Source of the DNA: a virus
Lineage: Duplodnaviria > Heunggongvirae > Uroviricota > Caudoviricetes
Strand: one strand, 5' to 3'
DNA: 15,755 nucleotides
Virus record (IMG/VR): IMGVR_UViG_2690316188_000011
Shown: positions 1-15,755 of the stretch, piece by piece
How the letters are laid out: each line of letters begins with the position of its first letter
How positions within the stretch are numbered: the stretch's first letter is position 1
Position numbers and translations under genes: made by a program
The notes under the pieces: model-generated
The model's input: the letters and a program-made list of their open reading frames with translations, nothing else
What the model was told of the DNA's origin: nothing
The model's database searches: none

Positions 1-297
1 CAGATCTCCAGCCAGGGACTATTGAGTACGAACGCCATCGACTTACGCGTGCGCAGGCCGACGCACAGGAACTGAAGAATGCCAGAGACTCCGCTGAAGT
101 GGTGGAAACCGCATTCTGTACTTTCGTGTTGTCGCGGATCGCAGGTGAAATTGCCAGTATTCTCGACGGGATCCCCCTGTCGGTGCAGCGGCGTTTTCCG
201 GAACTGGAAAACCGACATGTTGATTTCCTGAAACGGGATATCATCAAAGCCATGAACAAAGCAGCCGCGCTGGATGAACTGATACCGGGGTTGCTGA

Positions 298-323
<26 letters not shown>
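1..323 (+). CDS. nu1: Terminase small subunit gpNu1, 3' portion (gene wraps the circular junction; 5' portion at 15448-15755)
   Basis: Frame enters at the window edge with no start codon. Translation (...[55 protein letters not shown]...EYIEQSG) is the C-terminal half of lambda Nu1 as I recall it. Bases 1-85 are identical to 15671-15755. The stop at 321-323 lies 26 nt inside the next gene, as in lambda. The ORF-track entry 99-323 is an internal Met of this gene. Confidence 0.95.
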
Positions 324-4004
<3,681 letters not shown>

Positions 4005-4024
<20 letters not shown>

Positions 4025-5324
4025 TCTCCCGCATATTGCCAGCATGGCCTTTAATGAGCCGCTGATGCTTGAACCCGCCTATGCGCGGGTTTTCTTTTGT
4101 GCGCTTGCAGGCCAGCTTGGGATCAGCCGCCTGACGGATGCGGTGTCCGGCGACAGCCTGACTGCCCAGGAGGCACTCGCGACGCTGGCATTATCCGGTG
4201 ATGATGACGGACCACGACAGGCCCGCAGTTATCAGGTCATGAACGGCATCGCCGTGCTGCCGGTGTCCGGCACGCTGGTCAGCCGGACGCGGGCGCTGCA
4301 GCCGTACTCGGGGATGACCGGTTACAACGGCATTATCGCCCGTCTGCAACAGGCTGCCAGCGACCCGATGGTGGACGGCATTCTGCTCGATATGGACACG
4401 CCAGGCGGAATGGTGGCGGGGGCATTTGACTGCGCTGACATCATCGCCCGTGTGCGAGACATAAAACCGGTATGGGCGCTGGCCAACGACATGAACTGCA
4501 GTGCAGGTCAGCTGCTTGCCAGTGCCGCCTCCCGGCGTCTGGTCACGCAGACCGCCCGGACAGGCTCCATCGGCGTCATGATGGCTCACAGTAATTACGG
4601 TGCTGCCCTGGAGAAACAGGGTGTGGAAATCACGCTGATTTACAGCGGCAGCCATAAGGTGGATGGCAATCCCTACAGCCATCTTCCGGATGACGTCCGG
4701 GAGACACTGCAGTCCCGGATGGACGCAACCCGCCAGATGTTTGCGCAGAAGGTGTCGGCATATACCGGCCTGTCTGTGCAGGCTGTGCTGGATACCGAGG
4801 CTGCAGTGTACAGCGGTCAGGAGGCCATTGATGCCGGACTGGCTGATGAACTTGTTAACAGCACCGATGCGATCACCGTCATGCGTGATGCACTGGATGC
4901 GCGTAAATCCCGTCTCTCAGGAGGACGAATGACCAAAGAGACTCAATCAACAACTGTTTCAGCCACTGCTTCGCAGACTGACGTTACTGACGTGGTGCCA
5001 GCGACGGAGGGCGAAAACGCCAGCGCGGCGCAGCCGGACGTGAACGCGCAGATCACCGCTGCGGTTGCGGCAGAAAATAGCCGCATTATGGGGATCCTCA
5101 ACTGTGAGGAGGCTCACGGACGCGAAGAACAGGCCCGCGTGCTGGCAGAAACCCCCGGTATGACCGTGGAAACGGCCCGCCGCATTCTGGCAGCTGCACC
5201 ACAGAGTGCACAGGCGCGCAGTGACACTGCGCTGGATCGTCTGATGCAGGGGGCACCGGCACCGCTGGCTGCAGGTAACCCGGCATCTGATGCCGTTAAC
5301 GATTTGCTGAACACACCAGTGTAA
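4005..5324 (+). CDS. C: Capsid assembly protease / minor capsid protein gpC (GTG start)
   Basis: The ORF-track frame 3858-5324 contains the lambda gpC sequence from VTAELRNLPHIASMAFNEPLMLEP onward. GTG at 4005 is in frame and preceded by GAGGAGGAG (3992-4000); this gives a 439-aa product, the length of lambda gpC. The 5' end overlaps the B stop at 4022-4024. Confidence 0.9.
4719..5324 (+). CDS. nu3: Scaffolding protein Nu3, nested in frame within the 3' part of C
   Basis: In lambda, Nu3 is translated from an internal in-frame start in the last third of C. An in-frame ATG (MDATRQMFAQKVSAYTGL...) is present at 4719, the equivalent position. Not distinguishable from C by sequence alone. Confidence 0.55.
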   Translation: MDATRQMFAQKVSAYTGLSVQAVLDTEAAVYSGQEAIDAGLADELVNSTDAITVMRDALDARKSRLSGGRMTKETQSTTVSATASQTDVTDVVPATEGENASAAQPDVNAQITAAVAAENSRIMGILNCEEAHGREEQARVLAETPGMTVETARRILAAAPQSAQARSDTALDRLMQGAPAPLAAGNPASDAVNDLLNTPV

Positions 5325-5333
5325 GGGATGTTT

Positions 5334-5666
5334 ATGACGAGCAAAGAAACCTTTACCCATTACCAGCCGCTGGGCAACAGTGACCCGGCACATACGGCAA
5401 CCGCGCCCGGCGGATTGAGTGCGAAAGCGCCTGCAATGACCCCGCTGATGCTGGACACCTCCACCCGTAAGCTGGTTGCGTGGGATGGCACCACCGACGG
5501 TACTGCCGTTGGCATTCTGGCGGTTGATGCTGACCAGACCAGCACCACGCTGACGTTCTACAAGTCCGGCACGTTCCGTTATGAGGATGTGCTCTGGCCG
5601 GAGGCTGCCAGCGACGAGACGAAAAAACGGACCGCGTTTGCCGGAACGGCAATCAGCATCGTTTAA
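5334..5666 (+). CDS. D: Head decoration protein gpD
   Basis: 110-aa product from ATG 5334 ([43 protein letters not shown]...[11 protein letters not shown]) matches lambda gpD with about three substitutions. RBS AGGGA upstream. The ORF-track start at 5328 adds two residues absent from lambda D. Confidence 0.95.
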
Positions 5667-5684
5667 CCTTACCCTTCATCACTA

Positions 5685-5708
5685 AAGGCCGCCTGTGCGG
5701 CTTTTTTT
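5685..5708 (+). terminator. Hairpin plus T-run in the D-E intergenic region (attenuator/terminator-like)
   Basis: GCCGC (5688-5692), loop CTGT, GCGGC (5697-5701), then TTTTTTT (5702-5708). Sits in the 55-nt D-E gap, the same spacing as lambda. Confidence 0.4.
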
Positions 5709-5721
5709 ACGGGATTTTTTT

Positions 5722-5997
5722 ATGTCGATGTACACAACCGCCCAGCTGCTGGCGGCAAATGAGAAGAAATTTAAGTTTGATCCGCTGTTTCTGCGTCTCT
5801 TTTTCCGTGAGAGCTATCCCTTCACCACGGAGAAAGTCTATCTCTCACAAATTCCGGGACTGGTAAACATGGCGCTGTACGTTTCGCCGATTGTTTCCGG
5901 TGAGGTTATCCGCTCCCGTGGCGGCTCCACCTCTGAATTTACACCGGGATATGTCAAGCCGAAGCACTTAGCATGGCTTTCTGAGGCTTTCGTGTAG
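5722..5997 (+). pseudogene. E: Major capsid protein gpE, truncated: 83 N-terminal codons then unrelated sequence and a stop
   Basis: ATG 5722 gives MSMYTTAQLLAANEKKFKFDPLFLRLFFRESYPFTTEKVYLSQIPGLVNMALYVSPIVSGEVIRSRGGSTSEFTPGYVKPKH, colinear with lambda gpE (341 aa in lambda). After codon H83 (ends 5966) the frame reads LAWLSEAFV-stop, which is not E sequence. Downstream DNA is AT-rich and leads into the integrase gene. Confidence 0.85.
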
Positions 5998-6129
5998 TTG
6001 CTGGTTTTTACACTTAATCTTTTGATAATAAAGAATAAGTTTATCTGGTGCTTTCACTGAATTTTCCTCGTTATCTGTGTGTTGCAATCATCTCTGTATT
6101 GCAGCTTGTATTGCTTTTTGGGGCTAAAA

Positions 6130-7365
6130 ATGGCTGGCGAGAACAAACTGAGCGACAAAGCGCTTAAAGGATATCTGGGGAAACCCAGAGAAAAGCAGAT
6201 CACCATTGCTGATGGAAAGGGGCTTTCTATTCGTGTGAGTACTAAAGGGGCTGTGAGCTTTGTTTTCTTCTACAGGTTAGCAGGTGGCCGGGCTGCTCCG
6301 GTCTGGCTAACGTTGGGTAAATATCCTGATATGTCACTCAAACAGGCAAGGGAAAAGCGCGACGAGTGCCGTGGTTGGTTGGCTGACAAACGTGATCCGC
6401 GTATCCAGATTAAGATTCAGGCTGAAGAACGCTTAAAGCCGGTCACAGTGGAGGATGCACTAAATTACTGGTATGAAAATTACTGTAAGGTGCGTCGTAA
6501 AACTCATGCTGTAACGCTTGGCAGATTTCGAAAGCATATCTTTCCCTATATCGGTCATTTGCCCGTAAATGACACTCACCTATATGAATGGCTGGACTGT
6601 TTTGACCGAATTAAACGTAATGCACCAGTTATGGCGGCGTATGTTTTTTCTGACACTAAATTAGCTCTTCGTTTTTGTCGGGTACGCCAGTACGCGACGT
6701 GTGATGCTTTAAAGGATTTGCGCATGAGTGATGTGGGGCAGATTGCAGGTAAGCGGGATCGGGTTCTGGATGAAGCCGAACTCGGCCAGCTCTGGAAGGC
6801 AATTTTTGTCGAGCCTGATTTAAAACTAATGTCTGAATACACGCGAAAAATGTTTGTGCTTTGTACAGTATTTGGATGTCGAATGAGTGAAGCCCGATTA
6901 TCAGAATGGAGCGAATGGGATCTCGAAAGTTGGGTTTGGACTGTACCAAAAGATCACTCAAAAACTGGTGTTGAAATCGTCAGACCAGTACCTGAAATTC
7001 TACGACAGTGGGTAACGGATGTTCACGAAGAGACAAAACATACTGGTTATGTGCTGGGAAGTCTGCGAATTAGAGAAAGCGTAAGCAAGATTGGGGGGAA
7101 AATCGGTAAACGTTTGGGCCATGAAAAACAATGGTCACTACACGACCTTAGAAGAACGCTATCTACTCATCTAAGTGATCTCGGTGTTGAATTTTATGTA
7201 GTAGAACAACTGTTAGGCCATGCGCTACCTGGCGTGGCAGGTGTTTACAACCGGAGTAAGTTTATGGCTAAAAAACTGGATGCTCTGGAACTCTGGACTA
7301 CATATCTCAATAGCATCGCAGGTGCTGATTCAAAAGTGACAATCCTCAAACAAAAGGCTGGTTAA
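6130..7365 (+). CDS. int: Tyrosine recombinase / integrase, P4-family (PICI / CP4-57-like)
   Basis: Catalytic signature residues are visible: R in GCRMSEARL, H-x-x-R in SLHDLRRTL, H in LLGHALPG, Y in GVYNRSKF. Basic N-terminal arm-binding-like domain (MAGENKLSDKALKGYLGKPREKQITIADGKGLSIRV). Start placed at ATG 6130 rather than the upstream ORF-track start at 6079. Confidence 0.9.
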   Translation: MAGENKLSDKALKGYLGKPREKQITIADGKGLSIRVSTKGAVSFVFFYRLAGGRAAPVWLTLGKYPDMSLKQAREKRDECRGWLADKRDPRIQIKIQAEERLKPVTVEDALNYWYENYCKVRRKTHAVTLGRFRKHIFPYIGHLPVNDTHLYEWLDCFDRIKRNAPVMAAYVFSDTKLALRFCRVRQYATCDALKDLRMSDVGQIAGKRDRVLDEAELGQLWKAIFVEPDLKLMSEYTRKMFVLCTVFGCRMSEARLSEWSEWDLESWVWTVPKDHSKTGVEIVRPVPEILRQWVTDVHEETKHTGYVLGSLRIRESVSKIGGKIGKRLGHEKQWSLHDLRRTLSTHLSDLGVEFYVVEQLLGHALPGVAGVYNRSKFMAKKLDALELWTTYLNSIAGADSKVTILKQKAG

Positions 7366-7366
7366 C

Positions 7367-7588
7367 ATGAAAAAAATGGCAATTGTCGATAAAAAGGGTC
7401 TGGAGTACATTCCTAATATCGATCGTATGATCCGTGAGAAAGAATGTCGGGAGCTAACCACTCTTGCGAACAGCACACGCTGGAAGCTGGAGAAGGAAGG
7501 AAAATTTCCTAAGCGGATCAAGATTGGTTCCACTGCTGTTGCATATCGTCTTTCAGAAGTGCAGGCATGGATTAGGGGAGAGTGGTAA
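7367..7588 (+). CDS. alpA: AlpA-family HTH regulator / excisionase-like protein
   Basis: 73 aa; core ELTTLANSTRWKLEKEGKFPKRIKIGSTAVAYRLSEVQAWI fits the AlpA/MerR-like winged-HTH pattern. Lies immediately after int (stop TAA 7363-7365, start 7367), the usual int-alpA arrangement of Gram-negative PICI/P4-like elements. Confidence 0.8.
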   Translation: MKKMAIVDKKGLEYIPNIDRMIREKECRELTTLANSTRWKLEKEGKFPKRIKIGSTAVAYRLSEVQAWIRGEW

Positions 7589-7607
7589 GAATTTAGACAG
7601 TGGATGT

Positions 7608-7634
7608 AATCCTATGGGGTAAACCCATAGGATT
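7608..7634. terminator. Hairpin between convergent genes (candidate bidirectional terminator)
   Basis: AATCCTATGGG (7608-7618), loop GTAAA, CCCATAGGATT (7624-7634): perfect 11-bp stem. Lies between the alpA stop (7588) and the stop of the leftward 449-aa gene (7640). No strong T-tract on either side, so terminator function is uncertain. Confidence 0.4.
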
Positions 7635-7639
7635 TGAAA

Positions 7640-8989
7640 TCACTTAAATTCAAATACGTGCGTAGTTGATGAGATTATATAATTAGGTGGTAAGTATTGA
7701 ACTATTTCTCCATCTTCTTCAAAAATATGAATAACTCTTGGGAATAATTCAGGGCGTATAGGATTTAATGCCTTCGGATTATGAAACATGTATATTGCTG
7801 TACACCATGGTTCTTGATATGAAGGTGCATTGACAAGAGCAGTAAAAGGCATTGGGGTACAGCCTTCATCAGTTTTAATACCTCTAACGATGGATTTGAC
7901 ATTTTTTTGTTCAATCCCTGCCACTACTCCCATCCTATCAAATTTTGGGATGGTGGCATGTGTCGCAAGTAATATGGCTGAGACATTCTCATTTTTATTA
8001 GAGCCGAAAAAATTAGATTGTATACTTCGATTTTCAAATAAATGTTGTTCAATTTTACTTCCAGAATCCATATCTACACCATACAGATAGCTTTGTAGTG
8101 CTGGCATTGATATACTCATCGAAAATCTGCGTGAGTAATCGTGTAAAGCAATAATGAAAGGCTTTCCTTTTGTATGATCTAGTTCCCAATAGCATAATTT
8201 TAAGGGTTCAGGTTTATGCCTAACTTTCTTTAATAGAGTGCGGGCAAATTTGAATGGCATTTGTTCTTTTACATATCTCTGAAGATCTTCTACTGCCTCA
8301 TGATCAAGTATCAATTTCTCGGTAGGTTCCTCTTGTTCTGCAACTGTGGCAGCTTCTACAGCAATATCAATGCCATTTTTTGAGATAATATAATCAGGTT
8401 GAGCATAATCTCTGCATATTACGAAATCCATTTCGTAGAAAACTGCGTTTAGATAAAGTTCGAATAAGCGAGAGTTAAATGAAGCACTCTGGAAATCTCT
8501 GATGAATATTCCATCAGGATCTTTACACCAATAAGCTAACTCTTGCATAACAATAAATGCAGGATAGTGTTTGGGTTCCTCAAGTAGCATTCTTAGATAA
8601 ACGTTTTTTTTATGTTCTGGAACTTTGGCTAGGAATATTGAAAATGCCGACTCTGATTCGTCACCCTGTATAAAACAACCGTTCTTGTGTAGTGATAATA
8701 GCTCTGGTATGGCTTTTTCCATATCAGTAATTAAATCATCTTTAGATTCACGGGATACAATTACTTTAATCGCTCTAAATTTTTTATCTAAATCCCTACC
8801 TAGAAATATAGCGTTGTAATCATTATCTATTTTACAAAAAACAATTGTTGCTAAGATCGTGACATCATCCTTTATAAATTTGAACCAACAGATTTCCTCC
8901 GAAAAGGTTTTTACGTATGGTGTACGACCATAGAAAAATACATCAAATTGTTCTTTACTGATTTCTAGCATTTTGTGACTTGTTGTCAT
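7640..8989 (-). CDS. Hypothetical 449-aa protein, no family recognised; candidate defence/exclusion cargo
   Basis: Long uninterrupted minus-strand ORF in a visibly AT-rich segment. ATG at 8989 is preceded by AAGGA about 8 nt upstream. Starts 23 nt after the upstream RHH gene stop on the same strand (operon-like). I recognise no catalytic motif with confidence. Confidence 0.7.
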   Translation of the reverse strand: MTTSHKMLEISKEQFDVFFYGRTPYVKTFSEEICWFKFIKDDVTILATIVFCKIDNDYNAIFLGRDLDKKFRAIKVIVSRESKDDLITDMEKAIPELLSLHKNGCFIQGDESESAFSIFLAKVPEHKKNVYLRMLLEEPKHYPAFIVMQELAYWCKDPDGIFIRDFQSASFNSRLFELYLNAVFYEMDFVICRDYAQPDYIISKNGIDIAVEAATVAEQEEPTEKLILDHEAVEDLQRYVKEQMPFKFARTLLKKVRHKPEPLKLCYWELDHTKGKPFIIALHDYSRRFSMSISMPALQSYLYGVDMDSGSKIEQHLFENRSIQSNFFGSNKNENVSAILLATHATIPKFDRMGVVAGIEQKNVKSIVRGIKTDEGCTPMPFTALVNAPSYQEPWCTAIYMFHNPKALNPIRPELFPRVIHIFEEDGEIVQYLPPNYIISSTTHVFEFK

Positions 8990-9012
8990 AGAAGAATCCT
9001 TTATGCAAATTA

Positions 9013-9207
9013 TCAGCCTTTAGGTGTTATTCCTTGTTTTATTAGTTCGGCACGAGCCAGTTCTTTTAGCCAGTTACCTAAGCTCATCCCTTCTTTGGCA
9101 GCGACATTAACCATTTGTTCTTTTAATTCTGGGTTAATACGGACTTGGAATGCTGGTGCTTTACCTGCACCTTTCGGTTGTTTATCACGTTGAATGATAG
9201 TTGACAT
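9013..9207 (-). CDS. Ribbon-helix-helix (Arc/MetJ/CopG-like) DNA-binding protein
   Basis: 64 aa, MSTIIQRDKQPKGAGKAPAFQVRINPELKEQMVNVAAKEGMSLGNWLKELARAELIKQGITPKG. An alternating beta-strand segment (PAFQVRINP) followed by two short helices fits the RHH fold pattern. First gene of the leftward operon; a perfect inverted repeat abuts its start codon. Confidence 0.7.
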   Translation of the reverse strand: MSTIIQRDKQPKGAGKAPAFQVRINPELKEQMVNVAAKEGMSLGNWLKELARAELIKQGITPKG

Positions 9208-9249
9208 GTGTGTACCTATTGCTTAGTATGATTCTTGATAGGTACACAC
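9208..9249. promoter_or_regulatory. Operator-like perfect 12-bp inverted repeat in the divergent promoter region
   Basis: GTGTGTACCTAT (9208-9219) and ATAGGTACACAC (9238-9249) are exact reverse complements, 18 bp apart. The left arm directly abuts the RHH start codon. An extended -10-like TGcTATATA lies at 9265-9273, oriented rightward. Confidence 0.5.
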
Positions 9250-9346
9250 CTTATCATGTTTTATTGCTATATAACAACGCCCTGCAGTGCTCGCAACACA
9301 TACAGGGCGTCTAACCACCAACGATAGCAACAGTATCGAGGTAGCT

Positions 9347-9550
9347 ATGAGAAATCATACCACACACCCGCAAGGGCGGGATTCGCACAACCTGAATAAA
9401 TACATCTGGCGTTTTATCGCCCTGAGCACCGCACAACCACGCGTAATACACATCGAGGCCGCCAGCGAACAGGAAGCCCGCCAGCAATCCCCAACTGGCT
9501 ACGTGATGATATTCGCCGCCCGTATTCGTCAGGAGGTGTGCCGTGCTTAA
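9347..9550 (+). CDS. Hypothetical small protein (67 aa), weakly supported
   Basis: ATG 9347 preceded by GAGG (9338-9341). Its stop overlaps the next gene's start. No recognisable domain. A 98-aa ORF on the opposite strand (9311-9607) overlaps it and cannot be excluded. Confidence 0.3.
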   Translation: MRNHTTHPQGRDSHNLNKYIWRFIALSTAQPRVIHIEAASEQEARQQSPTGYVMIFAARIRQEVCRA

Positions 9551-9728
9551 AACCTTCCGTGTATTTGCCCGAGCTGTTAACCCACTGGGCCACACAATTG
9601 GTATCACTCAGAACGTGAAGGCTGTTAATGTTCAGACGGCTATTGCTGCGGTGAGAAGCGAATCATCAGAATATGGCTTATCACAAGTCATTATTTCAGC
9701 AGTGTATGAATTAAAAGAGGTGCATTAA
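9543..9728 (+). CDS. Hypothetical small protein (61 aa, GTG start)
   Basis: GTG 9543 preceded by AGGAGG (9531-9536) at 6-nt spacing. Stop TAA 9726-9728 overlaps the next ATG (TAATG). Confidence 0.45.
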   Translation: MLKTFRVFARAVNPLGHTIGITQNVKAVNVQTAIAAVRSESSEYGLSQVIISAVYELKEVH

Positions 9729-9919
9729 TGCAGGAAATCACATTACACGAAGCCGCTGAACGTGCGCACCAGACAGAAATTATTTGCCGCCTTCTTGAGG
9801 TATACCCGAACAAAATTACAGATGCTGATATATCCGCGCTGGCGAGCCTACTGGCGCGCCTTTCGGGAAGTGTCGCTAGTTTCCTGATTGAGGAAGAAAG
9901 TAAGCTGGTGGGGGATTAA
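9728..9919 (+). CDS. Hypothetical small protein (63 aa)
   Basis: ATG 9728 preceded by AAAGAGG (9714-9720). Followed immediately by the next ORF (TAA then ATG at 9920). Confidence 0.5.
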   Translation: MQEITLHEAAERAHQTEIICRLLEVYPNKITDADISALASLLARLSGSVASFLIEEESKLVGD

Positions 9920-10141
9920 ATGAATACAGAACGGGAAGTCTTTTTTAAATTGTTAGCATGTGCAGAAAGTTCATTAACTTTAAATAATTCAGCAAAAGCA
10001 ATATTAAATATGTGGCTTGATTGCATAAATGACAATGAAGATGCAAATATTGCTTATGGCCTGTTGTCACTTATTGATGAATCAGCAGAAAAACTCAATG
10101 ACGCAATAAATAGTGCCCTGCTATCAAATAAGTCGAGTTAA
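9920..10141 (+). CDS. Hypothetical small acidic protein (73 aa), markedly AT-rich gene
   Basis: ATG 9920 preceded by GGTGGGGGA (9907-9915). Composition visibly more AT-rich than its neighbours. Product looks helical and acidic (…LIDESAEKLNDAINSALL…). Confidence 0.5.
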   Translation: MNTEREVFFKLLACAESSLTLNNSAKAILNMWLDCINDNEDANIAYGLLSLIDESAEKLNDAINSALLSNKSS

Positions 10142-10158
10142 GTCGAGGAATAAATAAT

Positions 10159-10458
10159 ATGGAAATGAAAAATTCTGGCTTTATTGCCAGCGGCCCCGCT
10201 CGGCCTGAATTTATGAACGGCGATATTTACCGCGATAAATACGGCGGCACGGTAACGATTAAAGGCGTGGCAGAACGGCGCATCACTTACCGCCGTGAGG
10301 GGTATAGCTATGACTGCGTGATGCCTGTTTATCAGTTCCGGCGTGATTTTTCCCTGGTATATGCCGCACCCCGCAGTAAGCCCATCAGCAGGGAAAAAGC
10401 GCGGGGAAACATCCAGAAAATGAAAAGCATGATTAACGCATTCAGGGGCAAAAAATGA
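10159..10458 (+). CDS. Hypothetical 99-aa protein, translationally coupled to the primase gene
   Basis: ATG 10159 with GAGGAA (10145-10150) upstream. Stop TGA 10456-10458 overlaps the primase ATG 10455 (ATGA). Confidence 0.6.
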   Translation: MEMKNSGFIASGPARPEFMNGDIYRDKYGGTVTIKGVAERRITYRREGYSYDCVMPVYQFRRDFSLVYAAPRSKPISREKARGNIQKMKSMINAFRGKK

Positions 10459-12206
10459 AACTGGCACCGAACTTAAAAAAACAGCCACGCGACAGACTGA
10501 CAGAGGTAATCATCTTTGCAGGTAGTGATGCGTGGAGCCATGCGAAAGAGTGGCGGGAATGGGCGGGTAAACATATTGCCGCCGACGATGTGCCGCCTGT
10601 CGTGCTGGCTGATGAGCAACTGAAAAATATCACCGATTACCGGATCATTGATGAAGATCGTCAGTGTGTGCGTGTTTACCGCGCAGGACATATCACAGAG
10701 CACAGCATGACGCAGATTGTTACGTTACTGGCTGTGGCTGGAGTGAAGACCGTACACGAATACGCGGGGATTACTGACACCAGCCCAGTGGATTTATCCG
10801 AGCAGTTGCCGCGACTCAAAGAGGAATGCGAGCGTGGGGAAAGTCTGGTGCTTAATCTTCCGACGAAGCAAAAGGCGCAACTTTCACAGATGGCAGACAG
10901 TGAACGTGCACAACTACTTGCCGATCGCTTTGATGGTGTGTGTGTTCATGCAGAAAGTGAAATCGTCCACGTATGGCGCGGCGGGGTATGGTGTCCGGTC
11001 AGCACAATGGAGCTGAGCCGCGAAATGGTGGCGATCTATTCAGAGCACAGGGCCACGTTCAGCAAACGTGTAATCAATAACGCCGTGGAAGCGTTAAAAG
11101 TTATTGCCGACCCCATGGGGGAGCCGTCCGGTGATTTGCTACCGTTCACTAATGGTGTGCTTAACCTGAAAACGGGGGAATTTTCTCCGCACTCGCCGGA
11201 GCACTGGAGCACCACGCACAATGGCATTGAGTACACGCCACCAGTAGCAGGGGAAAACATCCGCGATAATGCGCCAAATTTCCATAAATGGCTTGAACAT
11301 GCTGCAAGAAAAGACCCGCGTAAGATGATGCGTATATGTGCCGCGTTATACATGATTATGGCGAACCGCTACGACTGGCAGATGTTCATTGAGGCCACCG
11401 GAGACGGGGGAAGCGGTAAGAGTACATTTACCCATATTGCCACCCTGCTTGCTGGCAAACAGAACACCGTAAGCGCGGAGATGACATCACTCGATGATGC
11501 AGGAGGGCGCGCGCAGGTTGTCGGGAGTCGTCTTATCGTCCTTGCCGATCAGCCGAAATATACGGGGGAAGGCACGGGCATCAAGAAAATCACGGGAGGC
11601 GATCCCGTTGAAATTAACCCGAAATATGAGAAGCGATTCACGACGATAATAAGGGCGGTGGTACTGGCAACCAATAACGACCCGATGATCTTTACCGAAC
11701 GGGCCGGAGGTGTGTCACGCCGTCGGGTGATTTTCCGGTTCGACAACATTGTAAGGGAGGACGAAAAAGACAAGGAATTACCGGAAAAGATAGCGGCAGA
11801 AATCCCCGTAATTATCCGCCGCTTGCTGGCTAATTTTGCTGCCCCTGAAAAGGCACGGGCTTTATTACTGGAACAGCGTGACGGTGATGAAGCTCTGGCA
11901 ATAAAGCAGCAAACGGATCCGGTTGTTGAGCTTTGCGCGGCGCTGGAGTTTCTGGAGGAAGCTCGTGGGCTAATGATGGGCGGTGGTGGTGACACCGTGA
12001 AGTACACGACCAGAAACAGCCTTTACCGTGTCTATATGGCCTTCATGGCATACACAGGAAAGGGGAAATGTTTGAGCGTGAATGAGTTCGGAAAGGCTAT
12101 GAGGTCAGCGGCGAAAGTTTACGGATATGAATATATTACGCGAAAAGTTAAGGGAGTCACGCAGACCAACGCAACGACTACTGATGATTGCGATGCGTTT
12201 TTATAA
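10455..12206 (+). CDS. Replication initiator: primase / SF3-helicase fusion (P4 alpha / D5-like NTPase)
   Basis: 583 aa. Walker A P-loop GDGGSGKST in the sequence ...FIEATGDGGSGKSTFTHIATLLAG..., with a Walker-B-like hydrophobic stretch plus acidic residue (RLIVLADQP) downstream. An iteron array follows the stop, as in P4-type and PICI pri-rep/ori modules. Confidence 0.85.
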   Translation: MKLAPNLKKQPRDRLTEVIIFAGSDAWSHAKEWREWAGKHIAADDVPPVVLADEQLKNITDYRIIDEDRQCVRVYRAGHITEHSMTQIVTLLAVAGVKTVHEYAGITDTSPVDLSEQLPRLKEECERGESLVLNLPTKQKAQLSQMADSERAQLLADRFDGVCVHAESEIVHVWRGGVWCPVSTMELSREMVAIYSEHRATFSKRVINNAVEALKVIADPMGEPSGDLLPFTNGVLNLKTGEFSPHSPEHWSTTHNGIEYTPPVAGENIRDNAPNFHKWLEHAARKDPRKMMRICAALYMIMANRYDWQMFIEATGDGGSGKSTFTHIATLLAGKQNTVSAEMTSLDDAGGRAQVVGSRLIVLADQPKYTGEGTGIKKITGGDPVEINPKYEKRFTTIIRAVVLATNNDPMIFTERAGGVSRRRVIFRFDNIVREDEKDKELPEKIAAEIPVIIRRLLANFAAPEKARALLLEQRDGDEALAIKQQTDPVVELCAALEFLEEARGLMMGGGGDTVKYTTRNSLYRVYMAFMAYTGKGKCLSVNEFGKAMRSAAKVYGYEYITRKVKGVTQTNATTTDDCDAFL

Positions 12207-12217
12207 AAAATGGCAAT

Positions 12218-12452
12218 GGTTATCTACCTTGTCTACCTGACTGAAAGAAAATACTTTTATTTCAATGTATTAATGCAGGTAGATAACTATTTTTCACTGT
12301 CTACCTGTTATCTACCTTATCTACCCATTTTTGTAGACAGGTAAGGAGACGGGTAGAGATGAGGTAGACAGCTATTTGGGGCTGTCTACCTCCCTGAAAC
12401 CCGCGCCATTACTGGCCTGATAACTAATCAGGTAGACAAGGTAGACAAGGTG
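12218..12452. repeat. Iteron array: candidate origin of replication
   Basis: About 11 copies of the core TCTACC / GGTAGA (extended TGTCTACC / GGTAGACA) in both orientations, for example 12223, 12232, 12278 (rev), 12300, 12311, 12320, 12352 (rev), 12363 (rev), 12385, 12431 (rev), 12440 (rev). An AT-rich spacer at 12241-12275 may be an unwinding element. Confidence 0.7.
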
Positions 12453-12495
12453 GTGGTGCACAAAAAACTTTTTAAACGAGGGGGTAAAAATAAAA

Positions 12496-12753
12496 ATGCA
12501 CACATCAGGAAAACTGAACAAACATATAAAGCCACATTACCGCGCCCTTGATATGGCTGAACACTGGCTAAGGGTGGCGATTAAGGCAATAGACCGCAAC
12601 GCCGGGGAAGGATACGCGAAAGCACATCCCGAACTGATAAGCGCATTCATGACAACGGCGGCTGCAAACTTTGCCACGCTGACCGAACGGGAGATTGCTG
12701 AAGCGGAGGAAGTGACAACAATCAATATTAAGTCCGGAGAGCAGGCAGCATGA
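12496..12753 (+). CDS. Hypothetical 85-aa protein, translationally coupled to the SSB-like gene
   Basis: ATG 12496 with GAGGGGG upstream. Stop TGA 12751-12753 overlaps ATG 12750 of the next gene. Confidence 0.5.
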   Translation: MHTSGKLNKHIKPHYRALDMAEHWLRVAIKAIDRNAGEGYAKAHPELISAFMTTAAANFATLTEREIAEAEEVTTINIKSGEQAA

Positions 12754-13199
12754 CGGCGCAAATATCAGTTTACGGGCGGTTGGTGGACGACCCGCAGACA
12801 AAACAGACCAGCAAGGGCACCCCCATGACGCTGGCGCGTATGGCGGTATCACTGCCCTGCAGTCAGTCGGATGACGGTCTGGCGACGTTGTGGTTATCTG
12901 TCCTGGCGTTTGGCAGACAAGCCGACGCGCTGGCAAAGCATCACAAAGGCGAACTCCTGAGCGTGGCGGGTAACATGCAGATGAGCCAGTGGACTGGACA
13001 GAACGGCGAAACGCGGCAGGGCTGGCAGGTTATCGCAGACAGCGTAATCAGTGCGCGATCGGTGCGACCGGGCGGCAAAAAAGGCCAACAGGGGCAGGCT
13101 ACTGACGCACTGAACAGAGCAAAACAACAGGCAGATCAGCAAGGAAGCCAGCCACCAGAGGGAGATAATGAGCAATGGGGAGATGATATCCCGTTTTAA
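12750..13199 (+). CDS. Single-stranded DNA-binding protein (SSB-like OB fold with acidic C-terminal tail)
   Basis: 149 aa. N-terminal pattern ISVYGRLVDDPQTKQT...WLSVLAFGRQAD resembles the SSB OB fold (VxGRL..DPE ... W..V..FG). Gly/Gln-rich linker and C-terminus ...EQWGDDIPF, which matches the conserved SSB tail motif DDDIPF. Confidence 0.75.
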   Translation: MTAQISVYGRLVDDPQTKQTSKGTPMTLARMAVSLPCSQSDDGLATLWLSVLAFGRQADALAKHHKGELLSVAGNMQMSQWTGQNGETRQGWQVIADSVISARSVRPGGKKGQQGQATDALNRAKQQADQQGSQPPEGDNEQWGDDIPF

Positions 13200-13217
13200 A
13201 TATTGCCAATAAAAAAA

Positions 13218-13241
13218 GCCGGAAAAAATAAATTTTCCGGC
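13218..13241 (-). terminator. Hairpin with U-tract on the minus strand (leftward terminator-like)
   Basis: GCCGGAAAA (13218-13226), loop AATAAA, TTTTCCGGC (13233-13241). The A-run at 13211-13217 becomes a U-tract 3' of the hairpin only for leftward transcripts. Confidence 0.4.
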
Positions 13242-13415
13242 ATGCTACATAAATCCCGACCAAAGGGAGTGAAGATATTAACACTAATTGTCCGCACTGA
13301 AGTTGTCACCCCAAAACTTTATACAACATTGCACTCGGTTGCATGTGTTCGCATGACAAATATCGGTGATAGCATATATCCACAATTATTTTTAATGAAT
13401 GCAAAGAGGATGCGT

Positions 13416-14456
13416 ATGGTTGATTTATATTCGCCTACCCAGCTTGTACAGGTGGTTAATGCTGTAGATGTACAAAAACAACTAAATGCGTTGTTTACCA
13501 GTTTGTTTTTTACTCGCTCGGTAATGTTTGGATCGCGCGATATTATTCTTGATACAATCGACGATCCAAATATCCCAATTGCAGCGTTTTGTTCTCCTAT
13601 GGTGGGTAGTAAAGTTTCACGTGACGAAGGGTACGAATCAAAAACAATTCGTCCAGGCTATATGAAGCCGAAAAGCAGCATTGATCCAAATAAGTTAGCT
13701 GTGCGCCCTGCTGGTGTATCACCTGAGCAATACAATGCTTTTGGGGCGCGTAATATTAAAGTTAAACAGGCGATTGTAAATCAAGCTAAAGCTATTCGTG
13801 CACGTATTGAATGGCTTGCCGTTCAGGCAATCACAACGGGGAAAAATATCATTGAGGGCGATGGTATTGAACGTTATGAGCTGGACTGGAATATTAAACC
13901 ACAAAATATCATCACTCAGTCTGGCGGTACTGAGTGGTCAGGTAAGGATAAAGAAACTTTTGATCCAAATGATGATATTGAGAGCTACGCAGAATTTAGT
14001 GAGGGCGTCACTAATATCATCATTATGGGCGGTAATGTATGGAAGAAATACCGTTCATTCAGAGCGATAAAAGAGGCTCTGGATACCCGTCGTGGTTCTA
14101 ATTCCGAACTGGAAACGGCCCTTAAAGACCTTGGTGATTCGGTGAGTTTTAAAGGATATATGGGCGATGTTGCGATTGTTGTTTACAGCGGGCGTTATAC
14201 CGACGAGGACGGAACTGAAAAACATTTCCTTGATCCTGATTTGATGGTGCTTGGCAATACGGCTCTTCAGGGGATTGTCGCCTATGGCGGTATTCAGGAT
14301 CCGGAGCTAATCCGAATGGGGCTGACTAAAGCCGAACTTGCACCGAAAAACTATATTGTGCCTGGTGATCCGGCTATTGAATATGTGCAGACACATTCAG
14401 CACCACAGCCAATACCGGCCCGCATCAATCGTTTTGTTACCGTTCGCATTGGCTAA
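13416..14456 (+). CDS. Major capsid protein, lambda gpE family, divergent paralogue
   Basis: From ATG 13416 (AGAGGA at 13405-13410): MVDLYSPTQL...RPGYMKPKS...NIITQSGGTEWSGKDKETFDPNDDIESYA...YRSFRAIKEALDTRRGSNSELETALKDLGDSVSFKGYMGDVAIVVYSGRY...MVLGNT... Colinear with lambda gpE as I recall it (E has NITQSGGTEWSKRDKSTYDPTDDIEAYA...FRSFKAVKEKLDTRRGSNSELETAVKDLGKAVSYKGMYGDVAIVVYSGQY...MVLGNT) but clearly diverged. The ORF-track start at 13203 is rejected because it runs through a hairpin and a non-coding-looking leader. Confidence 0.85.
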   Translation: MVDLYSPTQLVQVVNAVDVQKQLNALFTSLFFTRSVMFGSRDIILDTIDDPNIPIAAFCSPMVGSKVSRDEGYESKTIRPGYMKPKSSIDPNKLAVRPAGVSPEQYNAFGARNIKVKQAIVNQAKAIRARIEWLAVQAITTGKNIIEGDGIERYELDWNIKPQNIITQSGGTEWSGKDKETFDPNDDIESYAEFSEGVTNIIIMGGNVWKKYRSFRAIKEALDTRRGSNSELETALKDLGDSVSFKGYMGDVAIVVYSGRYTDEDGTEKHFLDPDLMVLGNTALQGIVAYGGIQDPELIRMGLTKAELAPKNYIVPGDPAIEYVQTHSAPQPIPARINRFVTVRIG

Positions 14457-14465
14457 GGGGGAGCA

Positions 14466-14807
14466 ATGGCTACTCATTACACTGAACTCATGGCTGGCAC
14501 TGAAGCACTGGTGACTACGCTGGGGATATTTTCAGCTAATAAAGGGGTAATTCCTGCATTTACGCCACTGATGCAGGAAGATGCAACAGGTGCACTGGTG
14601 GTATGGGATGGTTCGAGCGTAGGTAAAGCGGTTTATGTTTCCGCTGTACAAATCGACACCGCGAAAAAAACACAGGCTCAGGTCTATAAGACAGGTGTCT
14701 TAAATGTTGATGCTCTGAACTGGCCTGAGTCTGTAAAAGAACTGTCAGTAAAGATTGCAGCGTTTGTTGGCTCAGGTATTTCTGTTCAGCCGCTGGCTCG
14801 TGTGTAA
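14466..14807 (+). CDS. Head decoration protein, gpD-like, divergent paralogue
   Basis: 113 aa. Shares the gpD landmarks TPLM, WDG, YK(S/T)G, WPE and AF.G..IS (…AFTPLMQEDATGALVVWDGSSVG…QVYKTGVLNVDALNWPES…AAFVGSGISVQ) with lambda D (…[22 protein letters not shown]…[18 protein letters not shown]…[11 protein letters not shown]). RBS AAGGGGGAG. Confidence 0.75.
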   Translation: MATHYTELMAGTEALVTTLGIFSANKGVIPAFTPLMQEDATGALVVWDGSSVGKAVYVSAVQIDTAKKTQAQVYKTGVLNVDALNWPESVKELSVKIAAFVGSGISVQPLARV

Positions 14808-14818
14808 AGGGGGATACA

Positions 14819-15202
14819 ATGCAAAATGATTACAATGACCTTAAGCCAATTGCCGAAATGATGTACCCGAATCCAGCTGTAGAGGAATTAAAAGCTATCG
14901 CTGACAAAATGTGTTTAAGCGAGCGCCTTGTTGATATGAATCAGGTGATGGAAATTACAACCCTGAGTCGGCGTACACTGCTAAACCTTGAGGCTAGTGG
15001 AGAGTTCCCGGAGCGTGTGCAGGTTACGGAAGGGCGTAAGGCCTGGTATTTAAGTGAAGTGATCGACTGGATAAATAATATTCCTCGCGCTTCTGAATAT
15101 TGCCGCGTACCTGTCCCAAAAAAGCCAGATGCGGCGCTATGCCTCAAGATTGAGCGTGTACGCCGCAATGCACGGGATGGTCGCTATAAGCTGATTGGTT
15201 GA
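14819..15202 (+). CDS. AlpA/MerR-like winged-HTH protein next to cos; candidate packaging-redirection (Rpp-like) factor
   Basis: 127 aa. Central segment MNQVMEITTLSRRTLLNLEASGEFPERVQVTEGRKAWYLSEVIDWI fits the AlpA / Nu1-N-terminal HTH pattern. Last gene before cos; RBS AAGGGGGA as in the two capsid genes. Confidence 0.55.
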   Translation: MQNDYNDLKPIAEMMYPNPAVEELKAIADKMCLSERLVDMNQVMEITTLSRRTLLNLEASGEFPERVQVTEGRKAWYLSEVIDWINNIPRASEYCRVPVPKKPDAALCLKIERVRRNARDGRYKLIG

Positions 15203-15227
15203 TGAAATTAGGGCCCGCTCTGGCTGG

Positions 15228-15447
15228 CGGGTCCTTTCCGGCGATCTGACAGGCTACGGGGCGTCAGGCGCGCGGATTTTCGCTATTTATGAAAATTTTC
15301 CGGTTTAAGGCGTTTCCGTTCTTCTTCGTCGTAACTTAATGTTTTTATTTAAAATACCCCCTGAAAAGAAAGGAAACGACAGGTGCTGAAAGCGAGCTTT
15401 TTGGCCTCTGTCGTTTCCTTTCTCTGTTTTTGTCCGTGGAATGAACA
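15228..15447. other. Lambdoid cos packaging site (cosQ-like, cosN-equivalent 15259-15270, cosB with R3/R2/R1 Nu1-binding elements)
   Basis: Colinear with the lambda right-end/left-end junction as I recall it. cosQ-like GGGTCCTTTCCGGCGATCTGACAGGCTACG. cosB CGCGGATTTTCGCTATTTATGAAAATTTTCCGG... with CGTTTCC at 15311-15317 (R3), GGAAACG at 15372-15378 (R2) and CGTTTCC at 15412-15418 (R1); R2 and R1 form an inverted repeat (GGAAACGACAG / CTGTCGTTTCC). Ends at the Nu1 start codon. Confidence 0.8.
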
Positions 15448-15755
15448 ATGGAAGTCAACAAAAAGCAGCTGGCTGACATTTTCGGTGCGAGTATCCGTAC
15501 CATTCAGAACTGGCAGGAACAGGGAATGCCCGTTCTGCGAGGCGGTGGCAAGGGTAATGAGGTGCTTTATGACTCTGCCGCCGTCATAAAATGGTATGCC
15601 GAAAGGGATGCTGAAATTGAGAACGAAAAGCTGCGCCGGGAGGTTGAAGAACTGCGGCAGGCCAGCGAGGCAGATCTCCAGCCAGGGACTATTGAGTACG
15701 AACGCCATCGACTTACGCGTGCGCAGGCCGACGCACAGGAACTGAAGAATGCCAG
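15448..15755 (+). CDS. nu1: Terminase small subunit gpNu1, 5' portion (continues at 1-323 across the circular junction)
   Basis: ATG 15448 gives [102 protein letters not shown], matching the lambda Nu1 N-terminus. It runs off the window end in the same frame in which position 1 enters. Confidence 0.95.
15671..15755. repeat. 85-bp terminal overlap identical to bases 1-85 (circular closure of the record)
   Basis: Exact identity of 15671-15755 with 1-85 (CAGATCTCCAGCCAGGGACTATTGAGTACG...GAAGAATGCCAG). Reading frames are continuous across the join. Confidence 0.9.

Follow-up and report, generated by a model that had tools for sequence, protein, structure and literature searches.

A helper-embedded PICI in a lambdoid capsid gene as the probable content of a 15.7-kb viral contig

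INTRODUCTION

The window (the whole stretch of DNA analysed here, 15,755 nucleotides, IMG/VR record IMGVR_UViG_2690316188_000011) carries head genes of a lambdoid phage followed by genes of a satellite, and the question that it raises is whether an aberrant event brought the two together. The original prediction was a recombinant between a helper and a satellite, with one crossover in a shared cos region and one illegitimate join in the capsid gene E, or alternatively an assembly chimera. We put at roughly 0.85 the probability that the window is ordinary Escherichia coli chromosomal DNA, running from the middle of helper Nu1 to the middle of satellite terS, in which a PICI of the helper-embedded kind (HE-PICI) occupies its usual site in a lambdoid capsid gene. 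There is no need to invoke a recombinant or a chimera, and nothing unusual has been spliced.

RESULTS

Organization of the window

The features are collected in Table 1. The predicted lambda-like left flank (A, W, B, C, D and the start of E) was confirmed by alignment, positions 1–5966 being 98% identical to the lambda head genes, and similarity to lambda returns at 15227. The cos and the Nu1 start that had also been placed on the left are not there; the window opens at about codon 75 of Nu1. Identity with lambda E ends after nucleotide 245 of the gene (codon 82, position 5966), essentially at the break predicted for codon 83. The reading frame of E′ continues into the satellite as far as a stop codon at 5995–5997, and the annotations of two related loci, L001 and L002, list E′ as a partial major capsid protein. 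Across the 5966 junction the GC fraction falls from 0.57 to 0.45.

The gene set foreseen for a PICI- or P4-type satellite was found with Pfam throughout: integrase, AlpA, D5_N/DUF5906 primase, SSB, Phage_cap_E capsid protein, HDPD decoration protein and an AlpA-type HTH protein. Judged by its domain architecture, the integrase is compatible with the HE-PICI clade, and the near-identical element of CP010238 is in the HE-PICI catalogue. The integrase, alpA and primase genes all lie on the plus strand and are co-oriented with Nu1 through E′. The foreseen iteron origin was likewise recovered, the motif RTCTACCT occurring nine times, always within 12222–12446, against 0.46 copies expected; the region contains repeat families D1–D3, D6 and D10. 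The PD-T7-1 cargo gene has a GC content of 34.5%, its product had no match in the Pfam or NCBIfam scans, and its slot is occupied by other genes in L001 and L002. The HTH protein encoded next to cos matches AlpA in the PDB (8c3t, 2e-9) and has no RppC match there at E ≤ 1; its length is conserved across Enterobacteriaceae, and its predicted structure has a pLDDT of 54.

TABLE 1. Coordinates of features in the window (′, partial gene)
Feature	Position	Strand	Evidence
Head/packaging genes of the helper lambdoid prophage, upstream of the insertion	1–5721	+	98% identity to lambda and relatives; Pfam labels in related loci
Nu1, 3′ part	1–323	+	Translation, lambda identity
A	298–2223	+	Translation, lambda identity
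W	2220–2426	+	Translation, lambda identity
B	2423–4024	+	Translation, lambda identity
C/Nu3	4005–5324	+	Translation, lambda identity
D	5334–5666	+	Translation, lambda identity
E′, first 82 codons of helper major capsid gene, interrupted by the satellite	5722–5966	+	Alignment to lambda E
attL core AGCCGAAGCA, 10 bp, identity block common to attR	5957–5966	+	Recurrence in related loci and published supplement
Arm-type motif TGTATTGCAGCTTGTATTGC, doubled, from the P′ arm of HE-PICI attP, TGTATTGC-N4-TGTATTGC	6095–6114	+	One exact match in window, 0.01 expected
Tyrosine integrase, 411 aa	6130–7365	+	Pfam Arm-DNA-bind_3 4e-19, Phage_integrase 1e-16
AlpA, 73 aa, excisionase/activator type	7367–7588	+	Pfam Phage_AlpA 2.7e-15
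Cargo, PD-T7-1 anti-phage defence protein, 449 aa	7640–8989	-	PADLOC PD-T7-1 E=1.3e-153, full length
Small early genes	9287–10458	+	NCBIfam and Pfam
Icd-like gene	9287/9347–9550	+	NCBIfam phage_ICD_like 1e-19
Three ORFs, 61–73 aa	within 9287–10458	+	
DUF4222 gene	10159–10458	+	Pfam DUF4222 9e-24
Primase/replicase, 583 aa, D5_N and DUF5906	10455–12206	+	Pfam
Iteron-type replication origin, immediately 3′ of replicase gene	12219–12447	.	Repeats
85-aa ORF	12496–12753	+	
SSB	12750–13199	+	Pfam SSB 2e-15
Satellite major capsid protein, 346 aa	13416–14456	+	Pfam Phage_cap_E 4e-41; 42% identity to lambda E
Satellite head decoration protein, 113 aa	14466–14807	+	Pfam HDPD 4e-15; 34% identity to lambda D
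AlpA-family winged-HTH protein, 127 aa, immediately 5′ of cos	14819–15202	+	Pfam Phage_AlpA 8e-9
Satellite cos: cosQ-like GGGTCCT region, variant cosN, lambda-type cosB	15222–15447	+	Alignment with lambda, helper and satellite copies
Variant satellite-type cosN GGGCGTCAGGCG	15259–15270	+	cosN type by context
Satellite terS, first 102 codons, cut off by window end	15448–15755	+	Full gene in L002, L032–L041; Pfam Phage_Nu1

The join in E and the extent of the island

A search of related genomes for the att sites of the island, as the original prediction had proposed, defined the 10-bp core AGCCGAAGCA at both attL and attR. It is present at both ends in all 12 full related loci compared (L001, L002 and L032–L041), at a spacing of 11,054–11,398 bp or, where an IS66 is present, 13,897 bp. 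In complete chromosomes attR lies about 1.4 kb past the end of the window and thus outside it. From the cores at attL and attR, removal of the element restores E exactly; the remainder of E follows beyond attR in L001, L002 and L033–L040, and the disruption of the gene, which falls near codon 80 of the Phage_cap_E profile, comes without replacement sequence. This site defines the published HE-PICI group E:Phage_cap_E:80, whose prototype is Eco567.11capE of E. coli NRG857c (Tommasini, Mageeney and Williams 2023, NAR Genom Bioinform, PMC10111431) and for which AGCCGAAGCA and AACCCAAGCA are the identity blocks in the published set (PMC10111431). The attL sequence and core of the window are identical to the published attL alignment of the group. 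In the attP of HE-PICIs a doubled tgTGTATTGCantgTGTATTGCa is found 81 ± 2 bp upstream and 132 ± 2 bp downstream of the centre (PMC10111431); here the downstream copy starts about 133.5 bp from the centre of the core, and in 12 of 12 related loci its partner stops about 81.5 bp short of the attR core. Among 5426 complete E. coli genomes, 173 carry the E′–int junction. There is nothing illegitimate in the E join, which is the site-specific attL of a tyrosine integrase, at a published site, with its core repeated at attR.

The island is also longer than the 9.3 kb, ending near 15227, that had been proposed. In related chromosomes the rest of terS, a DUF2971 gene and attR follow beyond the window, giving an island of about 11.2 kb (11,189 bp in the closest loci).

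The sharp GC step at 5966 and the ending of the window in a repeat are features that an assembly chimera of unrelated lambda and satellite DNA might show. Such a chimera is nevertheless very improbable, because the E′–int junction and the whole arrangement recur, with a matching attR, in 73–173 independently finished genomes; at least 80% of the window is found in one place in 73 complete genomes, so that a gross chimera does not hold, and for the E junction the complete genomes refute a chimera outright. Four chromosomes (L034, L036, L040 and L041) align with positions 1–15755 ungapped and colinear at 99.0–99.3% identity. CP010238 matches the window at 100% over 7010 nt and with 5 mismatches in 8409 nt on the two sides of an IS66. 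The prophage backgrounds that carry the E junction differ, that of L001 being Qin-like and that of L002 another lambdoid.

Assignment of cos and terS at the right end

The sole cos of the window lies at about 15222–15447. A right edge at about 15228, joined to lambda cosQ, had been proposed; lambda similarity does return there, but the cos belongs to the island. Over 15227–15755 the window has 2 differences from the satellite copies in related genomes versus at least 13 from the helper copies. Judged by these differences, the segment is the cos and terS start of the satellite itself, not a junction to lambda cosQ, and the supposed crossover in shared cos falls away. Given a site-specific attL and a cos and terS of the satellite's own, a recombinant origin is not required.

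In its full copies terS encodes 183 residues, of which residues 1–102 are identical to helper Nu1 before the two diverge. Positions 15642 and 15670 of the window are both G, whereas the satellite terS copies have A at both in 13 of 13 cases and G at both is found elsewhere only in helper Nu1 copies. For this reason the final 115–380 nt could be helper-copy sequence, which would imply a switch from satellite to helper within the repeat, introduced during assembly or by genuine recombination. We suggest that the mosaic TerS, in which the DNA-binding half of Nu1 is paired with a TerL-binding half that has diverged, may contribute to packaging.

The terminal repeat and the apparent circle

Positions 1–85 are repeated exactly at 15671–15755. 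In L002 and L036 this 85-mer occurs in helper Nu1 as well as in satellite terS, and it ends exactly at the point where the two genes diverge. Because Nu1 and terS have common 5′ halves and the same 85 bp stand at both ends, the window mimics a circle in which the satellite seems to abut lambda cos. The proposal that lambda-derived DNA occupies the position of attP depends on this circular reading, which the terminal repeat produces.

A 15,670-bp loop could also be a real molecule, formed by RecA or lambda Red recombination between the 5′ cos–terS segment of the satellite and the 5′ cos–Nu1 segment of the helper to give a circle or a tandem. It would carry int, the replicon, cos, full Nu1, A, W, B, C/Nu3 and D together with the satellite capsid and decoration genes, and would amount to late-gene capture of the kind proposed for elongated PICIs. 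The 85-bp overlap of the ends agrees with such a loop, as do the co-oriented repeats, which are about 530 bp long, 15.7 kb apart and near-identical (those of L036 are identical over 15377–15755). Helper-type bases at 15642 and 15670, with cosN and 15227–15376 of satellite type, form the pattern expected from a crossover within the repeat, and late-gene capture beside the E:80 site has been proposed for Eco6102.18. However, the overlap is bounded by position 15670, which differs between the copies, and by the exact point of terS/Nu1 divergence; this placement fits a contig ending on a shared graph node, with both normal copies in the sample, and not an arbitrary cut of a circle. A single crossover with the helper of L002 or of L040 would not account for G at 15642 and 15670 together with a satellite-type base at 15657. 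The recombinant junction, in which the HTH gene and cos are joined to full Nu1 and A, was found in 0 of 5426 complete E. coli genomes and 0 of 56 informative IMG/VR contexts. We regard a real loop as unlikely, and slightly more so the specific proposal that the closed 15.67-kb loop arose by genuine recombination, with the embedded satellite gaining the entire terminase-portal-protease-decoration block of the helper (Nu1, A, W, B, C/Nu3 and D) through the cos/terS segment common to both.

The window might instead be a packaged fragment, cut by terminase from helper cos to satellite cos in an unexcised composite and closed by its cohesive ends, as the two co-oriented cos sites lie about 15.6 kb apart, close to the length of the window. 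Against this, both the ends and the overlap fall within the Nu1/terS reading frames and not at cosN, which is about 410 bp away, and 15271–15376 is of satellite type at every discriminating site, where helper type would be expected. The 12-nt ends of helper and satellite differ at 5 positions in the genomes examined and so would not anneal, and 15.7 kb is about one third of the lambda genome and lies under the lambda packaging minimum. There is hardly any likelihood of such an origin.

DISCUSSION

Comparison with known satellites

The embedded satellite, read as an HE-PICI, is an element already known: the description of satellites embedded in the capsid genes of lambdoid prophages dates from 2023, and CP010238/3534073-3547969, a near-identical copy, is catalogued as HE-PICI Eco4425.14.E_Phage_cap_E_80 (PMC10111431 supplement). 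The window has in common with the E:Phage_cap_E:80 group the site, the 10-bp block, attL, the doubled motif with its spacing and the orientation to the helper late genes, as well as a length of about 11 kb and the same four zones (int/alpA, variable, replication, and late with an E-like capsid gene and cos). It differs from the prototype 11capE in its PD-T7-1 cargo and in the core variant AGCCGAAGCA instead of AACCCAAGCA; the prototype reportedly lacks terS, whereas here a Phage_Nu1 terS encoding 183 aa follows cos. The general features of Gram-negative PICIs are present in the island, namely int, alpA, pri-rep with an adjacent ori, a length of about 10–15 kb and the absence of tail and lysis genes.

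The model Gram-negative cos PICI is EcCICFT073 (Fillol-Salom et al. 2018, ISME J, PMC6092414; 2019, Mol Cell, PMC6739421), with which the satellite has in common, besides dependence on a lambdoid helper, known for EcCICFT073 (PMC6092414, PMC6739421) and predicted for the satellite, int, alpA, pri-rep with a 3′ ori, and capsid and decoration homologues (c1499 and c1500 in EcCICFT073), followed by a DNA-binding protein and then by a lambda-like cos. EcCICFT073 is integrated at a site in the chromosome, lacks a cosB that can be recognised as that of a phage, and retargets the helper TerS by means of Rpp, whereas the satellite of the window has a cosB almost identical to that of lambda and its own terS with the Nu1 DNA-binding half. 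An Rpp-type cos PICI was rejected on account of this cosB and of the 127-aa HTH protein, which lacks an RppC match in the PDB at E ≤ 1.

Capsid-forming PICIs (cf-PICIs) encode their own major capsid protein and small terminase, and the satellite resembles them in having both. This class, marked by a complete head and packaging module of its own, was rejected because only capsid, decoration and terS genes lie between attL and attR, without portal, protease/scaffold, TerL or connectors; the window's genes of these kinds are the helper's, 98% identical to those of lambda. P4-like satellites have an integrase of the P4-family clade, AlpA, an Icd-like gene, a D5-type primase, a length of about 11 kb and a variable slot with defence genes, and the island is like them in each of these respects. 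Pfam scans gave no homologue of Psu, Sid or Delta, and no Rfam match to C4/isrK RNA was obtained at the gathering score. A P4-like satellite was rejected on the absence of psu, sid, delta and the CI (C4/isrK) RNA, and on a cos of lambda type, not P2 type.

Proposed life cycle

What has been published about 11capE, the prototype, and about EcCICFT073 suggests the following course. The satellite would be carried passively inside the prophage until induction, when the composite would excise and replicate and late transcription would run into the satellite. Int and AlpA would then excise it, restoring E, and the satellite would replicate from its own ori and be packaged by the helper terminase through its lambda-type cos. 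For 11capE, excision and replication have been shown, and no particles were recovered by the authors (PMC10111431).

Implications

A satellite that has the 5′ end of its cos/terS in common with helper cos/Nu1 gives rise to contigs that start and end in the same repeat, and composite-prophage contigs of this kind pass for small "viral genomes" that are circular and bear direct terminal repeats, a lesson for scans of such records. Late-gene capture, as proposed for elongated PICIs, could plausibly use this repeat as its substrate. A loop that proved real would represent a concrete intermediate in such capture and a snapshot of an ordinary PICI becoming nearly capsid-autonomous from lambda parts.

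Integration Site in the Helper Capsid Gene

Over its first 5966 nucleotides, the window (15,755 bases) shares 98% identity with the head region of lambda and of many lambdoid phages. At position 5966 this identity stops and the GC content changes from 0.57 to 0.45. The original prediction had put the left boundary of a satellite island here, in E, next to lambda-like DNA, and the alignments agree on both counts; the cos that it placed at the left end of the window is absent, as position 1 corresponds to about codon 75 of Nu1. The join in E, which had been read as illegitimate, is a site-specific attL: alignment with intact lambda E gives a clean split at a 10-bp core, AGCCGAAGCA, that is repeated directly at attR. 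Related genomes, proposed as the means of defining the native att sites, place the two cores 11,189 bp apart in the closest loci. The window therefore carries ~9.8 kb of the element and lacks the last 1.4 kb, comprising the 3′ half of terS, a DUF2971 gene, and attR. In the chromosomes of two related loci (L001 and L002), the arrangement extends past the window, and the remainder of E lies 3′ of the island; from these sequences, removal of the element would restore E exactly. The attL junction was found in 173 of 5426 complete Escherichia coli genomes, in at least two distinct prophage backgrounds. In one genome (locus L035, 11402–13198), a truncated gpA of 279 residues directly adjoins the satellite alpA; the locus lacks int, the part of E upstream of the insertion (E′), D, C, B, and W, and its right flank is something other than E. 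It is a degraded composite with a deletion between helper and satellite.

Relationship to Published Helper-embedded PICIs

The island is a catalogued helper-embedded PICI (HE-PICI) and so is already known. Such elements were described by Tommasini, Mageeney, and Williams in 2023 (PMC10111431). Their prototype, Eco567.11capE (11capE), is an 11-kb island with its own capsid gene that lies in a lambda-E-type capsid gene with a 10-bp identity block, and 201 instances are reported for the site E:Phage_cap_E:80 (PMC10111431). The attL alignment in the supplement of that study matches the attL sequence of the window, and AGCCGAAGCA is among its listed blocks (PMC10111431). HE-PICIs have a doubled motif, TGTATTGC-N4-TGTATTGC, at 132 ± 2 bp downstream and 81 ± 2 bp upstream when measured from the attP center (PMC10111431). 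The copy in the window is at +133.5 bp from the core center, and an upstream copy ends 81.5 bp 5′ of attR in 12 related loci. The published element Eco4425.14.E_Phage_cap_E_80 (CP010238.1) is our locus L032, which is 100% identical to positions 348–7357 of the window and has five mismatches relative to 7347–15755. An IS66-family element of ~2.7 kb lies within the integrase gene of L032, and this copy is probably immobilized as a result. A published 18-kb element, Eco6102.18 (CP023644.1), may hold a captured helper segment. The satellite in the window has a 183-residue terS, in contrast to the published prototype, which is said to lack this gene. Satellite copies of the L001 type are without terS.

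Gene Content of the Satellite

From position 5967 on, the content is of the Gram-negative PICI type. Profile and repeat searches recovered the genes that had been listed from the sequence (int, alpA, pri-rep with its origin, SSB, capsid genes, and HTH), and the classification as a PICI-type satellite is upheld by this content and by the match to the catalogued HE-PICI.

Features of the window
Feature	Position	Strand	Remarks
Helper Nu1 (3′ two-thirds), A, W, B, C/Nu3, D, E (first 82 codons)	1–5966		from translation
attL core	5957–5966		AGCCGAAGCA
Doubled motif	6095–6114		TGTATTGC-N4-TGTATTGC
Integrase	6130–7365		
AlpA	7367–7588		
Cargo gene	7640–8989	−	low GC; opposite strand
64-residue ORF	9013–9207	−	
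Promoter-like site	9201–9229	+	TTGACA-17-TAGTAT
Icd-like gene, small ORFs, DUF4222			between cargo gene and primase
D5_N/DUF5906 primase	10455–12206		
RTCTACCT iterons	12222–12446		nine; 0.46 expected
SSB			3′ of iterons
Phage_cap_E capsid protein	13416–14456		42% identity to lambda E
HDPD decoration protein	14466–14807		34% identity to D
AlpA-family HTH	14819–15202		127 residues
cosN	15259–15270		GGGCGTCAGGCG
terS (part)	15448–15755		183 residues when full

The cargo protein (449 residues, GC content of the gene 34.5%) matches PD-T7-1 in PADLOC with an E value of 1.3e-153 and has no family in Pfam or NCBIfam; exactly the same protein is present in 407 blocks of the public collection. PD-T7-1 is a defense system from the E. 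coli screen of Vassallo et al. for which better protection against T-even phages than against T7 is reported (bioRxiv 10.1101/2022.05.12.491691). The slot that it occupies, from alpA to the icd-like gene, contains DUF2971 and SWIM genes in other satellite copies. A second variable slot, from terS/cos to attR, lies outside the window (L001, 31508–32443; L002, 21407–22165; L033, on the reverse strand) and contains a 311-residue hypothetical protein, DUF2971, or a 438-residue AF_1680-family protein, depending on the copy.

The promoter-like site is directly 5′ of the icd-like gene and replication operon, the 64-residue ORF is divergent from it, and together they may represent the early control region of the satellite. 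A scan for promoters and terminators yielded none above the shuffled expectation, with no plus-strand terminator-like site in the interval between E′ and int, and an Rfam scan for P4-type CI and seqA RNAs gave zero matches at the gathering score.

Satellite cos and terS

Similarity to lambda returns at 15227, which had been proposed as the right boundary of the island. This boundary does not hold, since the stretch 15227–15755 contains the satellite's own cos and terS. It has two differences from the satellite copies of related genomes and at least 13 from the helper copies, and the supposed lambda cosQ stretch is, by this comparison, assigned to the satellite. The cosN 12-mer differs from that of lambda, GGGCGGCGACCT, at 5 of 12 bases, all in the right half, so an embedded satellite and its helper would have noncomplementary cohesive ends. 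All 12 satellite copies have GGGCGTCAGGCG, and 13 of 14 helper copies have the canonical cosN; the helper of L033 has an intermediate form, GGGCGGAAGGCG. The variant was considered as a satellite-specific device, an idea that was rejected because the same 12-mer precedes Nu1 and gpA in three lambdoid prophages (IMG/VR contexts L052, L082, and L092).

On the 3′ side of cosN, a lambda-type cosB is followed by the ATG that opens terS, which in full copies is a Pfam Phage_Nu1 protein (for example, 17809–18360 of the large colinear locus L036, reverse complement). Residues 1–102 are identical to helper Nu1, and the C-terminal 80 residues are only ~40% identical. Satellite TerS is a mosaic of the DNA-binding half of Nu1 and a divergent half corresponding to that which binds gpA.

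Apparent Circularity and Possible Copy Switch

The first 85 bases of the window are identical to the last 85. Helper Nu1 contains position 1, satellite terS contains position 15755, and the 85-mer is present in both genes in L002 (at 5437 and 20972) and in L036 (at 2362 and 18032). It ends at the exact point where terS and Nu1 diverge and starts directly after 15670, a base at which helper and satellite copies disagree in several genomes. Because the overlap is bounded by branch points on both sides, it points to a contig both of whose ends lie on a single shared node of the assembly graph. The junction that a circle would create, satellite HTH-cos followed by full Nu1-A, is covered by none of the 5426 complete genomes and occurs on one contig in none of 56 informative IMG/VR contexts. 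The whole window is colinear and ungapped with large contigs and chromosomes (99.35% identity to L036, reverse complement 2362–18116), and there is no need for the recombinant or assembly chimera originally suggested.

At 15642 and 15670 the window has G and G, as found in helper Nu1 copies including that of lambda; A and A are the bases in each of the 13 satellite terS copies compared. Given these helper-type alleles, the final 115–380 nucleotides may be helper-derived, suggesting that the sequence path switches copies, or that gene conversion has occurred, inside the cos/Nu1 repeat near the window end. The switch could reflect a choice that the assembler made where the two copies read alike, as they do over 379 nucleotides in L036; plain polymorphism or gene conversion could also account for the two bases. 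That the window is a real recombinant is improbable: the combination of satellite cosN with both G residues had no IMG/VR match, and at 15657 the window has a satellite-type base when compared with the helpers of L002 and L040, which does not fit one simple crossover with either of them. Cos-to-cos packaging in situ was rejected on three grounds: the ends of the window lie away from cosN, the bases on the cosB side are of the satellite type, and helper and satellite have different cohesive ends.

Proposed Mode of Life

The features seen in the satellite are its att architecture, co-orientation with the late operon, lambda-type cos, and mosaic terS. Its lambda-like cosB, its own terS, and an HTH protein without sequence similarity to RppC do not fit the Rpp mechanism. 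Comparison of this HTH protein with RppC gave zero PDB sequence matches, and its AlphaFold model, from a 20-sequence alignment, was too poor for a fold search (pLDDT 54, pTM 0.30). The primase and iterons are predicted from sequence to constitute an autonomous replicon.

On treatment with mitomycin C, the composite of helper and 11capE excises and replicates, after which the satellite excises and E is restored; passive carry-over of late transcription and helper replication into the embedded satellite has been proposed, and no particles were recovered (Tommasini et al. 2023, PMC10111431). Work on EcCICFT073 shows that related PICIs are packaged via cos by the lambda terminase into full-size heads and that interference is not relieved by deletion of the capsid and decoration homologues (PMC6092414, PMC6739421). 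The mosaic TerS could possibly bind cosB as Nu1 does and engage gpA differently. By analogy, the satellite would most likely excise and restore E as in 11capE and be packaged via cos by the helper terminase as in EcCICFT073.

Follow-up and report, generated by a model that had tools for sequence, protein, structure and literature searches.

The perfect inverted repeat at positions 9208–9249 of the window, by which we mean the whole 15,755-nucleotide stretch of viral DNA analysed here, is probably a pair of binding sites for the adjacent Arc-like ribbon-helix-helix (RHH) protein, lying on two overlapping promoters and placing transcription in both directions under its control; we give this reading a probability of about 0.7. 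The element that carries the repeat is a known helper-embedded Gram-negative PICI. Islands of the 11capE type lie in capsid gene E and consist of int, alpA, a dynamic zone and a replication zone with primase and SSB, together with capsid and decoration genes of their own (PMC10111431). The window fits the description of these helper-embedded PICIs of lambdoid prophages (PMC10111431): terminase, portal, protease and D genes lie upstream of a truncated capsid E gene (5695–5997), int follows (6079–7365) with the junction at about 5997–6079 in the capsid gene, and the island's own E-like and D-like genes are found at 13203–14807.

The RHH gene (9013–9207, minus strand) encodes a putative repressor of 64 amino acids. 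Downstream of it on the same strand lies the anti-phage defence gene PD-T7-1 (7640–8989; 449 amino acids, full-length PADLOC match, E=1.3e-153), and on the plus strand a rightward operon runs from the Icd-like gene (9347–9550; NCBIfam phage_ICD_like, E=6.5e-20) through DUF4222 to a D5-type primase (Pfam; RefSeq annotation of H1). The main replication gene of this operon is the D5_N/DUF5906 primase-helicase (10455–12206), after which come the ori iterons (12218–12447), ten copies of GGTAGAYA. The order int-alpA-(cargo)-RHH, then Icd-like to primase, is the same in all islands inspected; RHH thus has int on one side and the replication module on the other, and its sites face the replication operon, the placement expected of a master repressor. 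The cargo is not constant: PD-T7-1 occupies the slot here, and relatives have other genes (Abi-like, SWIM or unknown) or no downstream gene. On this account RHH is better seen as a core regulator of the island than as a cargo partner; the cargo operon of the preliminary description is thus a variable one, and a role for RHH as antitoxin or partner of PD-T7-1 was rejected on the same grounds.

The two arms, GTGTGTACCTAT (9208–9219) and ATAGGTACACAC (9238–9249), were found both by reading the sequence and by a repeat search, and are complementary at 12 of 12 positions across an A/T-rich spacer of 18 nt. They cannot be extended as a perfect repeat, T at 9207 standing opposite C at 9250, although A at 9206 does pair with T at 9251. 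The start codon of the RHH ORF appears on the plus strand as CAT at 9205–9207, so the repeat directly abuts it, and the minus-strand Shine-Dalgarno sequence of the gene, AGGT, lies inside the left arm. The repeat is therefore real, and is confirmed in arm length, spacing and position exactly as first described. When the window was simulated 400 times with a first-order Markov model, 1.75% of the runs contained a perfect inverted repeat of 12 bp whose spacer fell between 0 and 40 (mean 0.0175 per window). Three further inverted repeats of at least 12 bp occur in the window (12361/12381, in the ori iterons; 13968/14013; 15367/15408), so size alone does not make this one unique; what distinguishes it is its conservation.

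Comparison of homologous loci resolves the repeat into two putative operator sites of 12 bp each. The left site, O_L (9206–9217, or to 9219 with the arm), reads ATGT-GTGT-ACCT, takes in two letters (AT) of the RHH start codon and is a one-mismatch copy, read on the minus strand, of the right site, O_R (9240–9251, or from 9238 with the arm), which reads AGGT-ACAC-ACCT and has palindromic outer tetrads. The family frame is A[T/A]GT-N4-ACCT on the left, in 28 of 28 loci, and AGGT-N4-ACxx on the right. Each of the 28 non-redundant homologous loci in the first collection, which come from Escherichia, Salmonella, Klebsiella, Citrobacter, Morganella, Providencia, Edwardsiella and Rahnella, has the two-site element, placed identically with respect to the start codon of RHH; a scan of viral contigs raised the count to 75 non-redundant regions, and a protein-pattern scan of genome contigs gave only 3 loci. 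In all of the 28, and in nearly all of the 75, the starts of the two 12-mers are separated by 33–35 bp, and in the 28 the left 12-mer overlaps the start codon. The site search pattern was also matched by chance at four places that have no RHH gene and whose left and right sites disagree; within the window no further copy of the site was found besides the pair. A homologue from Pasteurella (36% identity) shares this arrangement; its sites, GGTATATACC and GGTAATTACC, are each a perfect palindrome and lie 31 bp apart. In one class of loci, with the residues QRR in the RHH strand, the sites are direct repeats in seven of the nine non-palindromic cases. As far as comparison of sequences goes, the earlier proposal of a single repressor operator is supported as to operator character, since the arms co-vary with RHH residues, but what had been taken for one site is two near-palindromic sites of about 12 bp, 34 bp apart, as both the direct-repeat class and the individually palindromic Pasteurella sites indicate.

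The near-palindromic form of each site is consistent with binding by an RHH dimer. The centres of O_L and O_R are 34–35 bp apart, or about 3.3 helical turns, a distance at which two dimers would sit on different sides of the helix and which makes cooperative binding as a tetramer doubtful. In the left site the outer AGGT/ACCT tetrads fall on the RHH Shine-Dalgarno sequence and in the right one on the −10 of the predicted leftward promoter, and part of the symmetry could therefore reflect overlapping signals in place of protein contacts.

The sites and the protein are linked by co-variation. The central N4 of both sites changes together with RHH residues 19 and 21 across at least ten classes. 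Written as residues 19/21/23, the AQR code of this window goes with ACAC, PHR with GTAC (operator AGGTGTACACCT), MNR with CTAT, ISR with CCAT, QRR with GGTC/GACC, QKR with GGCC, AKR with GCGC, ANR with GTGT and TQR with ACAT/ACGT. The modal N4 of its own code is found in 67 of the 75 non-redundant regions, whereas 20,000 permutations gave 26 on average and 35 at most, figures that overstate independence because related loci share ancestry; identical codes with identical N4 recur in proteins only 56–81% identical and across genera. Throughout the 75 regions R23 (Arc R13) is invariant, and residues 19 and 21 align with Arc Q9 and N11, so the pattern is that expected if alternating side chains of the beta strand read the bases. 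One locus, L026 (PQR code), was left out of this evidence; its sites are imperfect (AATT/AAAC), its context is not an island and it looks like a remnant. Two loci, L022 and L023, are 98% identical to the window from about 9275 on, with identical iterons, and carry a different RHH protein and operator class. The iterons (AGGTAGACA), which resemble the operator AGGTACACA, were considered as further RHH sites and rejected, because these two loci keep the same ten iterons with their different class. A complementarity of 80% between 9226–9245 and 9341–9360, weighed as a possible third site or RNA interaction, was likewise rejected: it does not track RHH, the Icd-like start region being identical in islands of other operator classes, and is probably chance or promoter-like similarity.

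The RHH (Arc/MetJ) fold is a beta-strand/helix/helix unit of about 45 residues that forms an obligate dimer with a two-stranded ribbon, and the 64-residue protein is predicted to belong to this superfamily. Its AF2 monomer model (pLDDT 81) is extended at residues 18–25, including the strand A19-F-Q21-V-R23, and helical at 26–38 and 43–57; the top Foldseek matches in the PDB are all RHH proteins (Arc 1myl, the Arc-operator complex 1par, AmrZ, CopA and DinJ), that to 1myl having a TM score of 0.89 and an rmsd of 1.3 Å, with E-values that are weak for so short a chain. Searched against PDB sequences, the profile of the family, which numbers 616 proteins, finds P22 Arc (E=0.0013) and aligns P18-A19-F20-Q21-V22-R23 with Arc P8-Q9-F10-N11-L12-R13; the PHROG family 'Arc-like repressor' also matches (E=1.2e-5). 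RefSeq labels the protein a HicB antitoxin, which we regard as a mislabelling. The Pfam HicB match (PF05534; 20.3 bits, E=5e-4) falls below the gathering cut-off of 21, none of the gene's neighbours is a HicA toxin, and the likeness to HicB antitoxins is a weak one to their C-terminal RHH DNA-binding part, whereas the protein here has only 64 residues and lacks the N-terminal HicB fold. RefSeq names some homologues as YlcI/YnfO family; an NCBIfam scan of the protein gave only a sub-threshold match to MobA and none to YlcI/YnfO. One class uses a TTG start, and there RefSeq misses the RHH gene altogether.

The two promoters are predictions, called from consensus and conservation. In a promoter scan the rightward one, P_R, has a perfect −35, TTGACA (9201–9206, plus strand), within RHH codons 1–3 and a −10, TAGTAT (9224–9229), inside the repeat spacer, with a predicted start at about 9236–9238. 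TTGACA is invariant in all 28 loci, where RHH Ser2 is always encoded by TCA while other conserved residues use two to five codons, and TAnnnT follows the −35 at 17–18 bp in 27 of the 28 while the spacer sequence varies. The leftward promoter, P_L, was not detected by the two-hexamer scan and is called from its extended −10, TGATAAGGT (9256 to 9248, minus strand), which overlaps the outer 4 nt of O_R and predicts a start at about 9241. The corresponding TGnTAnnGT is present at a fixed offset in 28 of 28 loci and in the Pasteurella homologue. A weak −35-like TTGTTA, read from the sequence 18 bp upstream of this −10 (9272–9277, minus strand), may belong to it, and TTGnnn is visible at that place in homologues. 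Since the −10 of P_R is in the spacer and that of P_L overlaps the right site, the promoters would face each other and overlap. The region had been described as a divergent promoter region; transcription both ways is indeed possible, but from face-to-face promoters and not from promoters placed back to back. The extended −10 then assigned to the rightward operon, TGCTATATA, is present at 9265–9273, but the alignment of the family shows no conservation of it, and L003, the closest divergent relative, has CTCTGGAA in its place. It lies in the tail of a predicted minus-strand terminator, and in this window it may act as a second rightward promoter that could partly escape control.

That terminator belongs to a candidate conserved antisense RNA (9268–9347, minus strand) opposite the Icd-like 5'UTR, Shine-Dalgarno sequence and AUG. 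Its hairpin 1 is antisense to the Icd-like Shine-Dalgarno sequence, and hairpin 2 (9310 to 9277) with a U-rich tail forms the predicted terminator just upstream of P_L. The minus strand folds here at z=−4.35, the structure recurs in 28 loci, and RNAalifold reports compensatory changes in 14 of 20 pairs, including G.U pairs for which the plus strand would have A.C. A candidate extended −10 for this RNA, TGGTATGAT (9354–9362, minus strand), was read from the sequence, and TAnnnT recurs at its place in homologues, which is weak evidence because the hexamer lies in coding sequence. Rfam gave no match at gathering thresholds over the whole window, including any to C4/isrK-type immunity RNA, and around the repeat only noise at E≤10.

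From these features we infer the following scheme for RHH binding, the sign of regulation, the transcription starts and any cooperation between the sites. Most likely a single RHH dimer would occupy each site by way of its two-stranded beta ribbon, in which residues 19 and 21 would read the four central base pairs. P_R, starting at about 9237, would drive the Icd-like/DUF4222/primase replication operon, and P_L, starting at about 9241, the leftward transcription of RHH and the PD-T7-1 cargo. O_L is flanked by the −35 and the −10 of P_R, and O_R spans about +3 to +15 of P_R as well as the −10/+1 region of P_L. RHH bound at O_L and over the first transcribed bases at O_R would shut off the replication operon, and at O_R it would also cover the P_L −10/+1, so that less RHH and less of the cargo protein would be made. 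Repression might be lifted by a helper phage factor, by AlpA, or by transcriptional interference once P_R fires. Co-regulation of cargo and replication genes, as originally suggested, is in keeping with the placement over both promoters, through two sites and not one.

Other readings of the region assign the regulation differently. RHH might merely autoregulate through P_L, with TTGACA/TAGTAT not a working promoter and the replication operon driven elsewhere, by AlpA, the antisense RNA or the 9265–9273 promoter. This would agree with AlpA being the shown activator of Gram-negative PICIs, for which no global repressor has been demonstrated (PMC6092414), and both the extra extended −10 and the antisense candidate, as a separate post-transcriptional layer, would leave room for it. 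We think it unlikely: the perfect −35 is kept in all loci through an invariant synonymous codon choice and has its −10 partner in all but one of them, L003 and most homologues lack the 9265–9273 element, and no plus-strand terminator was found from 9237 to the Icd-like ATG. Alternatively, RHH might be incidental and the sites bound by AlpA, the Icd-like protein, or a helper phage or host factor; AlpA-type proteins do regulate such islands (PMC6092414), and PHROG labels the Icd-like family 'transcriptional repressor'. What makes this very unlikely is that the core of the sites follows RHH residues 19 and 21 while the Icd-like region, the primase and the iterons stay constant across operator classes, as L022 and L023 show.

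Two further readings leave out a binding protein. If both arms were transcribed on the minus strand they would form a hairpin of −20.5 kcal/mol (z=−5.35) in the RHH mRNA leader, in which the right arm, as anti-Shine-Dalgarno, would pair with the AGGU in the left arm and limit translation, and changes in the arms are compensatory. The predicted P_L start, however, lies inside the right arm, a leader beginning there is unstructured (−0.7 kcal/mol), and the minus-strand terminator stands just upstream. Core arm mismatches have no G.U strand bias (nine of plus type, nine of minus type, two other), the direct repeats of the QRR class, which argue against an RNA hairpin, would leave two central mismatches in any such structure, each Pasteurella site is palindromic in itself, and arm sequence tracks protein residues 19 and 21. 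We rejected the hairpin on these grounds and consider it highly improbable. That the repeat is a structural DNA element (a cruciform, a replication origin or a recombination site) or a product of chance is hardly credible, for all that it is perfect with an A/T-rich spacer: the iterons and the integration junction are elsewhere, direct-repeat variants are tolerated, and an element expected 0.0175 times per window is conserved in 75 regions.

With RHH as the probable regulator of both promoters, the module has wider interest. It is conserved, sits where Stl sits in SaPIs and co-varies with its DNA, and is thus a candidate repressor for a sizeable subset of islands; a DNA search found islands with the module in 111 + 161 E. 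coli genomes. We suggest, tentatively, that RHH and its two-site operator are the missing master-repressor or immunity module of many Gram-negative PICIs, including helper-embedded ones, with at least ten co-evolving specificity classes preventing cross-regulation of co-resident islands, and that they work in a face-to-face promoter switch together with a cis-antisense RNA, so far undescribed, that covers the Icd-like leader. Because the module would drive a variable anti-phage cargo slot, the operator here would set the level of a defence gene, PD-T7-1. The natural specificity classes also offer a ready table for DNA recognition by RHH proteins, relating residues 19/21 to the central 4 bp.

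Among satellite repressors the nearest counterpart in layout is Stl/Rpr of the SaPIs, whose gene lies between int and the replication module and is transcribed away from it, with an intergenic operator (PMC6092414). RHH has the same gene position, direction and intergenic sites, whereas Stl is a larger helix-turn-helix protein unrelated to the RHH fold, for which derepression by the helper has been demonstrated. In Gram-negative PICIs the global repressor has been called 'unclear' and AlpA the activator (PMC6092414). The dynamic zone of helper-embedded PICIs is described as holding Bro-network proteins and C4/isrK-type immunity RNAs, and a term search of that paper found no mention of an RHH repressor, operator or antisense RNA (PMC10111431).

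The immI region of phage P22, where the RHH repressors Arc and Mnt act on the overlapping promoters Pant and Pmnt, resembles the module in its small Arc-like RHH protein, the best PDB match in both sequence and fold, and in what is predicted here, an operator inside a strong promoter core, an opposing overlapping promoter and autoregulation. In P22 a single operator of about 21 bp, with adjacent half-sites about 11 bp from each other, is bound cooperatively by an Arc tetramer, in contrast to the two 12-bp sites 34–35 bp apart found here; in P22 the RHH gene is the first of the repressed operon and the repressed gene is an antirepressor, whereas here RHH would be transcribed from the opposing promoter and the repressed genes would be satellite replication genes. 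P22 also has sar, a small antisense RNA that faces the ribosome-binding region of the downstream gene (PMC2629481); a counterpart is predicted here. A second parallel, that of an RHH repressor with a countertranscript over the leader and ribosome-binding site (here a predicted one), is found in pMV158/pLS1. In that plasmid CopG, an RHH protein acting at the promoter, and the antisense RNAII exert dual negative control over the replication genes; copG is co-transcribed with repB, and CopG has a single 13-bp pseudosymmetric element, from which its binding spreads cooperatively. Unlike copG, the RHH gene of the island is divergent/convergent to the operon it would control, has two discrete sites and belongs to an integrated phage satellite.

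The perfect 12-bp inverted repeat abutting the start codon of the RHH (ribbon-helix-helix) gene was confirmed by a repeat search. The left arm (GTGTGTACCTAT, 9208-9219) and the right arm (ATAGGTACACAC, 9238-9249) are complementary at 12 of 12 positions and separated by an 18-nt spacer, the repeat begins at the base directly after the RHH ATG (9207..9205), and the Shine-Dalgarno sequence of the gene (AATAGGTACACACATG) sits in the left arm on the minus strand. At this composition 0.0175 perfect 12-bp inverted repeats with spacers of 0-40 are expected per window, and the window also holds three other inverted repeats of comparable size, so it is comparison, not size, that makes the case for function. 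The preliminary description had treated the repeat as a single site; judged from comparison of the sequences, it is two copies of a dimer-sized site, a left copy, O_L (ATGTGTGTACCT, 9206-9217), and a right copy, O_R (AGGTACACACCT, 9240-9251). Each is near-palindromic on its own, and the site becomes a perfect palindrome, AGGTGTACACCT, in the class of loci whose RHH residues 19, 21 and 23 are P-H-R.

The RHH gene (9013-9207, minus strand) encodes a 64-residue protein (MSTIIQRDKQPKGAGKAPAFQVRINPELKEQMVNVAAKEGMSLGNWLKELARAELIKQGITPKG) whose only Pfam match, HicB, is sub-threshold (20.3 bits; cut-off 21). A profile of its homologues, searched against PDB sequences, finds P22 Arc at E=0.0013 and aligns RHH P18-A19-F20-Q21-V22-R23 opposite Arc P8-Q9-F10-N11-L12-R13; in Arc it is Q9, N11 and R13 that contact bases. 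The PHROGs label is 'Arc-like repressor' (E=1.2e-5). An AlphaFold2 model (pLDDT 81) contains an extended segment (18-25) followed by two helices (26-38 and 43-57), and its best PDB structure matches are Arc, 1myl (TM 0.89, rmsd 1.3 Å) and the Arc-operator complex 1par, then other RHH proteins. The family comprises 616 proteins at E<=0.001, chiefly from Enterobacterales but also from Aeromonas and Plesiomonas, and is nearly missing from phage records. Annotated homologues are named 'HicB family antitoxin' or 'YlcI/YnfO family' in RefSeq, and the window protein falls below the family threshold of both models. In the Q-R-R and Q-K-R classes the gene starts with TTG (for example the homologous locus L022, 2741-2935 on the minus strand, and also L016, L023, L024 and L027), or with GTG in L030; RefSeq leaves these genes unannotated and has a pseudogene on the other strand instead.

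The rightward operon is common to about 1800 E. coli genomes, and their similarity to the window begins only near 9275, which indicates that the RHH gene, the repeat and the promoter block form an exchangeable module. DNA searches found the window-type module in 111 genomes, at identities down to 66%, and a second module type, with an unannotated TTG-start RHH gene, in about 161 complete E. coli genomes. Across an alignment of 28 non-redundant intergenic regions GTTGACA is invariant, and a TAnnnT hexamer lies 17-18 bp past TTGACA in 27 regions, the rest of the spacer being variable. The left 12-mer, A[T/A]GT-N4-ACCT, starts within the RHH start codon, and the right 12-mer, AGGT-N4-ACxx, lies 33-35 bp beyond it. 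All 28 regions also carry, at a fixed offset after the right site and overlapping its final 4 nt, ACnnTAnCA (TGnTAnnGT on the minus strand). The serine codon following the RHH start is TCA in 28 of 28 genes, while 2-5 different codons are used for other invariant residues (R7, G13, G15, P18, L28, A36 and L43 among them), which argues that the -35 element is held by selection on the DNA. The entire design is kept in the Pasteurella satellite-like element Pmp8, whose RHH protein is only 36% identical: TTGACA lies over the start codon, a TATAGT -10 lies between two perfectly palindromic sites 31 bp apart (GGTATATACC and GGTAATTACC), and TGTTATGGT overlaps the right site on the other strand.

The central four base pairs (N4) of both sites vary with RHH residues 19 and 21, R23 being invariant. 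A-Q-R proteins are found with ACAC (ACRY), P-H-R with GTAC, M-N-R with CTAT, I-S-R with CCAT, Q-R-R with GGTC/GACC, Q-K-R with GGCC, A-K-R with GCGC, A-N-R with GTGT and T-Q-R with ACAT or ACGT; one T-Q-R member also has altered flanks, ACGT standing on either side of both sites. Viral contigs were scanned with a pattern in which only AGGT and the promoter bases were fixed; the 108 stretches it matched, pooled with the earlier loci, give 79 non-redundant regions. Four of these have no RHH gene, and their left and right sites disagree, so they serve as built-in negative controls. The remaining 75 regions (63 distinct proteins) obey the same code: 67 carry the modal N4 of their own class, whereas 20,000 permutations gave 26 on average and never more than 35, although shared ancestry inflates the figure. 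The same code nevertheless keeps the same core in proteins down to 56-81% identity and across genera, the P-H-R core being constant in Escherichia, Morganella and Edwardsiella and the Q-R-R core in Escherichia and Providencia.

Alternatively, the repeat could act as an RNA hairpin in the minus-strand RHH leader, since both arms placed on one minus-strand RNA would form a strong structure (-20.5 kcal/mol, z=-5.35) with the Shine-Dalgarno sequence buried. The conserved leftward promoter, however, places the predicted transcription start within the right arm, and the leader from that point is unstructured (-0.7 kcal/mol); the predicted rightward start lies in the spacer, giving a plus-strand RNA that lacks the left arm. 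Arm mismatches show no G.U strand bias, whereas the adjacent terminator hairpin has a clear one. Q-R-R sites are direct repeats in seven cases and inverted in two, a mixture that makes no difference to a two-fold symmetric protein but counts against a hairpin, and other members of this class carry palindromic GGCC. Every site is, moreover, near-palindromic by itself. These observations argue against the hairpin and for a pair of protein-binding DNA sites. In the classes with asymmetric cores (A-Q-R, I-S-R and M-N-R) the two copies are mirror images in 26 of 26 cases. Descent could account for this, as could correction of one arm by the other or a higher-order complex with two-fold symmetry.

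The proposal of a repressor operator between the two operons thus holds in substance, although not as a single site nor with the extended -10 at 9265-9273. A promoter scan and conservation instead place the rightward promoter, P_R, at TTGACA (9201-9206) and TAGTAT (9224-9229), and conservation places an extended -10 for the leftward promoter, P_L, at 9256..9248 on the minus strand (TGATAAGGT). O_L falls between the -35 and -10 of P_R, while O_R spans about +3 to +15 of P_R and the -10/+1 region of P_L, as judged from the predicted starts. Protein bound at such positions in known promoters blocks RNA polymerase, so the expected effect of RHH is repression of the Icd-like/primase operon and autoregulation of the RHH-cargo operon. 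The predicted starts face one another about 5 nt apart, so the promoters would have to compete; P_R firing would run through P_L and could stabilise the induced state, a layout similar to that of P2/186-type phages, whose promoter switches are also face-to-face. The site spacing of 34-35 bp, or about 3.3 turns, argues for two independently occupied sites, at a distance set by promoter geometry, over Arc-like tetramer binding.

Past the promoter originally proposed, the hairpin at 9277-9310 is best read on the minus strand, where two hairpins and then a U-rich tail are found in 28 loci. RNAalifold detects compensatory changes in 14 of 20 pairs across these loci, and many pairs that are G.U on the minus strand become A.C mismatches when read on the plus strand. 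The second hairpin (9310..9277) and its tail look like a terminator. Together with a -10-like TATGAT (9359..9354, minus strand; possible extended -10 TGGTATGAT, 9362..9354), the hairpins predict a roughly 80-nt antisense RNA that begins at about 9347 and stops at about 9268, and for which Rfam has no family (9268-9362). Its 3' end would lie just upstream of P_L, and it would span the Icd-like gene's 5'UTR, Shine-Dalgarno sequence and AUG. The Icd-like Shine-Dalgarno/ATG region (9341-9360), also the putative antisense promoter, is 80% complementary over 20 nt to the P_R -10/start region (9226-9245). This complementarity does not co-vary with operator class and is probably chance or promoter-like similarity.

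The window begins with a lambda-like head module (298-5997: terminase A, W, portal, S49 protease, D and capsid E), in which E, the major capsid gene, is truncated after about 100 codons (5695-5997). There follow int (6079-7365) and alpA (7367-7588), the latter convergent with a cargo gene (7640-8989, minus strand) between alpA and RHH. The rightward operon runs from the Icd-like gene (plus strand, ATG 9347) through three small ORFs and DUF4222 to a D5_N/DUF5906 primase (10455-12206), beyond which lie SSB, the island's own E-like capsid gene (13203-14456) and D-like gene (14466-14807), and an AlpA-like gene. An inverted repeat with perfect 12-bp arms (13968-14024) lies within the E-like gene, and another, with 25-nt arms (84% complementary) and a 7-nt loop, lies downstream of the AlpA-like gene (15367-15423). 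RefSeq records of the same arrangement confirm an island within the capsid gene of a lambdoid prophage, that is, a helper-embedded PICI (phage satellite island) of the 11capE type (Mageeney et al., 2023; PMC10111431). Directly after the primase gene, ten GGTAGAYA iterons in both orientations surround an A/T-rich stretch (12218-12447), probably the island's replication origin. We rejected them as operator copies: they are identical in L022 and L023, which have another RHH/operator class, and their likeness to the operator core is by chance.

Every island inspected has the order int, alpA, variable cargo or none, and leftward RHH, then the rightward Icd-like gene through DUF4222 to primase, independent of integration site. 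PADLOC identifies the 449-residue cargo protein of the window as full-length PD-T7-1 (E=1.3e-153), an anti-phage protein that is a validated single-gene defence system (bioRxiv 10.1101/2022.05.12.491691). In related islands this slot is empty or is occupied by an Abi-like gene, a SWIM zinc-finger gene or unknown genes, and so behaves as a defence/cargo hotspot driven by the predicted P_L. Between the ends of alpA (7588) and the PD-T7-1 gene (7640) lies a hairpin with an 11-bp stem (7608-7634, AATCCTATGGG gtaaa CCCATAGGATT), probably a bidirectional terminator isolating the leftward operon from int-alpA and from helper late read-through.

The founding paper on Gram-negative PICIs identifies AlpA as an activator and calls the global repressor 'unclear' (PMC6092414), and a literature search found no relevant ribbon-helix-helix regulator linked to EcCICFT073 or PICIs. 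Bro-type proteins and C4/isrK RNAs appear in the helper-embedded PICI paper (PMC10111431), which mentions neither an RHH protein nor an operator. RHH and its sites belong to the RHH repressor/operator kind, of which they are an uncharacterised example in a known satellite type. The module gives Gram-negative PICIs a repressor candidate that can be tested, and its classes provide a natural table of RHH recognition specificities. Its closest characterised analogues are P22 immI, with Arc, Mnt and the sar RNA (PMC2629481), and the CopG/RNAII control system of plasmids.

Follow-up and report, generated by a model that had tools for sequence, protein, structure and literature searches.

A chain of five small genes leads into the replication gene

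The window, that is, the whole stretch of 15,755 nucleotides that was analysed, contains a run of five small ORFs at 9347-10458 that feeds directly into the start of a gene for a replication protein. The genes, their junctions and the Shine-Dalgarno (SD)-like sites are as follows:

9347-9550, plus strand: ORF1, 67 aa, Icd-like leader cistron (NCBIfam NF033153)
9543-9728, plus strand: ORF2, 61 aa, GTG start, compact beta-beta-alpha-beta miniprotein
9728-9919, plus strand: ORF3, 63 aa (phrog_1478, 2.5e-34; dN/dS ~0.2)
9920-10141, plus strand: ORF4, 73 aa, AT-rich, of a hypervariable family (phrog_2196, 1e-28)
10159-10458, plus strand: ORF5, 99 aa, DUF4222, orthologue of RgdR (ECs1581), its stop overlapping the replication start
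10455-12206, plus strand: replication protein, 583 aa (labelled 'primase'), with D5_N, DUF5906 helicase and Pox_D5 C-terminal domains
GTG 9543, TAA 9548-9550: ORF1/ORF2 junction, GTGCTTAA, 8-nt overlap
9726-9730: ORF2/ORF3 junction, TAATG, 1-nt overlap
9917-9922: ORF3/ORF4 junction, TAA then ATG, abutting
TAA 10139-10141, ATG 10159: ORF4/ORF5 junction, 17-nt gap
10455-10458: ORF5/replication gene junction, ATGA
9338-9341: SD-like site GAGG
9531-9536: SD-like site AGGAGG
9716-9720: SD-like site AGAGG
9910-9915: SD-like site GGGGGA
10145-10149: SD-like site GAGGA
10444-10448: SD-like site AGGGG

All coordinates of the run given in the original prediction proved correct, and an independent chain-finder returned the same ORFs and the same replication start. 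The spacings along the chain are, in order, -8, -1, 0, +17 and -4 nt, so that the overlapping and abutting junctions that had been described are present, but the four junction types then listed leave out the 17-nt gap between ORF4 and ORF5. An SD-like site was located upstream of each ORF start, as had also been claimed. Since every ORF has its own Shine-Dalgarno, independent initiation is possible, and it is the geometry of the junctions that suggests translational coupling.

The five small ORFs are conserved protein-coding genes and form the early, replication-proximal operon of a satellite. All five are under purifying selection (dN/dS 0.2-0.5) and match PHROG families (E 1e-28 to 1e-45), and in relatives these five CDS have RefSeq annotation too. 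Related loci were drawn from RefSeq, IMG/VR and metagenomes, and the same layout recurs in 167 unique loci: an Icd-like ORF first, 1-5 variable small ORFs, a DUF4222 ORF last and then the replication gene, entered through ATGA in 162 loci. Altogether these loci hold 729 junctions, 517 of them overlapping and 178 with gaps of 0-10 nt. The PHROG matches, the RefSeq annotation, the dN/dS values and the recurrence of the layout together place the chain beyond chance. A lack of conservation in related elements had been named beforehand as a finding that would speak against these genes, and the opposite was observed, the ORFs being kept under selection in the relatives.

The island is a helper-embedded PICI in a prophage capsid gene

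The element in the window is a helper-embedded Gram-negative PICI, inserted in a lambdoid prophage within its major capsid gene. The upstream part of the window is laid out as follows:

298-5666: lambda-like head gene ORFs
5695-5997: truncated capsid ORF, 100 aa, just 5' of int
6079-7365: int, with Arm-DNA-bind_3 and Phage_integrase domains
7367-7588: alpA, AlpA family (PF05930, 2.7e-15)

At the upstream end of the island, a tyrosine integrase gene is followed by a co-oriented AlpA-family gene, as in Gram-negative PICIs, in HE-PICIs of the Eco567.11capE type and in the cf-PICI EcCIEDL933. The insertion lies in, and is co-oriented with, a lambdoid late gene, here the lambda E-like capsid gene, which is what defines the HE-PICI site E:Phage_cap_E; the right junction is beyond the window. 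In near-identical islands, the flanks are pseudogenes annotated as 'major capsid protein, missing C-terminus' and 'missing N-terminus'. Downstream, a replication zone (the D5/DUF5906 protein and SSB) gives way to a late zone in which capsid-type genes have been captured, and a 99%-identical relative has annotated genes for SSB, major capsid, head decoration and terS; members of the PICI group share this downstream series of pri/rep, SSB, capsid, decoration and terS with the window. The HE-PICI context has been described (PMC10111431).

Nothing essential distinguishes the window island from the PICI group, to which it belongs; this copy does have a PD-T7-1 defence gene, located after alpA and ahead of the operon. 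The chain from the Icd-like ORF to DUF4222 and rep is annotated in the same way in EDL933, in CFT073-type islands and in hundreds more, and the clade made up of EcCIEDL933-type cf-PICIs and capsid-embedded HE-PICIs is found in about one third of complete E. coli genomes. Helper-phage induction and transfer via AlpA were shown for EcCICFT073 and EcCIEDL933 only, and AlpA, not helper derepression, is the inducing activator of Gram-negative PICIs (PMC6092414). The operon belongs to a satellite family that is already known and has RefSeq annotation, and among its products RgdR has been studied; the small ORFs, a ribbon-helix-helix gene and an antisense RNA are not discussed in the published PICI descriptions. 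As to where relatives are found, a pattern scan of contigs with one genome per species gave two relevant loci only, IMG/VR and metagenomes being far richer; comparison with a phage collection at the DNA and protein levels gave essentially no similarity, and all that a plasmid DNA search returned were PICI copies in integrated form, with no IncQ plasmid among them.

The operon is the equivalent of the P4 left operon

Judged by sequence and gene order, the operon is related by descent to the P4 left operon (vis, eta/kil, epsilon, orf151, orf106, alpha). P4 and the window share the order AlpA/Vis, an ORF with an Icd-like end, a chain of small ORFs and a replication protein of the D5 type, the small ORFs being joined directly to the Icd-like ORF in the window as well. 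The AlpA protein of the window is 37% identical to P4 Vis (orf88). ORF1 matches NF033153 with 70.9 bits (cutoff 25; E 6.5e-20), its residues 19-62 covering the full 48-residue model, and has a dN/dS of 0.25-0.29; residues 85-132 of P4 ORF137 ('cI', eta/kil) match the same model at 7.8e-21, and ORF137 overlaps epsilon by 8 nt, just as ORF1 overlaps ORF2. By these matches ORF1 corresponds to the Kil part, at the C-terminal end, of the P4 eta/'cI' ORF. The earlier statement that none of the ORFs carries a recognisable motif therefore did not survive profile searches, which assign ORF1 to the NCBIfam Icd-like family and ORF5 to Pfam DUF4222 (9e-24). Membership of the Icd-like family does not directly reveal what ORF1 does in a PICI, and a cell-division role for ORF1 would be one by analogy.

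The two operons also differ. The Icd-like ORF of the window is short (67 aa) and, unlike the P4 ORF, has no Phage_ASH N-domain, and in a comparison with P4 alpha its replication protein was found to lack a counterpart of the alpha primase N-domain. The P4 leader ORF is also an immunity-control site (PMC10111431), and P4 carries the CI (C4-type) RNA at 8507-8420 and isrK/seqA at 8692-8615; the window has neither, and in their place are a ribbon-helix-helix gene in divergent orientation and an RNA predicted on the minus strand. P4 epsilon, orf151 and orf106 are unrelated to ORFs 2-5: no ORF has a Pfam match to epsilon (PF25738), and when the ORFs were compared with P4 epsilon by BLASTP and by HMM, E stayed above 0.4. 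A BLASTP hint of likeness between ORF5 and orf151 (E 0.02) was not confirmed by Pfam or by HMM (E 0.26).

The middle of the operon is mosaic

ORFs 2-4 are a mosaic, fast-turning-over segment, in which the number (1-5) and the identity of the ORFs vary among loci with the chained junctions retained and neighbours sometimes fused. The fold of ORF2 is predicted with confidence (pLDDT 93.5) and is generic, its top structural matches being ribosomal protein eL20 and PurS; ORF2 is very narrowly distributed, and its conservation reaches 97% between islands in which the genes next to it are 46-74% identical. ORF3 is 73-76% identical in EDL933 and 13E0780, and its family is also found in Edwardsiella (one homologue). 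ORF4 is the most AT-rich of the five, as had been pointed out (GC 0.32 vs 0.43-0.55 in the other four), and the closest relative that is not identical shares 34% identity with it. Its family comprises 54-55 unique sequences at 97 loci, all in the same slot and with a median GC of 0.39, the usual place being directly upstream of DUF4222. hhalign of the ORF4 family (F3) against the ORF3 family (F12) gave a probability of 1.1%, so that the two were rejected as paralogues, and a pairing of the Icd-like family (F1) with the ORF2 family (F13) was absent among the matches listed.

Low GC had been taken as a sign that ORF4 is an inserted cassette. In favour of this, the ORF4 slot is the most divergent of the syntenic slots (22-28% amino acid identity to the EDL933 and 13E0780 alleles, compared with 73-97% for the flanking ORFs), but those alleles belong to the same family, which is AT-rich throughout; low GC is hence a trait of the family and no evidence for a recent insertion here. 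It had also been suggested that this region holds derepression, anti-repressor or helper-interference functions. The region does occupy the same position as the P4 epsilon region, but a derepression or anti-repressor role is without any family match, and two of the ORFs have been identified as something else, namely Icd-like (Kil-type) and of the RgdR family. We regard it as rather unlikely that the small ORFs, mainly ORFs 2-4, are epsilon-like factors of this kind with ORF4 as a recent AT-rich insertion. ORF2 stands exactly where epsilon stands in P4, with the same 8-nt overlap from the preceding ORF, rapid mosaic evolution is as expected of genes in conflict with a helper or host, and the divergence of the ORF4 slot agrees with this as well; against it stand the missing sequence or profile likeness to epsilon (PF25738), orf151 and orf106, searches of the five ORFs against Ant/Bro proteins and the PADLOC defence models that gave no match, the AlpA route of induction in Gram-negative PICIs (PMC6092414), the sharing of low GC by the entire ORF4 family in one slot at 97 loci, and the generic fold of ORF2.

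That ORFs 2-4 mainly serve as coupling spacers, which bring ribosomes to the replication gene and whose peptides are functionless, seems to us improbable. Such a role would fit the free variation in number and identity under preserved chaining, the occasional fusions and the very narrow distribution of ORF2, but it is at odds with dN/dS values of 0.2-0.55 in all middle ORFs, with the confidently predicted fold of ORF2 and its conservation where its neighbours diverge, and with the presence of a separate Shine-Dalgarno at every ORF.

ORF5 is an RgdR orthologue adjoining the replication gene

ORF5 matches Pfam PF13973 (DUF4222) over residues 16-67 with 83.2 bits (gathering score 27; E 9e-24) and has a Tudor/SH3-like barrel followed by a basic C-terminal helix. 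RgdR of EHEC O157:H7, encoded on OI-51/CP-933C, is likewise a DUF4222 protein, is 74% identical to ORF5 and is encoded in the same place, immediately upstream of the replication gene of its island. Gene content and sequence match suggest that OI-51/CP-933C and EcCIEDL933 are one and the same element. RgdR is a non-specific DNA binder that activates LEE1 and represses motility, the LEE1 and motility phenotypes coming from over-expression and deletion in EHEC; its RGD tripeptide is reported to be important for LEE and type III secretion (T3S) activation, and an R20N change lowered its T3S-stimulating activity (PMC3378721). The RGD at residues 20-22 is absent from the window, where N20-G21-D22 stands in place of R20-G-D.

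The replication protein that follows is 41% identical to residues 321-762 of P4 alpha, and some sister PICIs have a RepA-family helicase instead.

A predicted antisense RNA faces the start of ORF1

The chain itself is ordinary, and the interesting part of the locus is its control module. On the minus strand, we identified the following features opposite the start of the operon:

9268-9348, minus strand: predicted cis-antisense RNA, ~80 nt, complementary to the ORF1 5' UTR, Shine-Dalgarno and AUG
9275-9312, minus strand: intrinsic terminator hairpin, tail GTTGTTATATAG
9354-9362, minus strand: extended -10 TGGTATGAT, predicted promoter of the antisense RNA, within ORF1 codons 3-6

The region of the antisense RNA folds with an MFE of -37.4 kcal/mol (z = -5.35), and there is strong support for the terminator in the sequences of the relatives. 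Of 74 unique variants of its hairpin, 73 are more stable on the minus strand (median -23.4 kcal/mol, against -17.6 on the plus strand), with 103 G-U pairs on the minus strand vs 16 on the plus strand; 98.4% of cells are paired, the covariation score exceeds that of all 500 of 500 shuffles, and a T-rich tail adjoins the hairpin on the minus strand only. The scan tool called the EDL933 copy of the hairpin as a terminator on the minus strand; it did not call the copy in the window, the tail of which is only moderately T-rich.

The extended -10 is conserved, synonymous sites included. TGnTATGAT or TGnTATAAT occurs in ~120 of 145 unique sequences, and ~20 further sequences of the EDL933 type retain TATGAT preceded by TGGTA or TGTTA, the hexamer TATGAT/TATAAT being present in 143 of the 145 and altered in two (TATTAT, TACGAT). 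ORF1 codons 1-18 are conserved at all three positions, with a third-position minor-allele frequency of ~0.03 vs ~0.16 downstream; part of the conservation of the -10 could reflect the Asn-His codons, since the element lies within coding sequence. No recognisable -35 was seen in the antisense promoter region.

The only Rfam model that aligned end to end with 9275-9348 was RF00043, the R1162/RSF1010 countertranscript RNA, which masks the ribosome-binding site of the repA helicase gene. Both consist of a hairpin, ...CUAACCACCAA... and a stem with the Shine-Dalgarno and AUG, and both lie just upstream of a replication operon. This was the best hit in an Rfam search that gave no family above threshold, and the likeness is not significant (16.5 bits vs a gathering score of 55; E 0.96), so that we treat it as a lead only. 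A search of the literature for an sRNA at the operon locus or for the leader sequence found none. As a separate observation, 9226-9245 and 9341-9360 are 80% complementary over 20 nt, probably by chance, since the complementarity lies in a part that is not conserved between relatives.

The hairpin and leader could also be read on the plus strand, as an immunity RNA of the P4 CI/P1 C4 type processed from the operon transcript. The P4 CI RNA lies on the operon strand, upstream of the Icd-like coding part and in the same ORF, and in the 9275-9312 region of the window the stem is followed by ...ACCACCA..., which we take to be reminiscent of RNase P substrates. C4/isrK RNAs do occur in some PICIs (PMC10111431). 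In the window and nine relatives, however, C4/isrK RNA was found neither at the gathering score nor at E<=10 with a 176-nt query, the positive control on P4 giving 74.9 and 60.8 bits. In addition, the minus-strand fold is favoured in nearly all variants, ~60 of 387 stem cells are G-U wobbles that become A-C mismatches on the plus strand, and the T-rich tail is exclusive to the minus strand, which together make a plus-strand immunity RNA highly improbable.

The original prediction had also left room for an opposite-strand ORF at 9311-9607 (98 aa), which is the longest ORF at the left end and would make ORF1 spurious, but this reading is hardly tenable and was rejected, because the frame is interrupted by stops in 61 of 89 unique homologues and shows a dN/dS of 1.06 vs 0.27 in the ORF1 frame, and because ORF1 has its own highly significant NF033153 match. 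The minus strand is still predicted to yield a short non-coding antisense RNA.

A divergent ribbon-helix-helix gene adjoins the predicted operon promoter

Immediately upstream of the leader, the following features were found:

9013-9207, minus strand: ribbon-helix-helix gene, 64 aa (Arc/HicB/YlcI-like), candidate repressor of the operon promoter
9201-9229, plus strand: predicted sigma-70-like operon promoter (TTGACA, 17 nt, TAGTAT; 10/12 consensus matches)
9208-9249: candidate operator, a perfect inverted repeat of 12 bp (GTGTGTACCTAT / ATAGGTACACAC) on either side of the -10 hexamer

The ribbon-helix-helix protein has weak matches to Pfam HicB and Arc, to a PHROG Arc-like repressor and to NCBIfam YlcI_YnfO_N, and its gene is predicted to be co-transcribed leftward with the PD-T7-1 defence gene. 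A small divergent ORF occupies this position in 161 of the 167 unique loci, and the window protein shares 32-67% identity with its homologues. The plus-strand promoter and the operator are predicted from consensus matches; TTGAC of the -35 hexamer is conserved in an alignment of the relatives, and relatives with other ribbon-helix-helix alleles have different repeats in the same place.

An antisense RNA and a repressor may hold the replicon silent

What is new at this locus is the predicted antisense RNA, with its conserved extended -10 and strand-specific terminator, and the ribbon-helix-helix gene alongside it; together, the RNA and the small divergent repressor gene seem to guard the operon. 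The best explanation of the locus, which we consider reasonably probable, is that it is the early operon of a helper-embedded PICI under the control of an antisense RNA and a ribbon-helix-helix protein and chained to replication. The operon would be transcribed from the promoter at ~9201-9229, and possibly also by read-through from an AlpA-activated promoter, with the inverted repeat that flanks the operon promoter serving as the operator to which the ribbon-helix-helix protein would bind. An antisense RNA of ~80 nt, made constitutively, would start at the extended -10 in the first ORF1 codons, end at the 9275-9312 terminator and pair with the ribosome-binding site and AUG of ORF1. If every cistron through the replication gene is translationally coupled to the preceding one, blocked ORF1 translation, together with transcriptional polarity, would silence the replicon for as long as transcription induced by the helper does not outrun the antisense RNA. 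By analogy with P1 Icd and P4 Kil, ORF1 may, when it is expressed, block division of the host cell for a time; ORFs 2-4 would be strain-specific accessory miniproteins, and ORF5 may assist replication or transcription by binding DNA non-specifically or by binding RNA polymerase.

The arrangement recalls the immI-type regions of phages P1 (c4-icd-ant) and P22 (mnt/arc-ant with sar RNA), in which an antisense RNA masks the ribosome-binding site of a small leader ORF (Icd in P1). The downstream gene needs translation of this leader ORF, and P22 immI has a divergent ribbon-helix-helix repressor. The window shares with them a small leader ORF (Icd in P1), an antisense RNA predicted to mask its ribosome-binding site and a ribbon-helix-helix gene (as in P22). 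The P1 and P22 regions control an antirepressor, whereas the window operon leads to a replication protein, and the RNA of the window is predicted to be cis-encoded opposite the ribosome-binding site, like sar, and not processed from the same strand as in the C4 type. It is possible, although we lean slightly against it, that the clade swapped the P4-type CI/C4 RNA immunity for the ~80-nt antisense RNA and the divergent ribbon-helix-helix repressor. As the operon is translationally chained, a single checkpoint at ORF1 would silence everything through the replication initiator.

The founding PICI paper calls it unclear whether a global repressor exists (PMC6092414). If our reading is correct, the switch formed by the antisense RNA and the repressor would be this 'missing' maintenance repressor of Gram-negative PICIs, and the RNA, the ribbon-helix-helix gene and the operator offer a concrete and testable candidate for PICI silence. 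The hypervariable middle ORFs mark a defined place in which to seek factors of satellite-helper or satellite-host conflict. RgdR, known only as an EHEC virulence regulator (of type III secretion and colonisation), is the product of a gene that is universally conserved and coupled to the replication initiator of the PICI, which reframes its native role: it might primarily be a PICI replication or transcription accessory with a Tudor-like fold.

A conserved chain of small genes leads into the replication gene

The original prediction placed five small ORFs, each with its own Shine-Dalgarno site, ahead of the replication gene. All five were confirmed at the following coordinates, with a purine-rich Shine-Dalgarno-like site read from the sequence 4-9 nt upstream of every start (6/6 starts scored by the chain-finding script):

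9347-9550, + strand: ORF1, 67 aa, ATG start; 8-nt overlap with ORF2 (GTGCTTAA)
9543-9728, + strand: ORF2, 61 aa, GTG start; 1-nt overlap with ORF3 (TAATG)
9728-9919, + strand: ORF3, 63 aa; abuts ORF4 (TAA then ATG)
9920-10141, + strand: ORF4, 73 aa; 17-nt gap to ORF5
10159-10458, + strand: ORF5, 99 aa; 4-nt overlap with the replication gene (ATGA)
from 10455, + strand: replication gene, 583 aa

The overlaps and the abutment were as first described, whereas the 17-nt gap was missing from that description. Four lines of evidence show that the five ORFs are genes. Each matches a PHROG family (E 1e-28 to 1e-45), and the identical five-CDS set is found in the RefSeq annotation of E. coli islands, both near-identical and diverged. 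About 240 related loci were gathered from IMG/VR and metagenomes via the conserved leader motif, and pairwise dN/dS, with the window as reference, was below 1 throughout (ORF1, 0.25-0.29; ORF2, about 0.2-0.4; ORF3, about 0.1-0.2; ORF4, about 0.5; ORF5, 0.15-0.47), indicating purifying selection on all five. The minus-strand ORF 9311-9607 (98 aa), which had been considered as the real gene instead, was rejected, as it has stop codons in 61/89 unique homologues and a dN/dS of 1.06, compared to 0.27 when the same bases are read as ORF1.

Among 5,426 complete E. coli genomes, 1,936 contain a match to some part of 9208-10458. The annotated examples all agree on a common order: alpA, a Bro/eta-like gene or its truncated remnant, a divergent small ribbon-helix-helix gene, an Icd-like gene, one to four small hypothetical genes, DUF4222 and a replication protein, which can be of the primase family, DUF927 or RepA helicase type. 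In 167 unique loci the chain comprises 3-7 small ORFs. Neighbouring genes overlap at 517 of the 729 junctions, mostly by 4, 8 or 11 nt, and lie 0-10 nt apart at another 178; ATGA is present at the final junction into the replication gene in 162 loci. The chain of five coding ORFs that runs into the replication gene is conserved, and the operon is homologous to the P4 left operon in layout and in three components (AlpA/Vis, the Icd-like domain and the D5-type replication protein). Chains of this sort are commonplace in a known satellite family, where they are already annotated. Its exact ORF combination occurs in about 21 loci, and compared to EDL933 the operon is a gene-by-gene mosaic (amino acid identities: ORF1, 46%; ORF2, 97%; ORF3, 73%; ORF4, 28%; ORF5, 74%; replication protein, 25%). 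Neighbouring small ORFs are fused in about 17 related loci (142-155 aa, ORF families F7 and F19), as would be expected if single-base indels join overlapping cistrons; these fusions over-merged families in the first clustering of the related loci.

The original prediction is confirmed as to the chain, and its interpretation is partly supported. ORF4 is indeed the most AT-rich of the ORFs (GC 0.32 vs 0.43-0.55 in the others); however, low GC is a trait of its whole family (median 0.39, range 0.32-0.42, vs 0.54 in Icd-like genes), which is found in 97 loci (54-55 unique sequences), mostly directly upstream of DUF4222. The window ORF4 is the GC extreme of the family and its closest non-identical relative is just 34% identical, indicating a hypervariable slot rather than a one-off insertion. 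At 10130-10147, two copies of an 8-bp direct repeat, AAGTCGAG, are set 10 bp apart on either side of the ORF4 stop codon, in the unusual 17-nt ORF4/ORF5 spacer; they may mark a cassette boundary as a scar of recombination. A spacer of this length is seen at just 12 junctions, most junctions from the ORF4 family to DUF4222 being +5.

A predicted antisense RNA and a candidate repressor upstream of ORF1

A 139-bp spacer, with three features, separates ORF1 from the ribbon-helix-helix gene:

9201-9229, + strand: promoter-like site (TTGACA, 17 nt, TAGTAT)
9208-9219 and 9238-9249: perfect 12-bp inverted repeat, bracketing the promoter -10 hexamer
9277-9310: GC-rich hairpin

The divergent ribbon-helix-helix gene is conserved, with a divergent small ORF in 161/167 unique upstream regions. 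The window protein shares 32-67% identity with its homologues, and relatives with other ribbon-helix-helix alleles carry different repeats at the same position. A 20-nt pair (9226-9245 / 9341-9360, 80% complementary) between the promoter region and the ORF1 RBS/AUG is probably due to chance, its left arm lying in ribbon-helix-helix-allele-specific sequence.

The hairpin has been maintained through compensatory changes (paired cells, 98.4%; covariation higher than in 500/500 shuffles). It is more stable on the minus strand in 73/74 unique variants (median -23.4 vs -17.6 kcal/mol), with 103 G-U pairs on this strand vs 16 on the plus strand and a T-rich tail on the minus strand only (median 6/11 vs 3/11). 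In EDL933 it was called as a minus-strand terminator by the scan tool (15 pairs, tail GCTTTTTTAA). About 45 nt to its right, the minus strand carries TGGTATGAT within codons 3-6 of ORF1. Of 145 unique sequences, about 120 have TGnTATGAT or TGnTATAAT, about 20 others (EDL933 type) retain the hexamer TATGAT after TGGTA or TGTTA, and just two have a changed hexamer. ORF1 codons 1-18 (9347-9400), a promoter-sized block (-60 to +1), are conserved at all three codon positions, synonymous sites included (third-position minor-allele frequency about 0.03 vs about 0.16 downstream). In summary, the terminator facing the operon is strand-specific, and the -10-like element that faces it too is conserved.

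The ORF1 Shine-Dalgarno site and AUG are complementary to the predicted antisense RNA (about 9348 to 9268), which has a predicted fold of -37.4 kcal/mol (z = -5.35). An Rfam search of the control region gave no family at threshold, and the C4 and isrK RNAs, both found at once in P4 as a positive control, were not found in the window or in nine relatives. The sole end-to-end Rfam alignment, which was non-significant (16.5 bits, E 0.96), was to the R1162/RSF1010 countertranscript region, an element that also lies over the RBS of a replication gene. We found no description of an RNA at the ORF1 leader locus in the literature.

We propose that the + strand promoter would be repressed by the ribbon-helix-helix protein via the inverted repeat, and that initiation at ORF1 would be blocked by the antisense RNA. 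As the cistrons are probably coupled, the block at ORF1 would keep the replication protein down until AlpA-dependent, helper-induced transcription titrates the antisense RNA. AlpA dependence has been shown for EcCICFT073 and EcCIEDL933 (PMC6092414). The putative switch would follow the same logic as P1 c4-icd-ant, P22 mnt/arc-ant/sar and P4 CI/kil, with a replication gene being controlled here. This predicted module, which adds to the original prediction together with identities for ORF1 and ORF5 and the family-wide AT-richness of the ORF4 slot, could explain the silence of Gram-negative PICIs.

Products of the operon

The functions suggested for the ORF products come from their relatives. ORF1 belongs to the Icd-like proteins (NF033153; score 70.9 bits, cutoff 25). 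The P4 ORF annotated 'cI' (137 aa, eta/kil region) has the same Icd-like domain (residues 85-132, 7.8e-21) and, like ORF1 with ORF2, overlaps the gene after it (epsilon) by exactly 8 nt, which makes ORF1 the counterpart of the short Kil-type product; by analogy, it may transiently block cell division. The 'transcriptional repressor' label of its PHROG family probably stems from the old P4 annotation. A small GC hairpin (CCCGC-AAGG-GCGGG, 9366-9379) lies within ORF1, and in EDL933 (locus L002, 3879-3899) a + strand terminator-like hairpin was called at the equivalent site within the Icd-like ORF, a hint of attenuation that depends on translation, as in P4.

ORF5, a member of the DUF4222 family, is 74% identical to the EDL933 protein across all 99 residues. 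The latter has R20-G-D and all other residues listed for RgdR/ECs1581 (PMC3378721), an LEE1 activator, motility repressor and non-specific DNA binder (Flockhart et al., PMC3378721); residues 20-22 of ORF5 are NGD. The rgdR locus, OI-51/CP-933C, is an island with the Icd-like to DUF4222 to DUF927 chain, adjoining roxA, and we infer that it is the cf-PICI EcCIEDL933. In the AlphaFold2 model of ORF5 (core pLDDT 84-90), a basic helix comes after a five-stranded Tudor/SH3/KOW-like barrel. Judging from relatives, ORF5 may serve as an accessory that binds DNA or RNA polymerase. In a six-protein BLASTP search, P4 orf151 residues 8-52 (P4 locus L258, 7440-7895) were 31% identical to ORF5 in its DUF4222 core (E 0.02), a similarity confirmed by neither Pfam nor a family HMM.

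The replication protein aligns with P4 alpha from residue 137 onward only (alpha 321-762) and thus lacks the alpha primase domain. Its residues 1-136 are encoded at 10455-10870 (+ strand), and a segment of about 100 aa at the N-terminus (MK.APN.K.QPR...EVIIFAGSDAW) is common to sister islands with a RepA-family helicase or DUF927 protein. Since this segment always follows DUF4222, the two may work together.

ORF3 and ORF4 gave no informative matches in Pfam, NCBIfam or PADLOC searches and no detectable relationship to each other, and ORFs 2-5 did not resemble P4 epsilon, orf151 or orf106. Judging from their relatives, ORFs 2-4 appear to be fast-turning-over accessory miniproteins, which could act on the helper or the host; an 'interference' role is possible but unsupported.

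Satellite context and cargo

The operon is preceded by head genes, int, alpA and cargo:

298-5666: lambda-like head genes (terminase, portal, protease, decoration)
5695-5997: truncated capsid ORF, just before int
6079-7365: int
7367-7588: alpA
7640-8989, - strand: 449-aa ORF, PADLOC PD-T7-1, full length (E 1.3e-153; PD-T7-5 weaker)

In E. coli genomes, halves of the lambdoid major capsid gene lie on both sides of near-identical islands, and the right island junction is beyond the window end. The satellite sits within a lambdoid prophage, in the helper-embedded PICI configuration at site E:Phage_cap_E that Tommasini, Mageeney and Williams described (PMC10111431). A leftward cassette, which encodes the 449-aa protein and the 64-aa ribbon-helix-helix protein, separates alpA from the operon. 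Its PD-T7-1 gene, co-oriented with the ribbon-helix-helix gene, is anti-phage defence cargo. As similarity to most relatives starts only at about 9275, the region to its left is a cargo hotspot. In a 98%-identical relative (L003), the PD-T7-1 gene is broken into two ORFs. A perfect 12-bp stem (7608-7635, of the AATCCTATGGGG ... CCCCATAGGATT type), with no T-run on either strand, lies between the convergent alpA and PD-T7-1 stops, where it may reduce the read-through that reaches the operon from the alpA promoter.

Follow-up and report, generated by a model that had tools for sequence, protein, structure and literature searches.

An array of twelve iterons directly downstream of pri-rep is the probable replication origin of a helper-embedded PICI in a lambda-like prophage

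Downstream of the Pri-Rep gene in the 15,755-nucleotide stretch of DNA analysed here (the window), twelve iterons form an array that is very probably the vegetative replication origin of a Gram-negative PICI, in this case a helper-embedded PICI (HE-PICI) lying in gene E of a lambda-like prophage (probability about 0.9). The direct basis for this assignment is the repeats and their layout, the homology of the neighbouring protein and of its DNA-binding domain, colinearity with an origin that has been tested experimentally, and co-variation of the iterons with that domain. A first-pass annotation had interpreted the segment as an initiator-binding origin and the island as a replicon of its own, an interpretation supported by the homology to the EcCICFT073 element, the 1KA8-like domain of the initiator and the co-variation. 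The array adds one more case to an origin type that has been described and backed by experiment before, and the kind of island that carries it is likewise known; what is new is limited to comparative details, namely the 6+6 layout, the iteron variants, the co-variation and a cassette swap.

Exact counting of the octamer TGTCTACC found six copies in the 15.7-kb window, all inside 12230-12447. The shuffle expectation was 0.28 per window, and none of 200 dinucleotide-preserving shuffles reached six. When one mismatch was allowed, 21 sites were detected in the window, comprising 12 clustered in 12221-12447 and 9 scattered singles. The clustered sites are divided equally between exact and one-mismatch copies (six each) and between the strands (six per strand), and their extended consensus is YTRTCTACCT. 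The first iteron begins 15 nt past the stop codon of the open reading frame at 10455-12206, placing the array immediately 3' of pri-rep. The first-pass annotation had reported an iteron array directly downstream of the primase/helicase gene, as is confirmed by this distance, and its coordinates of 12218-12452 were accurate; its estimate of about eleven copies is corrected to twelve. A motif scan of the whole island and prophage of one reference genome revealed no second iteron cluster. The sites are as follows, with + denoting that TGTCTACC reads on the top strand:

12221, + strand, iteron, TATCTACC
12230, + strand, iteron, TGTCTACC
12278, − strand, iteron, TATCTACC
12298, + strand, iteron, TGTCTACC
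12309, + strand, iteron, TATCTACC
12318, + strand, iteron, TATCTACC
12332, − strand, iteron, TGTCTACA
12352, − strand, iteron, TCTCTACC
12363, − strand, iteron, TGTCTACC
12383, + strand, iteron, TGTCTACC
12431, − strand, iteron, TGTCTACC
12440, − strand, iteron, TGTCTACC

Instead of simple repeats around a single AT core, these twelve sites make up two inverted six-site modules. The left module opens with a tandem pair 9 bp apart; after a 40-nt spacer come one opposed site and then three sites in tandem. The right module runs through the same elements in mirror image, from a tandem triplet to an opposed site and, past its own 40-nt spacer, the closing tandem pair. The left spacer separates the first tandem pair from the other ten sites. 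The suggestion that the repeats flank an AT-rich core therefore holds to the extent that this spacer, at 23% GC, has sites on both sides, but the arrangement is asymmetric, with two sites to the left and ten to the right, and the mirror-image right spacer (12391-12430) has a GC content of 50%. The outer tandem pairs constitute an inverted repeat (I2) whose 21-nt arms are 95% complementary, and the array strand folds better than its shuffles (z = −6.95) because of the dyad symmetry of the array. The modules and the blocks in and beside them are as follows:

12221-12325, no strand, left six-iteron module, from site positions (12221+, 12230+, AT-rich spacer, 12278−, 12298+, 12309+, 12318+)
12238-12277, no strand, AT-rich 40-nt spacer (23% GC), candidate DNA-unwinding element
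12332-12447, no strand, right six-iteron module, inverted relative to the left, from site positions (12332−, 12352−, 12363−, 12383+, spacer, 12431−, 12440−)
12394-12420, no strand, conserved GC-rich block CTGAAACCCGCGCCATTACTGGCCTGA in the right spacer, from an alignment of PICI origins
12464-12495, + strand, leader and ribosome-binding region of the next gene (AAAACTTTTTAAACGAGGGGGTAAAAATAAAA), an invariant block in the alignment, with the ATG at 12496

The non-iteron block CTGAAACCCGCGCCATTACTGGCCTGA hardly varies among six PICI origins from E. coli and Shigella; where relatives have TTCACC-type iterons, their right spacer is AT-rich in place of this GC-rich block. Scanning of 12100-12600 found neither a sigma-70-like promoter nor an intrinsic terminator. 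No Rfam family was matched anywhere in the window, including C4/isrK, matches to which have been reported for some HE-PICIs (PMC10111431). The short open reading frames inside the array are all iteron-derived and none is credible. DnaA boxes and IHF sites were not enriched in the array region, where a lone IHF-like site with 1 mismatch was found at 12260-12272.

The gene that precedes the array encodes the putative initiator:

10455-12206, + strand, Pri-Rep initiator gene, 583 aa, with a Toprim-like N-terminal domain, D5_N, an SF3 helicase (DUF5906) and a C-terminal origin-binding domain
11913-12188, + strand, coding region of the C-terminal winged-helix origin-binding domain, aa 487-578, by phmmer against PDB 1KA8

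Pri-Rep matched the Pfam families D5_N, DUF5906 and Pox_D5. Residues 137-578 are 41% identical to residues 321-762 of the P4 alpha protein (E 2e-115), which comprise its SF3 helicase and C-terminal origin-binding domain. The helicase region also matched a chain of PDB 7OLA, deposited as "DNA primase" (E 4e-15), and aa 487-578 matched PDB 1KA8, the C-terminal domain of P4 alpha, over 92 residues (phmmer E 2.2e-7). A full-length AlphaFold model was usable at residues 1-129 only, with pLDDT below 50 in the helicase and C-terminal domain; its input alignment was shallow, all homologues listed being at least 79% identical. Because the model is poor in this region, individual residues in helix 3 and the wing, described below, were placed by means of predicted secondary structure and the homology to 1KA8.

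The N-terminal part of the protein differs from that of P4 alpha. No sequence or profile match to the P4 primase domain (alpha 1-320) was found in the N-terminal domain of Pri-Rep, and this domain had no match in Pfam or NCBIfam; only a Toprim-like fold of ~130 aa is present, with the invariant motifs VIIFAGSDAW and VYRAGH. Toprim domains are marked by the motifs EGxxD and DxD, as in the DGDRAG of E. coli DnaG. By inspection of the sequence, as opposed to a residue-level structural alignment, Pri-Rep appears to have neither the catalytic Glu nor the DxD acidic pair. Since the Toprim-like domain seems to lack its catalytic acidic motifs, primase activity of Pri-Rep is only putative, and primers more likely come from host DnaG. 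The term "primase" used in the first-pass annotation was an inherited label for a protein that has neither the P4 primase domain nor canonical Toprim acidic motifs, and the annotation of these Pri-Rep proteins as primases is probably wrong.

The closest experimentally studied relative of the array is in EcCICFT073, whose Pri-Rep was located in the CFT073 genome for comparison. In that island, a region comprising rep and ori maintains a ts plasmid at the restrictive temperature (Fillol-Salom 2018, ISME J, PMC6092414). Deletion of rep or ori abolishes or reduces replication, and colony formation was "significantly reduced" by deletion of ori (PMC6092414). The same study described the origins of E. 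coli PICIs as lying right after pri-rep, with an AT-rich region between two sets of iterons (PMC6092414). The two Pri-Rep proteins are 80% identical over 583 aa and the origin regions are ~78% identical, and it is from these two similarities that function is transferred. The intergenic arrays align colinearly, with invariant iteron cores (TCTACC/GGTAGA) and drifting spacers. Both islands have the array 3' of pri-rep, the iteron words TGTCTACC, TATCTACC and TCTCTACC, an AT-rich spacer between iteron sets, a DUF4222 gene upstream, and the 85-aa gene, SSB, capsid and decoration genes downstream. They differ in that the window has an extra inner site at 12332 where CFT073 has none, that the N-terminal 136 aa of the initiators are much more divergent than the remainder, and that EcCICFT073 occupies a chromosomal att site whereas the island in the window sits in a prophage capsid gene. 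Thus, origin function is assigned to the array because it is closely homologous to a tested element.

Relatives of a 661-bp query comprising the gene end and the array were found in 571 of 5426 complete E. coli genomes. Islands of O157:H7 have the same architecture, with CCTCTACC in place of TGTCTACC. A cross-species scan with one genome per species yielded 80 further loci, and 84 loci were examined. At 46 of these 84 loci, at least eight copies of a locus-specific octamer were present within 420 nt after the gene. The full ++ − +++ / −−− + −− pattern was seen in 12 arrays, and most others were one site short; across loci, the arrays span 227-244 bp with spacers of 35-43 nt. Among 19 canonical arrays, the equivalent of the left spacer is 35-43 nt long with a mean GC of 0.23, and its GC is lower than that of the right spacer in 16. 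The layout is found again behind alpha-type genes in Enterobacterales and Aeromonas, and the same type of array follows both 583-aa PICI-type proteins and proteins of 770-840 aa with a P4-type primase domain. At least 10 iteron classes were distinguished (TGTCTACC, TATCTACC, TCTCTACC, CCTCTACC, TGTTCACC, TGTACACC, TGTCCACC, TGTCCGCC, TGTATACC and ACCCTACC), many of the form TGTNNACC.

Differences between iteron classes were accompanied by differences in the origin-binding domain of the initiator. The position of Gly546, in the first turn of the predicted third helix of this domain, is occupied by Ser in all six loci with C at iteron position 2, which represent four separate lineages, and by Gly in 28 of 31 loci with a purine there. 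Loci L083 and L085 break this rule, and in both the consensus is weak at that iteron position. Both the sequence and the length of the wing hairpin (563-572 in the window, KVKGVTQTN) track the central dinucleotide of the iteron: a KG-x-TQTN wing is found with CTACC iterons and a K-x-G-IRSN wing with TCACC iterons, and a wing lengthened by five inserted residues is seen where a backbone of otherwise TCACC type has changed from TCACC to CTACC iterons.

A natural exchange is evident from comparison with the founding HE-PICI, Eco567.11capE, studied here as locus L088 (NC_017634 1198800-1211000, E. coli NRG857c). The segment involved is:

7586-12542, + strand, replication/accessory cassette differing from 11capE, by blastn against NRG857c 11capE, with flanks 98-99% identical

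The two islands have in common their site in prophage gene E (profile position ~80), the doubled TGTATTGC motif and the gene order. Their int modules are 99.4% identical and their late modules 98.1% identical, whereas the Pri-Rep of 11capE has 606 aa and is 47.6% identical to that of the window, and its iterons are of the P4 type (TGTTCACC), with nine CTGTTCAC arranged in the same layout as in the window. The identity block at att is AGCCGAAGCA in the window and AACCCAAGCA in 11capE. Thus, initiator and iterons were exchanged as one cassette. Such joint exchange, like the co-variation, would be expected if the C-terminal domain of the initiator reads the iterons.

If the array is the origin, Pri-Rep would, after induction and excision, recognise the 8-10-bp iterons (YTRTCTACCT) through its C-terminal winged-helix domain. 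The twelve sites would serve as two inverted six-site modules, each with the layout of P4 ori, and their occupancy would concentrate Pri-Rep and melt DNA, presumably at the AT-rich left spacer (12238-12277). The hexameric helicase would then be loaded, probably as one hexamer per module, giving bidirectional replication, with the SSB of the island coating the unwound strands and host DnaG likely providing the primers. A more specific proposal, that the array is a dyad-symmetric double loading platform with one SF3 hexamer per module, as at papillomavirus and SV40 origins, is possible but doubtful; a symmetric double-hexamer picture is not fully mirrored in the sequence, in which the right spacer is not AT-rich. 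If this proposal were true, the "primase" domain would be a dead Toprim and the satellite would need host DnaG for priming; iteron specificity (TGT-NN-ACC) would be set by the first turn of helix 3 and the wing; and exchange of initiator-plus-origin cassettes would lead to incompatibility-like replicon classes among PICIs and P4-like satellites.

The window is part of an E. coli chromosome. Genes for lambda-like terminase, portal, protease and gpD, together with the first ~90 codons of gpE, occupy its left part; the island begins at ~6000, inserted within and co-oriented with prophage gene E, and the C-terminal fragment of gpE resumes after the island, ~11 kb on, as seen in the reference genome L001 (7688-19882). 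The first-pass annotation was right that the lambda ori, which lies in the O gene, is absent, although trivially so, as the window holds only late genes of the prophage. The surrounding features are:

5695-5997, gpE N-terminal fragment, Phage_cap_E profile positions 1-78
6079-7365, + strand, integrase (int)
7367-7588, + strand, AlpA
between AlpA and the DUF4222 gene, Icd-like gene and accessory genes
10159-10458, + strand, DUF4222 gene, its 3' end overlapping the start of Pri-Rep
12496-12753, + strand, 85-aa conserved protein of the replication module, phrog_1231
12750-13199, + strand, SSB gene of the island (Pfam SSB, E 2e-15)
about 13416-14456, gpE-like capsid gene of the island's own
14466-14807, gpD-like decoration gene of the island's own
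14819-15202, second AlpA-family gene, 127 aa, phrog_2790 (excisionase/regulator), before the cos-like region
~15250-15460, cos-like region, ~90% identical to the cos region of the prophage, including the terminase-binding flank

A DUF4222 gene is located upstream of Pri-Rep in all E. coli PICIs examined, and the 85-aa gene is syntenic in EcCICFT073, Nissle, O157 and 11capE. The second AlpA-family gene ends the late module and is additional to the AlpA beside int. An open reading frame of 449 aa (7640-8989, − strand) runs opposite to all other island genes and matches only phrog_8571. Its locus is a variable accessory slot, since L001 carries DUF2971 and SWIM genes at the same place, and is possibly a defence slot. 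PICIs are characterised by co-oriented int, alpA and pri genes in an island of ~10-20 kb with a helper-type cos. Here int, AlpA and Pri-Rep are all on the + strand and the island is ~11 kb long in L001; the cos-like region resembles that of the prophage but has an altered cosN core (GGGGCGTCAGGCGCGCGG, against GGGGCGGCGACCTCGCGG in the prophage and in EcCICFT073), and lambda cosN itself is absent from the island at up to two mismatches.

The doubled TGTATTGC motif is present on both sides of att (8061/8073 and 18995/19007 in L001), and this arrangement is a published signature of HE-PICIs, a configuration described in 2023 (NAR Genom Bioinform, PMC10111431). The identity block at the att junction, AGCCGAAGCA, is listed in the supplement of that study for islands at capsid-E position 80 (PMC10111431). 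The island, lying in gene E of a lambda-like prophage, thus belongs with the HE-PICIs of the known 11capE type. In L001 (strain 10), several prophage tail genes within 20334-25811 are annotated as frameshifted, and the ydfO/ynfO/nohA region has an IS1 immediately before it; because of these features, the helper prophage may be defective in that genome. Phage and plasmid collections yielded no phage record and three doubtful plasmid records.

Other roles for the repeats were weighed against that of origin. One is that of a crr-like cis-acting replication enhancer, with initiation elsewhere in the island or prophage. In P4, crr lies immediately downstream of alpha, has type-1 repeats with a 9-bp tandem spacing, and is 4.7 kb from ori; it is bound by the same alpha protein. 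P4 needs both of these separated iteron regions, and a second cis element is conceivable here. However, neither the island nor the prophage has another iteron cluster, and the left module has the layout of P4 ori, including the AT-rich spacer, unlike a crr unit. In EcCICFT073, rep and the intergenic region alone sufficed (PMC6092414). With no second cluster present and the EcCICFT073 segment sufficient by itself, a crr-like enhancer is unlikely. It is very unlikely that the repeats are instead, or also, operators through which Pri-Rep or another regulator controls the 85-aa, SSB and capsid genes. Plasmid initiators that bind iterons commonly autoregulate through inverted iterons, and the array does lie within a unidirectional, terminator-free string of genes, directly upstream of a strongly conserved leader. 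Nevertheless, it is downstream and not upstream of the initiator gene, no sigma-70-like promoter accompanies it in 12100-12600, and twelve sites in a fixed 230-bp architecture with an AT-rich spacer are more than an operator needs; the EcCICFT073 segment, moreover, has demonstrated replication activity (PMC6092414).

A function in packaging (as a cos/pac accessory site for terminase, for example) or in recombination (as arm-type sites for integrase) is scarcely credible. Satellites do require a packaging signal, and integrases of this family do bind repeated arm sites. A packaging role was rejected, as a cos-like region 90% identical to the prophage cos lies elsewhere (~15250-15460) and lambda cosN is absent from the island. 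Integrase arm sites were rejected because motif and location differ from those of the array: the doubled TGTATTGC is at the ends of the island and is unlike the iterons in sequence. In addition, int is 99% identical in 11capE despite the different iterons there, and the iterons co-vary with the C-terminus of Pri-Rep. The separate cos-like region, an arm motif unlike the iterons, and the association of the iterons with Pri-Rep and not with int thus exclude both functions.

Identification of the array as an origin places the island among the self-replicating phage satellites; its copy number after induction would therefore be independent of the surrounding host prophage, which bears on the question of how an embedded satellite of this kind prevails over its helper. 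The 6+6 iteron arrangement is a useful template for finding origins downstream of alpha-type helicase genes, and the co-variation offers a provisional protein-DNA recognition code for the Pri-Rep/alpha initiator family. The comparison with 11capE indicates that islands nearly identical in other respects exchange their replication cassettes. These findings leave the present picture of PICI or P4 replication as it was.

Repeated initiator sites beside an AT-rich unwinding region are also the basis of lambda ori and of the origins of R6K, pSC101 and P1. The initiators of those replicons, O, Pi and RepA, are not helicases and recruit host DnaB, and lambda ori lies inside the O gene. The array shares with lambda ori and the iteron plasmids its initiator-site repeats and AT-rich region; their initiators are unrelated in sequence to Pri-Rep. 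In SaPIbov1 and SaPI1, which are PICIs of Gram-positive bacteria, the origin follows rep directly, an AT-rich region is bordered by sets of iterons, and the initiator is a self-loading SF3 helicase (cited in PMC6092414). By that description, the position of ori, the flanking of an AT-rich region and the SF3 initiator are common to SaPI origins and the array, whereas the iteron sequences are unrelated and protein similarity is limited to the helicase core.

The array and its initiator have in common with P4 a homologous helicase and origin-binding domain (41% identity), octamers of the form TGTNNACC, and a repeat region directly after the initiator gene. According to the GenBank annotation of P4 (NC_001609), the element directly after alpha is crr and ori is 4.7 kb away. 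The first-pass statement that P4 and PICIs place ori after the primase gene is accordingly correct for PICIs and not for P4. The cis elements of P4 are bipartite (ori and the distant crr), in contrast to the single 227-bp cluster in the window, with no other cluster in the island; P4 alpha has a 320-aa primase domain that Pri-Rep lacks; and the P4 iterons, TGTTCACC, differ from the TGTCTACC/TATCTACC of the window at positions 4-5. A literature search for the string TGTTCACC returned only unrelated primer matches. The type-1 repeats of P4 ori have offsets of 0, 10, 21, 43, 86 and 96, arranged as three tandem sites, one opposed site, an AT-rich spacer and two tandem sites. On the reverse complement, the left module has offsets of 0, 9, 20, 40, 88 and 97 with the orientations of P4 ori; the right module, with offsets of 0, 20, 31, 51, 99 and 108, shares these orientations, and the spacing in both modules is close to that of P4 ori. 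The layout of PICI origins has been remarked to be common to no other bacterial replicon (PMC6092414), a remark with which the likeness to P4 ori sits awkwardly: the PICI origin looks like two P4-ori modules fused head to head within 230 bp.

Follow-up and report, generated by a model that had tools for sequence, protein, structure and literature searches.

The window, by which we mean the whole 15,755-nt stretch of DNA analysed here, carries the structural genes of a prophage followed by an inserted island. Between position 1 and ~5997 lie lambda-like genes for terminase, portal, protease/scaffold and decoration proteins, together with one for a truncated major capsid protein E; among the window ORFs, counterparts of lambda A, W, B, C and D and the truncated E sit immediately 5′ of int. 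A co-oriented island starts at position 6079 and encodes, in order, a tyrosine integrase, AlpA, a minus-strand 449-aa gene, several small ORFs, a DUF4222 protein, the 583-aa replication protein Pri, a non-coding stretch, an 85-aa ORF, an SSB (single-stranded DNA-binding protein), an E-like major capsid protein, a D-like decoration protein and a second AlpA-like gene. In an annotated twin locus from strain EC4 (L001), the island lies between 5′ and 3′ fragments of the prophage major capsid gene E. The island is within, and co-oriented with, this lambda-E-like gene of a lambdoid prophage (window ~5695-6079; twin locus 7588-7833 / 19159-19947), and its right junction falls beyond the window end.

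As judged from sequence, the element is a helper-embedded phage-inducible chromosomal island (PICI) of the capE group (Tommasini 2023 type). Domain hits and an iteron scan recovered the expected layout, int-alpA ... pri-ori in a single direction, with iterons marking the origin 3′ of pri. Dependence on a helper for induction, excision, replication and packaging is known from related islands (PMC10111431, PMC6092414). The earlier note had called the SSB satellite-encoded, and its gene does lie inside the helper-embedded PICI.

In the accessory zone of the island, the 449-aa ORF (7640-8989, minus strand) is a full-length match to the anti-phage system PD-T7-1 (PADLOC E = 1.3e-153). The otherwise near-identical island of strain EC4 has DUF2971 and SWIM genes at this spot, which looks like a hot spot for cargo swaps. 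A 64-aa ORF beside the PD-T7-1 gene (9013-9207, minus strand) has a weak HicB-like match, just below the Pfam cut-off (E = 5e-4), and could be a small regulator or antitoxin-like partner. The second AlpA-type helix-turn-helix protein (14819-15202, 127 aa, phrog_2790) follows the decoration-like gene, and the equivalent position in EcCICFT073 holds an unannotated 137-aa gene (L003 11800-12213).

The replication zone is compact (Table 1). All 10 window copies of GGTAGAYA fall between 12221 and 12447, against a chance expectation of 0.34, and the iteron layout is that of the Gram-negative PICI origins described in PMC6092414. The E-like capsid and D-like decoration genes lie downstream, so the 85-aa ORF and SSB gene sit between origin and capsid genes, as had been proposed. 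The N-terminal 152 aa of Pri returned zero Pfam matches and contain no recognizable primase domain (Toprim, Zn-ribbon or AEP). Island priming may depend on the host. A scan of positions 12150-13500 found no sigma-70-like promoter, and an Rfam scan of the window found zero families. A GC-rich hairpin lies directly 3′ of the SSB stop codon, with a T-run on the minus strand only and an A-run preceding it on the plus strand. The gap from the SSB gene to the capsid gene start (13416, RefSeq annotation) is 216 nt, and the hairpin could mark the border between the replication and late zones.

Table 1. Features of the island replication zone (window coordinates).
Feature	Position	Strand	Basis or detail
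Pri, island replication protein, 583 aa	10455..12206	+	D5_N + DUF5906 (P-loop/SF3-type helicase region) + Pox_D5 C-terminal domain; Pfam, NCBIfam (P4-family primase C-terminal domain)
Replication origin	12221..12447	.	10 GGTAGAYA iterons in both orientations around an AT-rich stretch (~12245-12275)
Shine-Dalgarno-like GAGGGGG	12478..12484	+	11 nt 5′ of the 85-aa ORF start; read from sequence
85-aa ORF	12496..12753	+	phrog_1231 family
GGAGAG Shine-Dalgarno of the SSB gene	12736..12741	+	Within the 3′ end of the 85-aa ORF
ATGA start/stop overlap	12750..12753	+	SSB ATG 12750-12752 over 85-aa TGA 12751-12753
SSB ORF, 149 aa	12750-13199	+	Pfam/NCBIfam SSB
SSB OB-fold domain, residues 1-104	12750..13061	+	PF00436 over residues 4-99; PDB SSB chain matches
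SSB linker, residues 105-140, G/Q/A/K-rich	13062..13169	+	Length variable among homologues
SSB C-terminal tip EQWGDDIPF + stop codon	13170..13199	+	Translation and homologue alignment
GC-rich hairpin GCCGGAAAA-N6-TTTTCCGGC	13218..13241	.	Directly 3′ of the SSB stop; terminator score on minus strand only

The coordinates previously given for the two ORFs, and their ATGA overlap, are exact: the SSB start shares four bases with the stop of the 85-aa ORF (gcagcATGAcggcg). Copies of positions 12200-13250 that are 100% identical occur in several E. coli chromosomes, and in strain EC4 the products carry the RefSeq names ‘hypothetical protein’ (WP_001356810.1, 85-aa) and ‘single-stranded DNA-binding protein’ (WP_001710062.1, SSB). 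Estimates of dN/dS of 0.10-0.25 for the 85-aa gene and 0.16-0.35 for the SSB gene indicate purifying selection on both. With these low ratios and identical annotated copies, neither is a chance ORF.

By sequence, the 149-aa product is a standard SSB of the bacterial type, in which a short linker of low complexity joins the OB domain to an SSB-Ct tip. It scored 57.1 bits against Pfam PF00436 (cut-off 26) and 67.2 bits against NCBIfam TIGR00621 ssb (cut-off 53.95), and a PDB sequence search matched solved structures, including 1z9f over residues 5-99 (E = 4e-11) and E. coli SSB chains; the OB fold was assigned from these profile and PDB sequence matches. The linker (residues 105-140) is 67% G/Q/P/N/S/A, and the protein ends in EGDNEQWGDDIPF (...EQWGDDIPF) before the stop codon. 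Scores above cut-off in both family databases and the terminal WGDDIPF uphold the original description of an SSB-like protein with a canonical tail.

The OB domain shares 23% identity with that of E. coli SSB. Alignments place W48, F54 and W81 as the equivalents of E. coli W54, F60 and W88, and these residues are invariant in the island family. The position of E. coli W40 is Ser/Cys-rich in island SSBs, with no aromatic residue, and the tetramer-interface His55 of E. coli SSB is replaced by Leu49. Among 42 distinct island SSBs, the OB domain is well conserved, the linker falls into three length classes (proteins of 136, 140 and 149 aa) and the tip follows the pattern aromatic-G-D-[D/N/E/G]-I-P-F. 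Across related loci, 73 of 81 have GD[DNEG]IPF and 76 of 81 end in PF. Recognition of SSB-Ct involves a pocket for the terminal Phe, the Pro, and contacts of Asp residues with a basic ridge (PMC10164576); the island tip has all residues of these rules (terminal Phe, Pro, Asp), and every linker class exceeds the 11-20-residue minimum given in that study. Truncated SSB genes occur in seven related islands (L002, L006, L012, L020, L029, L034 and L055), where products lacking the tip are 118-127 aa and those lacking the N-terminus are 53-90 aa. These copies suggest decay or dispensability in some islands.

Comparison with 50,697 phage genomes found no relative of the SSB above 33% identity, and matches occurred in 51 of 72,556 plasmid records, 36 of which were typed as non-mobilizable. 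Rare in plasmids and with no close relative in those phage genomes, the lineage appears to be satellite-specific. DNA resembling the pair, in whole or in part, was found in 1,790 of 5,426 complete E. coli genomes, with query coverage of at least 80% in 832 of these. The pair is real, widespread in E. coli and already annotated in RefSeq. SSB genes in Gram-negative PICIs are also already in print, in a PICI ‘Replication’ category with Primase and DUF5906 that colocalized with mapped origins (PMC10111431). We found no functional study of, or experiment on, the island SSB or the 85-aa protein in the searchable literature.

The 85-aa protein matched phrog_1231, a family of unassigned function, from end to end (E = 3.2e-48; residues 6-84 to profile positions 4-82 of 83). 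It matched no Pfam or NCBIfam family and had no match in the 50,697 phage genomes. Close homologues came from Enterobacteriaceae only, all annotated as ‘hypothetical’, with strong conservation across residues 17-82. The N-terminus (residues 1-16) is basic (pI 10.5) and variable, the core (residues 17-62) is conserved with the motif ...ID..xGEGYAKxHPELIxAFMxTAAxNF, and the C-terminal helix is acidic. An AlphaFold2 model built from a 75-sequence alignment is a helical hairpin (helices 13-36 and 45-84; core pLDDT >90, mean 78.7), and structure searches with it found no informative match and no solved relative.

A profile search of 1.84 billion protein representatives extended the family to 589 proteins (E ≤ 0.001) of 70-140 aa that share the motif A..Y...AI..ID..xGxGYAKxHPELIxAFMxTAAxDF. 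Members are unnamed and without Pfam domains, and distant relatives also match phrog_1231. These distant relatives stand alone or in varied early-gene contexts, including among small early genes, with neighbours such as AlpA and a DUF927 helicase (L165), a primase-helicase (L149) or a CI-like repressor (L084). In L165 (4729-5255), an integrase-bearing element in a Nitrosomonas chromosome, the distant member overlaps the AlpA stop and is followed by the DUF927 helicase; the family therefore reaches satellite-like elements of Betaproteobacteria. That the wider family always accompanies an SSB was considered and rejected, as no SSB lies within 3.5 kb of the family member at any of ~14 distant loci. 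Our best guess, held with low confidence, is that the 85-aa protein is an accessory factor acting on a helicase, origin or ssDNA complex rather than an obligate SSB subunit, and we weakly prefer an accessory factor of the replication zone to a transcription regulator.

At loci with a close homologue of the 85-aa gene, an SSB match lies directly downstream in 80 of 83 cases, seven of them truncated. The ATGA overlap, through which the SSB start meets the stop of the 85-aa ORF, is kept in 63 of 81 related loci; one locus has a TAATG overlap instead, and in one 14-locus lineage a premature TGA in the 85-aa gene leaves an 11-nt gap before the SSB gene. The stoichiometric co-expression read from the overlap in the earlier note is overstated, because an ATGA permits coupling without showing 1:1 stoichiometry. 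Also at odds with it are the SSB gene's own GGAG motif 10 nt upstream of the ATG, the lineage with the gap and the loci that carry one gene only. In L171, an island whose helicase is of the DUF927 type and whose capsid genes are HK97-type, the SSB gene directly follows the origin. All that is left of the 85-aa gene there is its final ~30 nt (...INVKTGEQTA and the stop codon), retained as a GGAG-bearing SSB leader (L171 3480-3540), a relic of recombination at the 85-aa/SSB junction. In L070, L082, L149 and L158, conversely, an 85-aa gene follows the origin without an SSB. The SSBs found beside identical 85-aa proteins share 59-100% identity, which indicates free recombination of alleles at the junction. 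On this sequence evidence the two genes are separable accessories, usually adjacent and probably co-translated, and do not appear to form an obligate complex. The idea that an SSB accompanies those Pri proteins that lack a primase domain was also rejected, because L070 has the Pri type of the window yet no SSB; the window Pri and the L171 DUF927 protein have no Toprim or Zn-ribbon and occur with an SSB, whereas the L149 primase-helicase has both domains and occurs without one.

With moderate confidence, we propose that the pair makes up the distal end of the PICI replication zone, that the SSB is an accessory replication protein linking island forks to host SSB-binding enzymes and that the 85-aa protein is a separable small protein of the same zone, predicted to be a helical hairpin. 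Upon induction, the Pri helicase/initiator would open the iteron origin just upstream of the pair, and the island SSB would cover the single strands exposed at the island origin and forks. Its host-type tip could then bring host SSB-binding enzymes to island DNA, for example the Pol III chi subunit, DnaG, PriA and nucleases or helicases of repair, in keeping with the many genome-maintenance enzymes recruited by SSB-Ct tips (PMC10164576). An island SSB might be most useful during simultaneous replication of helper and island, at which point host SSB is probably scarce. It would be an accessory and not an essential part of the replicon; Pri and ori alone replicate a plasmid in E. coli (PMC6092414), which makes an SSB dispensable for basic replication. 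The 85-aa gene is usually the first after the origin and is probably often translated in tandem with the SSB gene.

Several lines of evidence favour this proposal: the SSB family scores, the fixed tip on a variable linker, purifying selection, the site directly 3′ of Pri and the origin, the same arrangement in EcCICFT073, the SSB downstream at nearly all loci with a close 85-aa homologue and the satellite-specific lineage. The published PICI ‘Replication’ category and the recognition residues in the tip agree with it. So does the precedent of conjugative-plasmid SSBs, which can stand in for host SSB (Golub & Low 1985, as cited in PMC11137577). Against it stand the plasmid replication driven by Pri and ori alone, islands with the same Pri and no SSB (L070), truncation of the SSB in 7 of 81 loci and the lack of W40 and His55 equivalents; for the 85-aa protein, the varied early-gene contexts of distant relatives with no SSB nearby also weigh against it.

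The SSB might instead, along the lines of the earlier note, be mainly a decoy whose tip titrates SSB-interacting proteins off host or helper DNA, to the detriment of helper replication and recombination or of host repair. The canonical and conserved tip would suit such a role, as would an OB domain divergent enough from that of E. coli SSB to act differently on DNA, the satellite-specific lineage and the interference of PICIs with their helpers (PMC6739421, PMC6092414). We nevertheless consider a decoy unlikely. Retention of three of the four aromatic ssDNA-contact residues, together with purifying selection on the OB domain, suggests a working ssDNA binder and not a mere carrier of the tail, and the gene lies beside the origin in the replication zone, not among known interference genes. 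Many tips, moreover, read GDNIPF and have fewer acidic residues than the host tip, which would not be expected of a stronger competitor. The conserved DNA-contact residues and replication-zone location make a decoy less parsimonious than recruitment; bringing host replisome enzymes to island DNA is simpler than sequestering them and fits the replication-zone position (PMC10111431).

It is quite improbable that the SSB, rather than aiding priming at forks, serves recombination, concatemer formation or ssDNA protection, with nucleases or defence systems sensing ssDNA or SSB as the threat. SSB genes of phages and ICEs often lie beside recombination modules, a general pattern that would suit such a function, and the distant 85-aa relative in L088 follows two ORFs that by eye resemble an exonuclease and an annealase, although neither has a Pfam match. 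The island defence gene PD-T7-1 shows a part in phage conflicts, and phage-length concatemers are the form in which the DNA of Gram-negative PICIs is packaged (PMC10111431). However, an ORF and domain survey found no recombinase or annealase gene in the island, and neither the 85-aa protein nor the SSB matched PADLOC defence models (E ≤ 0.01). The position beside Pri and the origin is better explained by replication.

Very doubtful, too, is an obligate stoichiometric complex in which the 85-aa protein acts as loader, chaperone or regulator of the SSB and the ATGA enforces equal dosage. The near-constant adjacency of the genes (80/83 loci) and the common ATGA junction (63/81) are what such a complex would predict, and the 85-aa protein could in principle contact the OB domain or DNA through its acidic C-terminal helix and its basic N-terminus. 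Yet each gene is found alone (the SSB gene in L171, the 85-aa gene in L070, L082, L149 and L158), alleles shuffle independently, distant family members have no SSB neighbour and the SSB gene retains its own Shine-Dalgarno motif. A long shot is that the phrog_1231 proteins of satellites and temperate phages are a new class of small factors modulating the replisome or SSB and that, together with an SSB bearing a host-type tip, they divert the host's SSB interactome to the island and away from helper or host DNA; if true, the two genes would be a replication-level interference device and not simple housekeeping.

An accessory replication role remains our preferred reading of the SSB, and the finding is a correctly read, already annotated accessory pair of a known element type, comprising a mobile-element SSB and a member of an uncharacterized small-protein family. 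This SSB module is present, in whole or in part, on PICI-type satellites in about one-third of complete E. coli genomes, EcCICFT073 included. If the tip plugs into host SSB partners, the module would open a way to study how a satellite obtains the means to replicate while in competition with its helper, and engineered PICI ‘drones’ are a further setting in which it could be relevant. Small, unnamed proteins of the 85-aa family are widespread in the early regions of mobile elements.

Besides phrog_1231, four known systems bear comparison with the pair. E. coli SSB (178 aa, tip MDFDDDIPF) belongs to the same family (PF00436/TIGR00621) and has the same three-part layout. It shares its final five residues, DDIPF, with the island SSB, and both proteins have an aromatic residue at position -7 (W143 in the island SSB, F171 in E. 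coli). In alignment, the island protein retains counterparts of W54, F60 and W88 and has none of W40 or His55. The island linker is shorter (~36 versus ~60 residues) and the island tip less acidic (GDDIPF or GDNIPF). Unlike the chromosomal E. coli gene, the island SSB is satellite-encoded and presumably expressed only upon induction.

SSBs of conjugative plasmids, such as Ssb of the F plasmid, are likewise bacterial-type SSBs of mobile elements with a host-compatible tip. PMC11137577 describes plasmid SSBs as non-essential accessories thought to cover element ssDNA, many of which complement host ssb mutants. They are a different lineage, associated with the leading region and conjugation in contrast to the theta-type satellite replication considered here, and the island SSB is without their psiB/ardA neighbourhood.

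EcCICFT073 has the same gene order of DUF4222, Pri, ori, 85-aa gene (C_RS06990, hypothetical), SSB (C_RS06995, with ATGA), E-like and D-like genes, and its replication zone shares ~80% nucleotide identity with the window. It differs in its 136-aa SSB with a shorter linker, in a perC gene after the SSB and in its chromosomal site, compared with the prophage capsid gene occupied by the window island. The literature on EcCICFT073 characterizes neither gene of the pair. HE-PICI 11capE (Tommasini, Mageeney & Williams 2023), compared here by its published description, likewise lies within the lambda-E-like capsid gene of a lambdoid prophage and has the same orientation as that gene. It has the same zones (int-alpA, accessory, replication and late), with an SSB in the replication category. 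The prophage of 11capE is at icd, whereas the one here has a Qin-like neighbourhood (ydfO/ynfO/nohA), and the accessory zone of the window island, unlike that of 11capE, carries PD-T7-1.

Follow-up and report, generated by a model that had tools for sequence, protein, structure and literature searches.

Several satellites related to the locus studied here have been described. Helper-embedded PICIs (HE-PICIs), characterized by Tommasini et al. (2023, PMC10111431), have a doubled motif TGTATTGCnnnnTGTATTGC approximately 132 bp downstream of the attP center, with a second copy approximately 81 bp upstream, and for one of them, Eco567.11capE, precise excision regenerating attB and late timing were shown experimentally, while the authors were unable to recover virions of either this element or its helper. 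They also note that a PICI had tolerated the knockout of its capsid gene. In the classical PICI EcCICFT073, deletion of either c1499 or c1500 did not relieve the interference with lambda, and all DNA packaged with lambda as the helper was phage-sized (PMC6092414). Pairs of capsid and decoration genes are the commonest late genes in Gram-negative PICIs, and the only reported knockouts are phenotype-free; our literature search found no functional work on HE-PICI capsid genes published after 2023. An embedded satellite that silences the shell gene of its helper is the cleanest setting for asking whether a satellite supplies the shell alone.

The stretch of DNA analyzed here (the window, 15,755 nt) very probably joins two entities. 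One is a lambdoid helper prophage, represented by its left end; the other, a helper-embedded PICI satellite, is of the E:Phage_cap_E:80 type and belongs to the HE-PICI kind already described (Tommasini et al., 2023, PMC10111431). We are confident that the helper part runs from 15271 through the wrap-around to 5966 and comprises cosB, nu1, A, W, B, C/Nu3, D and codons 1–82 of E. The satellite part, 5957–15270, very probably represents most of the HE-PICI, inserted in the helper gene E by its own tyrosine integrase and, with the same high confidence, oriented as the helper late operon. The complete explanation, combining these joined entities, an assembly loop and a working model of the satellite shell and cement proteins, we consider probable by a small measure only. 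The identified features are as follows.

1–85, strand not applicable: terminal overlap of 85 nt, identical to 15671–15755, inside nu1
1–5966, plus strand: helper head region (lambda match and ORFs; same arrangement annotated in chromosomes)
up to 323 (after the wrap-around, 86–323), plus strand: 3' part of helper nu1
298–2223, plus strand: helper A
2220–2426, plus strand: helper W
2423–4024, plus strand: helper B
4005–5324, plus strand: helper C, with nested Nu3 at 4719–5324
5334–5666, plus strand: helper lambda-type D (96.4% identity to gpD)
5722–5966, plus strand: E', codons 1–82 of helper E
5957–5966, plus strand: 10-bp att core AGCCGAAGCA, attL junction, E codons 80–82
6095–6114, plus strand: doubled HE-PICI attP-arm motif TGTATTGCagctTGTATTGC, about 133 nt downstream of the core center
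6130–7365, plus strand: satellite tyrosine integrase, 411 aa (Pfam Arm-DNA-bind_3 and Phage_integrase)
7367–7588, plus strand: AlpA, excisionase/regulator (Pfam Phage_AlpA, 2.7e-15)
7640–8989, minus strand: PD-T7-1 anti-phage defence protein, accessory cargo, 449 aa (PADLOC PDLC04073, 1.3e-153)
10159–10458: DUF4222 gene preceding the primase/helicase gene
10455–12206, plus strand: primase/helicase (Pfam D5_N, DUF5906)
12215–12450, strand not applicable: probable replication origin, iterons and inverted repeats (families D6, I1, I3) just 3' of the primase gene
12750–13199, plus strand: single-strand DNA-binding protein (Pfam SSB, 2.1e-15)
13416–14456, plus strand: E-like major capsid protein, 346 aa, intact (Pfam Phage_cap_E, lambda gpE, 3BQW)
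14466–14807, plus strand: D-like head decoration protein, 113 aa, intact (Pfam HDPD, gpD/SHP homology)
14819–15202, plus strand: second AlpA-family HTH protein, 127 aa (Pfam Phage_AlpA, 7.6e-9)
15226–15300, plus strand: satellite cos, with the cosN 12-mer GGGCGTCAGGCG at 15259–15270
15449–15755, plus strand: 5' part of nu1 (small terminase subunit), common to helper nu1 and the satellite hybrid terS

Positions 1–5966 align without gaps to lambda 414–6379 (98.29% identity), and 15271–15755, to lambda 13–498 (98.97% identity). In E', 81 of the 82 codons are as in lambda, followed by nine unrelated codons and a stop at 5995–5997; the fragment matches positions 1–78 of the Pfam Phage_cap_E profile and ends at codon 82. 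Two complete chromosomes (L001 and L002) have a related satellite between E' and 'E of lambdoid prophages, with FI, FII and tail genes coming next, and attR with the 3' part of E, which are outside the window, are seen in these two and in three further related chromosomes. Thus, the lambda-type E fragment seen in the initial annotation is indeed present, but rather than a dead gene it is the 5' half of one split by integration, whose 3' half lies past attR. Similarly, nu1, A, W, B, C/Nu3, D and E' are assigned to the helper because they lie outside the satellite attL. The element does depend on the lambda-type terminase, portal and protease, as had been proposed, but does not own them.

The junction of D, E' and int was found in 170 of 5,426 complete E. 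coli genomes, and in complete genomes the coverage of the window is 91% at best. All 29 matches to the junction sequence in IMG/VR have the attL form, none of them having the excised, attP form. In L001 the satellite measures 10,571 bp and in L002, 11,417 bp, and the content of the late zone varies between the two, the variable genes being tail-gene fragments, terS, Abi and DUF2971 genes.

The attachment sequences agree well with this assignment. In L001, attL and attR share the 10-bp core AGCCGAAGCA, and the match to lambda E is seen only on the outer flanks. Integration occurs in the lambda-E cognate at about codon 80 of the Phage_cap_E profile with a core of about 10 bp, as defined for the site group, and the attL sequences published for E_Phage_cap_E_80 (supplement of PMC10111431) show the identical core and P' arm. 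The TGTATTGCagctTGTATTGC motif has one match in the window versus 0.01 expected by chance; an upstream copy of the TGTATTGCnnnnTGTATTGC motif would fall on the attR side, outside the window. The integrase is 99–100% identical to same-site integrases in IMG/VR contigs, and int and alpA adjoin attL on the plus strand, the same as E', which is another feature of the site group.

The 85-nt terminal direct repeat is real and gives a 15,670-bp unit, but the 15.67-kb genome described earlier is most likely not a molecule; the circle most probably reflects an assembly loop bounded by repeats. The overlap ends at ...GAATGCCAG, which is the divergence point of satellite terS and helper nu1 in reference genomes. 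After GAATGCCAG, L001 and all five IMG/VR satellites having nu1' after cos read CGAAACAGG (the satellite terS C-domain), and the divergence point is 499 nt from the cos pattern in all of these, the same as in the window. The closing junction, formed by the HTH gene, cos, full-length nu1 and A, is present in none of the 5,426 complete E. coli genomes (presence being counted at a query coverage of at least 80%), and an isolate-genome contig of 15,348 nt begins at the same place in nu1. We infer a loop because the overlap ends at the divergence of helper and satellite and because the closing junction is absent from these genomes; the circle appears since helper and satellite each have one copy, in the same direction, of cosB and the first 103 or so codons of nu1. 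In the source of the window, the late zone is most likely of the hybrid terS variant.

A real circular molecule, formed either by RecA recombination between the cos–nu1' repeats or by packaging of the unexcised composite that starts at the helper cos and stops at the satellite cos, seems distinctly improbable. Recombination would be possible between two direct repeats of about 500 bp that are 97–99% identical and 15–16 kb apart, and both cos sites have the same direction. Still, the 85-nt overlap looks like a maximal exact repeat, its right boundary being the divergence of helper and satellite and its left boundary a base that varies between the copies, and none of the 29 IMG/VR junction matches is of this length or circularized. 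To our knowledge, 85 nt is not among the assembler k-mer sizes in common use, and this, too, was counted against a real circle. A molecule packaged from cos to cos was rejected, as the join would fall at cosN and not within nu1, the cosN of the window is wholly of the satellite type, and the cohesive ends of helper and satellite differ at 5 of 12 positions.

Even less credible, and in our view very improbable, is a self-contained 15.67-kb element, i.e., a lambda-type capsid-forming PICI that has lost E, owns D along with the terminase, portal and protease of the lambda type, and uses the E-like and D-like proteins to build a capsid of its own, perhaps a smaller one. This would be consistent with the terminal repeat, with the near-complete set of head genes that such a circle would hold together with int, the replication module and cos, and with its size of 15.7 kb, approximately one third of the lambda genome and near the 15.4 kb of cf-PICIs. 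Against it, the region from nu1 to E' lies outside attL and is 98.3% identical to lambda, in chromosomes the rest of E and the tail genes come after attR, and the overlap stops exactly at the divergence point of the paralogs. Moreover, the closing junction is missing from the complete genomes, and the circle has attL and not attP, and hence could not integrate site-specifically. More generally, when a helper–satellite composite contains paralogous cos–nu1 repeats, a contig assembled from it can end in a terminal direct repeat; tools reading such a repeat as a complete circle would probably score this contig as complete, and it would be read, wrongly, as a new capsid-forming element.

Within the satellite, the E-like protein is a full-length diverged homolog of lambda gpE, as had been noted, with 43.8% identity over the full length and 142.5 bits against Pfam Phage_cap_E (PF03864; gathering cut-off 22.9). 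The phmmer E-values are 5.9e-77 with lambda gpE (7VI9) and 2.4e-121 with 3BQW, and the AlphaFold2 model (pLDDT 74.7, pTM 0.78) is superimposed on 3BQW with TM 0.86 and on lambda gpE with TM 0.77–0.81. Its identity with gpE is distributed unevenly: 57–65% at residues from about 160 to 280, forming the A-domain in the model, and 22–35% at 1–160, comprising the N-arm, the E-loop and the spine helix (110–141). The E-loop stretch is 57–80% identical to c1499. No phage capsid protein with more than 60% identity to the E-like protein was found in 50,697 phage records, the best being lambda at 42%, and a clear score gap separates the E-like clade from the phage gpE clade. Third-codon positions of the E-like gene and helper E are near random relative to each other. 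Recent gene conversion between these two genes was considered for the conserved center and rejected, given third-codon identity of 25–60% and retention of the same residues in other genera.

The D-like protein is likewise a full-length diverged homolog, of gpD, confirming the initial annotation for both proteins: it scores 56.3 bits against Pfam HDPD (PF02924; gathering cut-off 29.1) and is 38.5% identical to lambda gpD and 40.4% identical to D of the window itself, the lambda-type D noted there being present as well. The closest solved relatives are SHP of phage 21 (1TD0, 6e-16) and gpD (1C5E, 1e-11). The N-terminus of the D-like protein is approximately 56% identical to that of c1500 (counted from the alignment) and far less similar to gpD. 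According to what a review (PMC5701804) relates of Lander 2008, the gpD N-terminus pairs with the E-loop and N-arm of gpE.

The gene order, E-like then D-like, is the reverse of that in lambda, as described previously, and the order of the triad (E-like, D-like, HTH) is kept in both embedded and non-embedded elements. Compared with the orthologs from Kluyvera, Superficieibacter, Cedecea and Kosakonia, the dN/dS ratio is at most about 0.1; synonymous sites are saturated in these comparisons. Judged by these comparisons of sequences, the pair is a satellite-restricted lineage under purifying selection; it is homologous to c1499/c1500 of EcCICFT073 (PDB 3BQW).

We observe the four ordered zones of Gram-negative PICIs (integration, dynamic/Bro, replication with a primase, and late) and a size within their range of about 10–18 kb. 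The PD-T7-1 gene has low GC content (33–38%) and is rare as cargo, being shared in full by one complete genome, in which the satellite copy is degraded. The repeats at 12215–12450 probably constitute the replication origin, as their location is analogous to the PICI origin positions reported in PMC6092414. Rfam scans gave no matches to the C4/isrK immunity RNAs known in some PICIs.

The third gene of the late triad encodes the second AlpA-family HTH protein (PDB 8C3T, 2e-9; phrog_2790, 1e-49) and adjoins the E-like and D-like genes in four other genera too. Two assignments of this gene were rejected: as an Rpp homolog, since it has no match to solved RppC structures, and as being related to the CFT073 gene that occupies this position, to which it has no similarity. 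No Rpp homolog, as in Rpp-type redirection of packaging, is found next to cos. The cosN GGGCGTCAGGCG is also present in 22 IMG/VR contigs, and the helper and lambda have GGGCGGCGACCT. We have little doubt that the E-like, D-like and HTH genes form a conserved late module directly upstream of the satellite cos.

An unusual ribosome-binding context was said to be shared by these three genes. TAA(A)GGGGGA indeed precedes the D-like and HTH genes, but the E-like gene is preceded by AAGAGGA, and GGGGGA is not special to the capsid genes, as it occurs also before another satellite ORF at 9920. The promoter scan found no sigma-70-like promoter on the plus strand upstream of the E-like gene. Late transcription of the E-like and D-like genes might start at an activator-dependent promoter or reach them as read-through of the helper late operon.

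As for the function of the pair, our best guess, held tentatively, is a satellite-encoded shell with a matching cement protein, assembled on the helper portal and scaffold. The E-like protein would form shells using the portal, the Nu3 scaffold and the C protease of the helper, and the D-like protein would cement them; helper gpD probably misfits such shells, because the D-like N-terminus and, on the E-like side, the N-arm and E-loop have diverged in concert. The shells would then be filled from the satellite cos by the helper terminase. While the satellite is integrated, the E-like protein would be the sole shell protein available, since helper E is split. By analogy with the tolerated knockout of a PICI capsid gene, the pair may be dispensable when the helper supplies gpE.

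The shell would probably be helper-sized, with the genome of about 10.6 kb packaged as multimers, as reported for EcCICFT073; less probably, it would be smaller. The small capsid suggested initially is without support, the closest studied homologs having given phage-sized packaged DNA with the lambda helper (PMC6092414). Satellite sizes were rejected as a test of capsid size, since almost any size of 9.5–25 kb fits some integer multiple in the lambda packaging window. By our own estimates, a T=4 lambda-like head would hold close to the 14.4–15.8 kb that separate helper cos from satellite cos, and a T=3 head close to 10.6 kb.

Two other functions of the pair may be considered. Interference similar to that of SaPIbov5 Ccm, with the E-like and D-like proteins poisoning or resizing the helper capsid and so blocking the helper rather than building a shell, is unlikely, although Ccm, a homolog with the capsid fold, does enter capsids and redirect their size (PMC6893505), PmCI172 encodes a capsid homolog and makes small capsids (PMC6092414), and the intra-capsomer A-domain of the E-like protein is close to that of gpE and could permit mixed capsomers. 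However, lambda plaques were not restored when c1499 or c1500 was deleted, and DNA from small capsids was not seen (PMC6092414); a poison needs no co-diverged decoration protein under purifying selection; and as long as the satellite stays embedded there is no helper E to interfere with.

Still less probable, and on the whole quite unlikely, is a captured spare part without a satellite-specific role, either a backup for the split helper E or largely neutral baggage of the late zone. Capture of late genes and a backup copy were proposed by Tommasini et al. (PMC10111431), who also note the tolerated capsid knockout, and late zones do vary between L001 and L002. On the contrary, the lineage is old, restricted to satellites and at most 44% identical to any phage capsid protein, with third-codon positions near random relative to helper E and strong purifying selection across genera, and the pair is also found in non-embedded PICIs, which split no capsid gene. 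Moreover, the helper would gain nothing from a backup for E while the satellite is in place, because the unexcised composite (helper plus about 10.6 kb) would, we infer, exceed the lambda packaging limit.

Compared with known systems, the satellite is closest to the HE-PICI Eco567.11capE / E:Phage_cap_E:80 (PMC10111431), with which it shares the site, the 10-bp core, the attL arm, the doubled attP-arm motif and the zones (int-alpA, dynamic, primase/SSB, and late with its own capsid gene and cos), both being co-oriented with the helper gene E. It differs from 11capE in having the PD-T7-1 gene in the dynamic zone; in addition, 11capE was described without terS, whereas the source of the window most likely has the hybrid terS, and the window shows the satellite as a loop with helper DNA and without attR. 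The classical E. coli PICI EcCICFT073 carries a pair of the same lineage, c1499/c1500 (55 and 54% identity, TM 0.86 on 3BQW), with the capsid gene likewise preceding the decoration gene and a lambda-like cos closely following; unlike the satellite studied here, it sits in the chromosome and not in its helper, its third gene is unrelated, and it uses RppA downstream of cos1 and a canonical cosN. When tested, its pair showed no size redirection and left interference unaffected (PMC6092414).

Lambda gpE and gpD (7VI9, 7VII, 1C5E) belong to the same Pfam families and have the same fold, with the A-domain approximately 60% identical and the same pairing of decoration and major capsid proteins expected, but the overall identity is 44% (E) and 38% (D), the gene order is reversed, and the N-arm, E-loop, spine helix and decoration N-terminus are strongly diverged. 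SaPIbov5 Ccm is likewise a satellite-encoded homolog of the helper major capsid protein in a cos-packaged island, but it acts with the helper capsid protein, shrinks the capsid and has no partner decoration protein; its likeness to the E-like protein is by description, and the closest E. coli homolog of the latter showed no size redirection.

Finally, cf-PICIs (EcCIEDL933; Alqurainy et al., bioRxiv 10.1101/2022.09.08.507074) have their own major capsid protein and the int-alpA-rep backbone, as here, and the window as (mis)assembled is similar to them in size and content. They differ in encoding terminase, portal, protease and connectors themselves, in an HK97-type module, whereas here nu1, A, W, B, C and D are left of attL, and the only head or packaging genes inside the satellite are those of the capsid and decoration proteins and, in some copies, the hybrid terS. 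It is possible, though doubtful, that the satellite, whose seat in gene E would then make the first procapsids formed after induction satellite-type, represents a shell-only capsid-forming type between classical PICIs and cf-PICIs, building its own shell, perhaps with a different T number, on the portal, scaffold and protease of the helper.

Window positions 1-5966 match lambda 414-6379 with 98.3% identity and no gaps, and positions 15271-15755 match lambda 13-498 with 99.0% identity; the DNA between these stretches is unrelated to lambda and has lower GC content. This central block encodes a tyrosine integrase, AlpA, a reverse-strand cargo gene and small ORFs, as well as a D5-type primase, SSB, the proteins E-like and D-like, a second AlpA-family HTH protein and a cos site. 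Lambdoid prophages (the helpers) in complete E. coli chromosomes carry this block within gene E, the order being nu1-A-W-B-C-D-E' / int ... E-like-D-like-HTH-cos ... / 'E-FI-FII-tail genes, where E' and 'E are the 5' and 3' parts of E. At the left junction, in the window, GTCAAGCCGAAGCA is followed by CTTAGCATGG, and at the right junction, in the complete chromosomes, CATGTAGCCGAAGCA is followed by TGAGGTG. The 10-bp core AGCCGAAGCA is common to both junctions, and the lambda E sequence runs on at their outer sides only; hence, site-specific integration has split the gene, and the truncated E is its 5' half. The initial annotation correctly described the lambda-type E as truncated, but the gene is split rather than dead. 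The terminase, portal, protease and D genes lie outside the element, in the helper, as follows from the chromosomal order and the junctions; the proposed self-contained capsid-forming element is highly improbable.

The integrated element belongs to the helper-embedded PICIs (HE-PICIs), named by Tommasini, Mageeney and Williams (2023; PMC10111431), who described a 10-bp identity block at site E:Phage_cap_E:80 and mapped 201 elements to this site. Using qPCR and deep sequencing, they observed that the composite excises and replicates, with subsequent precise excision of the satellite, and virions of the founding element, 11capE, or of its helper could not be recovered (PMC10111431). The attL arm of the window is identical to attL sequences in the supplement of that study, and its doubled attP-arm motif TGTATTGCagctTGTATTGC occupies 6095-6114, some 133 nt away from the core centre, with 0.01 occurrences expected by chance. 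Of 5,426 complete E. coli genomes, 170 contain the D-E'-int junction; 29 IMG/VR contigs contain it too, all of them in the attL form, and the embedded arrangement is likewise seen in Cedecea and Kosakonia. The features of the satellite are as follows.

7640-8989, minus strand: PD-T7-1 anti-phage defence protein, full-length, 449 aa (PADLOC, 1.3e-153)
9013-9207, minus strand: HicB/Arc-like gene, adjoining the PD-T7-1 ORF in the satellite dynamic zone
12215-12450: direct repeats GTTATCTACCTTGTCTACC (two copies) and nested inverted repeats, directly 3' of the primase gene
13416-14456: E-like, intact ORF, 346 aa
14466-14807: D-like, intact ORF, 113 aa
15259-15270: satellite cosN 12-mer GGGCGTCAGGCG
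25716-25727 in L001 (a related complete chromosome with the satellite): cosN of the satellite there
About 24835 in L002 (another such chromosome), and in L034-L038: cosN of other satellites

The PD-T7-1 ORF has low GC content and contains no Pfam domain. Such cargo is rare in this satellite backbone, the whole region being found in one complete E. coli genome only, where the copy is degraded. The satellite replication origin is probably located at the iterons and inverted repeats that follow the primase gene on its 3' side. No Rfam family matched in the window.

E-like scores 142.5 bits against Pfam Phage_cap_E (cut-off 22.9), is 43.8% identical to lambda gpE in an end-to-end alignment (42.3% by tblastn), and matches solved lambda capsid chains at 5.9e-77; its AlphaFold2 model (32 homologues, pLDDT 74.7, pTM 0.78) superposes on gpE with TM 0.77-0.81. 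D-like scores 56.3 bits against Pfam HDPD (cut-off 29.1) and is 38.5% identical to gpD, the closest solved relative being the phage 21 decoration protein SHP. A lambda-type D (96.4% identity with gpD) lies on the same contig, together with the lambda-type E fragment (first 82 codons, 81/82 identical). Pfam matches and pairwise alignment, with structure prediction for E-like, confirm the earlier suggestion that both ORFs are full-length homologues of gpE and gpD, and their order is indeed opposite to that in lambda. The ribosome-binding context assumed to be shared by three genes, TAA then GGGGGA, is present upstream of D-like and the HTH gene, but not of E-like (AAGAGGA), and GGGGGA also precedes another satellite ORF. 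The E-like stop and the D-like start are 12 nt apart and in frame (14454-14468). The length of a database protein, P0005 (463 aa; PF03864 and PF02924; one Logan sequence), fits an in-frame read-through E-like::D-like fusion; as the in-frame spacing is not kept in Cedecea or Superficieibacter, a sequencing variant or sporadic mutation is its probable source.

Among 50,697 phage records there is no capsid more than 60% identical to E-like, the best match being lambda (42%). In a large protein collection, the E-like clade, with identities of 52% or more and scores of 360 bits or more, is set apart by a gap from phage gpE relatives, which reach no more than 44% and 290 bits. Judging by these comparisons, E-like and D-like are a satellite-specific lineage. 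The nearest solved structure to E-like is 3BQW, "putative capsid protein of prophage" from E. coli CFT073 (2.4e-121, TM 0.86), that is, c1499 of the classical PICI EcCICFT073, where the decoration homologue c1500 comes next. The order E-like, D-like, AlpA-like HTH is kept in Kluyvera and Superficieibacter, in elements not embedded in E, and in embedded elements of Cedecea and Kosakonia. Relative to the orthologues in these genera, E-like shows a dN of 0.07-0.14 and D-like one of 0.17-0.25; as synonymous sites are saturated, dN/dS is about 0.1 or less, and by this measure both genes are under strong purifying selection. At third-codon positions E-like and helper E agree little more than randomly, so that recent gene conversion between them is rejected. 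The pair being a captured spare part, or a backup for the split gene E, is improbable given this third-codon divergence, the purifying selection, the lack of a close capsid in the phage records, and the triad kept across genera even outside E.

The divergence from gpE is uneven. Identity to gpE reaches 57-65% at residues ~160-280 of E-like, which form the A-domain of the model, and is just 22-35% at residues 1-160, where the N-arm, the E-loop (about 45-100, modelled with low confidence) and the spine helix (110-141) are located; the E-loop stretch is well conserved between E-like and c1499 (57-80%). In lambda, the E-loop of one gpE subunit and the N-arm of the adjacent one combine with the gpD N-terminus into a four-stranded sheet (Lander 2008; review, PMC5701804). 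The N-terminal third of D-like is ~56% identical to c1500, as counted from the alignment, with much lower similarity to gpD. In our reading, E-like and D-like are shell and cement proteins that have diverged together.

Published experiments on such genes are few and largely negative. The strong purifying selection, the confinement to satellites and the matched decoration protein favour a model with a working shell, to which we give somewhat less than an even chance. E-like would be a working major capsid protein assembling on the helper portal, scaffold and protease, D-like would stabilise the expanded shell, and the helper terminase would fill it starting at the cos of the satellite. As long as the satellite is embedded and helper E still split, the pair would be transcribed with the helper late operon, the route proposed by Tommasini et al. 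(PMC10111431). The shell is more likely to match that of the helper in size than to be reduced, genomes being packaged as multimers, as in EcCICFT073; the possibly smaller capsid suggested initially is less likely. With lambda as helper, DNA packaged in the presence of EcCICFT073 is all phage-sized (PMC6092414, PMC6739421). The latter observation also speaks against E-like and D-like acting in interference or size redirection, for which Ccm, the capsid-fold protein of SaPIbov5, sets a precedent; moreover, interference persisted when c1499 or c1500 was deleted and was later attributed to RppA (PMC6092414, PMC6739421), and we consider such a role unlikely. A literature search found no later functional work on such satellites supplying only the virion shell.

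A 216-nt spacer (13200-13415) precedes E-like; it contains a hairpin (13218-13241), terminator-like for the minus strand only, and a scan for sigma-70-like promoters on the plus strand gave none. Read-through or an activator-dependent promoter probably accounts for expression of the late triad.

The satellite cosN differs from the helper and lambda cosN GGGCGGCGACCT at 5 of 12 positions, so that cohesive ends of the helper and the embedded satellite would not anneal. It is common to 22 IMG/VR contigs, further variants in other satellites being GGGCGGAAGGCG, GGGCGTCGACCT, GGGCGGCAGACT and GGGCGTAAGACG; the canonical cosN is kept by the helpers examined, lambda, EcCICFT073 cos1 and the Kluyvera element. 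Some HE-PICIs at this site carry a hybrid small-terminase gene, terS (L001 25905-26456, outside the window), with approximately the first 103 codons (the DNA-binding part) near-identical to helper nu1 and the C-terminal part unrelated at the DNA level, followed by a reverse-strand DUF2971 gene.

A terminal direct repeat is often taken as a mark of a complete circular viral genome, and 15.67 kb had been taken as the genome size of the element. The contig closes across a stretch that comprises cosB and nu1 codons 1 to ~103 (nu1'). Reference composites contain this stretch twice, in direct orientation, one copy belonging to the helper and the other, to the satellite, as the 5' part of hybrid terS with an unrelated 3' part. 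The 85-nt terminal overlap (1-85 and 15671-15755) starts one base past a position variable between the copies and stops at ...GAATGCCAG, their divergence point in L001. All five IMG/VR satellites with this nu1' go on into CGAAACAGG, compared to AGACTCCGC in the helper, and, as in the window, their breakpoint is 499 nt away from the cos pattern; an isolate-genome IMG/VR contig (L012; 15,348 nt) has the same starting place in nu1. Apparently, the repeat is the longest stretch that paralogous cos-nu1 copies share exactly. At a query cover of at least 80%, the closing junction (HTH-cos-complete nu1-A) occurs in none of 5,426 complete genomes, either half alone being common. Given this and the overlap ending at the divergence point, the circle is most likely a repeat-bounded assembly-graph loop; a rare in vivo recombinant is a rather improbable source. 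Packaging from helper cos to satellite cos was rejected as its origin, the window cosN being wholly of the satellite type. Real or not, the circle, which carries attL and lacks attP, differs from the transmissible form of the satellite, whose size in reference genomes is about 10.6-11.4 kb. This is a cautionary case: helper-satellite composites with paralogous cos-nu1 repeats can yield terminal-repeat contigs mimicking complete circular virus genomes.

The element type, the integration site and the own capsid gene are published, and the finding is already known, since the family has been described and a crystal structure and knockouts are on record for the capsid and decoration pair of a sister PICI. 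In that sister, EcCICFT073, c1499 shares 55% identity with E-like, and c1500 54% with D-like, the two lying in the same order directly upstream of cos1; hybrid terS occupies the position downstream of cos held there by rppA. 11capE was described as lacking terS, while some HE-PICIs at E:80 have the hybrid gene. The window copy differs only in the cargo and the late-zone variant.

Follow-up and report, generated by a model that had tools for sequence, protein, structure and literature searches.

The window, by which we mean the whole 15,755-nucleotide stretch of DNA analysed here, is composed of a stretch of lambdoid prophage, running from the C-terminus of Nu1 to a truncated capsid gene E, and a helper-embedded PICI of the '11capE' type that resides in gene E. 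The following features were identified from open reading frames, Pfam and PADLOC matches, and comparison with lambda and with two E. coli sequences, OZ501679 (L003) and CP062853 (L004).

1-323, plus strand: C-terminal part of the helper Nu1 gene (TerS), read directly; the window is 97-98% identical to L003 and L004 from their helper Nu1 copy onward
298-2223, plus strand: helper gpA (TerL, 641 aa), an open reading frame, the enzyme expected to nick cosN
2220-2426, plus strand: helper W, an open reading frame in the lambda gene order annotated in L003 and L004
2423-4024, plus strand: helper portal gene B, an open reading frame in the L003 and L004 gene order
about 4005-5324, plus strand: helper C/Nu3 S49 protease, an open reading frame in the L003 and L004 gene order
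about 5334-5666, plus strand: helper D, an open reading frame; the block 2220-5666 is 98.3% identical to lambda
5722-5966, plus strand: E', about 82 codons from the 5' end of the helper major capsid gene E; identity to lambda E ends at offset 245
5957-5966, plus strand: attL identity block AGCCGAAGCA, which recurs at attR in L004
6130-7365, plus strand: satellite integrase (Pfam Arm-DNA-bind_3 and Phage_integrase)
7367-7588, plus strand: satellite AlpA (Pfam Phage_AlpA)
7640-8989, minus strand: satellite cargo gene for a PD-T7-1 anti-phage defence protein of 449 aa (PADLOC PD-T7-1, E = 1.3e-153), which had no Pfam match
10159-10458, plus strand: satellite DUF4222 protein (Pfam), the start of a replication zone at 10159-13199
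10455-12206, plus strand: satellite D5_N/DUF5906 primase (Pfam)
12750-13199, plus strand: satellite SSB (Pfam)
13413-14456, plus strand: satellite major capsid protein E* (Pfam Phage_cap_E), about 42% identical to lambda E
14466-14807, plus strand: satellite decoration protein D* (Pfam HDPD), within a late zone at 13413-15202
14819-15202, plus strand: satellite AlpA-like HTH protein (Pfam Phage_AlpA)
15229-15235, plus strand: cosQ heptamer GGGTCCT of the satellite cos, with the sequence and the spacing to cosN of lambda and DE3
15257-15272, plus strand: satellite cosN, the 12-mer GGGCGTCAGGCG (15259-15270) with two flanking base pairs on each side, from the DE3 alignment
15271-15447, plus strand: lambda-type cosB, with R3 at about 15308-15323 followed by I1, R2, and R1
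15448-15755, plus strand: first 102 codons of the satellite Nu1-family gene terS*, the final 85 bp of which are an exact repeat with the helper Nu1

The composite nature of the window is evident from its chromosomal relatives. In L003, L004, and further E. coli chromosomes, the prophage lysis genes, cos, Nu1, A, W, B, C, D, and E' precede int; the satellite continues in the order int, alpA, variable zone, primase, SSB, E*, D*, AlpA-like gene, second cos, and sometimes terS*, and is followed by the 3' part of E, FI, and the tail genes. The terS* product of L004 has a Pfam Phage_Nu1 match. NRG857c, the published 11capE type strain, has the same arrangement of prophage and satellite. The E' fragment, annotated in the relatives as a partial major capsid protein, is truncated because the satellite of about 10.7 kb has inserted into the helper major capsid gene. 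The insertion lies at codon ~80 of a lambda-E-family capsid gene and is bounded by a 10-bp identity block, as is characteristic of the 11capE type, and the 10-mer AGCCGAAGCA together with its satellite-side flank matches the supplement of PMC10111431 for E_Phage_cap_E_80. A PICI gene set, consisting of int, alpA, pri, and a late zone with its own capsid gene, is co-oriented with the helper late genes. The cos in the window therefore belongs to the satellite and not to the helper phage, whose own cos lies outside the window, and lambda homology starts 31 bp upstream of the cosN 12-mer because this cos is the satellite's and not the phage's.

The first and the last 85 bases of the window are the same (1-85 = 15671-15755), which mimics a circle of 15,670 bp. 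The region 15100-15755 matches the L004 satellite copy at 99.7% identity up to exactly 15755, the point at which terS* departs from Nu1; from position 1, the window tracks the helper copy. The same exact 85-bp repeat (CAGATC...GCCAG) is shared by the helper Nu1 and the satellite terS* of L004, and thus the closing repeat occurs also in linear chromosomes. The circularity is probably an artefact of this repeat rather than a product of end annealing. Homologous recombination between the two copies of cos-Nu1 could have made a real circle, but this is the less likely reading, since the coincidence of the overlap with the repeat is exact, which argues against it. The possibility of a circular, capsid-forming satellite of 15.7 kb that carries lambda head genes was also considered and is excluded by the chromosomal composites, by the junction before int, which is attL and not attP, and by the 85-bp repeat. 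A cf-PICI or an autonomous circle would carry its own terminase, portal, protease, and capsid genes in one unit, and the genes from the Nu1 C-terminus to E' are those of the helper.

The satellite cos retains the overall organization of the lambda site and departs from it mainly in the cohesive end. For the lambda reference we used phage DE3, a lambda derivative with an annotated cos, and phage Turner. At 15248-15283, the window reads GACAGGCTACG (15248-15258) / GGGCGTCAGGCG (15259-15270) / CGCGGATTTTCGC (15271-15283), and the lambda equivalent from the DE3 and Turner alignment is GACAGGTTACG / GGGCGGCGACCT / CGCGGGTTTTCGC. The alignment is gap-free, with the Nu1 start and the cosQ heptamer at the lambda spacing. 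The window end thus differs from the canonical GGGCGGCGACCT at five of 12 positions, namely 6, 8, 9, 10, and 12 (window coordinates 15264, 15266, 15267, 15268, and 15270), while positions 1-5, 7, and 11 are unchanged and each immediate flank has a single change (15254 T to C and 15276 G to A). The five-position difference between conserved flanks had been claimed by the sequence-only reading, and the DE3 and Turner alignment confirms both the claim and the lambda end junction on which it was based. The head genes have 98.3% nucleotide identity to lambda.

The clustering of mismatches in the 12-mer is far from chance: the lambda-homologous 528 bp (15228-15755) contain 12 mismatches, five of them inside the 12-mer (Fisher exact p = 1.7e-6). 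All substitutions fall in the right part of the cohesive end (bp 6/7-12), and the conserved nick context CG / GGGCG ... / CG (PMC9303873, PMC9026076) is kept. By analogy with lambda (PMC9026076), the predicted nicks would lie at 15258/15259 on the top strand and at 15270/15271 on the bottom strand. The cosB region has three mismatches to lambda in 177 bp, only at 15276, 15331, and 15360, and no gaps; its R3-I1-R2-R1 array is at the lambda distance from cosN (the published R3 position is bp 50-65; PMC9026076), and a Nu1-family terS comes next. The cosQ element, whose role is described in PMC9026076, is intact.

Among complete E. coli genomes, at least 13 have the window 12-mer, the published type strain included, and 57 IMG/VR contigs have it too; this recurrence across contigs and genomes means that it is not a sequencing error. 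In L003, L004, and NRG857c, the helper cos is canonical (GGGCGGCGACCT) and the embedded satellite cos has GGGCGTCAGGCG, so that both alleles coexist in one chromosome.

To this difference in the DNA there corresponds almost no difference in the enzyme. The window gpA differs from the lambda and DE3 gpA at two of 641 residues (T151S and D185E), the L004 gpA is identical to lambda gpA, and the L003 gpA is five residues different; in all, helper TerL and lambda gpA are separated by 0-5 residues. A search for TerL changes that might retarget the nuclease gave none in gpA residues 501-520, which are identical to lambda. This segment includes residues ~509-515, the location of suppressors of cosN mutations. 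Two phages deposited as complete, PhiR46_1 and YDC107_1, have at their own cos another five-change allele, GGGCGGAAGGCG, together with a gpA three residues from that of lambda. The window allele itself occurs at phage-type cos sites in four IMG/VR prophage contigs (L049, L015, L060, and L024), where the neighbouring gpA is 99-100% identical to the window gpA, and in L049 the site is accompanied by a complete head gene set; among isolated phages, we saw none with this allele.

Published work provides a functional frame for these observations. TerL is placed by TerS bound at cosB, and its sequence specificity is not high (PMC9026076). Natural differences in cosN are common in bp 7-12, as in N15 (positions 9 and 12) and gifsy-1 (positions 8, 9, and 11), and mutating the right half changes little, whereas left-half mutations are severe. 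Right-half variants are nicked efficiently by lambda TerL, the yield is independent of the cosN allele, and neither the lambda nor the N15 terminase is specific for a cosN sequence (PMC4669245). Lambda-like phages conserve the first cosN bases and two flanking base pairs, according to Vahanian 2017 as reported in PMC9303873 and PMC12315714. A 2-bp mismatch between ends lowers the viable yield about 4-fold (PMC4669245). All six alleles compared have a G+C content of 10/12 and matched-duplex energies of -18.6 to -19.0 kcal/mol, and the duplex of a lambda overhang with a variant overhang has -9.1 to -9.3 kcal/mol (about -9.2 kcal/mol for the window allele), about half of the matched energy.

We therefore consider it likely, with good though not full confidence, that GGGCGTCAGGCG is a natural cosN allele of the E-embedded satellite, which is predicted to be cut by the lambda-type terminase of the helper and to give the satellite private overhangs. 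In this proposed mechanism, TerS bound to the lambda-like cosB would set the helper terminase on the satellite cos, TerL would contact the conserved left half of cosN (CG / GGGCG), and the two strands would be nicked 12 bp apart in the lambda fashion. As the right half of cosN would not be read by the enzyme, the five substitutions would not block cutting and would alter only the sequence of the 12-nt 5' overhangs. With such altered overhangs, the satellite DNA would cyclize on its own ends with lambda-like stability and would pair poorly with the ends of the canonical helper cos. Judged from the sequence comparisons above, cutting is most likely normal, and the predicted 5'-GGGCGTCAGGCG ends would self-anneal as stably as those of lambda and pair poorly with lambda ends; five end mismatches should be much costlier for the yield than two. 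The change at position 6 (G to T) lies at the edge of the functionally sensitive left half, and its tolerance is suggested by natural occurrence, namely by the window allele and by GGGCGTCGACCT, found at one phage-type cos.

To describe the distribution of cosN alleles, we scanned IMG/VR with an anchor on the satellite-specific left flank, which is blind to the 12-mer, and obtained 101 loci (100 from IMG/VR plus L003 and L004). Five alleles were present among them: GGGCGTCAGGCG at 55 loci, the canonical GGGCGGCGACCT at 40, GGGCGGAAGGCG at four, and GGGCGGCAGACG and GGGCGGCTGACG at one each. In all 101 loci, TACG precedes the nick, positions 1-5 are GGGCG, position 11 is C, and +14/+15, past the right-hand nick, is GC; +13 is either C or T. 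All six multi-change non-canonical 12-mers (five from satellites or phages and one from a helper) vary at positions 6-12 only. Among the matches listed, 116 of 120 IMG/VR non-satellite cos sites are canonical (about 97%) and none has the window allele. A scan of genome contigs for cos gave 16 matches, several of which are lambda DNA in unrelated assemblies, and is of little use for allele frequencies.

The 80 satellite loci that could be classified by integrase type or by the interrupted downstream gene had the following alleles.

Capsid-gene-embedded satellites: window allele 49, GGGCGGAAGGCG 2, canonical 3
Portal-gene-embedded satellites: window allele 1, GGGCGGAAGGCG 0, canonical 15
Chromosomal PICIs with the same late module: window allele 0, GGGCGGAAGGCG 0, canonical 10

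Non-canonical cosN is thus present in 51 of 54 E-embedded satellites and in one of 26 portal-embedded or chromosomal ones (Fisher p = 2e-16, calculated on loci that are not independent). Both sites were visible in 15 E-embedded composites from complete E. coli genomes, where the satellite allele is GGGCGTCAGGCG in 13 and GGGCGGAAGGCG in two, and the helper cos is canonical in 13, GGGCGGAAGGCG (allele v2) in one, and canonical with G1A in one. Helper and satellite cosN are discordant in all 15, a set of clonally related assemblies chosen partly by similarity to the window. The window allele occurs on at least six left 17-nt haplotypes and at least nine right haplotypes that span four or five cosB families, and some of the haplotypes flanking it also carry the canonical allele. 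Given these varied flanks, the 12-mer has recombined away from its neighbours, yet it is tied to the integration class determined about 9 kb away. The association of non-canonical cosN with the E-embedded class appears to be new. Its cause could be selection or ancestry; the haplotype pattern hints at selection, and population structure would suffice as an alternative, with a founder allele and with exchange chiefly between E-embedded satellites.

A selective origin would extend our main explanation rather than replace it: the non-canonical allele would be cut in the way proposed above but held by selection, as E-embedded satellites would gain from ends that are unable to anneal with those of the resident helper, so that, for example, DNA from helper cos to satellite cos or end-joined products of helper and satellite could not cyclize. 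We regard this as a tentative possibility. The allele counts by integration class, with non-canonical sites nearly confined to E-embedded satellites among relatives that have the same late module, agree with it, as do the decoupling of the 12-mer from its flank haplotypes and the discordance of every E-embedded composite. Two individual loci point in the same direction: the chromosomal PICI L253 combines the canonical cosN with an HTH allele of the E type, and L256, E-embedded with a divergent late module, has the variant. The cost of mismatch is also in line with selection, considering the roughly 4-fold yield loss from 2 bp (PMC4669245) and the halved energy of the 5-bp cross-duplex. However, we found no convincing mechanism that is specific to E-embedded satellites. 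Several E-specific scenarios were weighed, with packaging terminated at the embedded cos, by-products of 15.5 kb or 45 kb that can cyclize, or the joining of ends after co-injection, and they predict no clear advantage because cutting is not allele-specific; for the same reason, mismatch would not stop wasteful packaging. With about 97% of the listed phage-type cos sites canonical, a lineage founded by a variant would be discordant by default, and the samples are clonal E. coli assemblies picked partly by window similarity. There are exceptions in both directions (L075, L086, L098, and L042), and the portal-embedded satellites L247, L255, and L257 persist with concordant ends. That the private ends (GGGCGTCAGGCG, less often GGGCGGAAGGCG) form a cohesive-end 'barcode' under selection, produced by the same terminase and incompatible with the ends of the helper, is a doubtful proposition.

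A decayed site is a quite unlikely explanation. According to it, the variant cosN would be a non-cleavable remnant in a defective element, and the satellite would no longer be packaged from it. Five substitutions in a 12-bp catalytic site would fit such a loss. Several genomes have terS* as a pseudogene, so that the packaging module is partly in decay in some copies, and for the type composite Tommasini et al. detected no virions or plaques, with excision of the type element shown and transfer not demonstrated (PMC10111431). But decay predicts scattered, differing mutations, and what is observed is one exact 12-mer at 55 of 101 anchored and 49 of 54 E-embedded loci with variable flanks. The positions known or reported to be key (cosQ, -2/-1, cosN 1-5, +13/+14, and the R3 spacing) are intact, the G+C content and the duplex stability are preserved, and the same allele is found at the phage-type cos of L049 with its complete head genes. 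A non-cleavable cosN had been one suggestion of the sequence-only reading; the preservation of the exact 12-mer across mosaic satellites and at phage-type cos sites, and the five-change sister allele in phage genomes deposited as complete, speak against it. Its other suggestion, a different cohesive end served by a lambda-type terminase, is the reading that we favour, given the intact cosQ, nick flanks, cosN positions 1-5, and cosB.

It is very improbable that the variant cosN needs a specialised terminase, either a satellite TerS* that redirects TerL, in the manner of Rpp in EcCICFT073, or a co-evolved gpA. PICIs are known to redirect the helper terminase (PMC9026076), and the Nu1-family TerS* of some satellites differs from Nu1 in the C-terminal, TerL-binding half. 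Nevertheless, terS* is missing (as in L003) or only a pseudogene in many satellites that have the same 12-mer, the helper gpA is identical or nearly identical to that of lambda, the cosB is of the lambda type and not the R3-only Rpp type, and the terminases of lambda and N15 lack cosN specificity in the published data (PMC4669245). An artefact of sequencing, assembly, or chimera formation at the contig join, which the pseudo-circular window and the onset of lambda homology 31 bp upstream of the 12-mer might suggest, has practically no probability left, as a finished E. coli chromosome has the surrounding 73 bp at 100% identity, the independent contigs and complete genomes listed above refute it, and the closing repeat is at 15671-15755, not at cosN. 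The earlier idea that the variant marks a join is partly right: the satellite packaging module starts at this cos, and lambda homology begins 31 bp upstream of the 12-mer; the pseudo-circular closure lies about 400 bp downstream, in the 85-bp repeat and away from cosN.

Compared with known systems, the satellite site that we interpret as a cleavable natural allele shares with lambda cos the cosQ element and its spacing, the nick flanks, positions 1-5, 7, and 11 of the 12-mer, the cosB, and a Nu1-family terS directly downstream, and the helper gpA is two residues from that of lambda. It differs from lambda at five of the 12 end bases and in its location within a satellite of about 10.7 kb rather than a phage, where an AlpA-like satellite gene takes the place of the phage lysis region upstream of cosQ. 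Natural cosN variants of N15, gifsy-1, and mEp213/LLS (Vahanian et al. 2017; Feiss et al. 2015) follow the same pattern, with a fixed left end, fixed nick flanks, and changes gathered in bp 6/7-12, and with a terminase that is not allele-specific (PMC4669245). Relative to the published examples compared here (N15 and gifsy-1), the window allele has five changes instead of two or three, and it adjoins a near-lambda TerL and is not found in a diverged phage.

The satellite corresponds to the 11capE element, or E_Phage_cap_E_80, of Tommasini, Mageeney and Williams 2023 in the att block, its flank, the gene order, and the co-orientation, and the type element of NRG857c has the same variant 12-mer as the window. 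That report noted only a cos-like stretch of 258 bp with 90% identity between the satellite and its helper, without mention of cosN (PMC10111431); it contains neither the difference in alleles nor their link to the integration class. PICIs of the EcCICFT073 type (Fillol-Salom 2018/2019; Murialdo and Feiss 2022) also use cosQ and cosN for a lambda-like helper terminase, but their cosN is nearly identical to that of the helper, as stated for PICI cos sites in the review PMC9026076, they have no lambda-like cosB, and Rpp redirects TerS (PMC9026076). The window satellite has instead a lambda-type cosB, a differing cosN, and a Nu1 homologue downstream or, in some relatives, nothing; a single Rpp-bound R3-like site with rpp downstream (PMC9026076) is not what its cos contains.

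The variant cosN is thus largely explained by known kinds of elements, as a natural cosN allele in a published type of satellite. It follows the rule established by the Feiss laboratory, with the left half fixed and the right half free, and the presence in one chromosome of a near-lambda TerL and two cos sites that differ at five of 12 positions goes beyond the literature consulted and constitutes a clean natural test of how little of the right half TerL reads. The analysis of the window also provides a lesson for virus collections, in that repeat-bounded contigs of prophage-plus-satellite composites can be mistaken for small circular 'viral genomes'. The non-canonical allele tracks the capsid-gene-embedded PICIs and mismatches the resident helper in every E-embedded composite examined, and this combination of a lineage-specific allele with a systematic helper mismatch is a modest new observation. 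If it is adaptive, cohesive ends would label the compatibility of a phage with its parasite. Should the 'barcode' reading be true, cos-to-cos products spanning helper and satellite, or end-joined molecules, would be unable to cyclize, and in the conflict between phages and satellites the sequence of the cohesive end would be a determinant of compatibility that can evolve rather than a frozen constant.

Additional alleles of the 12-base cohesive-end site cosN (GGGCGGCGTCCG, GGGCGTCGACCT, and GGGCGGCGACCG) were found at cos sites of the phage type in Kluyvera georgiana (L125) and in two IMG/VR records (L210 and L222). Two of these are single-step variants, GGGCGTCGACCT being changed only at position 6 and GGGCGGCGACCG only at position 12, and each carries a change that is also found in the allele of the window. 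Variant sites were also identified in helper prophages, including the following two in Escherichia coli:

L248, about 3230-3290: helper cos of strain LH85-a, with the 12-mer GGGCGGGAGCGT
L244, about 1089: helper cos of strain Ec-U1, with the 12-mer AGGCGGCGACCT

The LH85-a site is changed at positions 7, 8, 9, and 11, differs in the spacer between cosQ and cosN, and is preceded by a fragment of an HNH endonuclease gene; this prophage harbours a portal-embedded satellite, whose cosN is canonical. In the Ec-U1 prophage, the change affects the strongly conserved position 1, and its sequence therefore suggests a crippled cos. The helper cos sites of L247 and L255 have CTCGGG, not CGCGGG, directly past the right nick.

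A cos region identical to that of lambda over the 132 bp compared (the 42-bp core from cosQ to cosN, in which the 12-mer lies, with 30 bp on its upstream and 50 bp on its downstream side) occurs in three genome assemblies, those of Raphidiopsis brookii D9, Aeromicrobium sp. PE09-221, and Alicyclobacillus fastidiosus (L122, L123, and L126), in the latter species on a 39.8-kb 'plasmid'. These copies most likely represent contamination or spike-in with lambda DNA. The apparent circularity of the 15.67-kb genome is probably an artefact: positions 1-85 of the window are repeated exactly and in direct orientation at 15671-15755, and this 85-bp sequence is the repeat shared by the helper Nu1 and satellite terS* genes in linear chromosomes, so that the circle would arise from a composite of prophage and satellite.

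The intact satellite terS* and the cargo gene of the window are located as follows:

L004, 18221-18772: intact satellite terS*
Window, 7640-8989, minus strand: full-length PD-T7-1 anti-phage defence protein, 449 aa (PADLOC, E = 1.3e-153)

The first ~102 codons of terS* are in common with lambda Nu1, whereas the two diverge thereafter, in the TerL-binding half. An internal stop is annotated in terS* of at least four other genomes (L244, L245, L246, and L251), and satellites of the L003 type lack the gene.

Among 5,426 complete genomes of E. coli, 366 contain the late module of the satellite (capsid, decoration, HTH, cos, and terS genes and sites). Its 95-98% identical copies reside in classical chromosomal PICIs (L253, L254, and L258-L260) located at cspD/clpS, roxA/phoQ, and abgR/smrA, whose integrases and replication genes are different. 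Two E-embedded satellites with the cosN GGGCGGAAGGCG, L240 and L241, carry tail-gene fragments, annotated as 'phage tail protein' and 'tail assembly protein', between the AlpA-like gene and cos (about 16520-17300), which is a case of late-gene capture. The PD-T7-1 open reading frame had no match in Pfam, and its position is occupied in relatives by other cargo, namely DUF2971, TIR-domain protein, HEPN/DUF262, Abi, and HicB-like genes; with this varying content, the cargo position of the satellite looks like a defence hotspot.
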